A program made the position numbers and the translations under genes. Positions 1 through 64,000 of a DNA stretch of 64,000 nucleotides are shown here, in pieces. Within the stretch, counting starts at the first letter, position 1; each line of letters opens with the position of its first letter. Below the pieces are notes generated by a model. That model made no database searches. It was not told where the DNA came from and saw nothing but the letters and a program-made list of their open reading frames with translations. The stretch comes from Heteronotia binoei. Taxonomy: Eukaryota. The DNA is taken from the NCBI RefSeq assembly GCF_032191835.1, contig NC_083237.1:25048001-25112000 (forward strand). Direction: 5' to 3'.

Positions 1-185
1 ATCAGCCTTTAAATCGGGAATTAAACGGAGGCAGTCTTTCACACTTCCGTTACGACGATGGTTCAGCCTAGACAGGATGTTTTTTCCCTTTAACCTGTGG
101 GAAATAAACGCATGCGCAACAGTTATTGCCTGCGGCCGTGCATAAATACTAAGCAGACAGCGCATGCGGGGTAAGGACTACTCGC

Positions 186-317
186 CTCCTGTTCAGCAAG
201 CAGGACTCGGGCTTCCCGCTTTTGCCGCTCGGCTTCGGCCTCCGCTTCGTCCCGCCGCACTCGGGCGACGTTGTCCTTGTTCCTCACATGCCACGACTTC
301 TTCGGAAGGATATTCAT
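186..317 (-). CDS. LENG1: LENG1 (leukocyte receptor cluster member 1), first coding exon; rest of gene lies left of the window
   Basis: ATG at 317, translating [26 protein letters not shown]...VLLAEQE (44 codons), the conserved LENG1/CIR N-terminus. Exon ends at GAG|GCGAGT, a GC-type donor. Confidence 0.93.
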
Positions 318-329
318 AGCTGCTTTAAT

Positions 330-490
330 TTCGGAGTCCCACTCCGCTTCCTCTCAACTTCCGCTTCCGCAATAGCTTTCGCTTCTCCAATTGGCTGCGA
401 CTTGTCTCCGTTTTCCGATTGGAGGGGGGTGGGACAAAGGCGGTCGTGACGTCCTACAAACTCACGGGGTGTTCTGATTGGTTGGGGATC
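330..490 (-). promoter_or_regulatory. LENG1 CpG-rich promoter
   Basis: CpG-dense segment directly upstream of the ATG, with ETS-like ACTTCCG (~358-364), several CCAAT/ATTGG boxes (~387-394, 417-422, 476-484) and TGACGT (~447-452). Confidence 0.65.
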
Positions 491-902
491 ATTTCACCCT
501 TTTGTGTTGACTGCTGCAGAACCGTCTCCATACTGATTAATGAGATGGGCAAATTTTTTGAAATATTTTGGTGAAGGTCAGATTGCTGTGGTGCTTGGCT
601 CGTGCATCATATCTTTACTAATAGAACAGGTAACGTTAGTATTAATAAACCCAGTATAACATTTTAAAAATTCTCTTTTATCTAAGCGGGGATGGCTCAT
701 TCTGTAATTTGGGAATCATGTAGAAGAGAGATTTTGATCAGCGCCCTGATGCTAGATGTGAGTGACACCTAGTAAAATTACGTGCAGGTCTGACAGGGAA
801 AAATCTTAACTCAGAGTTAGGCTTTTGCGGTCTAATATAAAGACTGTCAAATGTTCTGCAACTTCACACAATAATTAGTATTACTGACTGTATAAATAAC
901 AT

Positions 903-908
903 TTTATT
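903..908 (-). terminator. Candidate TMC4 polyadenylation signal (AATAAA on minus strand)
   Basis: TTTATT on + strand, ~950 nt downstream of the TMC4 stop and before the LENG1 promoter. Confidence 0.35.
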
Positions 909-1852
909 TTCTACAGTGGTTGAAAGTGCTTCAGTACATTCAGTGAGCCTTATCACAACAACCTTAAAGTTCGACTGGTGGTATTCCCATGTTACATACT
1001 GGTGGAGCTCAGGCTGCTGAGAGATAGCTTACAGGGGCTTTGAACAAAGAAGAAACTTCAAATGCAGGCATTCCAAACCCAAGTCTAATTTGAAACCCCT
1101 CCCCCCCCATATCAAACAGCCCAAAGCATGTTTACTTTTAAATTTATGAGTTAATTTTTATGCCAAGCTCAAGGCAGCATTCTCCATTTTATCCTCACAA
1201 CCACCCTGTTAGGTAGGTTCATCTGATAGAAAATTACTGCCCCAAGGTCAGTCAGCCTGTTTCATGATGGCAATTTTAAGCTGGGTGTACATCAGTCTGG
1301 CTTTCTCTTTACTTTGAAATAAACTCCAGAGAATTAGACTTGAAATTTTACACAATAGAGTCACATTTTAACAAATGTTCTTAATTCACAATTGATGTAG
1401 AAATATTTGCATAATGTGTTTTTAGAAGTAACTTATTCAAATTTACCTTTTAATGCAAAAAACCCTGACTTTTTACCCACATCCTATATTCCCTTATGGA
1501 AATGCAAATTCCCCTTAAAATTCTGATATTTCATAATATTTTAAATCAGAATGTCAAAAGTTTGCATTGCAGTTCATTTTACAGTTCTTTAAAGTTTAGT
1601 ACAGACGTTGGTCTCAAGAGTCAGATGCAAGAATTCTTATGCTTCCCTCATGAGAAGGCAAAAAATGCATTATTGCAGAGCAGTTTCAACTGGATTGATA
1701 ACTGTTGCAAAATAACTTAAGAATAAAAGGCTGCAGCATCCAGAAGCAGAACTGGAGGGCATGAGTTGGCAGAATCAATACAGTAAAAATCAATGGTATC
1801 CAACAGTTCCTTCTGGTAAGGAGAATATATATCTTGTCATCGTTCTTCTGCT

Positions 1853-4800
1853 TCATTGGCTCAACTCGGAGATCTGCTTCACTAAGAAAAGCTTGTCCTG
1901 ACCCTCCTGAATACAATAAAAAGAGAAAACAGCTGGAAAGAAATGACCTGTACATTTCATTTTTCCTGCTATTCCATATCAGGCTAGTGGGACCAAATGT
2001 TACCAAGCATTTTTTTTCCAGAATTTGTTCTTTTATACAGAAAAGTCCTCTCATTTTGCAGCTGCCCATAGAGAATAGCTCCAGTGTTCTTCAGGGAAAT
2101 GGCAGCTGCAGTTCTCTCAGAATTAGAACTGATGAGTGAGGGGGAGAGTTCCCCTTCACCTTTAGGGAAGTCCAGTCACAAAACCAACTTGGAAAGTGGC
2201 TTTAAAATGGTGAAAGGTAGTGACAGATAGAAAAAATGTTCTTGCATCATTTCAGATCCTGCTCCACCTGAGCTTAATCCTGTTTAGTCTGACTGGCAAG
2301 AAGACCTAAAAGTGGAAGTCCAACCCAGCCCTCCTATTTGGGAAGGCAAGGATTAAAGCAGCATGTGCCTAAACTGTGACCTCACTCATTTCGGTGGCTT
2401 CCCATGTCAGGCCCCAACCATTTGGCAGTTTCTGATCCTGAACCAGCCAATGCAAGAGGTGGGTTTCTGACTCTTGCCCATTCTCCATGATGCCTCTTGT
2501 CAACAACTCACCAGCTGGAGCTGTCCTTTCAGACCTTTGACCATAGAGCTGTAGGAGCCAGCAAGAACCACGAGGTAGAACATGAGGATGCTTGAAGATG
2601 AAGGCAAAGGAGAGGGGATAGGGAGAACAACATGGTGTCAATGCGTGTGCTTCTCTCCCTAGGATGCAGAAATCTGGCATCCTTCTCTCTTCTCCCTTCC
2701 TGTCCCCATTCCCAGAACCCAGATGTCCACCTCAATTACCCCCTCACCTCAGCAACAGGAACAAGGGTGCCGCAAAGGCCAGAGAGCCTACAAACATCAG
2801 GAATTCCTGGGCAGTTGGCGGTAGCTGAGAAATGGCATTGGAGACTATATTCCACATGGTGGGCTCACCTCGAAATGGGCCACAGGCTTTTGAAGGGGAC
2901 AAACTATAGGAGAGAGAGAACAGAGATATAACTGAAGCGTTAGGGGGAGTGAAAGACAAATGCATTTATTTATTACAGTTTTATAATCATATATACTTCT
3001 AGCTCAAGGAGGCTTATAAAACAACCCAATCACAAGAACACAATTTATTGCCAACTACGCTGGGGAGCAGCATCTCTAGTGACCACCAAAAGCTATGGAA
3101 TGACAGCCAAAGCTGACCAGTAGCCTCCTGGCAGAAGGAACTTGGATTCTGCTTTGGGCAAAGATTCAGGCTAGGCAGCAAATTGTGCCCCCCCCCCCCC
3201 CAGCAGAGCTTCTGTGCCTTTAATTTTGCAAGGCGACCAGAAAAATTACAAATGCCCATCATGCAGCAGCTGTTACAGACATAAGAGCTCCCCATTTCCA
3301 CTACAGCTGCCACCAGCACTTGCCTAGATTGAATTATCACATCAGGCTAAGGATAGTCAAACAGTTCCATAAACATGAAGCAAGGCTGGAGATGGCTCTC
3401 CACATAGGGTGGAGGACATCTGTCTCAAATGCCCCTGGTTTGAGGCTGTGGCTTACAGTTGCCCCTCTGGATCTTGATTCTCATTTGGTTTTGCTTCTGT
3501 ACTACCTCCTCTCTCCTGTCTGGAATTCTCAACTAAGAGGCTGGGCAAGGGTCTTATACTTACACAAACATGCTGTACAAGGCAGGGACGCAAGAAATAG
3601 TTAGACCCAAGAGCAAAACCAACAGGAAAAAGAAATTGGAGCTGGAGGCCCGAAATGTCCGTTCAGCCGGCCGACAGTTGGCATAGAGGGTTAGCTAGAA
3701 AGGAGGAAGAAAATATGCAATGGGCTAAGTAAGAGCTCAAGAGACCTAGTTCATACCCCACTGCCAGCCAGGAGAAGCTGGGAATCCTTTAACATCATTA
3801 ATTCCTAGAATGAGGTGCAACAGAATCTCCGAAACAACACATCTTATAAGGCCCTGTTCCAAGGCAGAATCACAGTGAGTAACAACAAGAAATGAAGCAG
3901 CAAAGAAGGAGGTCCATCTGGCTGTCATTTAAGAAGAAAGGTGAGGACTTTTGGCAGACCCAACTCAATAGACTGGCAGCTCTGGGGTTGCTTGGAAGCT
4001 TATCAGGGGCCCTTCAATGAGGATAGCAAGCTTTTCCTTTTAAGTTAAAAAGAATACATGAGGAAAGTCTCCAGCTTTGACTTTTCCTTGCTGTTCTGGT
4101 TTTCTATTTACCAGAGATATTTTAAGTTTTGCTGTGTTTTTTATGCAGAGGGGAGTATTAAAATATGGCACCCAACCTCAAGCCTGAAATATGATGGAAC
4201 TCATTCTGTTCCTTTCAGAATTTAGCCACCTTATTCTGCCATATGATGTAGGCCAATTCATCTAGAACCTGCCTCAGAATCCCCTGAAATGTGCAGGGAT
4301 GCCCTCACTGATAGGCAAGGCTTTCTCAGCAGATGTCAATGTGAAAAGGGTTTCTTGAAGGCAGGACACTGAATGTGCATAAGACTCCAAATCCCCTCTC
4401 TTACTGTGTACTGTTTCCAGCTTCACCCCATCAGGGCACATGCTCTCTTTGAACCCAGAAGTCTTTGCTCACAAGCGTATCTCCACTCACGACTCACCTT
4501 TTTCATGTAAAATATCAGAATATATTTTAGAGTGTTGAGCACAGGCAGCAGGGGGCAGAAGAGAGCACCCGTCCAGCACAAGGTCTGTCCGTACACCAGA
4601 TCCAGGACATTGGCAGGCACCATGAACTCTTGCTGACCCCATAATTTTACTAATGGGCAGGAGGGTAGATATGTCACCAACATTCTGGAATACAAACAAG
4701 GAAAATGAGCAGATGTGGATTATGCAAAGCTGAGACCCTCAGAGTAGTGAACGCAACTAGAGAGATTGGTGGCATAAGATGGCTTCATATGTTCAGGCGC

Positions 4801-7800
4801 CCTTTGACCTTTACTGAAGTCTGGCTTGTGTGATTCCAGAATCCAAGTGCCTTAGGCACAGCTGCCACTAGGAAAACTGATATTTCACGCTAAATACTGA
4901 AAGCACACTTGAGCATCTTGGTTTTTTGTGAGTGCTGCTCCTGTGGAATAAAATGGGGAAGAATGTTTTATTCTAGTCACTGCGAGCTTCCTTTTAACAT
5001 CATTGGTGTGGGGGAAAGCACAACAAGGGCTCTTGAGCCTTAATTAGATGAAACAAAAAGTTCTATTGATTCCCTACCCTTGTGCACCAACTAAAATTAA
5101 TTTCCAGCGTTGTCGATACAAGGACTACTGTGTTCTTCCGTGGCTCTCTGACTTTTAAGGGATCTACATGTTTTGTCTGTAGTCAGGGCCAAACTACAAG
5201 TTTAGGTTTTTAACAAGGTGTGCGGAATGGCTTTTAATAAATAAAAGAGTCCAAACAGGCGCAGGGGAAGAGTTCTGCCATTTTCACATATCAAAACAGC
5301 ATGGGGGGGGGGGACTTATTTCCCTGTTTTTGCTGCTTTGTATGCACAGACTAAAGAGCCCCATGGCACAGAGTGTTAAAGCCACAGTACTGAAGTAATA
5401 AGGTCTGCTCACGATGTGAGTTCAATCCTGGCAGAAGCTGGGTTCAAGTAGCTGGCTCGAGGTTGACTCAGCCTTCCATCCTTCCGAGGTCGGTAAAATG
5501 AGTACCCAGCTTGCTGGGGGAAAGTGTAGATGACTGGGGAAGGCAATGGCAAACCACCCCATAAAAATCCTGCCGTAAAATACTTGCGAAAGCAATGTCA
5601 CCTCAGAGTCAGAAACCACTGGTGCTTGCACAGGGGACTACCTTTACCTTTTATGCACAAACTACTCCACGTGGAGCAGCAAAACCAGTGTTTTTTTGGT
5701 GTCAGAAAATGGCAGGTGCCCTGCCCCCTCACTATGATGGTGGTGCTCAGCTGCTCTGTGGCTGCAGGGAACCCAAGTCGGGTCTGGGGAATCCTAGCTG
5801 GTTAAAAACCCAAGCGTGCTGTTTGCCCTTTAGAGAAGCACTGGGCCAACCTCTGCTTTTTGAATTTTCAATGGGATAACTGCATTTTTTTTTCTTGCAA
5901 GCATGCCAAGGTGCAGTCTGATACCAGCTAGCTGCACGCTGTGCCTGCTGAAGTTCTGCAGTCATCCTATGGATTACACAGGTCCTAACACCATTGCCAG
6001 TTTGATGTAGTGGTTAAGTGTGTGGACTCTTATCTGGGAGAACCAGGTCTGACTCCCCACTCCTCCACTTGCACCTGCTGGAATGGCCTTGGGTCAGCCA
6101 TAACTCTGGCAGAGGTTGTCCTTGAAGGGCAGCTGCTGTGAGACCCCTCTCAGCCCCACCCACCTGACCGAGTGTCTGTTGTGGGGGAGAAAGATAAAGG
6201 AGATTGTGAGCTGCTCTGAGACTGAGATTCAGAGTGGAGGGTGGGATATAAATCCAATATCTTCTTCACCATGGCCTGAAAGAACTCCCATCCCCCTCAC
6301 CATTTTTTGTTTCTAACATCCAGCCAGATGAAGAGTTCCGGAGCACCCAAAAGCTTATGCACTGCTTTTTGGATCATTTGAGTTGGTCTTAATGAAAAAT
6401 ATCACAATGCTTTTGTTTTGGGATTTGGAATTGGAACCGATGCTATGTTTGCAAACAGGCCTAGAGAAAAATGTCCTGTCCCTTTAATAGAGGCTCTCCT
6501 GATCTTTCAGATCTCAGAAGCTAAGCAGAATCAGCCTTGGTTAGTGTTTGGATGGGTGGCCACCACAGAATCCCAGGCAATTGCAAATCACCTCTGAATG
6601 CCTCTTGCCTTGAAAACCCTATGGGGTTGCCATAAGTTGGCTGTGCCTTGATGGGACTTTATACACACACGTACAAAGTGTAGAAATGAGCCACAAAAGC
6701 TTTAAATGGCATGGAGGTAAATAACATCCCAGTAAGCTTCTATTGAGACTACCTTTACCTTTTTAAAGCTTCTGTTAAAGAGAAGGGACGGTGGCTCAGT
6801 GGTAGAGCATCTGCTTGGTAAACAGAAGATCCCAGGTTCAATCCCCAGCATCTCCAACTAAAAGGGTCCAGGCAAATAGGCATGAAAAACCTTAGCTTGA
6901 GACCCTAGAGAGCCGCTGCCGCTCTGAGTAGATAATACTGACTTTGATGGACCGAGGGTCTGATTCAGTATAAGGCAGCTTCATATGTTCAAGGATATTT
7001 TTCGTGGGCAACCCTAACTGCCTAGATAATGTTTAAATTCCTTTCAACCACATGTTTCCATAAACATCTTGGAAGAACAGCTAAACCAAGGGTGGCCAAA
7101 CTGTGGCTCAGGAGCCACATGTGGCTCTTTCACACATATTGTGTGGCTCTCAGAGTCCGCACCAGCCTGTTGGCCAGCTTGGAGAAGGCATTGCTCTCTT
7201 TAAATCAGTTCTTCAAGCCAGCCAGCAGCTTGGGGGAATGCATTTAGAGTTAAAGTTGCTTTCTTTCCACCTCTCCTTTCCCAAATCTATTTGCCTTCTT
7301 TCCTTCCTTCTTGTCCTGTGGCTCTCAAACATCTGACGGTCATGTCCTGTGGCTTTCAAACATCTGACATTTACTCTATGTGGCTATTACATTAAGCAAG
7401 TTTGGCCACCCCTGAGCTAAACCCATGCTTACCAAAGAGTAAAAAGGCAACAACCCCCCTCCCCCAAATCCTAAATCAGATTATTTCATACTAGCTAGAA
7501 GACAACCTTATGCCCATCTATGTGACACAGAACTGGCAAAACTTACTTTCTTGGAAATTCCACCAGCAACATCACGAGCAACATGATCAGCAGGTCGAAG
7601 ATCAATAGTTTGAACATTTCCTGACCCACTGAAGTCTCCCAACACTGGAAGGACAAAAAGAACCATCTCAGGCCTCATCTGGCTCAATCACTGACAAGGC
7701 CTTCGTTCTCATCTTCCCTGCAGCTCTCCCAGAAATCCTGATAGCTATTTGCCCTTTACAGGGTTGCCAGGTCTAGGTTGGGAAATTCCTGGAGACTTGG

Positions 7801-10800
7801 CAGTGGCGCCTGGAAAGAACAGGGTTTGGGAAAGGGAAGGGCCTCAGCAGAATGAATGCCATAGAGTCCGTTCTCCAAAGCAGCCATTTTAACCAGGTCA
7901 GCAGTAGTCTGGAGATCAGTTATAATTCTGGGAGATCTCGAGGCCTCACCTGCAGAACTAAGTTTGCCAGCTCTAGGCTGGGAAATACCTAGAATTTTTC
8001 TTTTTGGGGGGGAGGGGGGAGGAGGGGAGCCTGAGGTTTTGAGAGGGGAAGGACTTCAGTGGGGTATAATGCCATGGAGTCCATCTTCCAAAGAGGCTAT
8101 TTTCTCCAGGTGAGCTGATATCTGTTACTTGGAGATCAATTGTAATAGTGGGAGATCTTCAGCCACCACGTGGAGGTTGGCAACCTTGTGCAGGACAGAA
8201 ACCGTAGTAACATCACATTGGTTTCTATATATCCTGGGCATGATTTTTTCTAAGCCTGGCCCCCAGCTAGCTCCCTTCTGAAAGTAATCGGGATTCCTCA
8301 GCCTACTAGGCAAGGCCAAACCTTTGGCTTAGCCACCGCAGTGACAATTTGAGTTGGTGGTACAATAAAGATGGTGCCAGTGCATCCCAGAGGCCTGGTT
8401 AGCACTAGCTAGAAGCAGTATGAGAGGAAGAAATCAATATGCTTTGCTTGGACAGGGCAGAGAACCAATCTAGATCTGGTACTACCATTGGGTTTCACTC
8501 TCCACTCAAGAATCTAGGCTCTGCCTATCCAGCCCAGGCAAGCCTGAACACATCAGATCTTGGAAGCCAAGCAAGGCTGACTCTGGCTAGTACTTGGATG
8601 GGAGACCTCCTTGAAATACCAGCAGTCTGGAAGACAGGGGCAGGCTTTATCCAGTCACCTCTCTGAACATCCCCCAGGCCTCCAGTAGAGGTCACCAGAA
8701 GTCGTCATGGTTTCCAGGGATGCATGCATGCATGCACGCACGCACGCACACACACATTAAACCTAGGCTTTGACCTCCTGGTTCTCCTCACCAGGAATTG
8801 GTGGCTGTATCCACAGTCCTTGCATTCTTGATGTTGCAGGTCCCCATTACAAGTGATCTGGGACCAAAGTGAGATAAGAAGAACCACCAGGCTTGCAAGT
8901 CGTAGGAAGACAGTCCTACCAGACAGAAAAACAGCATAGTTATCAACTGAAAAGCAATGATCTGGCCGTGTTTTTTCTAAGGTCAGCTTGCCAAGTAAGA
9001 TTGCCAGCTTCCAGGTGAGATCTGGAATTCTCCTGGTTTATTGTTTTATCACGCTGTTGTGACCCGCCTTGAGCACACTAGTGGGGGATGGCAGGAAGTA
9101 AACTTCATGAAATAATAAATTAATATTTCTCCTTTATTACATGTTCTTTGTTGTTTTCCATTTCCTAATTTGACCCAGTTCAAGTGACAGCTTTTTGTTA
9201 CCTTTTGGTACACATCTTTTTGTTCTTTGCTCCATTTGCTGTTGGCTAAACAAAGGGCAATTTCTATTTCCCTCCTCTGTCCTTCGTCTCCTGCTACTCC
9301 CTTGTCTCTGGAACTCACCACCATTTGTGCTTCCCCCTTCTCATAACTGTTCAAAGCATCTGAAAAGGCACTTATTCCATCATTAGTGAAATCTGCCTCT
9401 CTTTTGGCTGCGACCTTCAGTTTTCTGTCCTGTTCCCCTTTCATTTTGGTCTTTTGAAAAATAACTAGCCTGTGAATGACAGGATTGTTCATTTTACCAG
9501 TTTGATGTAGTGAGAGCCAGTTTGGTGTAGTGGTTAAGTGCGTGGACTCTTAATTGGGAGAACTGGGTTTGATTTCCCACTCCTCCACTTGCACCTGCTG
9601 GAATGGCCTTGGGTCAGCCATAGCTCTTGTAGGAGTTGTCCTTGAAAGGGCAGCTGCTGCAAGAGCTCTCTCAGCCCCACCTGCCTCACAGGATGTCTGT
9701 TGGTGGGGGGAAGGTAAAGGAGATCGTGACCACTCTGAGACTCAGAGATTCAGAGTATAGGGCAGGATATAAATCCAATATCTTCTACCTTGTTTATTGT
9801 ACTGCATCTACCTTTTAAGGCACAATATCATCATCATCTTTACAGCTAGCTGCCTGTATTCCTCATGTACACCATGTCCCACAGAATATCCAGCACCTCC
9901 TGTACAGACTGTACCTGAGAAGAGTGATTTTGATTTCAAAGCTGAGCGGATATTTCTCTAGTTGCACAATGACCCCAAAAATCATTGGGATAAGAAGGTT
10001 TGCAACTGTGATGACAGCAGATGGGAGATAAGCTGCCAGCAGCTCCAAGATAATTTGACCTTTGACTGGAGAGTTCACCTACACAAAGACAGAGAATTCT
10101 GGATTAGATAATCATAACAGAAAGAGGACGAGAGGAATTCGTCATCTCCTTTCTTAAGATGCTCTGGCAGAAGTTCAACAGGTGCAACAATAGGGAGACC
10201 CACTCCTGTTGAATATCTGCTTGTCACACAACTCAGGAGAGTTTCTATCCATAGATTTTCAGCACCTGGCTGGCTGGTCCAGATGGTATAAGAACTGGCT
10301 TCCCTTTTGGTCCAGGTTCCCTTTCCCAGCATGCCCCCAAATGGCAGTGCAGTTACTGAACCCACCATCTGCTAAATCAGAGGGCAGGAGTTTGTTGTTT
10401 GTTTGTTTGTTTTTTTTGGGGGGGGGGGGGGTTCCTGCCCCAACCAGCAATAGCAAAGGTCCTGATGGGGAGACTACATGTGGAAGCTACTTCTTTACCG
10501 ATCCCACAAGCTGCTGGGAATATTCAGTCGCCAAGTAGATGCAGAAAAAGCCTCCAGCCAACAGGCCTAAGACCAGAATGTTGAGCAGGCCTCGAAGTAT
10601 GTAGAGAGTGACTCGTTGTTTTGTAGTCTGCTCTGCCAGGCGCCTGCGGAGCATCTCCTCCTCGAGATCCATCTGCAGGGAGAAAGAGACTCCTTACTAG
10701 CATCCCCAAATGGAACCTTCCGTGATAATAATTCCAGAGGGAACGGCATCAGTTTTATAGAAAAATAATAAAGTTGCTGTTGCAACTCCTATTTACCAAA

Positions 10801-13800
10801 ATGGAAGGACATTGAGCAGATATCTCTGCCAACATGGTTGATGTAAGCTAAAACCCGGAAGAAAAAGATCTCAGAAACCCAGTGTTACACTGGTATAGCA
10901 AGTCCTATCAGAGGTGAAGTTTTCTGATGGAGTTTATTTTTATCTTGCCTTGCCTTGCCTTCAAGGAGTTGTGGCCAGTCAATAACACGCCCCTTCCTTC
11001 CACACTAACTTTTGTCCTCACAACCTTGTGAGGGAAGTTGAACATAATGTGATCAAAGAGTGGTGATTTTATTTATTTATTTAATTCCATTTATATCCTG
11101 CCCTCCCCGCCGAAGCGGGCTCAGGGCGGCTTACATGGTCATGCATGTGCATGAGTATGAACATATAATAGGACATAAAAACCATAAAACAGTTAAAAAC
11201 ATAGAAAAATTGACATTTCAGTGCTATGATCTTAGGTTTCAGATTAATGTTTTCTGTGAAGCAGATCTTAGATGATCTTTTCTGCTGCTGCTGCTATAAA
11301 ACAGATTGCAAGAGGAGGCCCATATGTTACCTGGAAACTGTAGTGGCCGGCAATCTAGTTTGCAAATGCCTGGTGGAAGAGTGCCATCTCACAGGCCCTG
11401 TGAGCTCTTGCAAGGCTCTCTAGTCTGACATTCTAAACAGCTGGCAATGAAGCAAGCAACCTGTAGTTTGTCAGGTAGAGCAAGACGTAACCAGGCCCAA
11501 AGGTTGTTTGATGTGTAACCATGTATTACGTTTTCCTCATGTCTTCCCCAATTCCTGTGCAATTAGACATGTGTTGCAAGATCTCTGCCAGAAACTTAAT
11601 TCTCAGGCATGGGGATGGGTGTCTGATTTGGATCAGGACCACAGCACATCCATGCGTGCATGGGAATTAAGTCGCCAGCATGGAACTCACAACAGACATG
11701 TGGGAGAATGTGAGGAAAATGTAATGTGTAATTAGATCTTTCTTTTGTATGCCAGTGTAGAGAGCACGAAACAAGAGGATCCCATTGGATACTGGTGCCT
11801 GCTGTTGTGTGTTATCCTGAGCCCTTTGTTAGAGATCTTTGATCTCCATTTAACCACGTTATCTTTCTCTTCTCCCTTAATATAAGCCTGAGGGCTGATT
11901 CTGATGCCCAGTACTGAAAATGAGGAAAAGGCAGCATACAGCCTGATACAATAATGAGGCATCTCATGCAGGAGGTACAGTTTGAACTGGTTCCCATAAA
12001 ATTATCCTTTTTTGTTGGCCTGGGGTCACTATGTGCTGTATAGCTTTGTGGAAAACTGAGACTTTGTGCAACAGAAAATCATGACTCATCTTGAAGGGGA
12101 CTGGTGAATGGGCATGGGGGTATATGACTTGCAGTATGCCAAAGCTGGGGGCTGACCTGCCCTGCCCTGGATAACCTGAGCTAGCCTGATATTGCCATAT
12201 CCTGGCAGGATTGACCCTTGTTAGTATTTGGAGGGGAGACCACCAAGGAAGTCCAGGGCCACGATCCAGAGGCAGGCATGAGCCATCTGTGACTTGACAG
12301 CAAAAAAAGAAAAAAGAGGCTGGGGAGCAGGAAGCAGGTATGCAAATGTCAAGAGACTTGTATGTCATTCAAAGTTTTAAGGAATTGGGTGCCAGGAACC
12401 CACAACTTCCTACTAGTCTCCTTGAAAGCCAAGCCCAGGTACCCCAGCACTCTGCGATATCTGTTTCCAGCCTCTCTGGCATTGTCAATTAGCCTTACCC
12501 GCAGTTCATAGCGAATACTCTTGTGTCTTAACTGCACTGCGCTGGGTTGCATCAGGCCAAAATCCCAGCCAGCAAAAATCTTGTTACTGTAGGATCCAAG
12601 GGAAGCATCTTCACTAACTAGGCTGTGTTTGAGGGAATACACTGACCTAAGGAAGGAAGAGCAGAGAGAACAGGCATTGAAATAAGACTCATCCTCCAGC
12701 TGGGAGATGCAGCTACCTCCCAGTTCTCTCACCTCCGTACAATCCATATCAGACAGAAGAGGAGGTAGAAGAAGGCTGTGAGAAGATAGGCAAGGGGGAC
12801 GTTGTATGAGAAGTTGACAAAATCGACTGCTGAATTTTGGTATTTGCCATAGAACAGGTAGGTGAGTTCCATGAAACCCTATAGGGAGATAAGCACATGC
12901 AAAACTGACCACTGCTGAAAATGGGTCAGGGCAGCCCTTTTTGGGGATGTTCTTGGGATACAGTCCCTCACCTGGCCTGACAGAAGATCCATGATATAGG
13001 AAAAGAAGCTGACCAAGCCATAGACTGCGGGGTTGTAATGCAGACAAGAGGCATTCACTGAAAGGAAAGGGGAAAGAATGAATTAATTTCCCCAGCCCCA
13101 GAGAATCCAGGAGTTAACTGAAGTTGTTATAAACCCTACTATCAAATCCAGGAGTCCCAGAAAAAATGATTTAGCATAACATACTCTAATCTGTCCTGTT
13201 TTCCAAAGGTGTGCTACAGAAGCACAAAATCTGTCAATACAGTGAAGGGGAAGCTAGACCTGCAGAATTTCTGCCTCCTGCTCTGCTATTCAAGGTACAG
13301 AAGAGAAAGGATCTTGTTAGAGCCAGTTTGGTGTAGTGGTTAGGAGGGCACTTTAATCTGGGAGAACCAGTTTGATTCCCCACTCCACATGCAGCTGCTG
13401 ATATGACCTTGGGTCAGGTACAAGTTCTCTCAGAGCAATTCGAGAGAGAGCTCTCTCAGCCCCACCTACCTCACAGGGTGTCTGTTGTGGGGAGGGGAAG
13501 AGAAAGGAGATTGTAAACTTCTCTGAGACTCCAACTGTAGGACAGGGTATAACTCAAATCTCATCTTCTGCCACTTTTTACACACAGGTTTGCTCGTAGT
13601 TCAGGTAGCCAGCTCGAGGTTAACTCAGCCTTCCATTCTTCTGAGGTCGCTAAAATGAGTACCCAGCTTGCTGGGGGGAAAGTGTAGATGACTGGGGAAA
13701 GCAATGGCAAACCACCCCATAAAAAGTCTGCCGTGAAAATGTGAAAGCAACATCACCCCAGAGTTGGAAATGACTGGTGCTTGCACAGGGGACCTTTCCT

Positions 13801-16800
13801 TTCCTTACTCACAGTTAAAGGGGTCATTTTGTAGAAAAATAGGTGGTAGAGCTCATCCAGGAATTCTTATGCAGCTGCACATACTATTCAATGGACAAGG
13901 AGTTGGAACTCTCAGAAGGAGGAGGTGGAACTCTCAGAAAGGTTCAGGAGCTGTGCTTCTGTGAGCTCCCACTGAATTTGAGGCCTGGTTTGAGTGCCAA
14001 CCTGCAACAATTTTTCTCTGAGTTTTCTCATGTCCTTGTTTTCCTGTGTTGCTTCTCTGTGCTTTCTCAAATCACCTTTGATCGAATTTGAGAAAGCACA
14101 GAGCAAGACAAACTGAAAACCAGAATGCAAAGAAACTCAGACAAAACCCTCTGCAGATTGACACCTAAATTGTGCGGGGAAAACTTTGTGTGAAAAGACC
14201 CAAATATAAAAATAAGTATACAAACAATTGTAGGCATTTCAGCTCACTCTGATATCTGAAATAGTTTCTTCTTCAAAGAATCTGGGATTTCTGGTTTATA
14301 ATAGACCTACCAGAGGTGTTGCTGGTATGACTAGTCCAATTGAGGTGGAGAGCCTCAAATGCCACGTTGGGAGCGACCACAAATCCCACCACCAGGAAGG
14401 AGGCAACAAAGTTCATCAAGATCAAGAACCGCAGGAAGCTGAAGTACGACTGGATCCCTGTTCCAAAGTGGCCTTTGGGGAGCAAAAAACAAGAGGTGAC
14501 AATGTTAGGACAGCCAGTGCAACCTGCCCCCCAGCCTGATTCTGTGGGGACAATTGAGCACCTCTCCTACCTTCAATGTGGCGCAGCGTGCTCTTCCACA
14601 TCACAGCGTATGACATCACCGCGCCCACCTGGCTCTTGAAGTGGCGTAGAGTCCGTCTTTTCCCCACGCGCCAGAGCTGCAAACCACTCAGCCTGTTGAC
14701 TGCCTGCTCCTGCAGTACCCTGAGGAAAACCCAAAAGTCTTGTGCATGCTTCAGAACATAAGAAGATCCCTGCTGGATCAGACCAGTGGTATTCCATCTA
14801 GTCCAGCATCCTGTCTCACACAATGGCCAGATAGTTCCTCTGGAGGTCCAACAACAGGGCAAAGAGGCTGAGGCCTTCCCGTGATGTTGCCTCCTGGCAC
14901 TGGTATTCAAAGTCTGACTGCCTCTGAACTTGGAAGTTCCTTTTAGTCACCATGGCAAATAGCCACAATAGGTCTATCAGTCTAGGTATCCACTGATAGA
15001 CCTATCCTCCACACTTGGACCTTTGCTTCTTGAAGGTTATTAAAGAGAGACCCACAGCTTTCCTTAACTTACAAAATCTCCCACAGAAACATGGCAGTGG
15101 AAGGTGTTATCAAGTCACAGGTGACTTATGGTGACCCCTTGTGGTTTTCAAGGGAAGAGACATTCAGAGGTGGTTTTGCTATTGCCTGCCTCTGTGTAGC
15201 AACCCTGATCTTTCTTGGTGGTCTCCCAGCCAAGTACTAACCAGGGCCAAATCCTGCTTAGCTTTCATGATCAGATGAAATTGGGCTAGCCTGGGTCATC
15301 CAGGTCGGGGCTCACAGAAACACACCAATTACGAGCCGGTGTTGGTGGAAGATAGTGCTTTGCTGATCAATCCACCCATTAAGAGAGATTGCACCTCCTT
15401 AGCAACCATCTATGTGTGCTCAGAAGTCAACTCACCTTTCAGAACCAGTTAATGGAGCCCCTGTTTTCTTCCCAGGTTTTGTTTCCCAGAATCCTTTGCC
15501 ACAAGGACACTCAAGAACCCCTGGATGAAGCTGCTCAATGATTTTAGATATCTATCCCCTTTACCCCCTCCTTGAGAACCCAGGCATCTTTTAAACCCCC
15601 TCCACCCCAAAAAAGAACCCAGCTGATACCTGAGCCTCCGTTTTTCCTCAAGGCAGAGGGGTAGCTCTCTCAGAGGTTTTCTGTCTTCTTCTTCCTCCCC
15701 CTCTACATAAGGTAGCACCTGTTCCTGGGGATCCACTGAGGGCTTCAGTGCCCCCTCCAAAGCCTCTCCCCAGGCCTCTGCCTTGTTGCCACGGAAACGC
15801 AGGGTCTGGTTGCTTGGTAGCTGGAGAAAGAGAGATGGGCTACGGCGACCCAGGCCAGACCCTGGAGAAAGGATGCAGAATGAGATTTGGTGCATACATG
15901 GGTCAGAGAGAAGCAGTCCACCTGATAACAAGTCCCCTGATATTAAAGGAGAGTCCATAAACCACAGTTTGTCACAGTCAGAGAGGATCACTTCATAAGA
16001 GTTTGAGAGCCAGTGTGATTTATTGGGATATTATCTGGGAGACCCACATTTGAATCCCTATGGAATCTCATTGGGCGATCTTGAGCCAGAAGTCAGCCTA
16101 ACCTACCTCACAGGGTTGTGAGTAGGCTTCCCAACCCCCCCCCCCCCGCCCTGGCGGGGGACTCCAGAATGTATAGCCTCCTCCCCCGGTCTCCAAAAGT
16201 CCAGAAGCGGGGGGAGGGGGGGAACTTCATGCCACTCTCCCGGAGAGAGCCTGCCTGATTCCCTGCACCCACCGAAGGCTCGGCACTGGAGTCCAGTCCT
16301 CACCCAGGCATGCTAAGCAAGAGCCGAAAAAGAAGGGAAGGGAGGGGGTGTGTGTGTGTGTCCTGTCCTGTTAGTAAGGAAGATTTGTAGAGGTGGTTGG
16401 TGTGTAAATAAACATTCCTTCCAGGCACAGAGAGAGGGAGATCTAGCAAACATTTTCTCATCACACAAACCTGCCCTGTGCCTTCACTGCAGAACAGAAA
16501 GGCATGAGGTGTTCTTGATGAGATTTTGAATGATGCATGAACTGATAAACTGCCTTGCCCTCAACCTGTCAGCAGCAACTTCTGCAGAACTTTGCAGTAG
16601 AATACTTATTGAGAACTTTTGGGGTTGTTTTGCCTTTAAGAAGAAAAGCCTCTCTTCCAGAACAGGAAGTGCAGTGGATGTGTGTGCAGGCAAGGAGTAG
16701 TCTTCTGACGCTGTTTTGCTCTGCGACTAAGGTGCTTTCTAAAGCTTGATTTTAAATGATTTAAGGTATCGGTTTAGAGTGCTTAAGTTTTCGTTTTATG

Positions 16801-19800
16801 TGCTTCTCAGCCGGGCTGGCTAAGCGCAGCCCCAGCCTTGTGTTCTTGTGGAGACTGTTTATTTTTTCATTGTCTTATCTGATTTATTGCCTCCTCTGCT
16901 TTTATTGCCCCATGTTCAGCTTAACTTTGGTATATGCTGGCCCGGGTGTCTGGAACATTCTGAAGAAATTTGTCTTAATTTTTAAAACCTTGCTAAAACT
17001 TTGAACCCAGTGGCACCTTTAAGACCAACAAAGTTTAATTCAAGGTATATTTTTTCATGTGCAAGCATACTTATTCAACTGATTTGCAGATTACAGAAGT
17101 CATTTTCACTTGAGAAAATGGGTGTTAAAACTAACCTATTTTTATTTGCTAGCATTGTTTAGCTGAGTTAATTATCCTGCTCTCCTTCCCCCCCCCCTTA
17201 AGATATAGCAGTTTTTTTATCACAACAAACACACCAAACAAACCAATCCTATAACGACTGTGGGGAGGGATTTTCCAGGTAAAGATCAGATAGTTTGACA
17301 GGAATTGTATTTTTTGTGAAAAGGAAGCAATATAGTTTATTGCATTATGAATATGTTGGTTCTAGATGACTTTTAAACATATTTTTGAGCAATGTTTCCT
17401 CTAAGCTGAGTTAGTGTGAGCTAGTTCAGTTTTTAGTTTCCAGCTCACACATTTTGGTCTTATCTCAGGAAAAATGGCCCCACATGAAACTAATTTATGC
17501 AGGAGCTCATGACTTCAATGCCAATAGCTTACAAAGTAGATTTTTTGCTCACATGACCCCACAGTTTAGAGGGAACATTGCTTCTGAGTCTCAGGTGTTC
17601 TAAATGCAGTACTGCAGATATTGTTTTGATATTGTGTTCTTTTCTAATCCCACTAAATGAAAAGATGAATAACTGATACTTGAAAGTATTTCCTGGAATT
17701 ATGGCATATCTCCAGATTACAAAGTCAATTTCTGCTGGAGAAAATGGATGCTTTGGAGGGTGGACTTTGGGAGCATTGTAATCCACTAAGTTCCGTGTCC
17801 TCCCCAGGCTCCACCTCCAAGTCTCCAGGAATACCCCAACCTGGAGCTGGCAACCCTACTCCTGCCTCTGGTCAGTGACAGGTCCTGGCAACCCTAGAGC
17901 TATTCTATTACATGATGGTAACCAGAGCTGCTTATTAGGATTTTTGGTAGGGGTGATATATGCAAACCTCCACTCCCAATTGCTAGACATAGAGGAGGAC
18001 ATAATATGCTCTAGTGTGCATATAAGAATTTTCTCTGCTGTGAATTATCTTAAGCTTCCAAATTGCCAAGTTCCTGAAGCATAAAGAGCTACAAATTCTT
18101 TTTTGTGGCAAAGAGAATGCAACTGAGAAATACCTGACCACAGAATTACCAGAGGTATAATAGAGCTACTTAGGCTTGTAATTGTGTTTGACCTGAGAAG
18201 ACAGCAGTAACTAAGTCTTACTAGGTTGGGAATGGCTTCCACTGTTTAAGAGGGAAGCCCATATCTGTTTTGAATTAAGTGACATTATTTAGCAAGCTTT
18301 CATCCAAATTTGTCAATTAGAATCTTATCATTTGAATTGAGTCTAGCACTAAAGTCTCTCTCTCCCCCCCCCCCTTTAGAATCAGGTGTACTGGAGTATC
18401 TAATAAAAGTTCTTCAATAAAAAATTCAGATTAATTACAGCACCTTGCTATATCTGATCATTTTTGCTGGGGAGGGATATATACATTTAGTATTAGAAGA
18501 GACCCCATTTTGAAGTGTAGGAGGATAGCCATTGCCCATGGGTTTGAATTTTTTAGATGGACACATTCAATTTAAGTGATGTAGAAATTAGGATTCCTAA
18601 ACCCCCATGAAGGGTTTTAGAGGTGGGGTTTGATGCAGTGTGCTGGAAGTGATATAGAGGAGTGAAGCTCAGGAAGTGACATCACTTGACCTTTGACTTG
18701 GAAGTGATGTCACTTCCTTGCTCCTGGCTCCACCCCCAAAGTCCCCAGATATTTCTTAAATTGGACTTGGCAACCCTAGTTGTGAGGATAAACTGGAGTA
18801 GGGGAGAACAATCTTTGGTCCCCCATGGGAGAGAAAAGCAGGTTATAGCTATCTAATTAATAAAGTGATTCAAAGAGAGTCATTATGCATTGCCACCTGC
18901 AGAGCTTCATGGTTGGGCAGGGATTCCAGGGCCCTGCTGGATCAGACCCAAGTTAATCCAGATGCCAGTAGGGGCTTCCTAAGTGCTTCTGGGGAGTTCC
19001 TGAGAGGGTGCAAAGACATGGACCTCCCCTTCCAGTTGCTTCTTAGCCATTGATATTCAGGGGCATAGCTTAACCAAGATACTTAAATCCAGAGACAGGA
19101 GGTGTGAACAAGGCAGATTTTCTGCAAACCAGAAAAGGATCCCAGTTTTGCAGAAAAATAAAAATAAAATACTTTGGGGGCTTTAAAAATTATAAAAGGA
19201 ATACCTGTAGCTTTAAGCAACAGATTCCCCTAGGCAACCACAGTATTCCAGGCTGGGTTCTGTCAGCAAATGGCAGGGAGAGGGCCTGGGGCCTCTCCCT
19301 GGCCTATTTTGGCCTTTGGAGGAGGATTTGTTAGGGCCAGGCCTGAGTTAGGGTTGCCAGCTCCAGGTTGGGAAGTTCCTGGAGATTTTGTGGTGGAGTC
19401 TGAGAAGGGCAGAGTTTGAAGAGAGGCAAGGCCTCAGCTGGATGTAATGCCATTTAGTCCACCCTTCAAAGCAGCCATTTTCTCCAGGGGGACAGATCTC
19501 TTTCATCTAGAGTTCAGTTGTGAGAGGAAACTCCAGGTCCCACCAGAAGGTTGGCAACCACAGGCCTGGCAGCATCCTAGGGTTGCCAAGTCCAATTCAA
19601 AAAATATCTGGGGACTTTGGGGGTGGAGCCAGGAGACATTAGGGGTGGAGCCAAGATCAAGGCTGTGACAAGCATAATTGCTCCAAAGGGAGTTCTGGCC
19701 ATCACATTTAAAGGGACTGCACACCTTTTCAATTCCTTCCTTCCATAGGAAATAATGAAGGCTAGGGGCACCTTCTTTTGGGGCTCATAAAATTGGACCC

Positions 19801-21594
19801 CATGGTCCAATCTTTTTGAAACTTGGGGGGTATTTTGGGGAAAGACACTAGATGCTATACTGAAAATCTGGTGCCTCTACCCCAAAAAACAACCCCCCAG
19901 AGCCCCAGATACACACGGATCAATTCTCCATGATTTTCTATGGGAATAAATCTCCATAGGGAATAATAGAGTTCCCAGCAGACATTTCCCTCCCCCACCC
20001 CGCTTTCTGACGACCCTGAAGCGGGGGGAGGGTCTCCAAACCGGGGGATCCCCTGCCCCCACCTGGGGATTGGCAACCCTACTTCTGTGACCTGACTTAC
20101 TACTGTTAAACAGCAGCCACCTTATGAAAGCCTGTGTGGTAAAGCGGTTAGAACTTCAGACTAGGGACTGGGGGACCAGATTCGAATCCCCATCTTGCTG
20201 TGGAAGCCTTCTGGTTCCATTGTGGGTCAAATTTCATTTAAATATTTATGCAACATTTGCACATACTCTAATACTGCTCATACAGCTATTGCCTTAAGCA
20301 GAACTTAGAACCAAAAATTATTTTAAAAGAACAATATTAATTCTTAATTTATTTGAATATTACACCTATGAATTTTGCCACAGAGAAGATGACAAAATCA
20401 TTTGTATCTAATAGTAGTCATGACACCTGGGCTCACACATTTAGCAATTCTGTATTTTTGAGTAAAGGGATGACTAGATTAGTCCTCACCTTGTTAAATG
20501 CAGGGCACTCCATAATCATGTTAAATAGTTTTGATTTTATCATATGAGTATCTACACTTTCTATTAGAGTACGATACTCCATTATATCTGCCCTCCAAAA
20601 CTGCTGAAGGAAGAGTATTCATTCTTGCCAAAGTAAAAGCTCTTCTTAGATTTGGGGCTGTCAATTGATTAAAAAAATATTTTGACAGTTGTATTGGGAG
20701 GCCAATTCCCAAACAGAGTGATGAGCAGGCCTTGTGTGCCCTAACAGACGGTGCATCTTTACACACTCTTTGTCTTATAATATATTCAGTATTTACATTC
20801 AATAGTCAATATTTAACTATTTATACTGTATTTAAATATTTATACTGCACTTTTCTCTCCAACGGGGACCCAAAGTGGCCTATAGTATCTTTCTCTGCTC
20901 CTCCATTTTATCCTCACAACAATCTTGCAAGGTAGGTTAGACTGAGAAAGTACATCTGGCTCTAAGTCCACCTAACAAGCTTCCAGGGCATAGTGTCTGC
21001 ATCTGTGTCGTCCAGATCCCAAGCCAGCACTTTAACACTACACCTTGCTGGTTCTTTTAAAGATTGTTTCTGTCTAGATCCTGTCATATTCTTACGCTCT
21101 CAATGACCACAGTTTATCTATGTTTATCCCACTCTTCCTTTAAATGTACATGTGTACACTTAAGGGAGGTGTACATGTAGACTTCCTTCTCTCATTTGAT
21201 TCTCACAACACTGTTAGGGAGGCTAGGCTCAGAGTAGGTCTAGGCCCAATGTTACCCAGTGAGCTCCACAGCACACTAGGGTTTGAACCTGTGTCTTTCC
21301 AGTCCCCTTACCTGTAATACCTACATTACACTGTGTGTCCCTTACCTTTGAGGGCAAGCCTCTTAATCCAAGGCCATTTTAATACCCACTATCCTGTGCG
21401 TTTGCTTCAAGCTCATAACTGGAACTGAGAAAATAATCTTGCCAAACAGCCGAAGGGTTCCAACAGACACAGCGGAATGAAACTGCTAGAAATCCTTGAC
21501 TCCAGCCAGTACCCCTAGAGGAGGAAGCTTACCCCACCCCCGTACCTGCTTCATTGCTCCTGGTCCCCAGACTCCTTTCCCGGCTGTCCTCCAT
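1853..21594 (-). CDS. TMC4: Transmembrane channel-like protein 4, 16 coding exons, 712 aa
   Basis: Exons (high to low): 21594-21546, 15861-15630, 14719-14571, 14472-14311, 13057-12972, 12878-12733, 12646-12499, 10672-10499, 10078-9915, 8915-8792, 7644-7547, 4684-4498, 3694-3564, 2903-2748, 2590-2512, 1906-1853. All GT-AG with compatible phases, total 2139 nt. TMC motifs: [63 protein letters not shown], terminal [17 protein letters not shown]. Exon 1 (gcc[12 protein letters not shown]...) is the least certain. Position between LENG1 and MBOAT7 matches known TMC4 synteny. Confidence 0.93.
5356..5653 (+). mobile_element. Sauria-SINE-like element
   Basis: tRNA-like head followed by GGCTCGAGGTTGACTCAGCCTTCCATCCTTCC...GGCAATGGCAAACCAC and a (TACCTT)n tail; near-identical partial copy at 13586-13805. 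Confidence 0.75.
5996..6267 (+). mobile_element. Gecko/squamate tRNA-derived SINE (GCCAGTTTGGTGTAGTGGTTAAG family)
   Basis: Same ~270-bp sequence recurs at 9516-9786 (+), 13322-13568 (+), ~30545-30795 (-), ~33850-34062 (-) and ~44570-44770 (+); Pol III A/B-box-like head and (TCT)n tail. Confidence 0.8.
6781..6991 (+). mobile_element. tRNA-head SINE with CR1-like 3' tail
   Basis: GGTGGCTCAGTGGTAGAGC...GGTTCAATCCCC head, tail ...GGCAGCTTCATATGTTCA; near-identical reverse copy at ~47815-48020 and partial at ~35440-35578. Confidence 0.75.
7087..7414. mobile_element. hAT (Charlie-like) MITE
   Basis: TIRs CA(A)GGGTGGCCAAAC / GTTTGGCCACCCCTG with a perfect 8-bp TSD AGCTAAAC (7079-7086, 7415-7422). 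Related copy at ~43770-44030. Confidence 0.85.
8520..8635 (+). mobile_element. 5S rRNA-derived repeat (5S pseudogene or SINE head)
   Basis: CAGATCTTGGAAGCCAAGCAAGG...TAGTACTTGGATGGGAGACC matches the 5S internal control region (boxes A, IE, C) with many substitutions. Related copies at ~6497-6660, ~12130-12290 (+) and ~15190-15310 (-). Confidence 0.7.
9516..9786 (+). mobile_element. Gecko/squamate tRNA-derived SINE, full length
   Basis: Highly similar to the 5996-6267 copy; preceded by a short duplicated head fragment (9497-9512). Confidence 0.8.
14755..15012 (-). mobile_element. CR1 LINE 3' end fragment
   Basis: AACATAAGAAGATCCCTGCTGGATCAGACCAGTGG...CCATCTAGTCCAGCATC is the reverse complement of a CR1-type 3' UTR and tail. 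Confidence 0.65.
19578..20081. mobile_element. Non-autonomous hAT-type element (TAGGGTTGCCA termini)
   Basis: Termini TAGGGTTGCCAA / TTGGCAACCCTA. Shorter relatives at ~7760-8180, 17770-17860, 18530-18780, 19350-19560, 22480-22690 and 38230-38450. No clean TSD for this copy. Confidence 0.65.
20340..20700 (-). mobile_element. Degenerate LINE ORF2 3' end, RTE-X-like
   Basis: Minus-strand translation [31 protein letters not shown] resembles the FTLAR...PSA..GRY....R.C motif of RTE-X C-termini; stops follow; AATAAA-type end near 20340. Confidence 0.55.
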
Positions 21595-21965
21595 GGCTAC
21601 AAATTAGTCTGTGGTCGTGCTATGTACTTCACCCCTTGTCAACAGCAAGAGGTGGAACAAGGAACAAGGAAGTGAGAAGGCACGGGCTGGCATGGATTAA
21701 TGATTTCTTCGGATGGTTTGCCCCAAAGACAAAGGCAGCTGCTTGGCAAAGAGTTGCAGGAACAGAGACTGAGATGCAGTTAACTTTCCAAAGTAGAGCT
21801 GCCCCTTGGACCTTCAAATTTTGAAAGAAAGCCTTTCCCTACCTTGTATAGCATCTGATCTGGGCTCGCCACCCATGAATACACAGCAGAGTGCTACAAG
21901 TGATCCATCTCCTCAGCAAGCGTTCCTGTATTATGCTGGTTTGCAAATACTTAATTGCTTTTCAT

Positions 21966-22152
21966 CAGGGCTTTTGGGTAGAAAACCCCAGCAGGAATTC
22001 ATTTGTATATTAGGCCACAGCCCTGATAATACCATTGTTCCGCACAGGCCTTTTTTTGGTAGAAAAAGCCCAGCAGGGACTCATTTGCATATTAGGCCAC
22101 ACCCCTGATGCCCAGCCAGCCGGAACTGCGTTCCTGCTCAAAAAAAGTCCTG
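21966..22152. mobile_element. hAT MITE (CAGGGCTTTT family)
   Basis: TIR CAGGGCTTTT / AAAAGTCCTG with a perfect 8-bp TSD CTTTTCAT (21958-21965, 22153-22160). Confidence 0.8.
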
Positions 22153-24509
22153 CTTTTCATACTTCATATATTCCTGTGTATGCTTGAAACATCTTAGAGG
22201 GCTGCCTCGAAACAGGAAGCACCCACAGTCCTCTGTGATAAAAGACGCGGATGCTCTAAATCATGGCATCTCCTCACAACTTTCCTGGCTCTGCCCACTA
22301 AGTGTTTATAGGAAGTGGGTGGAACTAGGTGAGGCTTTTGTTCAGCAAGGCTTCTGATTAATCATTAGAGAATTGATCAGCTGTGCAGTTTTTTGAAATG
22401 TCATTTTGGCAGCAGCCAGCACAGCATGAGGATCTTCCTTGTGTGACTGAAGGCAAATGGCAACAGCTGTTTTCGTGGCTGGCTTTGCCTCCTGCACTGG
22501 GAAATACCTGGAGATTTTGGGGCTGGAGTCTGCAGGGGCAGGGTTTGGGGAAGGAGGGGCCACAGCAGGGTACAGTGCCTAGAACCCACCCTCCCAAACA
22601 GCCATTTTCTACAGAACTGATCTTCCGTCATCTGGAGATCAATTCTAATACCAGCTCTCCATGCCCCACCTGAAGGCTGGCAACCCTGGCTGCACCTGTC
22701 ATGCTATATCACAACTCCAAAGGTACTTGCAGGCTCAAATAGGTTGAGGACTCCTGATCTAAATTAATGTACACATCCATGAAATATGCAACATAAACAG
22801 TGGTCTAGTTCCGCAGAGGCACTGGTTCAAGCCTTCTTGAAGGTGAGAATCTTGGGAACCTCCCAACTAGACCCATGCAGTTTCCATATCCCTGCGCCAC
22901 ACACACTTAAGCCTGAGGAGATTAGAGGCGTGAGATGTTCAGCATGATTTCAGTGACTTTGGCCCAGGCTGGTGACTCTGACTGAGCCAGGTCAGTGGAT
23001 CCAGGATCAGCCCGTTATCTTCGCATATTTTACTGCTTTGTGCTCGTCTAAATCAGGGGCATTGAACTCATTTGTTATGAAGGCCAGATCTGACATAAAT
23101 GAAACCTTGCTGGGCCAGGCCATGTGTGTACCTAGTTAAGATTAGCTAGGAGAGATATGAGCTTTTAAAAGGACACAAACACAAGATTTAAAAAAAAAAA
23201 CTTAAAATGAAACATGCTTAAAACATTAGCACTTGTTGGTCTTATAGGTGCTTTCATTGTATTTCTCCCAGGGGATCCCAGGAACTGGGCAAAGGAAGTT
23301 CTGTCTCTTCCCCTCCCTCCCCAGGAGACGGAGGCGCCTCAGCCAATGGAGAAAATCAAGGTTTTGCTCTGTAGCTTCTGTGTAATTAAGCAAGCCTTGT
23401 AAAGCAAGCTGAGATGCAAAACATAGTAGAGAGGGAGAAGGAAGCAGACAAGAGCCAGTTGCGTATTTGACACACTTGGTCTAAACTGTACTTTTGTGTT
23501 TCCTTGTGAGCTGCTCTGAGCCCGTGGTGGGTAGAAAAACCTAAACGATACTCTCAGCCACCAATTCACCAGACTCCCTTAGGTAGGCCACTTAAGACTT
23601 AGGGTGATTCAGGGGCTAGACTGCTGGACTAGGCCTGGAAAGGGCCAGGTTCTGGTCCCTGCTCAGATCATTCAGTGCCACTGAGCACTCTTTTCAGCCT
23701 AATCTACCTCGCAGGATTGTTGCTTACACAATGGGAGAAACAACTAATGCCATCCAGACCAAACTTGCTATTCTTTCAGTTTGTTAATTTCACTATTTTA
23801 CCATTGGATTCTAAATTTGTACTATTTTGCATGCTTAACCACTGCCCCACCAGCTACTCACGGTACCACATTTCGTCTGATGAAGTATACATGCTCCCAA
23901 AAGCTTACATTCTGAATGAAACTTTGTTGGTCTTAAAGGTGCCATTGGACTCCAACTTTGCTCTATTGCTTCATACAAACACGGCTGCCCACCTGGATCT
24001 ATGTACACCACTCTGAGATGAAGGATGGAGACATGATCCTCTCAGACGAAGTTTTTCTCCTGAGCAATAATGTTGTATATGGAATACTGAAGGTGCTGTC
24101 TGAAGCATTGCGCTGTTACTGCTCTGTGGAGAATCCAAGATCAGTTTGGCTTGCTTGGAACAGGAGCTGTAATGCTATTGCCAAAATGTGTACACAGACA
24201 GGATGGAGAAGGATCTGGGTTGGGTCACGTGACTGATACACAAACAGTGAACAATATCTTTCATAGCAAGTACAAAAGCTGAAATAGATGAGTGGAGTTG
24301 GTTGCGTTTTTCAGTGAAGGATTCTGGGATTAATATCAACACAAACTCACTTTCTATGGCAGCAACTGAGCAGCTTCAATCCAGTTGTTCACAAGGGGAA
24401 TGGGGATGGGGAGAGAGCCCCCATGGTTTTCAAGGCCACAGACTTATCCTTTAGTGCCCTCTACAGCATACATAGGGAACTGAGTTGAAAAGACAAGCAT
24501 TACCAAACT

Positions 24510-24515
24510 TTTATT
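24510..24515 (-). terminator. Candidate MBOAT7 polyadenylation signal
   Basis: TTTATT on + strand, ~1.17 kb downstream of the MBOAT7 stop. Confidence 0.45.
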
Positions 24516-25677
24516 TCTCATTCAAGTTCCCAACCCAGCTACAGTAGCCTTAGCTATGAAGTACGGTTGCAGTCAAGCCAGATCAGGTTTTCTTTAACTT
24601 CCTCAAGCTTCCATCCCCCCCAAGAGGGAAGCAAAAATGACGCCGATGATACAATTTTGTTTCTGTAACATAAACCCCCCCCCACTTTCAACGTCCACAA
24701 ACCGTATTCTGTCCAAGCCCCCACCCCAAGCATCACCTGCGCTTCTTTAATACTGAATTCTGCAGTCGAAGGCCCAAACCACCATGGCTCAGCTGTTACA
24801 GTTGCAGCGCTCGAACCAGTCTTTGGCAGTATGTGAAATTTCACTACAGTCCTCGTTCCCTTCTATGTCAATGAAAGGCAAGCCAGCTGTCCTCTTGCAG
24901 GGTCGGATGCATCAATGCAGCTCCCAGAACCTCACCCCTGCTTGGGGAGGGGTCATTGATTCAGGGCACAGAAAGGCCGACGGGGGTTTGTACAAGCCCA
25001 TTATGCCATGTAGTTGTCAACACTTGAGCTGTGGCTTTACCACCCCTCCCCCCCATTAGGTGACTGAACTTTACTGTTCACTCATGCCTACTCCCTCTCC
25101 AAAAACACACCTTCGGAGACTACAGCTGTAGAACGTGTATGTGTGTGTGCGTACGCACACATATATGTATATATAAAACACATGTTTTTTTAAAAAATAC
25201 CAGCCAGGAGCTTGGAAGAAGCAGGCAAGAATTAAGAGACCAGCTCATTCCTACAAGGTCCTGTCTTGCTCCTGGGTAAAAATGGCTTGAGGTTTGGGGA
25301 GGAAAGAAACAAAACCTTTTACAGCAGGCAGCTGTTAGGAGTCAGGACTGCTGGGTGCAGCGTAGAAGCCAAAAGATAAAATCTAACAGGCAAAAAGACT
25401 AGAAGGGAAGATTTTCCTGGGGAAAGAAGGATGCCTAGAGAGTTATTGCAGATGACAACTCTGTGTGTGTGTGTGTGTGTCAGGATTCTAGCAGGGGAGC
25501 AGGTGCTGAGAGGGCTGGTTTCCATTTAGGGACCTCTAATGCTGGTTTTCAACAGTGGGGAGAAGCAAAAACAAAAGAGAGAGTCTTGTGTCGCTTCCCC
25601 GGTCTCCAGGACTCCAGGGAGTGCCCCACCTTGTGGGCTTTGTCGACCTCTACTGGCCACCCCTTGCCTTGGCCCCA

Positions 25678-28600
25678 TCACTCCTTCCGCTGGGGGTTCT
25701 GCACAGCTCCATCTCTGCCTTTTGGAGAGCCGCTCCGGTCCCTCCGGCCACCTTCCAACAGCTTTCCCAGCAGGAAGAAGGCCACAGCCCCGATATGGAT
25801 GCAGTAATAGATGGCGCTCCAGTAGTGGACGGTGTCCTCAAAGGTGAGCAGCACGAAGCCCATGCACATGTAGTCGTAGGCCCGCATCTTCAAGAACCAC
25901 TGCACCCAGTCGCCGTAGAGACGCCCTGCAGGGGAGAGGTGTTTCAAGAAGCCGCTCTCCATTGCACCTTCAGCCGCCAGGCAAAGTGGGATGGTCAGGA
26001 AGCTGAGGTAGTAGCCAGGGTGAATCCCATGCCAGTACGCAGAGATCAGCATTGTCCAGGCACTCCTGGGTAGAAAGGAGACATCAGCCCTAAAATTCTC
26101 CCCTCCTGTCAGCCCACAGATCCCAGAATCCTTCATTAGATCCCCTGCCTCTTTCCATCATCAATCCCTAACACTTTCTCTGTTGCCTTTATCAATCAAC
26201 TGCACAATTGCCCCTTCTCAAGCCAAACCCAGGGATCTTTCAAAGACAATGGCTCTTGCTCATTCCATCGTTCTAGGAAATTTCTTGCCACAAAGTGAAG
26301 TGGCCTACTATCCTCCCAGTATCTCACATCACTTCCCTGTAGGTTTCACAGCAACCATCAAATATTTCAGAAGTAATCACTATGTTCCTTATGAAAAATA
26401 GAAAGTTTTGTGGATTGCTTGTATTTTTATTTCCTGTCTTCCCCTTCTCCATCATGATTCATCTACACTCCTCTCCATGCAAGCTTACTGTTCAACATTT
26501 ATTCCTGCTATTCAGAATCCACTTTACCCATTTTGGACAAAATGAATTCATCAGCTCCTTCCATTTCTTCGTTCTACCAACAAACCACTGCCCTTTTCCC
26601 ATTTTTCCCAGAATTAGTTTCATTGTAACCAGGGCTTTCTGTGTAGCAGGAACTCCTTTGCATCTTAGGCCACCCACCCCTGATGTAGCCAATCCTCCAA
26701 GAGCTTACAAGGCTCTTAGTTCAGGGCCTACTGTAAGCTCTTGGAGGACTGGCTACATCAGGGAGGTGTGGCCTAATATGCAAAGGAGTTCCTGCTACAA
26801 AAAAGCCCTGATTGTAAGCCTTGAAATAGCTATCTAAATTTCTGTCTTACTCACTCACTATACAGTCGCTTGCATAATTCTCAGCTACACACTCCTGCCT
26901 GCTCTCCATCGCTCCTGGAATTGTCTGCCAGCTTTTCAGTTAACGTCTATCCTACAATACTTTCTGACTGCACCAATAAAAAGGTTCTTCACACTCTTAA
27001 GTTGATATGGAAGCAATTTACTGTAGGACTTGACAATTCACCCTTCCTCAAAGCCCACGCCCAGCAGGCCTGCAAGAGACTTTCTTCTCCCTCTCTAAAA
27101 TCTTCTTGTATCCCTTGCTCTGCAATTTAGCTCTACACACCTACACCCACCCATAGAATACTTCTTACCTCATGACGTAGGAACGAACAGGTGCGCTTTT
27201 GTAAATGTACTGTGCCAGCCACCACTGTACGGTCATGTTCCAGTAGCGCATACCATCCTTTACCTTGACGCAGAAGTCCGTGCCATGTGGGTCAATGTTC
27301 TTAATTGTCTCATAGTCATAGGTGATGCTCAACGCCTCCCCATCAGCTGATCTACTTGGAAGAAAAAGGAAGGGAGGGATTTTCATGTTTTCGTATCCTT
27401 CTCTATTGACTACTTCAGTGCCATGTACATGATGGCCTTAATGACTGTTCAGAAACTTTAAAAACTTTCATAGCTGAGCATGCACTTTGGTCCATATACA
27501 TCCCGCCTCAGCTCTGCCAAAATCTGCCAGATCTAAAGCATAAAGGAAGTGCTCAGAAACATCCTCCAGTTCCTCCAAAATCGGCCACATCTAAAGCATA
27601 CTGGAAGTGCTCAGAAGGGTTTCTATTTACCTAGCTGTTCAATTGATTTTTATGGATAGGTAGATCAATGGCTCTCTCACTTTCTCAGGTTGGTACTGCA
27701 TAATGGACTGCTTATTTACTCTCTCCAAAGCCACTGTGAGCTCATGTGGAAAGGGTTAGATTACATCTGCCCCCCCCCCGCCTTCCTCTGGAGTGTGTGG
27801 TGTGGCTTGCTAAGGTTCAGTCATGGGCTCTGCTCTCTGCATGTTGTTCTGCAAGTGAAATCAGTGGATGTGTCACAACTCTGACTGTTGCTCTTTTCAC
27901 TGCTGTTCACAACTTTTACCAAAGCTGTAAAATGCAAAAGACACACACAGCTATTTTGAAAGAACACAGAGCAATGCTAAGACCTGTAACTGCTCCAGAG
28001 AGCTAGTGCATGGTAAGAGATCCTGCTGTGGAAACACAGCTTTTGCAACACACATTGGCAGCAGGTAGAGTGTTAGCCTAAGAGTAGGAAGACTCAAGTT
28101 CAAATCCTTACCTGGCAACCTTGGGCCAGTCACCTTCTCTCAACCTAACCTACCCTGTAGGGTTGTGTTGTGTGGATGATATGAGGGAAGGGAGATGCAT
28201 AAAAAGGAAGGGTGGGATAAAAATATGATATCGGATTCCAGAACAGGCAGGATGAGCAAGTATGGGTGTGTATGTGTGAAGTGCCGTCAAGTCACAGACA
28301 ACTCACGGCCACCCCAGCAAGGGGCTTTTCAAGGCAAGTGAGAAGCAGAGAGGGTTTGCCATTGCAGAGTATTTCTTGGAGGTCTTCCTTCCTTGCTTAG
28401 CTCCCGAGATTTGAACAGATCAAGTTGTATTGTGCCGCCTTCCTTCCCTTGCAACACAAAAAAGAATCACAGGAGGCAAAATACAAAGAAAACCGTGGAA
28501 GATAACTAAAGGCATTCACTATCCAATGAAGTCTATTTCCATAAAATGCAATAACAACAACAACCTTGCATGTATGAGTAGCATTCTTATCGTATTGTAT

Positions 28601-31600
28601 GGAAACAGAATTTATTGGACAGTGAATGCCTTTAGTTATTTTTTACGTCTTTCTTTGTAGTTTGTCTTCCTTCCCTTGAGCAAGGATAGGATCAATTAAT
28701 TCATGTTGCCCAATTTATGGGCAGAATTTGACTACACATAGGTGCTTGCGTTTCATTACCCACAATCCTGTGAAAAAGCAAGGGACTACACCCTGGCATC
28801 ACAAGAGAAGAAAGGCTGCATGTTCTGTTTCCACGACAATTCTCCAAACTGCTTCAGACTGGCTATAGGGCCTCACTCCAGAAACGGAACGTCTCTGTGA
28901 CTCACCTGCTGAGAGGCTCATATTCCACAGTGGGGCCCCCGCCTGATCGGGATTTGGTAGCAACCGGGTAAGCCCCAAAGGCAGCCGCGATACAAGCACC
29001 TTCGGCACACAGCCAGGCCACATAGAAACGCATGCGGAAGACGAAAAAGACGGGCATCATGTAGAAGAGGCGGAAAGGAAGTCCTCGCTCGTAGAAGGTG
29101 TCGCTTCGGACGTAGTCAAGGGGAAAGAAGTGAGAGACCACCAGGAAAGCAACCCCAAAGATGGGGATCATTTTAGATCTGGAAAGCAGAGGTTGCCAGC
29201 TGGGGATAGCTGATGAGTCGGGCTGGTTCAGCCAGTCATAGTGAGTACGGTAGCGATAAAACGGGCCTGGGTACGAGAACAAAGGCAGACTCAGACCACA
29301 TTCCCAATCAGGGGTGTACCCCATGATGCAGTAATACATTTTAGTGACTTAGCAGTCTATGTCATGTGGGCCCAGGGGAACGGTTCCAAGTGTCCAGTAG
29401 CCTAGTCCTAGGTCTTTTGGAAAGAGTCCAGCAGACAGCCAAAACCTTCCAGATCTCAGTTTTCCCTGAACTGCGAATGCTAAAAGTTAGCAGCAGAACT
29501 ATTTGAAAATGTGCAGCTGTTTTCAGGATGCAACCATTAAAAGCCACCGTACAAACTGGATAGACAACAAAACAGAAATAATGACAGGAGGTAAAGAAAC
29601 AGAAACATGTTTGTACACACACATACACACACAACAGAAAATACGACCCAAACAAAAAGCAGAAAGAGACAAGCACAGCAGACGGCAAACGTGAAATTCT
29701 AATTCCTCTCTTCTTTTGATCTGCCATCTTTCATGGTCTTCCAAAAGAGACAAAACAGAAAACAGCAACATCTGGGGATGCTCTCTCCCCCCCACAAGTG
29801 GTTATAAGGCAGGGACATTCAATGGATCAAAGTGGTCCCAACCATGATTCACACAACTAAATAAGCCAGCATGGCTGTTAAAAGGCGAAATCACTATGGC
29901 TGTTTGGACACACATACACACATTCCGCCCTGCCCTGTTAGGTAACTCAGGTACCTGTCATGAGCCCCACATAGCAATAACTGTAGCATAGGATCTCCAC
30001 CAGTCCTGGCATTTTGGGGATCACGCCAATCACAGGAGACTTGCTAAATGATGCCACTTCCTGCTTCTTTGCTTGGGTGAATTCTTGCACTTCGTTGGCC
30101 AAGCTCACCATCTGGGAGACACAGAGACTACTATGGAAATGAACTTCCTAGAGAAGCCCTTCCCACCCCCTTCCCCAGTACAACTGGCTACCTTGAGAGT
30201 GAGCAAGAGTTGTATGGCATTGGTGTATGGTGTTGGGTCTGGGAAACCGAAGTATGCAACAGTGCGGAAAAAGAGCAGGTAAGAAAATGTCCAACCGAGC
30301 GTCAGGTAGTGGCAAGACCTAGTGTGAAAAGAGAGAAGCCATAAATAGAAATGATTAATGTTTCTCAATCACCCCGTGCAAAAAGTGTCAATTTCTCATT
30401 AACAAGAATCTCCATTTGCAAGACCCCCCAACTCTAGCTTTTGGAGAAGTCCAATCTCTTGGCCCTGTGTGCCAACTCACTGGAAGACTCCTTTCTCTAA
30501 AGACCACACGATATTTCTCCTTTGTTTGACCTCAGATCTCACAAGATGATGATGATATTGGATTTATATCCTGCCCTTCACTCTGAATCTCAGAGTGACT
30601 CAGTCTCCTTTATTTCCCCACCCCCCACAACAGACACCCTGTGAGGTAGGTGGAGCTGAGAGAGCTCTCACAGCAGCTGCCCTTTCAAGGACAAGCTCTG
30701 CAAGAGTGATGGCTGACCCAAGCCCATTGCAGCAGCTGCAAGTGGAGGAGTGGGGAATCAAACCTGGTTCTCCCAGATAAGAGTCTGTGCACTTAATAAT
30801 AATAATAATAATAATAAATTTTTATTTGTATCCCGCCCTCCCCGCCTAGGCAGGCTCAGGGCGGCTAACAGCATTTCATAAAACATACAATAATAAATAA
30901 CCTTTAAATTTAACAATATAAAACTTTAAGTTTAACAACAAGTTTAACAACAACATTAAAAACCAGTCAATACAATTAAAATAACTTGGTCTGACAGTGC
31001 CGATGGTGTATGACGCTAGTTCTGTCAGTTTATACATTCTATACAATTTACATAGCGGTATAAGTCTTTAACTAGAATAAGATCCTTAATTACACCAACC
31101 ATTAACCATTACACCAAACTGGCTCTCACAGTTTGGGAAGAGTTTCTCTAGGAAGTTCATTTTCCATGGCAGTCTCTGTGTCTTTCAGATGGTGACAACT
31201 AGAAGACCAAGGAGTCTCAGTTCCCCTTCCCTGGATCCAAGTTTTGTTTCCTGGGCCCCAGAGATTCAGACTGCTTGGTGGCTCTCATAATCCTTTGCAG
31301 TAGCCCAAACTACATTCCTTTCCCAGAAGGTTCCTCCCAGTCTCCACTTAAACTCCCAGGGCTTCCCAGCCTACCCAGAGAAGCCGGAACTTCCACAGTC
31401 CCCTGCACAGAGTACAACCTGCTCCATTACCTGGGAGAGAGACTGATGATAAGCCATGTCCCGAGGATGGTGACCAGTGAGTGGAGGGCGTGGATGTGGC
31501 AGGTAGTCAGCACAAGCAAAAGCCCTGCAGCTGCCCCTCCAAACTTCTTGGTCCTCAGCCCTGCAGGGAAGAAAAGGAACAAATGTGATGCAGTCAAGTA

Positions 31601-32446
31601 CATACAAGCATGGGTGATCACATCCCACACACACACAGTGGCACATCCCCCTTTTCCCCCAGTGAACAAATACAGGCGTGCATCATGGACCACTATGGAT
31701 CCAAACCCACTCCTTTCAGGACACACGCACAAGCCTCCAAACTGAATCCAAGGAACAAGAGATGGGCCCTAAGAAAGTCGTCACAATCACCACCTCAGTA
31801 ATGTGTTATTAAAATAAAAAAAGATTTTGTGTTTCCCTTCAAAAAAGACACTGATCAATGTTTAACTTGCTAAACATGCCAGGAATTTAAGCCTCTTTAA
31901 ACCAGGGGGTGGGGGGAGAAAAAGATTTATCAAACAAGATGGGGGGCAGTTGAATACCTGAGGGCGGGGAGCAGGGCTCTCCCCCGCAACAAAGAAACCC
32001 CCAACAACACGCTAGCTCCTGGAGGGTAGGGGGGAAGATACACCTATCTTCAAGCTACTGAGTTTCAACCACTGCTGATCAATACAATGGCCTTGACAGG
32101 AATTTAACTCTGGTTCTGAATGTCTGATGGAGTAAGCAGAGCTCTCACCCGATTGTTTTACCTTCTTGACACCCTCCAACCAATTATAATCTTCCTCCCT
32201 CCTTGAAGGTCTTGGCACATTCTCACATCTTTGTGATGGCACTGAGACTTAATCCACATCTCAGTTCCCTGCGAGTCCCTCTCAAGGTTGGGACCAGGCA
32301 GCCCGCTCTGTTGTGGTGAGGCAAGGTCTTCCTTCCCCCTACTTAAACAACCCCCAGGTCTAGCACTCACCCCCTTTCTTGAAGAGAAAACCAATGGGGA
32401 TGGAGACGAGAAGCACCATCAAGTAGGTCATTTCTTCAGGTGACAT
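25678..32446 (-). CDS. MBOAT7: Lysophospholipid acyltransferase 7 (LPIAT1), 7 coding exons, 473 aa
   Basis: Exons: 32446-32371, 31560-31431, 30318-30192, 30111-29955, 29266-28906, 27351-27169, 26065-25678; total 1422 nt, phases compatible. N-terminus MSPEEMTYLMVLLVSIPIGFLFKK; MBOAT motifs RYWNMTVQWWLAQYIY and SAYWHGIHPGYYLSF (catalytic His). Confidence 0.96.
26630..26810. mobile_element. Palindromic hAT MITE (CAGGGCTTTT family)
   Basis: Near-perfect internal palindrome, TIR CAGGGCTTT / AAAGCCCTG, TSD ATTGTAAC / ATTGTAAG (7 of 8 match). Confidence 0.85.
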
Positions 32447-32664
32447 GATTGCTGGTGAATCTTCCCCAAGTCAGAAAAGGCTGAATTCTGGAGGGTGGAG
32501 GAGGAGAGAAAAAACAGGTGAGTTTCTAGAGAAGTTATGAGTCAGTAGGTTAAAAGCAGGAAGTCTAGGATCCTTGTGTCAAAAAGTCTGGGACTCCACA
32601 GTCAGCACTAAAGGATGCTGAAATTTCATGTGTTCCAGCAATAGATCCTGATGAGAATGCGGTC

Positions 32665-33490
32665 TGGATAGTAAATAATCTTATTTTAAATATAAATAAG
32701 ACGAAGGAAATTATAGTGGATTACAGGAAGAATAGTTTGGACACCCAGCCGTTGTTTATTGATGGTGTTATGGTAGAACAGGTGACAGAATGGAAGTTTC
32801 TGGGAATTACCATGAAACAGGATCTAACATGGGGGGCAAATACTTTAGCTCTAGAGAAAAAGGCCCAGCAACGACTATACTACTTAAGACTCTTAAGATC
32901 ACTACAACTGTCAGGGAGTCTGCTGGTTGCCTTTTATCGTAGTTCCATTGAGAGCATTTTATCTTATTGCCTCTGCGCGTGGTTTGGGAGCTGCACGGAA
33001 GCAGAGAGAAGGGTGCTCCAAAGAGTGATGAGAAGAGCACAAAAGATTTGTGGATGTTCTCTCCCCTCATTGGTGGATCTGTATAATATGGCATGTAAAA
33101 GGAAGATACAAATGATCCTAAGGGACCATTCACATCTGGGCCATTTGCTTTTTGAGATCTTACCGTCAGGTAGACGATATAGAGTGTTGAAGGCTAGGAC
33201 AAACAGATTTAAGGACAGTTTCTATCCAAGTGCTGTGGTTAGGTTAAATGCAGGGTTATGAAGGATTATCTGTTTTAGATGTATTTAATGGTTTAAATGG
33301 TTTTAATGGTTTTATGAATGTTTATCCGTTTTAGATGTATTTAAATGGTTTTAATGGTTTAAATGGTTTATGAATATGTGTGTTTGATGTGTTGGTATGT
33401 TGTGGAAGAGCACCTCATTTCGTTGCTCTCTTTTTGTTGAGAACAATGACAATAAATTCATCTCATCTCATTCATCTCATCTCATTCTCA
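32665..33490 (+). mobile_element. Rex1/Babar LINE, 5'-truncated; intact ORF end, 3' UTR and (TCTCA)n tail
   Basis: Translation NNLILNINKTKEIIVDYRK...KFLG...DLTW...KKAQQRLYYLRLL...FYRSSIESIL...LPSGRRYR...RTNRFKDSFYPSAV, typical of Rex1/Babar RT C-termini; AATAAA then microsatellite tail at 33452-33490. Confidence 0.85.
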
Positions 33491-36400
33491 TAGTTACAGC
33501 AAGAAGATGGCTAGTAATACTGGATTTCTAGGGGTGGCACCCCAAAGGGTCAGAGTGGGGGATTGTAGCCAGAAATCCAGGTCTACATACAGTTTTCCAC
33601 CTTTTGACTCCAACAACTTCAAATTAGGGTTGTGAGTCACCACCACCCCTGACAAGCACTCCTGTGCCTTCAACAGCTGCCTGACCCACAAAAACATAAG
33701 AAGCGATGGCTTTCCATATCTTTTCAGCTTCAGGCCAGGAAAAGGAGTTCTTGTCAGAATCTCTGCCTGTCTGGCAGTGACTAAGGCATCAGAGCTCTGC
33801 CAGGAAAAAAAGCTGGGGTGGGGGGGAGAGAAGAGGAAGAGGAGGAAATTGGATTTATACCCCAGCCTTCACTTGGAGTCTCAGAATGGCTTACAATCTC
33901 CTTCCCTTCCTCACAACAGACACCGTGTCAGGTAGGTGGGGCTGCAGAACAGCTCTGAGAGAGCTATGACTGACCCAAAGTCACTCCAGCAGCTGCATGT
34001 GCAGGAGTGGGCAATCAAACCTGGTTCTCCCAGATAAAGAGTCCACATATTTAACCACTAAACCAAAATGACACACAAAACATGATACTCTAAGGGCAGA
34101 AGAGTTTACCCTTTGATTAAGCAGGAAAAGGATGATCCTAAGGTGCCAAGAAGGGATGAATTTGGGCTGCTCAAGCCCCTCAGGGGTGCTTCCAAGAACT
34201 GAAAGTGGACTAACAGGATACAGCAGGAATAAGGAAAGCAACTCCACGAGTCCTTGTTTACTACGGAAGAAAAGGGAGTAGATATGCAACCAGGGAAGCT
34301 GTGCAAAGATTTAACAGACAGGATTGCCAAATGTGGTACCTTTAAGAAGAGAAGTTTACACAGCTAAGAAGCCACAATTGGTGAAAACCCCTCTTTAAGG
34401 TAGAGCTATTCCTCCCCGCTTAGGTCCCAATTTCTAACATTAAATCTGTGTAAACAGACCATAATTTAAATCCCTCCGGAGAGCAGGGTCCTACAGCCGA
34501 TCACACCCAGTTCCATTGCCGTGCTCTGTCTTGCACAAACATCCCTGCCCCCACACAACTTTCTCCCAGTGGCCTGTGCCGATGTCCTTGTCTCTTTAAT
34601 CCCTCGCTGTCTCACTACCCTGGCTTTCTATATTTACATAGAAATCCTTGGGCCAGATTAAAGGGTAGGGATACCAAGGGCTTTTAGATGCACCAGCCCT
34701 GCTGTGGAGAACCCTGGAATCCTAATCCCCATGGGCTCTGCCGCAGTGAATTCATCAACTACCCCTGACTGCGGTAAAGTTAAAACACCCAAACAAACCG
34801 CGGTGAGAACTTCATGTATGTTCAGTTTAGCTTCCTACAATGAGATGTATTCTGTGGAACAATAAATAAAGCTTTGTACTTCTACTGAGGATCACGGAGA
34901 GAAAATAAGATCCTTGATTAAAATAATGGACACCGCAACCGAAATCCCCAAGCACCACGGCAACCTGGGGTTTGTCAAGGTCTGACTTGCCCATGCGGCT
35001 TTACATGTGTCCAGAGAGTCTTCTTTAATCTGTGCCTTACTGAGCACCTACTTTCCCCAATACACCAGAGATCTGTAGGCCACATATCTGTTGCGCTGCC
35101 ATGTTATGGTTGCACCTGCAGCTGCTTTGTACGGGTAGCAGCTCAATTTCAACAAGACACTGGGGTACCCTCCAACCAACTATACTGGGGGCATGCATAA
35201 CCACACAGGTAAGTTCCTCTTGCCTATCAGAGTTACATTTAAATTGGGCCTATTCAATTGGCAAGTATTGAACAGGTACAATCATGGTTAAACTCAGCAC
35301 TGCAGGATAAAGCCAAGGAAACAAAGCTACAAAACCAAAGACTGAAGAAATGGGGGGAGGGGAGAAGAAGGGGGGACAGGTAGGAAACAAAGAACACAGG
35401 TAGCTACTTTATGTTGTCACATCTGATCTATCTACCTACATCGACTGGCAGCAGCTCTCCAGGGTCCCAGGTCGAGATCTTTCACATCAACTGCTACCTG
35501 ATCCTTTAAACTGGAGATGCCAGGGATTGAACTTGCGACCTTCTGCCTGCATACTAAGCAGATGCTCTACTACTGAGACCTTGTATGATGGGAAAAGTGA
35601 AACAGAAGAGGCCAAGATTGGAAGGGAAACCAAAGAGGCCAAGAGAGAGCATTGAAGGATGCAGAGAGAGAGCGCTGTGGGGGTTAAGGAAGGAATAGTT
35701 AAGAGATGGAATTGCAGAGATCAGTAGGATGGGAAGACAAAATGGAACAACTAAACTGGACCAAGACTGATAGAAGATAATGGGGTGGATCTAACCACCC
35801 TATATGTCCAGCTTAAGTGTCTCTTCCTCTAAAGGAAGAACTACTTAAGTTTCAGAAGGTTTCATGCTTGAGCCAAATGAAAAAATTGAATGAATTTTGT
35901 TCAGTGGAGTAATAGGATCTACCCTAATGTGCATTACTGTGGAATATGCCTCCAGGAAGGGGAAAGAAGAGAATTTTGTGTGATGCTAGAAGATGCTATT
36001 TTTTAAGACTAGGAAAACTTCTCCTTGAAATGTTGATTGAACCTCAAAGTCCTGGCTGAATAATGTTTGCCCAATACCATATTTACTCAAAAGGAAAATG
36101 AATCTGAATGTTGAAATGACTCCCTTAAAAATATTATACATATAAAAAATTATTATTGGACATAACTGAAACATATATGCAAATAAGATAACCTTTTTTT
36201 TGATGGCATGCCTGCAGAAAAAAGTCTTGCATCTGAGTAAATACTGTGAATAATTAGCAAAGACATTTCTAGAAAACATAAGGGCATCATTGTTTTAACC
36301 CCTGCCAGAATCTGTCTCAGTCGCTTCCCAAGCCAGTGAAAACTTAAGCTTCCAGCTTGGCTTTAAGGTTTAGGAGATAACAAAATTGAGACTGCTCCAG

Positions 36401-36599
36401 GGTAAAGTCTGGGAATAAGGGGAGAAAACAGCGTTATCAAGCCTAGACAAATCTCTGAGCACACGCAGAGTGTATTCCTTGCAGCAGAATGCAGCAGTAT
36501 TAGCAAATCAGACAAGGGAAAATCACCCATTATTCCTGTAAGCAAAATAACATTAAGAGCAAAAAATAAACAAAACTGAAACATAATTAAAATCCTGAG

Positions 36600-37950
36600 G
36601 ATTCTTTTTATAGCAGGGCAGGGTTTTCGGCGGGGGTGAGATCTCTGACCTGAAGAAGAAAAAAGGAACTAGCAATGAGACTCACAGGGCGGGTTCTGCA
36701 CACGACGGTGTGGAAGCTGCAACAAAAACACCTTTCTTCTAGAAAGGAGGCCTTCCGAGCGCTTGAGTCAGCGACTACCGGCCAAGCGGCTGTACATCTA
36801 TCGATCTTCCCAACCACCCACTGGATACTAGAATAATTCCTCCTGGATAAACCAGACCTACAGGGTTATTTCTCCCCACCCCAAAGAAAACAAGAGTCAC
36901 ATCGATGCAGAGTTGTGGGGCTATCCGAAAACTTGCACTCACTCATCTATTACATTTTGGGCCGGTCCTAACAATGGCTATGTGTTTTTAGGGCAACGCA
37001 CAGCTTCCCTTCTCCTCGGCCTCATTTCTAACCATCAACTGTGGTAGGGCTCTGATCTCCTATTCGAGGAGATGGTTAAGTGACCTGGCACCTCGCCCTA
37101 GGCCCCTGGCTTCAAAGCCCCCAGATTCCTCTTTCGCCCACTAAACCCAGGAGGAGTCCCGGCTCCCGGGATCCCCCTTGGTCTAACCCCCCCCCCCCCC
37201 CCAAGGCACGAACCCCCGTTCCAGGTCACTCTGCGTGCGATCCTTTCCCACGTGCAGAGGTGGATTTGGAGGGAGGGATCGGCCCGGCTGCTTAGGAACT
37301 TGTGAGCCGATCACGACCTTCCGAAACCCATTTCGGAGACGGGCAAGTCCACCCGCCCTCGGCTTGCCTCCTTGCAAAATTACCCGCCTCCCCTCTTCCT
37401 GGCTTGCTCGGCCGCTTCCTGCCTCTCTTGCACGGCTTCCTCTTCTTCTGGGCAAGAACGAACCCGGGGGTGGGTTTCCTTCTCCCCTCGCCCGTCCTCC
37501 TCCTCCTCCATTGCACCGCCTCCGGCTCCCGGAGCAGCTATTGGCGCTTCTTGCATGATCTATTGGTCAAAGTATCTATCACTCAGGGATGATCAAAGGG
37601 GCGGGGACTGGGGGGAAAAGGATTCCCGGGTGTGCGCGCAAAACTGCCTGATGAGTTGAAAACGCAAGGCGTGGGCGCGGATCCCCGGGCTTGCAAGACG
37701 AGGTCAGCGTGCTGGGAGGGGAAGGATCCGGACTACCGAGGGAGGGGGTTGGAGATCGGATGACTCAGGAGCAGGGATGCAGGCAACAGGCACTGCTGTT
37801 TTCTTTTCTTTGGAAGCAGAAAGAAAGAAAAAGCAAGCCCCTGTTCTCTTACTTACAAATTATCCGCGGCCTGTTTACTCGGGGGAAGCCTCACGTAGTC
37901 CTGCGAGTTTTACTGCAAAGCAGAATCGCAGCCTAAGGTAGTGAATGCAT
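36600..37950. promoter_or_regulatory. CpG island; bidirectional promoter region of MBOAT7 (-) and TSEN34 (+)
   Basis: High GC and CpG density between head-to-head genes; CCAAT boxes (37540-37544, 37562-37566), GC boxes, TGACTCA near 36765; minus-strand donor GTGAGT at 36685 suggests a non-coding MBOAT7 exon. Confidence 0.7.
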
Positions 37951-38611
37951 TGGGGGGAAAGTGTTGATCGAGATGCGATCATGCAAAATGCGAACTGTGT
38001 AGCAGCAGAAGCTCTTAAGATGACACATCTGTATCTGTAACGTTTTAGTTAAGGGAATAAGTTGTGCACTTCTGGAAGACAATGGTGCGTTAGGGGCCTT
38101 TGTTAAGTGGTATTATATAGTTTTTAAATGTTTTTCCAGATTTCTTCTGCAAAGGCAGAGGGAGAACGTTTGGATTAGTTAGCACTGGGCAACCACAGCT
38201 GCCTCTCAACACAGGTAAGGGATCATACGTTGTCGGGTGGAAGTTGGAAGAGGCTTGGAGATTTGGGGAAGGAAGGTTGGAAGAGGCCTGGGGATTTTGG
38301 GGAGGGAGCCTGAGGAGGACAGTGATCCCAGTGGGTTGGAGTGTCACAGAGTTGACCCTCCAAAGCATCCGTTTTCGTTAGAAGAACTGATGTTTGGAGA
38401 TGAGCTGTAATTCCAGGGGGTCGCCAAGTCCCACCTGGAGGCTGGCATCCCTAAATGTACATAATGCAACCTGTTCACACCACAGCATCAGGCGCATTTG
38501 GAGGCTGCTGGGAAACATCTGCAAACAACAGCCTCACCTCTAAGGCCCATGAATCTCACAATTGTTTCTCCTTGGTTTTCTTTCCAGAGAAAGACCCATA
38601 CAGGCTCTGTT

Positions 38612-41600
38612 ATGATCCGAATTCATGTCCTGGAGGAAAAGGCTTTTGTGTGGAATTCCAGTGATGCACAGCGTATCCGAGAAGAACACCGCATTGTTGG
38701 TACACTGGTTGGGGCGCTGGCTCGGAAGCCACAGCAGAATGCGAGGCTGGGCCTTCCCCTCCAGTTGCTCCCAGAAGAGACCCGGCTGTTGGCAGAGAAG
38801 GGGGTGGCGACCTTGCTTAAAAACCTGACTTTACAGCCCCTGGCAGATGATGCAGGCCAGGTAATGGCTGATCTGATCTTCGACAGTCCCCTACAAGGAT
38901 AAACCCCATATCCCTCCTGGTAGATCTGGTGTTGGCTTGGATGAGTGTAAAAGATGGACCATACAGATACCATTGTCTCCGTAGAATGGATCAGTATTTT
39001 GCCATCTTTTCAGACCCAGGAGCCCTCCTACACCTTGAATGACAGGATGGGCTCTACCAGTTAAGTCTTCCCTCCTATTTGCCTGTTTCCTCCCACCCCC
39101 CAATCTCTTTTTAGGGAACCCAGAGGCAAAGAATGGCTAAAGTCCTTGTTTCGTAGAGGTATAAGAAGAGGGAAATCCTACAGTGCAGCAGAGGGTAACA
39201 AAGCTCCATCTACCAAAACATTTTCTTCCACACTGAAGGATGGTTGAAAATAAAGCCACTCACTATTCCTTCCCCTTCTCTTTAAGCCTGTTAGGTTAAA
39301 ACATGATCCAGTGGCAGGTTGATAAACATATGTCCATCACATAGAATCATAAAATTGGAAGGAACCTCCAAGGTCATCTAGTCCAACCCCCTGCCCAATG
39401 CATGGAATTCACAAATTCCACCCTGCCCCCCCGTCAATAGTGACCCCTGTTCAATGCACAGAAGATGGCAAAAAAACTTCCAGGATCTCTGCCCAAACTG
39501 GTCTGGAGAAAAATACCTTCCTTATCCCAAAGTGGCAATTGACATTTCCCTGGGCATGTAAGAAAGGGCCACAGGCACCAAGCCCTGATGCAACCCTTCC
39601 TGTCCTCCCCCACATGATCTGCCTAAATTCTTTTAATCTCCAGCTCTACCATGTTTTTCTTCTGTGCTCTGCCTTACTAATAATAATAATAATATTTTAT
39701 TTTTATATCCCGCCCTCCCCGCCAGGCGGGCTCAGGGCGGCTAACAGACATGGGGTCTGTGTGTGTTCCAACTAGTGCTGGGAAGGCATCTGCTGGCTTT
39801 TTTATACTCAAAGGAAAGGGGCTTTTTCTGTGTCCCAGTTGCCTTTGCTGCAGAGTAGTGGGTTAACTCCACTATGTCCTGAACCCCCCTCTCCCTTATT
39901 TACCTGAATGCCCAGTTTCATGAAGACTTCCGAGGAACTTGAAAACCCAGGATTTTGGCTGGAACTTCAGTTCCCAAGAGCCAATTTAAAAATGCAGGCA
40001 GGCAAGTGAAACACTCTTTATGACTTCCTGCTCTCCATCCATCACGTTCCCAATGCACCGGTATTTGGGGAGCAATGTTCCCTCTAAGCTGTGGAGCAAA
40101 AATTCCACTTTGTGAGCTACTGGCATTAAAGTTGTGAGTGAGCAATTTTGTTACTGCATAATTCAGTTTCCTCTTGAGCCATCCTTCCTGAGGACAAAAA
40201 TGTGTGAGCTGGAGGCTAAAAAACTGAGCAAGCTCACACTAACTCAGTTTAGAGGGAACACTGTTGGGGATCAGGACACTTGTGGCTTGCATGGCTCCCT
40301 GGTCCTCTCCCCAGAGTATACAAATTCTTCTTTATTTTTTTATTCCTAGTTGGGGTGAGGAACTAATCCAGACTTTTCAACAGTTCCAGAAATGGATCTG
40401 GGGAAAAGTCTGAAGTTAGAAATCTGGCCAACCTGACACATTTGCAGTAACCCTGTGGAAATGGATAAAATGCAGTTTGAGGCCCAAACTCTGGGACGCA
40501 GAAGTGGAGAAAGGGTGGCACTGAGCTTGCCTGCCTGCGTTTGCAGGATCCCTTGTTCTTGGAGGCTGTGGCTGCCTACGAAAAGGAGCAAGAGGAGAGC
40601 TATCAGGAGCAACTCAGACTTGCTGGTGAACAAAGGAAGGCCTTGATGGGCACTCTGGCTGAACGCATAGCGGAGGGTCGGGCAAAGAAACGGCAACGGA
40701 GAGGGGAAGAAGCAAGTGAGTGTAGTTCTTCTGCTATATGGGGCCTTTGCATTGGGTAAGGAGATGGGGAGAGTCCGGAAGGATATGAAAACAGCTAGAC
40801 TGGCCTGGATGAATCCTATATCTCCCTTCTCTATCCATGGCAAGGATGCTGGAAACATCCCACATGATACTATAAATATTCCTTAATTCCATTTCTGGCT
40901 TTGAAGGTGTTAGGATTCCATACATTAGCACTGAAGCTGTGAATGCTATAAACAGAAACAAGTTTTCCCACTTTCTGTCATAACCTTTGAATCACCTAAT
41001 GAAATTAAAAGCAGATGGTGAGAAAACTGTCCTTTGCAGAGCAGATAATTTTGTGTTAAGGGGCACTGCCAGAAGACATGGTGGCAGCTACTAGCTTAAA
41101 AGGGGGATTGGATGTTCATGGAGGAAGAGGACTATCAGCTGCTATGGAGCATGATAAGAAAGAGAATGGAACCTCCAGGGCTTTTTTTGTAAGAGAAACT
41201 CCTTTGCATATTAGAGTCATGGAGTAAAAGGACAGGTCCTCTTGTGGATCAAAAACTGGCTGAGTAATAGGAAGCAGAGAGTGAGTATAAATGGGCAGTC
41301 TTCGCAGTGGAGGACGGTAAGCAGTGGGATGCCGCAGGGCTCGGTACTGGGTCCCATGCTCTTTAACTTGTTCATAAATGATTTAGAGTTTGGAGTGAGC
41401 AGTGAAGTGGCCAAGTTTGCGGATGACACTAAATTGTTCAGGGTGGTGAGAACCAGAGAGGATTGTGAGGCACTCCAGAGGGATCTGTTGAGTCTGGGTG
41501 AGTGGGCGTCAGCGTGGCAGATGCGGTTCAATGTGGCCAAGTGCAAAGTAATGCACATTGGGGCTAAGAATCCCAGCTACAAATACAAGTTGATGGGGTG

Positions 41601-44600
41601 TGAACTGGCAGAGACTGACCAAGAGAGAGATCTTGGGGTCGTGGTAGATAACTCACTGAAAATGTCAAGACAGTGTGCGTTTGCAATAAAAAAGGCCAAC
41701 GCCATGCTGGGAATTATTAGGAAGGGAATTGAAAACAAATCAGCCAGTATCATAATGTTCCTGTATAAATCGATGGTGCGGTCTCATTTGGAGTACTGTG
41801 TGCAGTTCTGGTCACCACACCTCAAAAAGGATATTATAGCATTGGAGAAAGTCCAGAAAAGGGCAACTAGAATGATTAAAGGGCTGGAACACTTTCCCTA
41901 TGAAGAAAGGTTTAAATGCTTGGGACTCTTTAGCTTGGAAAAACATCGACTGCGGGGTGACATGATAGAGGTTTGCAAGATAAAGCATGGGATGGAGAAA
42001 GTAGAGAAAGAAGTACTTTTCTCCCTTTCTCACAATACAAGAACTCGTGGGCATTCAATGAAATTGCTGAGCAGACAGGTTAAAACGGATAAAAGGAAGT
42101 ACTTCTTCACCCAAAGGGTGATTAACATTTGGAATTCACTGCCACAGGAGGTGGTGGCAGCCACAAGCATAGCCACCTTCAAGAGGGGTTTAGATAGAAA
42201 TATGGAGCAGAGGTCCATCAGTGGCTATTAGCCACAGTGTGTGTGTGTGTGTATATATATATATAAATTTTTTTTGCCACTTTGTGACACAAGAGTGTTG
42301 GACTGGATGGGCCATTGGCCTGATCTAACATGGCTTCTCTTATGTTCTTATGTTATGTTCTTATTAGGGCTCTCCTGATGTAGCCAGTCCTCCAAGAGCT
42401 TACAGGGCTCTTAACACAGGGCCTACTGTAAGCTCCAGGAGGATTGGCTACATTAGGGATTTGTGGCCTAATATGCTAAGGAGTTCCTGCTACAAAAAAA
42501 GCCCTGGGAACTTCCCTATATTATGGCAGTATACCTCCAACCAGGGCTTTTTTTTTAACTCCTTTGCATATTAGACCCCCCCCCTCCGTTGTAGCCAATC
42601 TTCAAGAGTTTACAGTAGGCCCTTTACTAAGAGCCCTGTAAGCTTCTGGAGGATTGGCTATATCAAGTGTGTGTGGCCTAATATGCAAAGGAGTTCCTGC
42701 TAAAAAAAAAAGCCCTGCCTCCAGCTGACAGATGCCAGAGACAAACAGGCTGTTGGCTTGTGGACTTCCTAGATACATTTGGCTGGCCGCTGCTAGAAAT
42801 GAGATGTGGGAGGCCTTGGATGGATCAAGCAGCACTTCGGAGGTAGCATTATATGCACCAAATGTGCTGCAGAGCATCCTACATCTTGACTCTTATTTTT
42901 GAATTTTTATTTCTAAATTTAGATTTTGGTACTGTCAACAGCCACCATAATTTACAGTGATATTCTCTGCTCACTGGGTGTATGTGTTTCAACCAGAACT
43001 CAGCCTAAACTGAGAATGTAAGAGCAACCATGCTAGATCAAAGAAATCTTCCATTTAATCCAGCAATGGACTAGGCTCAGTTCTGGACTCTTTAGGTTTT
43101 TCCTAAAGAATTAATTAGCTGTCAGTTTTTAACTTGTATACTGTTTTTATGATACTTTTTACATCTGGGTTAGGGCAATTAACAAATCTAATAAATAATA
43201 ATAGTAGTAGCTCAGATAAATCTTTTTTGCCATAATACTGAAAACCAATTATCTGGAAGTTTAAAAACTGTGCATATGGGTCTATTTTGAATTGGTAATG
43301 TAAGCAGCTTCTTATTCGGTATTTATCATCATGTACATACGAAATAAAAAGAAATTAAAAGTTGCTCAGACTAGGCATAAACTTGATTTGTATTTGTTCT
43401 TTCTCCTCTCGCCAGTGGTTTTATTTGCATGGTGTTCTTAATTATTATTTTATGTCTCCTTATAATGAAAGGTTATTTTCAAATGTTGTTCTGGGTCTCT
43501 GACCTGCATCTCCAAGAACTGTTTCTGAGGTTAATGGCTCCTAAAACAATTTATATACAACCATAACATATCGTTTATGTAGAAATGCATCCTGAGCGCA
43601 GGTGATATCTAATGTTCCCTCTAAGCTGGGAACACATGGAGTCGTGTGAGCAAAAATTCTGTTTTGCGAACTACTGGCATTAAAGCTGTGAGCTACTGCA
43701 TAAATTAGTTTGCTCCAGGGCCATATTCCCTGAGCTAAGACAAAAATGTGTGAGCTGGAGGCTCATCTTAGAACAGGGGTGGTCAAACTTGCTTAATGCA
43801 AGAGCCACATAGAATAAGGGAGGGAGGAAAATAGATGGGGGAGGGGGAAATAAAGCAACTTTAACATTAAATGTATTCTCCAACCTGCTGGCTGGCTTGG
43901 AGAAGTGATTTAAAGAGACAAATGCTTTCTTCAAGCAGGCCAATGGGGCAGTGGGGGCTTCGAGAGCTGCACAATATGTGTGAAAGAGCCACTTGTGGCT
44001 CCTGAGCCGCAATTTGGCCATCCTGGCTTAGAGGGAACAGAGGTGATACCTGTAGATACCTTAAATAGCTAGGAGGAATGTTGCTAGAAATGTTTCTCCA
44101 TCCAGTTTTTCCATGCTGGATGCAGGAATATTCACTTTTGCTTTTTTCCCCAGATCCTCTGTCAGAACCTGCAGACCTGGAACCTCGTTTTGTGTTTCCC
44201 CGGGAAGCTATGATGGTCCAACTCCCAACAGAGCGGACCCAACGAGGACAAGAAGAGGAGGTGGACTGGCGTTTGCCCTCCAAAGAGTGGCCATACAGTG
44301 GACAACCAGAGCACGAGATGCGTTACCGTGTTTTCCAGAACCTTTGGGAACGAGGCTACTATATCACCAGTGGGAGCAAATTTGGGGGCGACTTCCTTGT
44401 TTATCCAGGTAGAGAAAATGACTGGGGCTGGCAGGGAGTTGGCGGTACTGTAGTTAAAACGTATTAAAAATCTGGAGTAAGGACATATCTGTAGGAAATT
44501 ATTAAGCTTCCCATCAGTTTTCCTGTCCCACAGTCCCAGCAGCAGACTTTCAATCATGCCTGTCATAGCTATTTGGTGTAGTGGTTAAGTGTGCAGACTC

Positions 44601-45433
44601 TAATCTGGGAGGTTTGATTCCCCACTCCTTCACGTGCAGTTGCTGATGTGACCTTGGTCAGTTCAGTTCTGGAAAGAGCTGCTTTCTTGAAAGAGCTCTC
44701 TCAACCCCACCTACCACACAGGGAGAGGAAGGGAAAGGAGATTGTAAGCTGCTCTGAGACTCCAAGTAAGGGACAGGATCAGTGTTCCCTCTAGGCTGAG
44801 TTAGTGTGAGCTAGCTCACCATTTTTTAGCCTCTGGCTCATGCATTTTTATCTCAGCTCAGGAAAAATAGTCCTAGAGCAAGCTAATTTATGCAGTAGCT
44901 CACAACTTTAATGCTAGTGACTCACGAAGTAGAATTTTTGCTCACAAAACTACAGCTTAGAGGGAACATTGGACAGGATACAAATCTAATCTCTTCTGCT
45001 CCCAGTCTCTAGGGAATGGCAGTTAGCAGAGAAATCTTTCAGAGCCTCACTTGCAGAACTGACACTCCCAGAGTTCATATGGGGTTTGTTAGCCTCGGAG
45101 AAGTGCATAATACTTGTGTTCGGACATAGAGACATTATTGCTATGCAGGAACATGCACCCATTTGTTCTTGAATATAAAGAGATCTTTCCTAAGTGAGAC
45201 TGGGCATTCTTTCTCTGGTAATCCTTCTGCCTCCCACCCTAACAGGTGACCCCATGAGGTTCCATGCCCATTTTATCGCCCTCTGCATGCCTCGAGATGC
45301 GCCCCTCTCCTTATGTGACATCATCAGCGTGGGACGGCTTGGCAGCAATGTCAAGAAGACGGTTCTTCTCTGCTCTGTGGACGAGGACGGGACTGTGGCA
45401 TACACATCTTTGCAGTGGAGTGGGATGCAGTGA
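38612..45433 (+). CDS. TSEN34: tRNA-splicing endonuclease subunit Sen34, 4 coding exons, 286 aa
   Basis: Exons: 38612-38860, 40547-40715, 44154-44408, 45246-45433; total 861 nt. Motifs [56 protein letters not shown] (catalytic Tyr/His) and GRLGSNVKKT. Confidence 0.95.
40073..40263. mobile_element. hAT MITE (CAGTGTTCCCTCTAAGCTG family)
   Basis: TIR CA(A/G)TGTTCCCTCTAA / TTAGAGGGAACA(C/T)TG, TSD TTGGGGA(G/T). Other copies at 17390-17580, ~43610-43770 and 44780-44971 (perfect TSD GACAGGAT). Confidence 0.85.
41215..42361 (+). mobile_element. CR1 LINE, 5'-truncated, with uninterrupted RT C-terminal ORF (to 42231) and 3' UTR
   Basis: WIKNWLSNRKQRV...SGMPQGSVLGPMLFNLFINDL...KFADDTKL...LEKVQKRATRMIKGL...RKYFFTQRVINIWNSLP; (TATGTTCT)n tail; TATTAG duplicated at 41209-41214 and 42362-42367. 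Confidence 0.93.
42542..42717. mobile_element. Palindromic hAT MITE (CAGGGCTTTT family)
   Basis: TIRs as in 26630-26810; TSD CCTCCAAC / CCTCCAGC. Confidence 0.85.
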
Positions 45434-46503
45434 GAACAGACTGGCTGTCATTAACGTGTGCTAAGACTGCTGAGGTCTTGCTGTGTCATTCCAACAAGTG
45501 AGGGGTTCGTGTTCCTCATCCAAGGCTGCCCCAGGCTGCCTTGCCTCATAAGCAGTCCTTATTCAACATTTCAACTGCAGAAGCAGTTGCAATAATTCTT
45601 AGCCGTTCTAGAGGCAGCTGCAGAGCGTGGAGTGGGGTAGGAGCGCTCCATATCTAGAAAGGGATAGATTGTGTTTCTGCCAGGCTGCCACCGACATCCT
45701 TGGCCACAGTATGAAAGTAACATCTCTTTTTAGCCCTGCCTTGTCTCTTTTACCTGCTCAGAGCTGAGAGGGCAGGGAATATTATCTGGAAACAAAAGCA
45801 GTTCTCGCCTTAGGTGGCCAACACAATGAAGTAATTCCAACTGTGTAGTACTATGCTAATATGTTTTTTATTACTTTAAAGTACAATAATTGTGCTGTTA
45901 TACACTTCATATCCGCTTCAGGGAACACTAACATGATAATCAACACGGAGGTACCCATTGAGTCTGTACACCCAAAGGGCTAAATTCCAGTGCCCTACAG
46001 TGGAAAAAGTTCCAGTGGTACCGAAAGCTGCACTGAAGTCTCTTCCAAATCTGATAATGATGGGTAGGGTTTCTGAAAATATGGGAGTTCACTGCAGCTT
46101 TTTGGTACTACTGGAACTGTTTCCACCTGAAGCCCTTTGGATCTATACAAGCACAACAGACACTCTCCTTGTTGACTGTCATGTTATCGTTCCCTGTAGT
46201 GATTATGATGTGAATAATGACACAAATATTGTATTTTAAGGAGATAAAAACATTGTATTATATGCTACATAGCTGAAACTACTTCACTGTATTGGCTCTT
46301 TACAGCTGTGGTTTCTTTGGTTTGTTCATGTGGTCAATAGTAGCTCTCTTTATTTTTACGATACAAATATGGGGTATCAGATGAGCCCTTCTGCCAGCAA
46401 GACAGATGCTTCTTTGAGGGCCAGGCCTGCAGGCAGCTAAGCAGCTCAGAAGGTGCACAGAACCACATAAAAGAGTCTGGCAGAAGGGACCAATTGCAAA
46501 TAA

Positions 46504-46509
46504 TTTATT
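46504..46509 (-). terminator. Candidate GRWD1 polyadenylation signal
   Basis: TTTATT on + strand, ~385 nt after the GRWD1 stop. Confidence 0.45.
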
Positions 46510-46894
46510 TGATTAAATGCAAATCTTCCTGTTCTAGCTTGTTCTTTGTAGAGGAACTTATGTTTGGAGGGATTCAGCCAAATGGATCTTCCCTCCACTT
46601 GAGGAAGCTGTTTTGGCACAGAATGAGAGAACTGTTTAAAATTGACACACAGCTAATTCTGTCACTGGAAGACAGAAAAGCAGAGGATCCTCGTTGCCAG
46701 CTTAGGTGAGGGTAGCTGTGGAGACTTCCTTTCCTAAATGAATTAATTCAGCCCACAAAAGAAGCCGTTTTGAAAAGTTTCGAGTCCACAGGATGATCTC
46801 CATCTTGAAATAGGCACCGCGGAAGGGTCATCTGAAGAAAGCCAGTCTGAAGTTATCAGGGGACAAGAAGCTGCCATTTTGAAAGCCTCTCCTC

Positions 46895-49800
46895 TCAGAC
46901 ACTGATCGTTCGAAAGATGTTGAAGCCAGACAGTGCCGTGGTGACGAGGATGCCAGGGCACTGGGGATGCCAGTGCAGCTCCTTAATGTCATTCTCTCCT
47001 TGGTGAACAAACAGCAACTGGGGTGGGATGGAGGCCAAAACAGGGTCCTCACCCTCATCTGTGTTGTCTCGCTCCACAGCCAAGTCCCACTGAGTCACCT
47101 GGTCATCGGCACCAGATGCCGCAAACACGCCACTGTCCGTAGGGTGCCATTCAACAGAGGTGATGGGGGCCGTGTGCTGCTTGAAGGTGGCAACAGGCAA
47201 ACCATTCTATGGAGAGAGGAAAGATCAAAAGGATTGTTTGGGCCGAGGGTTGGCAATAGCGGCCAAAAACTGGGAGGGCGGAAAAAAGATGCAGCATGCA
47301 GCAGTGAAAGTAACTTACCTTGAACTGCCGCAGGTCCCATATTTTTAGGGCTCCATCATCACCACCACTAACAATAAAGGGCTCATTTCGGTTCCAGCTG
47401 ATTACATTGACATCTGCGTTGTGTGCCTGGCTGGTGGTCAGCATGCAAGCTTGCCCGGGGGCTGCCCTTATATCCCAGATCTTGATGGAGGCATCCGCAG
47501 AGCATGATGCAAAAACCTGTCCCAAAAACAAGGTGAAGGGATTGGTACACAAGGCACAGCTGTAACCTCATCCAGTGACAAGACTCCTATGAATCCGTAT
47601 AGCTTAGCATCAGAAGCACTCAGTGCCTTGCAGATCTGTATAAGCTTTGCTTTGCATATTTTGATCACTGCTTGGAAGTGGTGCAGAGTAAAGGTTACTA
47701 GTATCTAGGTTACTGCTAGGTACTAGTAATCTCTGCTCTGCACCGCCTCCAAGCAGTGATCAAAATATGCAAAGCAAAGCTTATACAGATGCTCACTTTG
47801 CAACTGATGTTGAACATATGAACATATGAAGCTGCCTTATACTGAATCAGACCCTTGGTCCATCAAAGTCAGTATTGTCTTCTCAGACTGGCAGCGGCTC
47901 TCCAGGGTCTCAAGCTGAGGATTTTCACACCTATTTGCCTGGACGCTTTTTTGGAGATGCCAGGGATTGAACCTGGGACCTTCTGCTTCCCAAGCAGATG
48001 CTCAACCACTGAGCCACAGTTCCTCCCCAGCATATCTAATGCTGCAAGGCCACAGCATGGTTAATTTAAAAATGCACAGAAGCTCTTTAATGCTAACCGT
48101 CTTTCCACCATTTAGAGCACATCTTAATAATGAGGACATAGAAAAACTGAAGCAAAAAAGGCTTTTTCTAAAGTTGGGTGGTGGGGGGTTTGTTTTCCAG
48201 AGCATTCACATTCTCACGGCATATGTACAATGGGGCAATGATTGCTCTGAGGTCCCTGCAGAATTTGTATGCAGCTAGAACTCACTGTGGCTTCATTCGG
48301 AGACCACTGCAAGTCTTCCACTGACGAAGTGTGGGCAGTGAAAGGCCGCTGATCTACAAACCACGAGCCATCCTCCTTAGGTGTCCACAAATGGATATTT
48401 TTGTTGCAGTCTCCAGTTAGAAGAGTACCTGAAATGGAATACACCGAGTATCTTGAATTGTAGTCCAACTGCCTTAAAGTCTTCCCATTTTTTTGGCAAG
48501 GCCAATGACAGCCTGCACCCCTAGCATTCCCCGTCCCAATTACCTGGTTTCTTGGGGGACCAGTCCATGGCAAACCCTTCTGTCATATGCCCAGCAAAGG
48601 AGAAGATGGGTTTGATTTTAGCCTGCTGTTCTCGCAGGAAGTAAGCCATCATTTGAGAGTCTGACACAGCAACTAGGGCATCTTGTAGGTTGTATAGTTC
48701 CACCTGACCTTTCTCAGACCAAACAGCTGCAATCTGTGACCCACCGAATTCTGTCACCTATTAATAAAAAAACAGATTTATTAGATTGGAGAGCTGGGCT
48801 ACAGAGAATAGAAGATGGTTAACTGGGCAGGGAGTGTGAGTCATACCTGAACTCTGTTAATGCCCCCATAATGGGGGATCATGGCCAGTTCCAGCTGGGG
48901 TTTCTTCTCTTCATCTTCGTCATCATCTTCACTGTCACTGCTGCTCTCTGACCCCAAACCTTCCTTCCTGGCTTGTTTGGTCCCGTGGAGGTTGTGCATT
49001 TTCATAACCATCAATCTAATTGGGGAGTGGGGAGGAGATAATGGTATTTATAAGCAGATTCATGCCTGTGATCACTTAAACAGTGGTTGCTAGTTCACTG
49101 GTTGAGAGGCCCATCCTATATTTTATTGGAACATCTTTAACCACCTCTGAAAACAGATTTGAGGCAGTCTCACCTGTTGGCGTTGGCAGTTTCAGCCTGG
49201 GTTCCAGCACAAAGGAGAATACTCAATGGGTAGGTGGTTCGATTGTCGCCAAGAGAATCTTGCAAGATGTCAAAACTCAAGCAAGGAGCACCTGGGTTTA
49301 GGCAGGAAAAAAAAGAATCTGAATTTCTATCACAATACTCGTCCCATAGTCTTGTCACTAATTCAGTTCTCTTTTAGACATTCAACTGCATCTTTAGAAA
49401 AGTGGTCAAAGGGCATTAACGGGCCACTTACATGTTTCAAGTGATCACTTGTATACGCTCTGGGTCCTCTTAATCTTACCTAATAACTGAGTAGTGTAAT
49501 AACTTGATCATCAACCTGCCTCCAGGTATGTTTGTGGAAGAAGTATCTCTCAACCTAAACCCTGCCAATCCCAGCACATCTAAGGCTCACAGGACTCTCA
49601 CACCAGAGTCATAATCCAAATTCATGCCGCCCAGTTGGTTCCCATCTGCAGCACCCCATATTTCTGATCAACACATCATATTTATATATACCCAACCCTC
49701 CCAGCAGCTATCCCTTTCCACTCCCAAATGCAGAGTCCAAATACACAGCTTTCTCACCTGTTCCTGCACGGTGGTATAGCCGGTATGCTCCTTCATCCAT

Positions 49801-49980
49801 TACCAATTCTTCTCCAGACGCTGGGGGAGGACCCTGCCCGGGCACATAGACCCCTCTTCCTTGAGCCTTCCCTTTCTCTTCTTCTCCCCCTGGAATCTTC
49901 TCTTCCATTTCCATGTCTTCCTCTCCCTCATTGCTGCTGGAGCCGCTACTTTCCTCATTCCATGTGCTAGCGTCTTCCAT
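46895..49980 (-). CDS. GRWD1: Glutamate-rich WD repeat-containing protein 1 (Rrb1 homologue), 7 coding exons, 458 aa
   Basis: Exons: 49980-49758, 49291-49174, 49015-48847, 48757-48544, 48428-48286, 47516-47319, 47206-46895; total 1377 nt. Motifs [29 protein letters not shown], acidic tract, [44 protein letters not shown]. Start at caagATGG (49980) preferred over the upstream in-frame TTG. Confidence 0.95.
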
Positions 49981-49989
49981 CTTGCATAA

Positions 49990-50330
49990 GGGCAATAGCT
50001 CCGCCTACCTGTATTCTAGGGAGATTCAGCATCCCCAACTTCCGTTGTATTTCTGCGCATGCTCATACTGGGTTCCCAAGAGGGGAGTGCCATTTTGGAA
50101 AAGGGAAAGGAAGCCTGTAACCGTTTGGGAAAGTGATCAGAAATCCCTCCCGCTAGAGGTTCAAAGACATGACCTCCACCCCAAAAGCCCTTAACGGTCA
50201 AACTATCCCACCCCCCGCCGCGGCAATCAAAATGTAGGTCAGGACGTGCAAGAGCTGTATGAAGTAGCGCGGGAAGGAACTTCATTTTGTTCATAGAGTC
50301 ACTAGGATCGCCATCTTTATTAATGGGAAT
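49990..50330 (-). promoter_or_regulatory. GRWD1 proximal promoter
   Basis: ETS-like ACTTCCG (~50038), NRF1-like TGCGCATG (~50054) and YY1-like GCCATTTT (50089) and CGCCATCTT (~50309) directly upstream of the ATG. Confidence 0.6.
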
Positions 50331-51109
50331 CGGTCTCTACTCTTAGATGCGCAGTGGGACAGGGGGAAAACTTTTATTTTTAGAGATGGAGTGGGATGAT
50401 TTTTCTGAGCCCTAGGCGCAGGGCCCTAGCTAGAATTTGGAAGGGGGGGGGGGTTACATTTTTCGGGGGGCACTGATGTCCTGCCCAGTGCCCCAAACAA
50501 CCGTCCCTCTAGTGGTTCCCTCCCTGCTTGCCTCTCTCTCTTGCCACTGCACTTCCCTCCCCCCTCCCCAAACCAACTTGCTTCTGGGTTGGGGGCAGAA
50601 GCAGCCCCCAGCGCCCCCCCCCACGTTTAAGGGCCCGTGGATCAGCTGTTTCACGGGCCCTTTAACTTGTGCAGGGGCTGGGGACTGCGGAGGGTTGCAG
50701 CGAGCTCTCCAACACCCTCTCTTCCCCACCAGTGTGGGCCTGCAACAGAAGCAGGGCCTCTGAAACAGCTGATCCACAGGCCCTTTAAGTAGCGGCGGAG
50801 AGGCTGGGGGCTGCTTCTGCTGCCGGGAGCGGCTCCAGGGTGAACAGATCCTAGGCAGGTGACCCCCCCCCCCACGACCCCCCAGCCCCACACTGCTCAC
50901 CCCCACCCGCTGCCACGGTGCTCCGCTTGCGTAGGCGGTTCTAATCGAAAACAAGACTCCGCTGGCTAGGCCAGTACCTACAAGGGGGCCTGTGGGGGCA
51001 CAGCCCCCCTACTTCTGGAAGAGGCCTCTTGACTCTGGGGCCCCAACCAGCCCCTGGGGCCTCTGCCATGGTTCTAGGGCAGTGGAGAGGGGGAAAAGGT
51101 AAAAGTCGG

Positions 51110-54100
51110 ATCTACACGGATCTTCATGAATTCATATGATTTTTACACTGAAATGAAATCAAACCACTTTAATCCTATAGATCCTGTCTTAGACTATAGG
51201 CAGGACCACAAAAATCATGCCTCCACGAATTCGTGGCGCCTCAGCAATGCAAAAACTGGCTTCCAAAGCACGGATCCTCATGAATTCATATGATTTTTAT
51301 GGAGAAATGAAATCAAACCACCATTATGTTGTAGATCCTGTCTTAGACTATAGGCAGCACCAGAAAAATCATGCCTCCACGAATTTGTGGCGCCATAGCA
51401 CTGAAAAAACATGTTTCCAAACCACGGATCCTCATGGATCCTCATGATTTTTGCTTTGGGCCACCCCAAGATAACCAGCCAATCACATATCATGTCCATG
51501 GGCAGATGTTGCACCACAGAAATCGTGGATCCACGTGTTCGTGGCAGCGCCAGGGACCAAAAACTTGCTTTTGGACCACGGATCCTCATGAATCCACATG
51601 ATTTTTGCCTTGGATCCCCCCAAGCCATCCATCCAGTCATATATCATGTCCATGGGCACAGTTTACACCACAGAAATCATGGATCCACGGCTTCGTGGCA
51701 GCGCCGGGGACCAAAAACTTGCTTTTGGACCACGGATCCTCATGGATCCACATGATTTTTGCCTTGGATCCCCCCAAGCCATCCATCCAGTCATATATTA
51801 TGTCCATGGGCACAGCTTACACCACAGAAATCATGGATCCACGGCTTCGTGGCAGCACCAGGGACCAGAACTTACTTTTGGACCACGGATCCTCATGGAT
51901 CCACATGATTTTTGCCTTGGATCCCCCCAAGCCGTCCATCCAGTCATATATCATGTCCATGGGCACAGTTTACACCACAGAAATCATGGATCCACGGCTT
52001 CGTGGCAGCGCCAGGGACCAAAAACTTGCTTTTGGACCACAGATCCTCTTGGATCCACATGATTTTTTACTTGGATCCCCCCAAGCCATCCATCCAGTCA
52101 TATATATGTCCATGGGCACAGTTTACACCACAGAAATCATGGATCCACGGCTTCGTGGCAGCGCCAGGGACCAAAAACTTGCTTTTGGACCACGGATCCT
52201 CATGGATCCACATGATTTTTGCCTTGGATCTCCCCCAAGCCGTCCATCCAGTCATATATTATGTCCATGGGCACAGCTTACACCACAGAAATCATGGATC
52301 CACGGCTTCGTGGCAGCGCCAGGGACCAAAAACTTGCTTTTGGACCACGGATCCTCATGGATCCACATGATTTTTGCCTTGGATCCCCCCAAGCCATCCA
52401 TCCAGTCATATATCATGTCCATGGGCACAGTTTACACCACAGAAATCATGGATCCACGGCTTCGTGGCAGCGCCAGGGACCAAAAACGTGCTTTTGGACC
52501 ACGGATCCTCATGGATCCACATGATTTTTGCCTTGGATCCCCCCAAGCCGTCCATCCAGTCATATATCATGTCCATGGGCACAGCTTACACCACAGAAAT
52601 CATGGATCCACGGCTTCGTGGCAGCGCCAGGGACCAAAAACTTGCTTTTGGACCACGGATCCTCATGGATCCACATGATTTTTGCCTTGGATCCCCCCAA
52701 GCCATCCATCAAGTCATATATCATGTCCATGGGCACAGTTTACACCACAAAAATCATGGATCCACGGCTTCGTGGCAGCGCCAGGGACCAAAAACGTGCT
52801 TTTCGACCACGGATCCTCATGGATCCACATGATTTTTGCCTTGGATCCCCCCAAGCCGTCCATCCAGTCATATATCATGTCCATGGGCACAGTTTACACC
52901 ACAGAAATCATGGATCCACGGCTTCATGGCAGCGCCAGGGACCAAAAACTTGCTTTTGGACCACGGATCCTCATGGATCCACATGATTTTTGCCTTGGAT
53001 CCCCCCAAGCCGTCCATCCAGTCATATATTATGTCCATGGGCACAGCTTACACCACAGAAATCATGGATCCACGGCTTCGTGGCAGCGCCAGGGACCAAA
53101 AACTTGCTTTTGGACCATGGATCCTCATGGATCCACATGATTTTTGCCTTGGATCCCCCCAAGCCATCCATCCAGTCATATATCATGTCCATGGGCACAG
53201 TTTACACCACAGAAATCATGGATCCACGGCTTCGTGGCAGCGCCAGGGACCAAAAACGTGCTTTTGGACCACGGATCCTCATGGATCCACATGATTTTTG
53301 CCTTGGATCCCCCCAAGCCATCCATCCAGTCATATATCATGTCCATGGGCACAGCTTACACCACAGAAATCATGGATCCACGGCTTCGTGGCAGTGCCAG
53401 GGACCAAAAACTTGCTTTTGGACCACGGATCCTCATGGATCCACATGATTTTTGCCTTGGATCCCCCCAAGCCATCCATCAAGTCATATATCATGTCCAT
53501 GGGCACAGTTTACACCACAGAAATCATGGATCCACGGCTTCGTGGCAGCTCCAGAAATCAAAAACTTGGTTATAAACCACGGATCCTCATGGATCCACGT
53601 GATTTCTGCTTCGGACCCCCCAAGCCCTCCACCCAGTCACATATCATGTCCATGGGCAGAGCTCTCACCACAGAAATCATGGATCCACGGCTTCGTGGCA
53701 GCGCTAGGGCCCAAAAACTTGCTTTTGGACCACGGATCCTCATGGATCCACATGATTTCTGCTTTGGATCCCCCAAGCCCTCAAACCAATCACATACCAT
53801 GTCCATGAGCAGAGTCTGCACCACAGAAATCGTGGATCCATGGCTTCGTGGCAGCGCCAGGGACCAAAAACTTGCTTTTGGACCACGGATCCTCATGGAT
53901 CCACGTGATTTTTGCTTCGAATCCCTCCAAGCCCTCCATCCAGTCACATATGATGTCCATGGGCACAGTTTACACCACAGAAATCATGGATCCATGGTTT
54001 CGTGGCTGCGCCAGGGACCAAAAACTTGGTTTTGGACCACGGATCCTCATGGTTCCATGTGATTTCTGCTTCGGATCCCCCCAAACCCTCCATCCAGGCA

Positions 54101-54720
54101 CTTATCATGTCCATAGGCAGTGTTTGCACCACAGAAAATGTGGATCCACAGCTTCGTGGCAGCGCCAGGGACCAAATACTTGCTTTTGGACCACGGATCC
54201 TCATGGATCCACGTGATTTCTGCTTCGGAACCCCCAAGCCCTCCATGCAATCACATATCATGTCCATGGGCAGAGTTTCCACCACAGAAATCATGGATCC
54301 ACAGTTTCGTGGCAGCGCCAGAAATCAAAAACTTGGTTATGAACCACCGATCCTCATGGATCCACTTGATTTTTGCCTTGGATCCCCCCAAGCCCTCCAT
54401 ACAGTCATATATCATGTCCATGGGCAGAGTTTTCACCACAGAATTGGTCGATCCACGGCTTCGTGGCAGCGCCAGGGACCAAAACTTGCTTTTGGACCAT
54501 AGATCCTCATGGATCCACATGATTTTTGCGTTGGATTCCACCATGATTTTTGGCAGACCTTGCACCACAGGAATGACAGGTCCATGGCTTTGTGCCGGTA
54601 CCAAGGAGCCAAAATATGGTTTTGAAGTGCGGATCCTTCTTGATCTTAAAGTTATTTGCGTTGGATCAAGGAAAACTCGACATTATACCACATGTAACAT
54701 CCATGGTCATAGCTTGCTGA
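51110..54720 (+). repeat. Left arm: tandem array of 154-bp units (~22 copies plus degenerate inner copies)
   Basis: Equivalent ORF starts recur every 154 nt (52374, 52528, 52682, 52836, 52990, 53144, 53298, 53452); each unit has up to four GGATCC motifs. Confidence 0.95.
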
Positions 54721-55282
54721 ACAACTATCACACATTCACAATTTTATTGTTCACCACACTCATTATCCATCCAGATGTCACGTCTATGTCCAGCGTTTGC
54801 AAAATACAAATTGGATTTCGAGTACCTTGTATGATGTCACAGTGTGGTTACATACTTTGAAACACTTAATCTTCATGAGTTCTGTGACTTTTCATTTTTG
54901 AATAGTTGGGCTCATCATGCATGGTCCCCCTGAGGTTTCTTTCACATCGCACAGCACGTCCATGACCACAGAATAACCCACGAAAACCTCAGAACACTGC
55001 CAAGATGCCAAACACTGCTTCAGCTACTTTGAGGCTTGTGCATTACGACATCACACCAATGTCTACAGGATGACCAAACAAAAAAAATCTGTAATGTCTC
55101 TACCTTATCAAGGACACCACAGTAACATGAGAAATCATATCATATCCATACCTTTCACTGTAAATAACTGCATTCTGAACTTTCTGATGCCACTGAGTTG
55201 CAAACTATCCAAGGCAGATATTGTAATGGTCTTATCTTTGACTTCAAAACATCTTGCTCACTAGATAGAGGCCACCAAATTA

Positions 55283-55590
55283 GAATAATGGAATCATAGA
55301 GTTGGAAGGGACCTCCAGGGTCATCTAGTCCAACCAACCCCCTGCACAATGCAGGAAACTCACAAACATCTCCCCCTAAACTCACAGGATCTTCATTGCT
55401 GTCAGATGGCCATCTAGCCTCTGTTTAAACACGTCCAAGGAAGGAGAGCCCACCACGTCCCGAGGAGGAAGCCTGTTCAACTGAGAAATTGCTAACGATC
55501 AGGAAATTCTTCCTGATGTTGAGCGGAAACCACTTTTGATCTCAACCGCTTCTGGTCCTACCTTCCAGGGCCACAGGAAACAATTCCACA
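55283..55590 (-). mobile_element. CR1 LINE 3' end (minus strand)
   Basis: AGAATCATAGAGTTGGAAGGGACCTCCAGGGTCATCTAGTCC is the reverse complement of a CR1 terminus. Confidence 0.85.
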
Positions 55591-55639
55591 CAAGGCAAAC
55601 ACAATTTATCACCAAAAACCAAGTGTCCACATCATGTTC

Positions 55640-56192
55640 AGTGATTGTGTCACTTTACTCTGCTGTGGTTAGGACCCTACCAGACTACTGCATTCATTTT
55701 GGGGCACCACAGGTTAATAACGAAATATGTCCAGAGGAGGGCAATGGAGATGATGAGGGACATGGAGACCAAGTCCTATGAGGAAAGATTGAAGGAGCTC
55801 GGTCTGTTTAGCTTGGAGAGGAGACAACTGAGGGGTGATATGATCACCATCTTCAAGTACTTCAAGGGCTGTCATATAGCGGATGGTGTGGAATTGTTTT
55901 CTGTGGCCCCAGAAGGTGGGACCAGAACCAATGGGTTGAAATTAAATGAAAAGAGTTTCCAGCTCAACATGAGGAAGAACTTCCTGACCGTTAGAGCGGT
56001 CCTCAGTGGAACAGGCTTCCTCAGGTGGTGGTGGGCTCTGCTTCCCTGGAGGTTTTTCAACAGAGGCTAGATGGGCATCTGACAGCAATGAAGATCCTGT
56101 GAATGTTGGGGAAGGTGTTTGTGAGTTTCCTGCATTGTGCAGGGAGTTGGACTAGATGACCCTGGAGGTCCCTTCCAACTCTATGATTCTAT
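55640..56192 (+). mobile_element. CR1 LINE 3' end (plus strand), degenerate ORF2
   Basis: YEERLKELGLFSLERRQLRGDMITIFKYFKG...RKNFLTVRAV; tail GATGACCCTGGAGGTCCCTTCCAACTCTATGATTCTAT. Confidence 0.9.
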
Positions 56193-56217
56193 ACAATTCT
56201 ATTATTTTAGTGTAGAA

Positions 56218-56352
56218 CAGGGGTGGCCAACAGTAGCTCTCCAGAAGTTTTTTGCCTACAACTCCCATCAGCCCAGCAAGCATGGCTGATGGCTGGGGCT
56301 GATGGGAGTTGTAGGCAAAAAACTTCTGGAGAGCTATCGTTGGCCACCCCTG
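56218..56352. mobile_element. 135-bp palindromic hAT MITE
   Basis: CAGGGGTGGCCAAC ... GTTGGCCACCCCTG, almost wholly self-complementary, with a perfect 8-bp TSD GTGTAGAA (56210-56217, 56353-56360). Confidence 0.92.
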
Positions 56353-56439
56353 GTGTAGAATGTCAATTTGGGGACACTGCTAAACCAGGAATAAAGGTCT
56401 ACTGTGAAATTGTTTTCCAAGACTCCTATCTTTTCATAA

Positions 56440-59400
56440 GAGGACCCATGAGGATCCGTGCCTCAAAATCATGTTCTGGATCCATGGTGCTGCCACGAAG
56501 CCATGGATCCATTATATCTGTGGAGCAAGCTCTTTCCATGGACACAACATGAGATTGGATGGTGAGCTTGGGATGAGCCAATGCAGATATCATGAGGATC
56601 CATGAGGATATGTGCTTCAAAGCCATGTTTTCGCTCCATGATGTTGCCACAATGCCAAGGATCCATGATTTCCAGGGTGTAAACTCATGAGGATCCATGG
56701 TGCAAAACCAAGTTCTTCTTCCATGGTGCTGCCACGAAACCGTGGATCCATGATTTTTGTGGTGGAAGCTCCGCCCATAGACATGATATGCGATTGGATG
56801 GTGAGGTTGGGGGAATCCAAGGCAAAATTCATGAGGATTCATGAGGATCCGTGCTCCAATACCAAGTTTTTGGTCTCTGGCACTGCCACGAAGCTGTGTA
56901 TCTATGATTTCTGTGGTGCAAGCTTTACCCAAGGACATGATATGTGATTGGATAGTGAGCTTGGGGTGGCTCAAAGTAAAAATCATGAGGATTCATGAGG
57001 ATCTGTGTTCCAAAAGCAAGTTTTTGGTCCCTGGCGCTGCCATGAAGTTGTGAATCCACAATTTCTGTGCTGCAAACTCTGTCCATGGGCATGATATGAG
57101 ACTGGATGGAGGGCTTGGGGGGCTCCAAAGCAAAAATCATGTGGATCCATGAGGATCCGTGGTCCAAAAGCAAGTATTTGGTCCCTGGCGCTGCCACAAA
57201 GCTGTGGATCTATGATTTCTGTGGTGCAAACACTGCCCATGGACATGATAAGTGGCTGGATGGAAGGTTTGGGGGGATCCGAAGCAGAAATCATGTGGAT
57301 CCATAAGGATCCGTGGTCCAAAATCAAGGTTTTGGTCCCTGGCGCTGTCACGAAGACGTGGATCCATGATTTCTGTGGTGCAGACTCTGCTCATGGACAT
57401 GATATGTGATTTGATTGAGGGCTTGGGGGATCCGAAGCAGAAATCATGTGGATCCATGAGGATCTGTGGTTCAAAACCAAGTTTTTGGTCCCTGGCGCTG
57501 TCTTGAAAACGTGGATCCATGATTTCTGTGGTGTAAACTGTGCCCATGGACATGATATGTGGCTCTATGGAGGGCTTGGGGGGATTTGAAGCAAAAATCA
57601 CGTGGATCCATGAGGATCCGTGGTCCAAAATCAAGTTTTGGTCCCTGGCGCTGCCACGAATTCGTGGATCCATGATTTCTGTGGTGCAGACTCTGCTCAT
57701 GGACATATGTGATTTGATTGAGGGCTTGGGGGATCCGAAGCAGAAATCATGTGGATCCACGAGGATCCGTGATTCAAAACCAAATTTTTGGTCCCTGGCG
57801 CTGTCTTGAAAACGTGGATCCATGATTTCTGTGGTGTAAATTGTGCCCATGGACATGATATGTGGCTCTATGGAGGGCTTGGGGGGATTCGAAGCAAAAA
57901 TCACGTGGATCCATGAGGATCCATGGTCCAAAAGCAAGTTTTTGGTCCCTGGCACTGCCACGAAGCCGTAGATCCACGATTTCTGTGGTGGAAACTGTGC
58001 CCATGGACATGCTATGTGACTGGATAGTGGGCTTGGGGGGATCCGAAGCAGAAATCACGTGGATCCATGAGGATCCGTGGTCCAAAAGCAGGTTTTTGGT
58101 CCTTGGCGCTGCCACGAAGCCGTGGACCAATGATTTCTGTGGTGCAGACTCTGCTCATGGACATGGTATGTGATTGGATGTAGGGCTTGGGAGGATCCGA
58201 AGCAGAAATCATGTGGATCCATGAGGATCCGTGGTTCAAAACCAAGTTTTTGATTTCTGGCGCTGCCACCAAACTGTGGATCCATGATTTCTGTGGTGTA
58301 AACTGTGCCCATAGACATGATATGTGGCTGTATGGAGGGCTTGGGGGGATCTGGAGCAAAAATCACGTAGATCCATGAGAATCCGTGGTCCAAAAGCAAG
58401 TTTTTTGTCCCTGGCACTGCCACGAAGTCGTGGATCCACGATTTCTGTGGTTCAACATCTGCCCATGGACATGATATGTGGCCGTATGGAGGGCTTGGGG
58501 GGTTCCGAAGCAGGAATCACGTGGATCCATGAGGATCCGTGGTTTATAACCAAGTTTTTGATTTCTGGTGCTGCCACGAAACCGTGGATCCATGATTTCT
58601 GTGGTGGAAACTCTGCCCATGGACATGATATGTGATTGGATGTAGGGCTTGGGTGGAACCGTAGCAAAAATCACATGGATCCATGAGGATCCGCGGTTGA
58701 TAACCAATTTTTGATTTCTGGCACTGCCATGAAACCGTGGATCCATGATTTCTGTGGTGGAAACTCTGCCCATGGACATACTATGTGACTGGATGTAGGA
58801 CTTGGGGAGATCCGAAGCTAAAATGATGTGGATCCATGAGATTCCGTGGTCCAAAAGCAAGTTTTTGGTCCCTGGCGCTGCCACAAAGCCGTGGATCCAC
58901 GATTTCTGTGGTGGAAACTCTGCCCATGGACATGATATGTGACTGTATGGAGGGCTTGGGGGATCCAAGGCAAAAATCATGTGGATCCATGAGGATCCGT
59001 GGTTCAAAATCAGGTTTTTGGTCCCTGGATCTGCCACGAAGCCGTGGATCCACGATTTCTGTGGTGCAAATTCTGCCCATGGACATGATATGTGACTGGA
59101 TGTAGGACTTGGGGAGATCCGAAGCTAAAATGATGTGGATCCGTGAGCATCCGTGGTCCAAAAGCAAGTTTCTGGTCCCTTGCGCTGCCACGAAGCTGTG
59201 GATCCACGATTTCTGTGGTGGAAACTCTGCCCATGGACATGATATGTGACTGTATGGAGAGCTTGGGGGATCCAAGGCAAAAATCACGTGGATCCATGAG
59301 GATCCGTGGTTCAAAATCAAGTTTTTGGTCCCTGGATCTGCCACGAAGCTGTGGATCCACGATTTCTGTGGTGCAAACTCTGCCCATGGACATGATATGT

Positions 59401-61925
59401 GATTGAATGTAGGGCTTGGGGGGATCCGAAGCAGAAATCATGTGGATCCATGAGGATCCGTGGTCCAAAAGCAAGTTTTTGGTCCCTGATGCTGCCACGA
59501 AGCTGTGGATCCACAATTTCTGTGGTGGAAATTCTTCCCATGGACATGATATGTGACTGGATGGAAGGCTTGGGGGGATCCACAGCAAAAATCACATGGA
59601 TCCATGAGGATCCGTGATCCAAAAACAAGTTTTTAGTCCCTGGCGCTGCCACGAAGCCGTGGAGCCACGATTTCTGTGGTTCAACATCTGCCCATAGACA
59701 TGATATGTGATTAGCTGGTTATCTTATGGTGGCCCAAAGTAAAAATCACATGGATCCATGAGGATCCATGGTCCAAAAGCAAGTTTTTGGTCCCTGGCGC
59801 TGCCACGAAGCCGTGGATCCATGATTTCTGTGGTGCAGACTCTGCCCATGGACATGATATGTGATTGGATTGATGGCTTGAGGGGATCCGAAGCAAAAAT
59901 CACATGGATTCATGAGGATCCATGATCCAAAAGCAAGTTTTTGGTCCCTGGAGCTGCCACGAAGCCATGAATCCACGATTTCTGTGGTGCAAACTCTGCC
60001 CATGGACATAATATATCACTGGATGGTGGGCTTGGGGGAATCCAAAGCAGAAATCATGTGGATCCATGAGGATCCGTGGTCCAAAAGCAAGTTTTTGGTC
60101 CCTGGCGCTGCCACGAAGCCATGAATCCACGATTTCTGTGGTGCAAACTCTGCCCATGGACATGATATGTGACTGGATGGAGGGCTTGGGGGGATCCAAA
60201 GCAAAAAATCATGTGGATCCATGGGGATCCGTGGTCCAAAAGCAAGTTTTTGGTCCCTGGTGCTGCCACGAAGCTGTGGATCCATGATTTCTGTGGTGCA
60301 GACTCTGCCCATGGACATGATATGTGATTGAATTGAAGGCTTGGGGGGATCCGAAGCAAAAATCACATGGATCCATGAGGATCCGTAGTCCAAAATCAAG
60401 TTTTTGGTCCCTGGCGCTGCCACGAAGCCGTGGATCCACGATTTCTGTGGTACAGACTCTGGCCATAGACATGATATGTGACGGTACGGAGGGCTTGGGG
60501 GGATCCGAAGCAGAAATCAGGTGGATCCATGAGGATCCGTGGTCCAAAATCAAGTTTTTGGTCACTGGCGCTGCCACGAAGCCGTGGATCCATGATTTCT
60601 GTGGTGCAGACTCTGCCCATGGACATGATATGTGATTGAATTGAAGGCTTGGGGGGATCTGAAGCAGAAATCACGTGGATCCATGAGGATCCGTGGTCCA
60701 AAACCAAGTTTTTGGTCCCTGGCGCTGCCATGAAGCCGTGGATCCATGATTTCTGTGGTGTAAACTGTGCCCATGGACATGATAAGTGACTGGATGGAGG
60801 GCTTGGGGCGATTCGAAGCAAAAATCACGTGGATCCATGAGGATCCATGGTCCAGAAGCAAATTTTTGGTCCCTGGCACTACCACGAAGTTGTGGATCCA
60901 TGTTTTCTGTGGTGGAAACTGTGCCCATGGACATGCTATGTGACTGGATAGCAGGCTTAGGGGGATCCAAAGCAAAAATCATGTGGATCCATGAGGATCC
61001 GTGGACCAAAAGCAAGTTTTTGGTCCTTGGCGCTGCCACAAAGCTGTGGATCCATGATTTCTGTGGTGCAGACTCTGCCCATGGACATGGTATGTGATTG
61101 GATTGAGGGCTTGGGGGGATCCGAAGCAAAAATCACATGGATCTATGAGGATCCGTGGTCCAAAACCAAGTTTTTGGTCCCCGGCGCTGCCACGAAGCCG
61201 TGGATCCACGATTTCTGTGGTACAGACTCTTCTCATGGACATGATATGTGATTGGATGTAGGGCTTGGGGGGGATCCAAAGCAGAAATCATGTGGATTCA
61301 TGAGGATCCGTGGTTCAAAACCAAGTTTTTGATCCCTGGCGCTGCCACGAAACGGTGGATCCATGATTTCTGTGGTGTAAACTGTGCCCATGGACATGAT
61401 ATGTGACTGGATGGAGGGCTTGGGGGGATCCGAAGCAAAAATCACATGGATCCATGAGGATCCGTGGTCCAAAAGTAAGTTTTTGGTCCCTGGTGCTGCC
61501 ACGAAGCCGTGGATCCATGATTTCTGTGGTCCAACATCTGCCCATGGACATGATATGTGATTGGCTGGTTATCTTGTGGTGGCCCAAAGCAAAAATCATG
61601 AGGATCCATGGTTTGGAAACATGTTTTTTCAGTGCTGTGGCGCCACCAATTCGTGGAGGCATGATTTTTCTGGTGCTGCCTATAGTCTAAGAGAGGATCT
61701 ACAACATGATGGTGGTTTGATTTCATTTCACCATAAAAATCATATGAATTCATGAGGATCCGTGCTTTGGAAGCCAGTTTTTACACTGCTGAGGCGCCAC
61801 GAATTCGTGGAGGCATGATTTTTGTGGTCCTGCCTATAGTCTAAGACAGAATCTACAGGATTAAAGTGGTTTGATTTCATTTCAATGTAAAAATCATATG
61901 AATTCATGAAGATCCGTGTAGATCC
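56440..61925 (-). repeat. Right arm: inverted tandem array of the same 154-bp unit (~35 copies)
   Basis: Reverse complement of the left-arm unit (ATCATGTGGATCCATGAGGATCCGTGGTCCAAAAGCAAG...); more heterogeneous, most degenerate at 56440-56900. Confidence 0.95.
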
Positions 61926-63554
61926 GACTTTTACCCAGACCCGTGGAGAGGTCACTTCTGAGGTGCCAGGGGCATAAGCAGTCCCAGCCTCTGGCCTGAG
62001 TTAAAGAGCCTGCCGATCAGCTGTTTTGTGAGCCCTTTAACTTGAGTGGGCTGGGGTCCCCTTCTGCTGCCGGCCCTGCACGCTGTTTTAGTGGCAGGGA
62101 AGGGAGGGCTGTGGTGAGCTCATCGCTGCCCTCTTTCCCACCAGTGAAACAACGCATGGGCCGGCAGCAGAAGCAGCCCCCAGCCCCCTGCAAGTTAAGG
62201 GACCACGAAACAGCTGATCTGTGGGCCCTTTAACTGGTGCAGGGGCTGGGGGCTGCTTCTGATGCCGGCCCATGCGTTATTTCACTGGTGGGGAAGAGAG
62301 GGTGGTGTGAGCTCGCCACAGCCCTCCCTCCCCAGTCACTAAAACAGCGTGCAGGCGGACAGCACTTGTGGTGAGCAGGGGGAGCGCCATGCCAGCAGCA
62401 GGTGAGCAGAGTGAGGCAGCGGGGGTGGCGGGTGGCAGCAAGGGGCGAGCGGAGCACCGTGGCAGCGGCTGGGGTTATTGCCTGCCTAAGGCCCGTTCAC
62501 CCTGGAGCCGCTCCTGGCAGCAGAAGCAGCCCCCAGCCTCCCCTTCTACTTAAAGGGCCCATGGATCAGCTGTTTCAGGGGCCCTTAACTTGCATGGGGC
62601 CTGCTTCTGCTGCCGGCCCACGCGTTATTTTACTGGTAGGGAAAAGAGGGCAGTGGCGAACTCACCGCAGCCCTCCCTTCCCTGCCACTAAAACAGCAGG
62701 TGAGGTGGCAGCAGAAGCAGTCCCCAGCCCCTGCACAAGTTAAAAGGCCCGCGAAGCAGCTGCTCCAGGGGCCCTTTAACGCCCGGAAGCAAATTGGTTA
62801 GGGGAAGGGGAAGGGGAGGGGAGGGCGGTGGCAAGAGAGGCAGGCAGGGAGGGAGCAACTAGAGGGAAGATCGAAAACTGTAAATCCCCCCCCCCCCCAC
62901 CTTCCAAATCCTGGCGATGGACCTGCTTTACACCATCACCGCCATCTTGGAAAAGGGCATTCCCCCCTCAGAAGTCTTGAGAGAGACAGCCCTCTTGGAA
63001 ATGTATCGATTTATGTCGTAGAAAAGCCATTTTAAGTATGGGCAAGCGTAGCATGAACATTTTGGAAAAGGGCAAGTAAGGCTCTGCTTCCAACTTGTAT
63101 TAGGGCGGTATTATAAGATGCCATTTCTGAAAAGGGCAGAGGCTTTATCACCTTGGTGATGGTGCATTCTCCGCAACCCTATTGATTCCATCACGCATTT
63201 GGTTTAAAGTGCTGAGAAATGTTCGCTGCGTCTTTCCGCCACTTGAGGCTCTTCTCTTCTTCCACGGCTGACCTCATTCCTCTCCGCTAAATAGTTACCC
63301 TAATTGCATTCAGAAGCCGCCACTTCCTCACGCTAGCCTCATACTAATTAATTAACTCGCTGGGTAAAACCTATGAAAATTATCTAATTAAAGTTGTAAT
63401 TTAGACTTCTGAGATTACCAAATGTTGCAGAAAAGAAACCAATCTCCTCCTGACATAACATTCAAATAATCTATGTGCCAGTGTCTATTTTGTTGGTGCT
63501 TTTATTTAAAACGGGGAACATTTCTCCAAAGAGCTGAGGATGGCGTTTGTGGGT

Positions 63555-63825
63555 GTCCTTCATTTTATCCTTAATAATCCTGTGAGGAAGGTTACACATT
63601 CATTTTCAAGACTAATACATCCTGCTCACAGTAAAGGGGGTGGGGAGGCAACAAAAACGGAAACTATCAGTGGAAAAGGCATTAAGACGATCCATTTAAA
63701 AACACAGTCAGGTTTTGCTGAGAGAATTAGCTCAAGGTCAGGCTGTGGGCTTCATGACTGAGGAGGGACTTGAACCCAGGTCTCTCTAATCAAAGTCCTT
63801 CATTCTAACTATTACACCAGACTGC
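63555..63825 (-). mobile_element. Old CORE-SINE (MIR-like) remnant
   Basis: ATTTTATCCT..AATCCTGTGAGG...CAAGGTCA...GGACTTGAACCCAGGTCT pattern; similar remnants at ~1180-1270, 20880-21050, 21190-21330 and 28070-28190. Confidence 0.5.
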
Positions 63826-64000
63826 ATTGTGTATGGGTGACATGAGTTTCCTGGCACCCACTTGATTTCTTCCCAAAGTCTTATCAAAACAAAGTCCCAG
63901 TCCAGGTGTTCCTTCCAGCATCTCATAGAGCAGATGTTTCAGAAGAGTCCAGCTAGCATTACCTTTGTGTCTTCAGGCAACCTCTATTTGGAAACAGAGA

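Follow-up and report, generated by a model that had tools for sequence, protein, structure and literature searches.

An apparent 154-bp satellite in Heteronotia binoei is probably the body of a non-autonomous foldback-type DNA transposon

Introduction

Foldback transposons are well known in flies and nematodes, and in Drosophila and nematodes they have long been recognised as generating inversions, deletions and new satellite DNA. Among related systems, the Phantom transposase consists of FLYWCH and MULE domains, autonomous members of the Merlin superfamily carry a DDE_Tnp_IS1595 transposase, and Galileo generates 7-bp target-site duplications (TSDs). In a vertebrate survey, MuDR was patchily distributed, with human the only one among the genomes surveyed, and we found no report in the literature searched of a foldback transposon in reptiles. 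Here we describe, within a window of 64 kb (the whole stretch of DNA that was analysed), two opposed arrays of a 154-bp unit, with 22 and 36 units, which enclose a 1.9-kb non-coding middle between positions 51091 and 61942 (10,852 bp). Because of its structure, its TSD and the family evidence in raw reads, this interval is probably a single insertion of a non-autonomous foldback-type (class II, cut-and-paste) DNA transposon.

Several described elements share parts of this architecture. Tm1, a Mutator/Foldback element of the root-knot nematode, carries unlike 7-bp outer motifs immediately inside its 9-bp TSDs, and tandem-repeat TIRs that vary in length come next (PMC3169594). The Tm1 repeats measure 13-15 bp and the elements ~1-2.6 kb, whereas the unit here is 154 bp and the element 10.9 kb (PMC3169594). 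Tm1 also has a known Phantom-type MULE transposase and a nematode host, whereas the element here resides in a reptile and is likened to Tm1 by architecture alone. Tetris of Drosophila virilis has a terminal domain, tandem repeats (~220 bp, compared with 154 bp here), an inner part and a non-coding middle in common with this locus, and is flanked by 8-10-bp TSDs (PMC4079207). Many Tetris copies are rearranged and few are complete, the autonomous partner is not known, and the repeats can seed satellite arrays (PMC4079207). In contrast, the core repeat here is no major satellite; the hosts differ, and the sequences are unrelated as far as can be told.

Long, internally repetitive TIRs are likewise found in Drosophila FB and in the Aedes Muta1-type ‘type 2 foldback’ MULEs, which exhibit 8-9-bp TSDs and hundreds of non-autonomous derivatives, truncated or variable in repeat number (PMC5225508). 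The unpaired positions of the terminal motif are the 5th and 6th nucleotides in Muta1 and positions 4-7 here; Muta1 further differs in its 12-bp subterminal repeats, its 145-bp TIRs, and a transposase and activity shown experimentally (PMC5225508). Galileo, a foldback-like member of the P superfamily, has long TIRs and internal tandem repeats with extra transposase binding sites (PMC3688188, PMC3573991), but encodes a THAP/P transposase, unlike the element here. In Xenopus, Xmix/Xstir and miDNA4 provide vertebrate cases in which non-autonomous DNA transposons carry tandem repeats and spread them (PMC9659126). These MITEs are ~400 bp long (miDNA4 is Tc1/mariner), with the repeat internal or derived from MITE tandemisation, rather than kilobase TIRs built from repeats (PMC9659126).

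Results

Two opposed arrays enclose a non-coding middle

TRF delimits two 154-bp arrays, one at 51115-54543 and a second, oppositely oriented, at 56447-61918. This confirms the opposed arrays of ~3.5 kb (left) and ~5.5 kb (right) proposed in an earlier note on this DNA, with a middle of ~1.9 kb between them. The GC skew switches from about -0.2 to about +0.2 between the arrays. From left to right, the features are as follows.

51082..51090, plus strand: left copy of the TSD, GTGGAGAGG, directly adjoining the element; one of two occurrences in the window
51091..51114, plus strand: left terminal domain, with the 7-mer GGGAAAA (51091-51097) followed by the common 17-mer GGTAAAAGTCGGATCTA
51115..51576, plus strand: left outer repeats A1 (51115-51268), A2 (51269-51422) and a transitional unit (51423-51576), each with a positional counterpart in the right arm
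51577..54543, plus strand: left core array, ~19 units of 154 bp
54544..56446, no strand assigned: middle domain, where unique sequence and nested repeats lie between decayed units on either edge
55288..56195, no strand assigned: nested 3' fragment of a CR1-like LINE (55640-56195, plus), together with a partial inverted copy (55288-55591, minus)
56210..56360, no strand assigned: nested hAT-like MITE of 135 bp (56218-56352), with ends CAGGGGTGGCCAAC... and ...GTTGGCCACCCCTG and its own 8-bp TSD GTGTAGAA
56447..61466, minus strand: right core array, ~33 units of 154 bp with a mean pairwise identity of ~86%
61467..61918, minus strand: right outer repeats, comprising a transitional unit with a 10-bp deletion (61467-61610), A2 (61611-61764) and A1 (61765-61918)
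61919..61942, minus strand: right terminal domain, reading GGGTCTG and then GGTAAAAGTCGGATCTA on the minus strand
61943..61951, plus strand: right copy of the TSD, GTGGAGAGG, adjoining the element; the other of two occurrences in the window

The two arms share ~95% identity across their outermost ~600 bp. In the arm alignment, 449 of the first 480 columns counted from the outside match, a 10-bp indel included, in agreement with the near-identical inverted outer ~480 bp of the earlier note. BLAST identity between the arms is 96.9% over 325 nt, falling to ~88% further inward. Units at the same position in the two arms are 97% identical in the first pair (L01/R01), 97% in the second (L02/R02) and 89% in the third (L03/R03), compared with merely 86% between A1 and A2. 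Such positional counterparts are limited to the outer three units, and the interiors are homogenised within each arm. Identity among left units L04-L15 is 98-99%, which points to recent local amplification in the left arm. The right array is more heterogeneous than the left and contains 2-unit duplications (R27/R29, 97%). Elsewhere in the 64-kb window there are no further copies of the 154-bp unit.

These properties bear on whether the inverted arrangement is an assembly artefact, with two separate arrays wrongly joined as a chimera or a foldback. Satellites and long inverted repeats are difficult to assemble, and arms of this length are beyond bridging by short reads. However, the arms differ in length (3.5 versus 5.5 kb), in unit composition and in ~5-13% of their sequence, and are therefore no mirrored read. 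They are joined by a unique 1.9-kb middle with nested insertions, among them the MITE with its own TSD, and a real single insertion would be expected to leave just such a 9-bp duplication, matching between two different unique flanks. We consider an artefact extremely improbable.

Open reading frames of up to 357 aa traverse the arrays because the unit has one stop trinucleotide on the outside-in strand. Their candidacy as genes was rejected, with no Pfam match and no homologue; the translated terminal ORF and a translated three-unit ORF gave zero matches among 5.8 billion proteins. An exact search of JGI metagenome contigs with the 25-nt terminus gave 0 matches.

No transposase was found in the window, and the middle ORFs of at least 50 aa (54544-56446) are without a Pfam transposase match. 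The LINE fragment and its inverted copy form a palindrome with arms of ~300 nt and a centre near 55740, shared by four inverted pairs. Within the fragment, the ORF at 55645-56070 aligns at 42% identity (E 1e-18) with the C-terminal end of an RT ORF located at 41242-42231, which matches RVT_1. The DNA hairpin of the hAT-like MITE has an energy of -74.7 kcal/mol (z -16). No Rfam families were detected in 50000-63500.

Matching termini are flanked by a 9-bp direct repeat

Each end of the element carries a terminal domain of 24 nt, consisting of an end-specific 7-mer (GGGAAAA or GGGTCTG) and the common 17-mer. The left end reads GGGAAAAGGTAAAAGTCGG..., and the right end, in reverse complement, GGGTCTGGGTAAAAGTCGG... 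Thus the GGG-N4 start attributed earlier to both ends is seen at 51091 (plus) and 61942 (minus). The window contains the string GGTAAAAGTCGGATCTACACGGATC exactly two times, at 51098 (plus) and 61935 (minus), compared with 0 occurrences expected. As an aside on its origin, the terminal domain was also considered as a decayed 154-bp unit; the alignment scores lie inside the shuffle range and leave that candidate unsupported.

The 9-bp direct repeat said to adjoin both ends is likewise present, as GTGGAGAGG at 51082-51090 and 61943-61951. Its position cannot slide because the adjoining bases differ on either side; an empty site is predicted to read ...CTAGGGCA GTGGAGAGG TCACTTCTG... Counting repeats at most 12 nt from the inverted-repeat boundary, a symmetric direct repeat of at least 9 nt appeared in 5 of 30,000 composition-preserving shuffles of the flanks, a chance of ~2e-4. 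The perfect 9-bp TSD is observed in one copy (n=1), the other copies being known as read ends with unpaired TSDs; given this single copy, the TSD may be 8 bp plus one chance base. Five paralogues of the flanking GC-rich repeat lie in the window. Their homology begins at least 2 nt to the right of the TSD (2-6 nt in the nearest two), and none of the five spans the insertion point.

Raw reads reveal a family with a common boundary

The family evidence comes from conspecific raw WGS reads (sets X2 and X3), and copy numbers assume that 1.9 Gb of reads equals ~1x coverage. Read depth is ~0-20 in the flank, compared with 450-570 (X2) and 220-280 (X3) from 51110 inward; the jump, from ~10 or less to ~470, falls within 3-7 nt of the element's left end. 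For other copies, reads and contigs break off at 51090-51098. Loose read ends number 134 (X2) and 56 (X3) at 51094, and 139 (X2) and 47 (X3) at 51098, where the terminal 7-mer is GGGTCTG, the other end motif of the element. The family comprises a few hundred ends in the genome, with a common stop point and many of them in other flanks. GGGAAAA and GGGTCTG ends are about equally common genome-wide; both unlike 7-mers are therefore features of the family, as expected with one of each per element.

At GGGTCTG ends the flank agreement is 0.52-0.55, close to the ~0.51 expected (7 fixed letters plus 23 at the background of 0.36, the value at 50968), so that most of these ends sit in different flanks. 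A plurality of them also share ...ACTCTAAAAAATGGGTCTG. In another species (organism A), a 238-nt contig matches from 51090, at GGG, and its flank is unrelated. The read majority sides with the right arm at 51148, 51303, 51325, 51340 and 51396, which indicates that both arms come from one family consensus; the ends of the element are only a few per cent off the family majority. Core-unit depth is ~60-560x at roughly 1x coverage, and a rough depth-based estimate places about 1,500 core units genome-wide at a likeness of at least 90%. Within the A units, six ‘opposite strands’ joints are seen, with 3-9 reads each at ~1x coverage. These strand-switch joints are short foldback deletion derivatives in several copies; those with the strongest support (8-9 reads) would exist in ~10 copies.

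The locus might alternatively have arisen with no transposition, as a local inverted duplication of a 154-bp satellite through palindrome formation or two adjacent arrays, the GTGGAGAGG pair being a coincidence or a by-product of break repair. The flanks are a cluster of GC-rich, partly palindromic, rearrangement-prone repeats, and the middle contains a second palindrome, that of the LINE tail, as such an origin would allow. Palindrome formation would invert the flanks too, however, and a direct 9-mer adjoining both ends is then unexpected; although the ‘TSD’ is observed once only, the chance of the pair is as low as the shuffles indicate. Many other copies continue past the left end seen in the copy at 51091, but the ends match, within 3-7 nt, the point at which a family of several hundred copies stops, and that family has both 7-mers in equal numbers and diverse flanks. 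At its estimated number genome-wide, the core unit is no major satellite, and the arrays depart from a classical satellite in being bounded by inverted terminal domains and a TSD. We therefore judge this origin quite improbable. The termini, the TSD and the raw-read data all back the proposal that the apparent satellite forms the body of a non-autonomous, mobilised transposon of foldback type.

Some left-type ends continue outward

Elsewhere, roughly half of the left-type ends, those clipped at 51094, run outward into a conserved ...TGTGAGAATTTTGTGAGCTTTAAGATTGGA, with agreements of 0.73 and 0.59. This outward sequence is found in organism A and is missing from the 64-kb window. Reads with ...TGTGAGAATTTTGTGAGCTTTAAGATTGGAAAAGGG carry this outward context, for which a longer subfamily or a preferred target may also account. 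Given this continuation, the left end of many members may lie further out, or a rearranged copy may have been amplified. A BLAST search of the window for the read-derived neighbours (the outward extensions, the ‘inner’ sequence after 51535 and the other-species flanks) returned chance matches of 9-13 nt only. The outward extensions were also considered as decayed 154-bp units, a candidate left unsupported by alignment scores inside the shuffle range.

The superfamily is most likely Mutator/Foldback

The foldback features of the element are its very long, internally tandem-repetitive TIRs, a terminal domain outside the repeats and a non-coding middle. MULEs have TIRs of more than 100 bp, TSDs of 8-10 bp (mostly 9) and subterminal repeats (PMC5225508, PMC3169594); the element has a 9-bp TSD (n=1) and kilobase TIRs with tandem units. 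Mutator/Foldback (Phantom-like) is the most likely superfamily, with Merlin second, because the 9-bp TSD, the unlike 7-bp end motifs resembling those of Tm1 and the tandem-repeat TIRs fit it best.

A non-autonomous Merlin element would have the same structure and the same cut-and-paste movement, and would be mobilised by an IS1595/Merlin-type DDE transposase. Merlin TIRs are 24-462 bp long and carry a conserved GG at the terminus, and their TSDs measure 8-9 bp (PMC8101967); the GGG ends and 9-bp TSD here conform to this as well, so that these end features cannot separate Merlin from MULE. Internal tandem repeats occur in some Merlin elements, for example with a 163-bp unit (PMC8101967), and the superfamily is known from frog, zebrafish and human genomes (PMC4350176). 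However, PMC8101967 describes no Merlin element with multi-kb tandem-repeat TIRs or unlike end motifs, features that resemble Tm1 and other foldback MULEs (PMC3169594, PMC5225508), and there is no Merlin transposase in the 64-kb window. We regard a Merlin origin as unlikely and retain Mutator/Foldback as the preferred assignment.

Discussion

For the foldback-type transposon, the following course is hypothesized. A transposase encoded elsewhere would bind motifs that recur in every 154-bp unit as well as in the terminal domain, with predicted binding blocks, conserved between A and core units, at columns 1-30 (CACGGATCYTCATGRATYCAYATGATTTTT) and ~89-125. It would cut at the GGG ends and then insert the element into a 9-bp staggered break. 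Unequal exchange or slippage would then lengthen each array on its own, giving 22 units in one arm and 36 in the other, with a presumed recent burst of amplification in the left arm. The middle would later collect the LINE and hAT-MITE insertions.

Tentatively, the element could belong to an undescribed and fairly young Foldback/Mutator (Phantom-type) family in a squamate, with hundreds of ends and short MITE-like derivatives. If true, it would be, to the extent of our search, the first amniote foldback family with kilobase TIRs of satellite-sized repeats. For annotation, the arrays should be masked as transposon and their long open frames treated as spurious. The GGG-N4-GGTAAAAGTCGGATC ends provide a handle for locating the autonomous transposase and for dating activity. 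The family would account for ‘satellite-like’ arrays in gene-rich, GC-rich regions, and with several hundred ends, 10-kb palindromic members and short derivatives it would bring structural instability and assembly difficulty to a lizard genome. It would also offer a vertebrate model for the seeding of satellites and large palindromes by transposon-borne repeats.

Ends, arms and target-site duplication of the element

In Tandem Repeats Finder, a 154-bp unit forms arrays at 51115-54543 and, oppositely oriented, at 56447-61918, and the sign of the GC skew flips between the left and right arrays, confirming the two opposed arrays described in the earlier note. The 64-kb window contains exactly two copies of the 25-mer GGTAAAAGTCGGATCTACACGGATC, at 51098 (+) and 61935 (-), and shuffles contain none. 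As had also been claimed, both ends begin with GGG, are unlike at positions 4-7 and match thereafter:

Left element end, outside-in: GGGAAAAGGTAAAAGTCGG...
Right element end, outside-in: GGGTCTGGGTAAAAGTCGG...

The near-identity reported for the inverted outer ~480 bp holds at 449 of 480 columns, one 10-bp indel included (arm-to-arm BLAST, 96.9% over 325 nt). Deeper inside, arm identity is ~88%, the general between-unit level. The 9-bp direct repeat reported outside both ends is GTGGAGAGG; the window has it at 51082-51090 and 61943-61951 only. The bases beside its two copies differ, which fixes the duplication at exactly 9 bp and the element at exactly 51091-61942, 10,852 bp. In composition-preserving flank shuffles, a direct repeat of at least 9 nt, equidistant from both inverted-repeat boundaries, arises in 5 of 30,000. 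Local palindrome formation instead of transposition is improbable, since it would leave the flanks inverted and would not create the direct 9-mer. That the inverted arrangement is an assembly artefact is unlikely, given arms that are unequal and diverged and, between them, a unique middle with nested insertions.

Both flanks (50581-50830 and 61955-62800) are copies of a ~190-290-bp GC-rich palindromic repeat that matches its own reverse complement at 61973-62261 and 62550-62780 (75-77% each). Its read depth of ~8-20x suggests a low-copy family, and its paralogue homology begins 2-6 nt right of the target-site duplication (TSD). Within the left flank, ~40 bp at 50968-51008 reach 55-98x depth and are bordered at either edge by sharp loose ends; other copies of this piece run on as TGACTGCTAGGCAGGGCCCCCTGACTTGGG, and it is a fragment of another dispersed repeat.

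Copies elsewhere in the genome

The comparison over 50500-52300 used two sets of public raw whole-genome reads with the same species label (X2 and X3), contigs from RNA libraries of a second species (X13) and, for a third species (X1), EcoRI-bounded DNA contigs. In most of the left flank X2 depth is ~0-20, rising to 450-570 inward of 51110, where X3 reaches 220-280. If the genome is ~2 Gb, as assumed, the 1.9 Gb of sampled reads correspond to a few hundred ends genome-wide.

Reads of other copies diverge from the window at 51094 (134 in X2, 56 in X3) or at 51098 (139 and 47), the latter carrying GGGTCTG, the 7-mer of this element's right end. The equal read numbers of the two classes indicate that the unlike end motifs are family features, equally common, as expected from one of each per member. 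Over 30 outward letters, agreement within the GGGTCTG class is 0.52-0.55; ~0.51 is expected from 7 fixed letters plus 23 at a background of 0.36, the agreement at an unrelated repeat boundary (50968), so most GGGTCTG ends lie in different flanks. A plurality share ...ACTCTAAAAAATGGGTCTG, also found in an X13 contig. In organism A, another species, a 238-nt contig matches from GGG onward, its flank being unrelated.

Within the variant outermost (A) units, six strand-switch joints are covered by 3-9 reads each. Against the ~0.7 reads calculated for a single-copy joint, the best, with 8-9 reads, point to short foldback deletion derivatives of about ten copies each. At five positions that distinguish the arms, most reads carry the right-arm base, which indicates that both arms come from the family consensus and that the private changes are in the left arm. 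At 51535 many copies switch to an 'inner' sequence that is conserved among them (74 reads with an agreement of 0.87); a typical member would thus seem to comprise the 24-nt terminal domain, A1, A2 and roughly one of the core units, the 154-bp units further in. The depth summed over six core units gives ~1,500 of them in the genome at a likeness of at least 90%, and the core unit is no major satellite. Of three metatranscriptomic RNA libraries, two have the same species label and one is from another species; their contigs contain 22-24% of sampled 31-mers from the end region 51091-53000, for which carried-over DNA is a possible source.

Of the left-type ends elsewhere, roughly half run outward into a conserved ...TGTGAGAATTTTGTGAGCTTTAAGATTGGA, which organism A also shows; it is absent from the window copy and the entire window and has no significant likeness to the 154-bp unit. 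This extension represents either a longer subfamily, the amplification of a rearranged copy and its flank, or a usual left end that lies further out. It weakens confidence somewhat, but does not account for the TSD.

Units of the two arrays

Cutting both arms at a conserved anchor yields 22 units in the left arm and 36 in the right, nearly all 153-155 bp. A1 and A2, the first two units of each end, are 97% identical to their opposite-arm counterparts, but A1 and A2 are only 86% alike. In third place both arms have a transitional variant (89% alike, with a 10-bp deletion in the right copy), and from the fourth inward positional correspondence is gone. Left units 4-15, with 98-99% mutual identity, point to a recent burst of amplification on the spot; in the right array, which contains two-unit duplications, identity averages ~86%. 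Columns 1-30 and about 89-125 are conserved between A and core units and are natural candidate protein-binding sites. Each 154-bp unit has one stop trinucleotide on the outside-in strand and four on the other, so the arrays hold ORFs of 130-357 aa that gene finders might call, with no Pfam match and no homologue:

51598-54860 (+), left-array ORFs
56426-61129 (-), right-array ORFs

Middle domain and nested repeats

The middle of the element contains the following:

54544-56446, entire middle, 1.9 kb, with decayed 154-bp units at both edges
55645-56070, ORF of a CR1-like LINE 3' fragment
56210-56360, hAT-like MITE, 135 bp, with ends CAGGGGTGGCCAAC... and ...GTTGGCCACCCCTG and its own 8-bp TSD GTGTAGAA

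The LINE ORF shares 42% identity (E 1e-18) with the C-terminal end of a reverse-transcriptase ORF at 41242-42231, itself a LINE remnant (RVT_1, E 1e-16); another remnant, at 32716-33261, matches ALKBH8_N (E 3e-13). A partial inverted copy of the fragment forms a palindrome centred near 55740 (55288-56195), with ~300-nt arms of 89-98% identity and one centre for four inverted pairs. Twin-priming inversion was rejected as its source because one and the same segment is present twice. As DNA, the MITE folds into a nearly perfect hairpin (-74.7 kcal/mol, z -16). No ORF of the middle matches a transposase family, and of the window's ORFs outside the arrays the ten longest match, among mobile elements, only LINE reverse transcriptase.

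Relation to known families and proposed mechanism

Foldback elements with tandem-repeat terminal inverted repeats (TIRs) are already known as a kind. Tm1 of root-knot nematodes is the closest structural match in the literature examined. Its TSDs are 9 bp and its 7-bp outer motifs unlike; a short common motif comes next, then TIRs of tandem repeats that differ in length, and the family includes MITE-like derivatives and a MULE transposase of Phantom type (PMC3169594). Tetris of Drosophila virilis, with a 220-bp repeat and 8-10-bp TSDs, shares the modular plan of the gecko element (PMC4079207). Muta1 of Aedes has a terminal motif in which some positions are unpaired, together with subterminal repeats, TSDs of 8-9 bp and derivatives numbering in the hundreds (PMC5225508). 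Membership of the Merlin superfamily, whose GG start, 8-9-bp TSDs and, in some elements, tandem repeats agree with the element (PMC8101967), is a minor possibility. MuDR is patchy in one vertebrate survey (PMC4350176), and no report of a reptile foldback element was found in the literature searched.

In conclusion, the precise 9-bp duplication in two different flanks, inverted termini at a multi-copy family boundary, paired end types, diverse flanks and amplified internal-deletion derivatives in the reads jointly mark a family of cut-and-paste DNA transposons, of which 51091-61942 is a non-autonomous foldback member, bearing out the mobilised element proposed in the earlier note. A transposase acting in trans would insert it at a 9-bp staggered cut and may bind the repeated blocks, while the arrays would lengthen through unequal exchange. 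The typical family member seems to be shorter, and the window copy an expanded giant.
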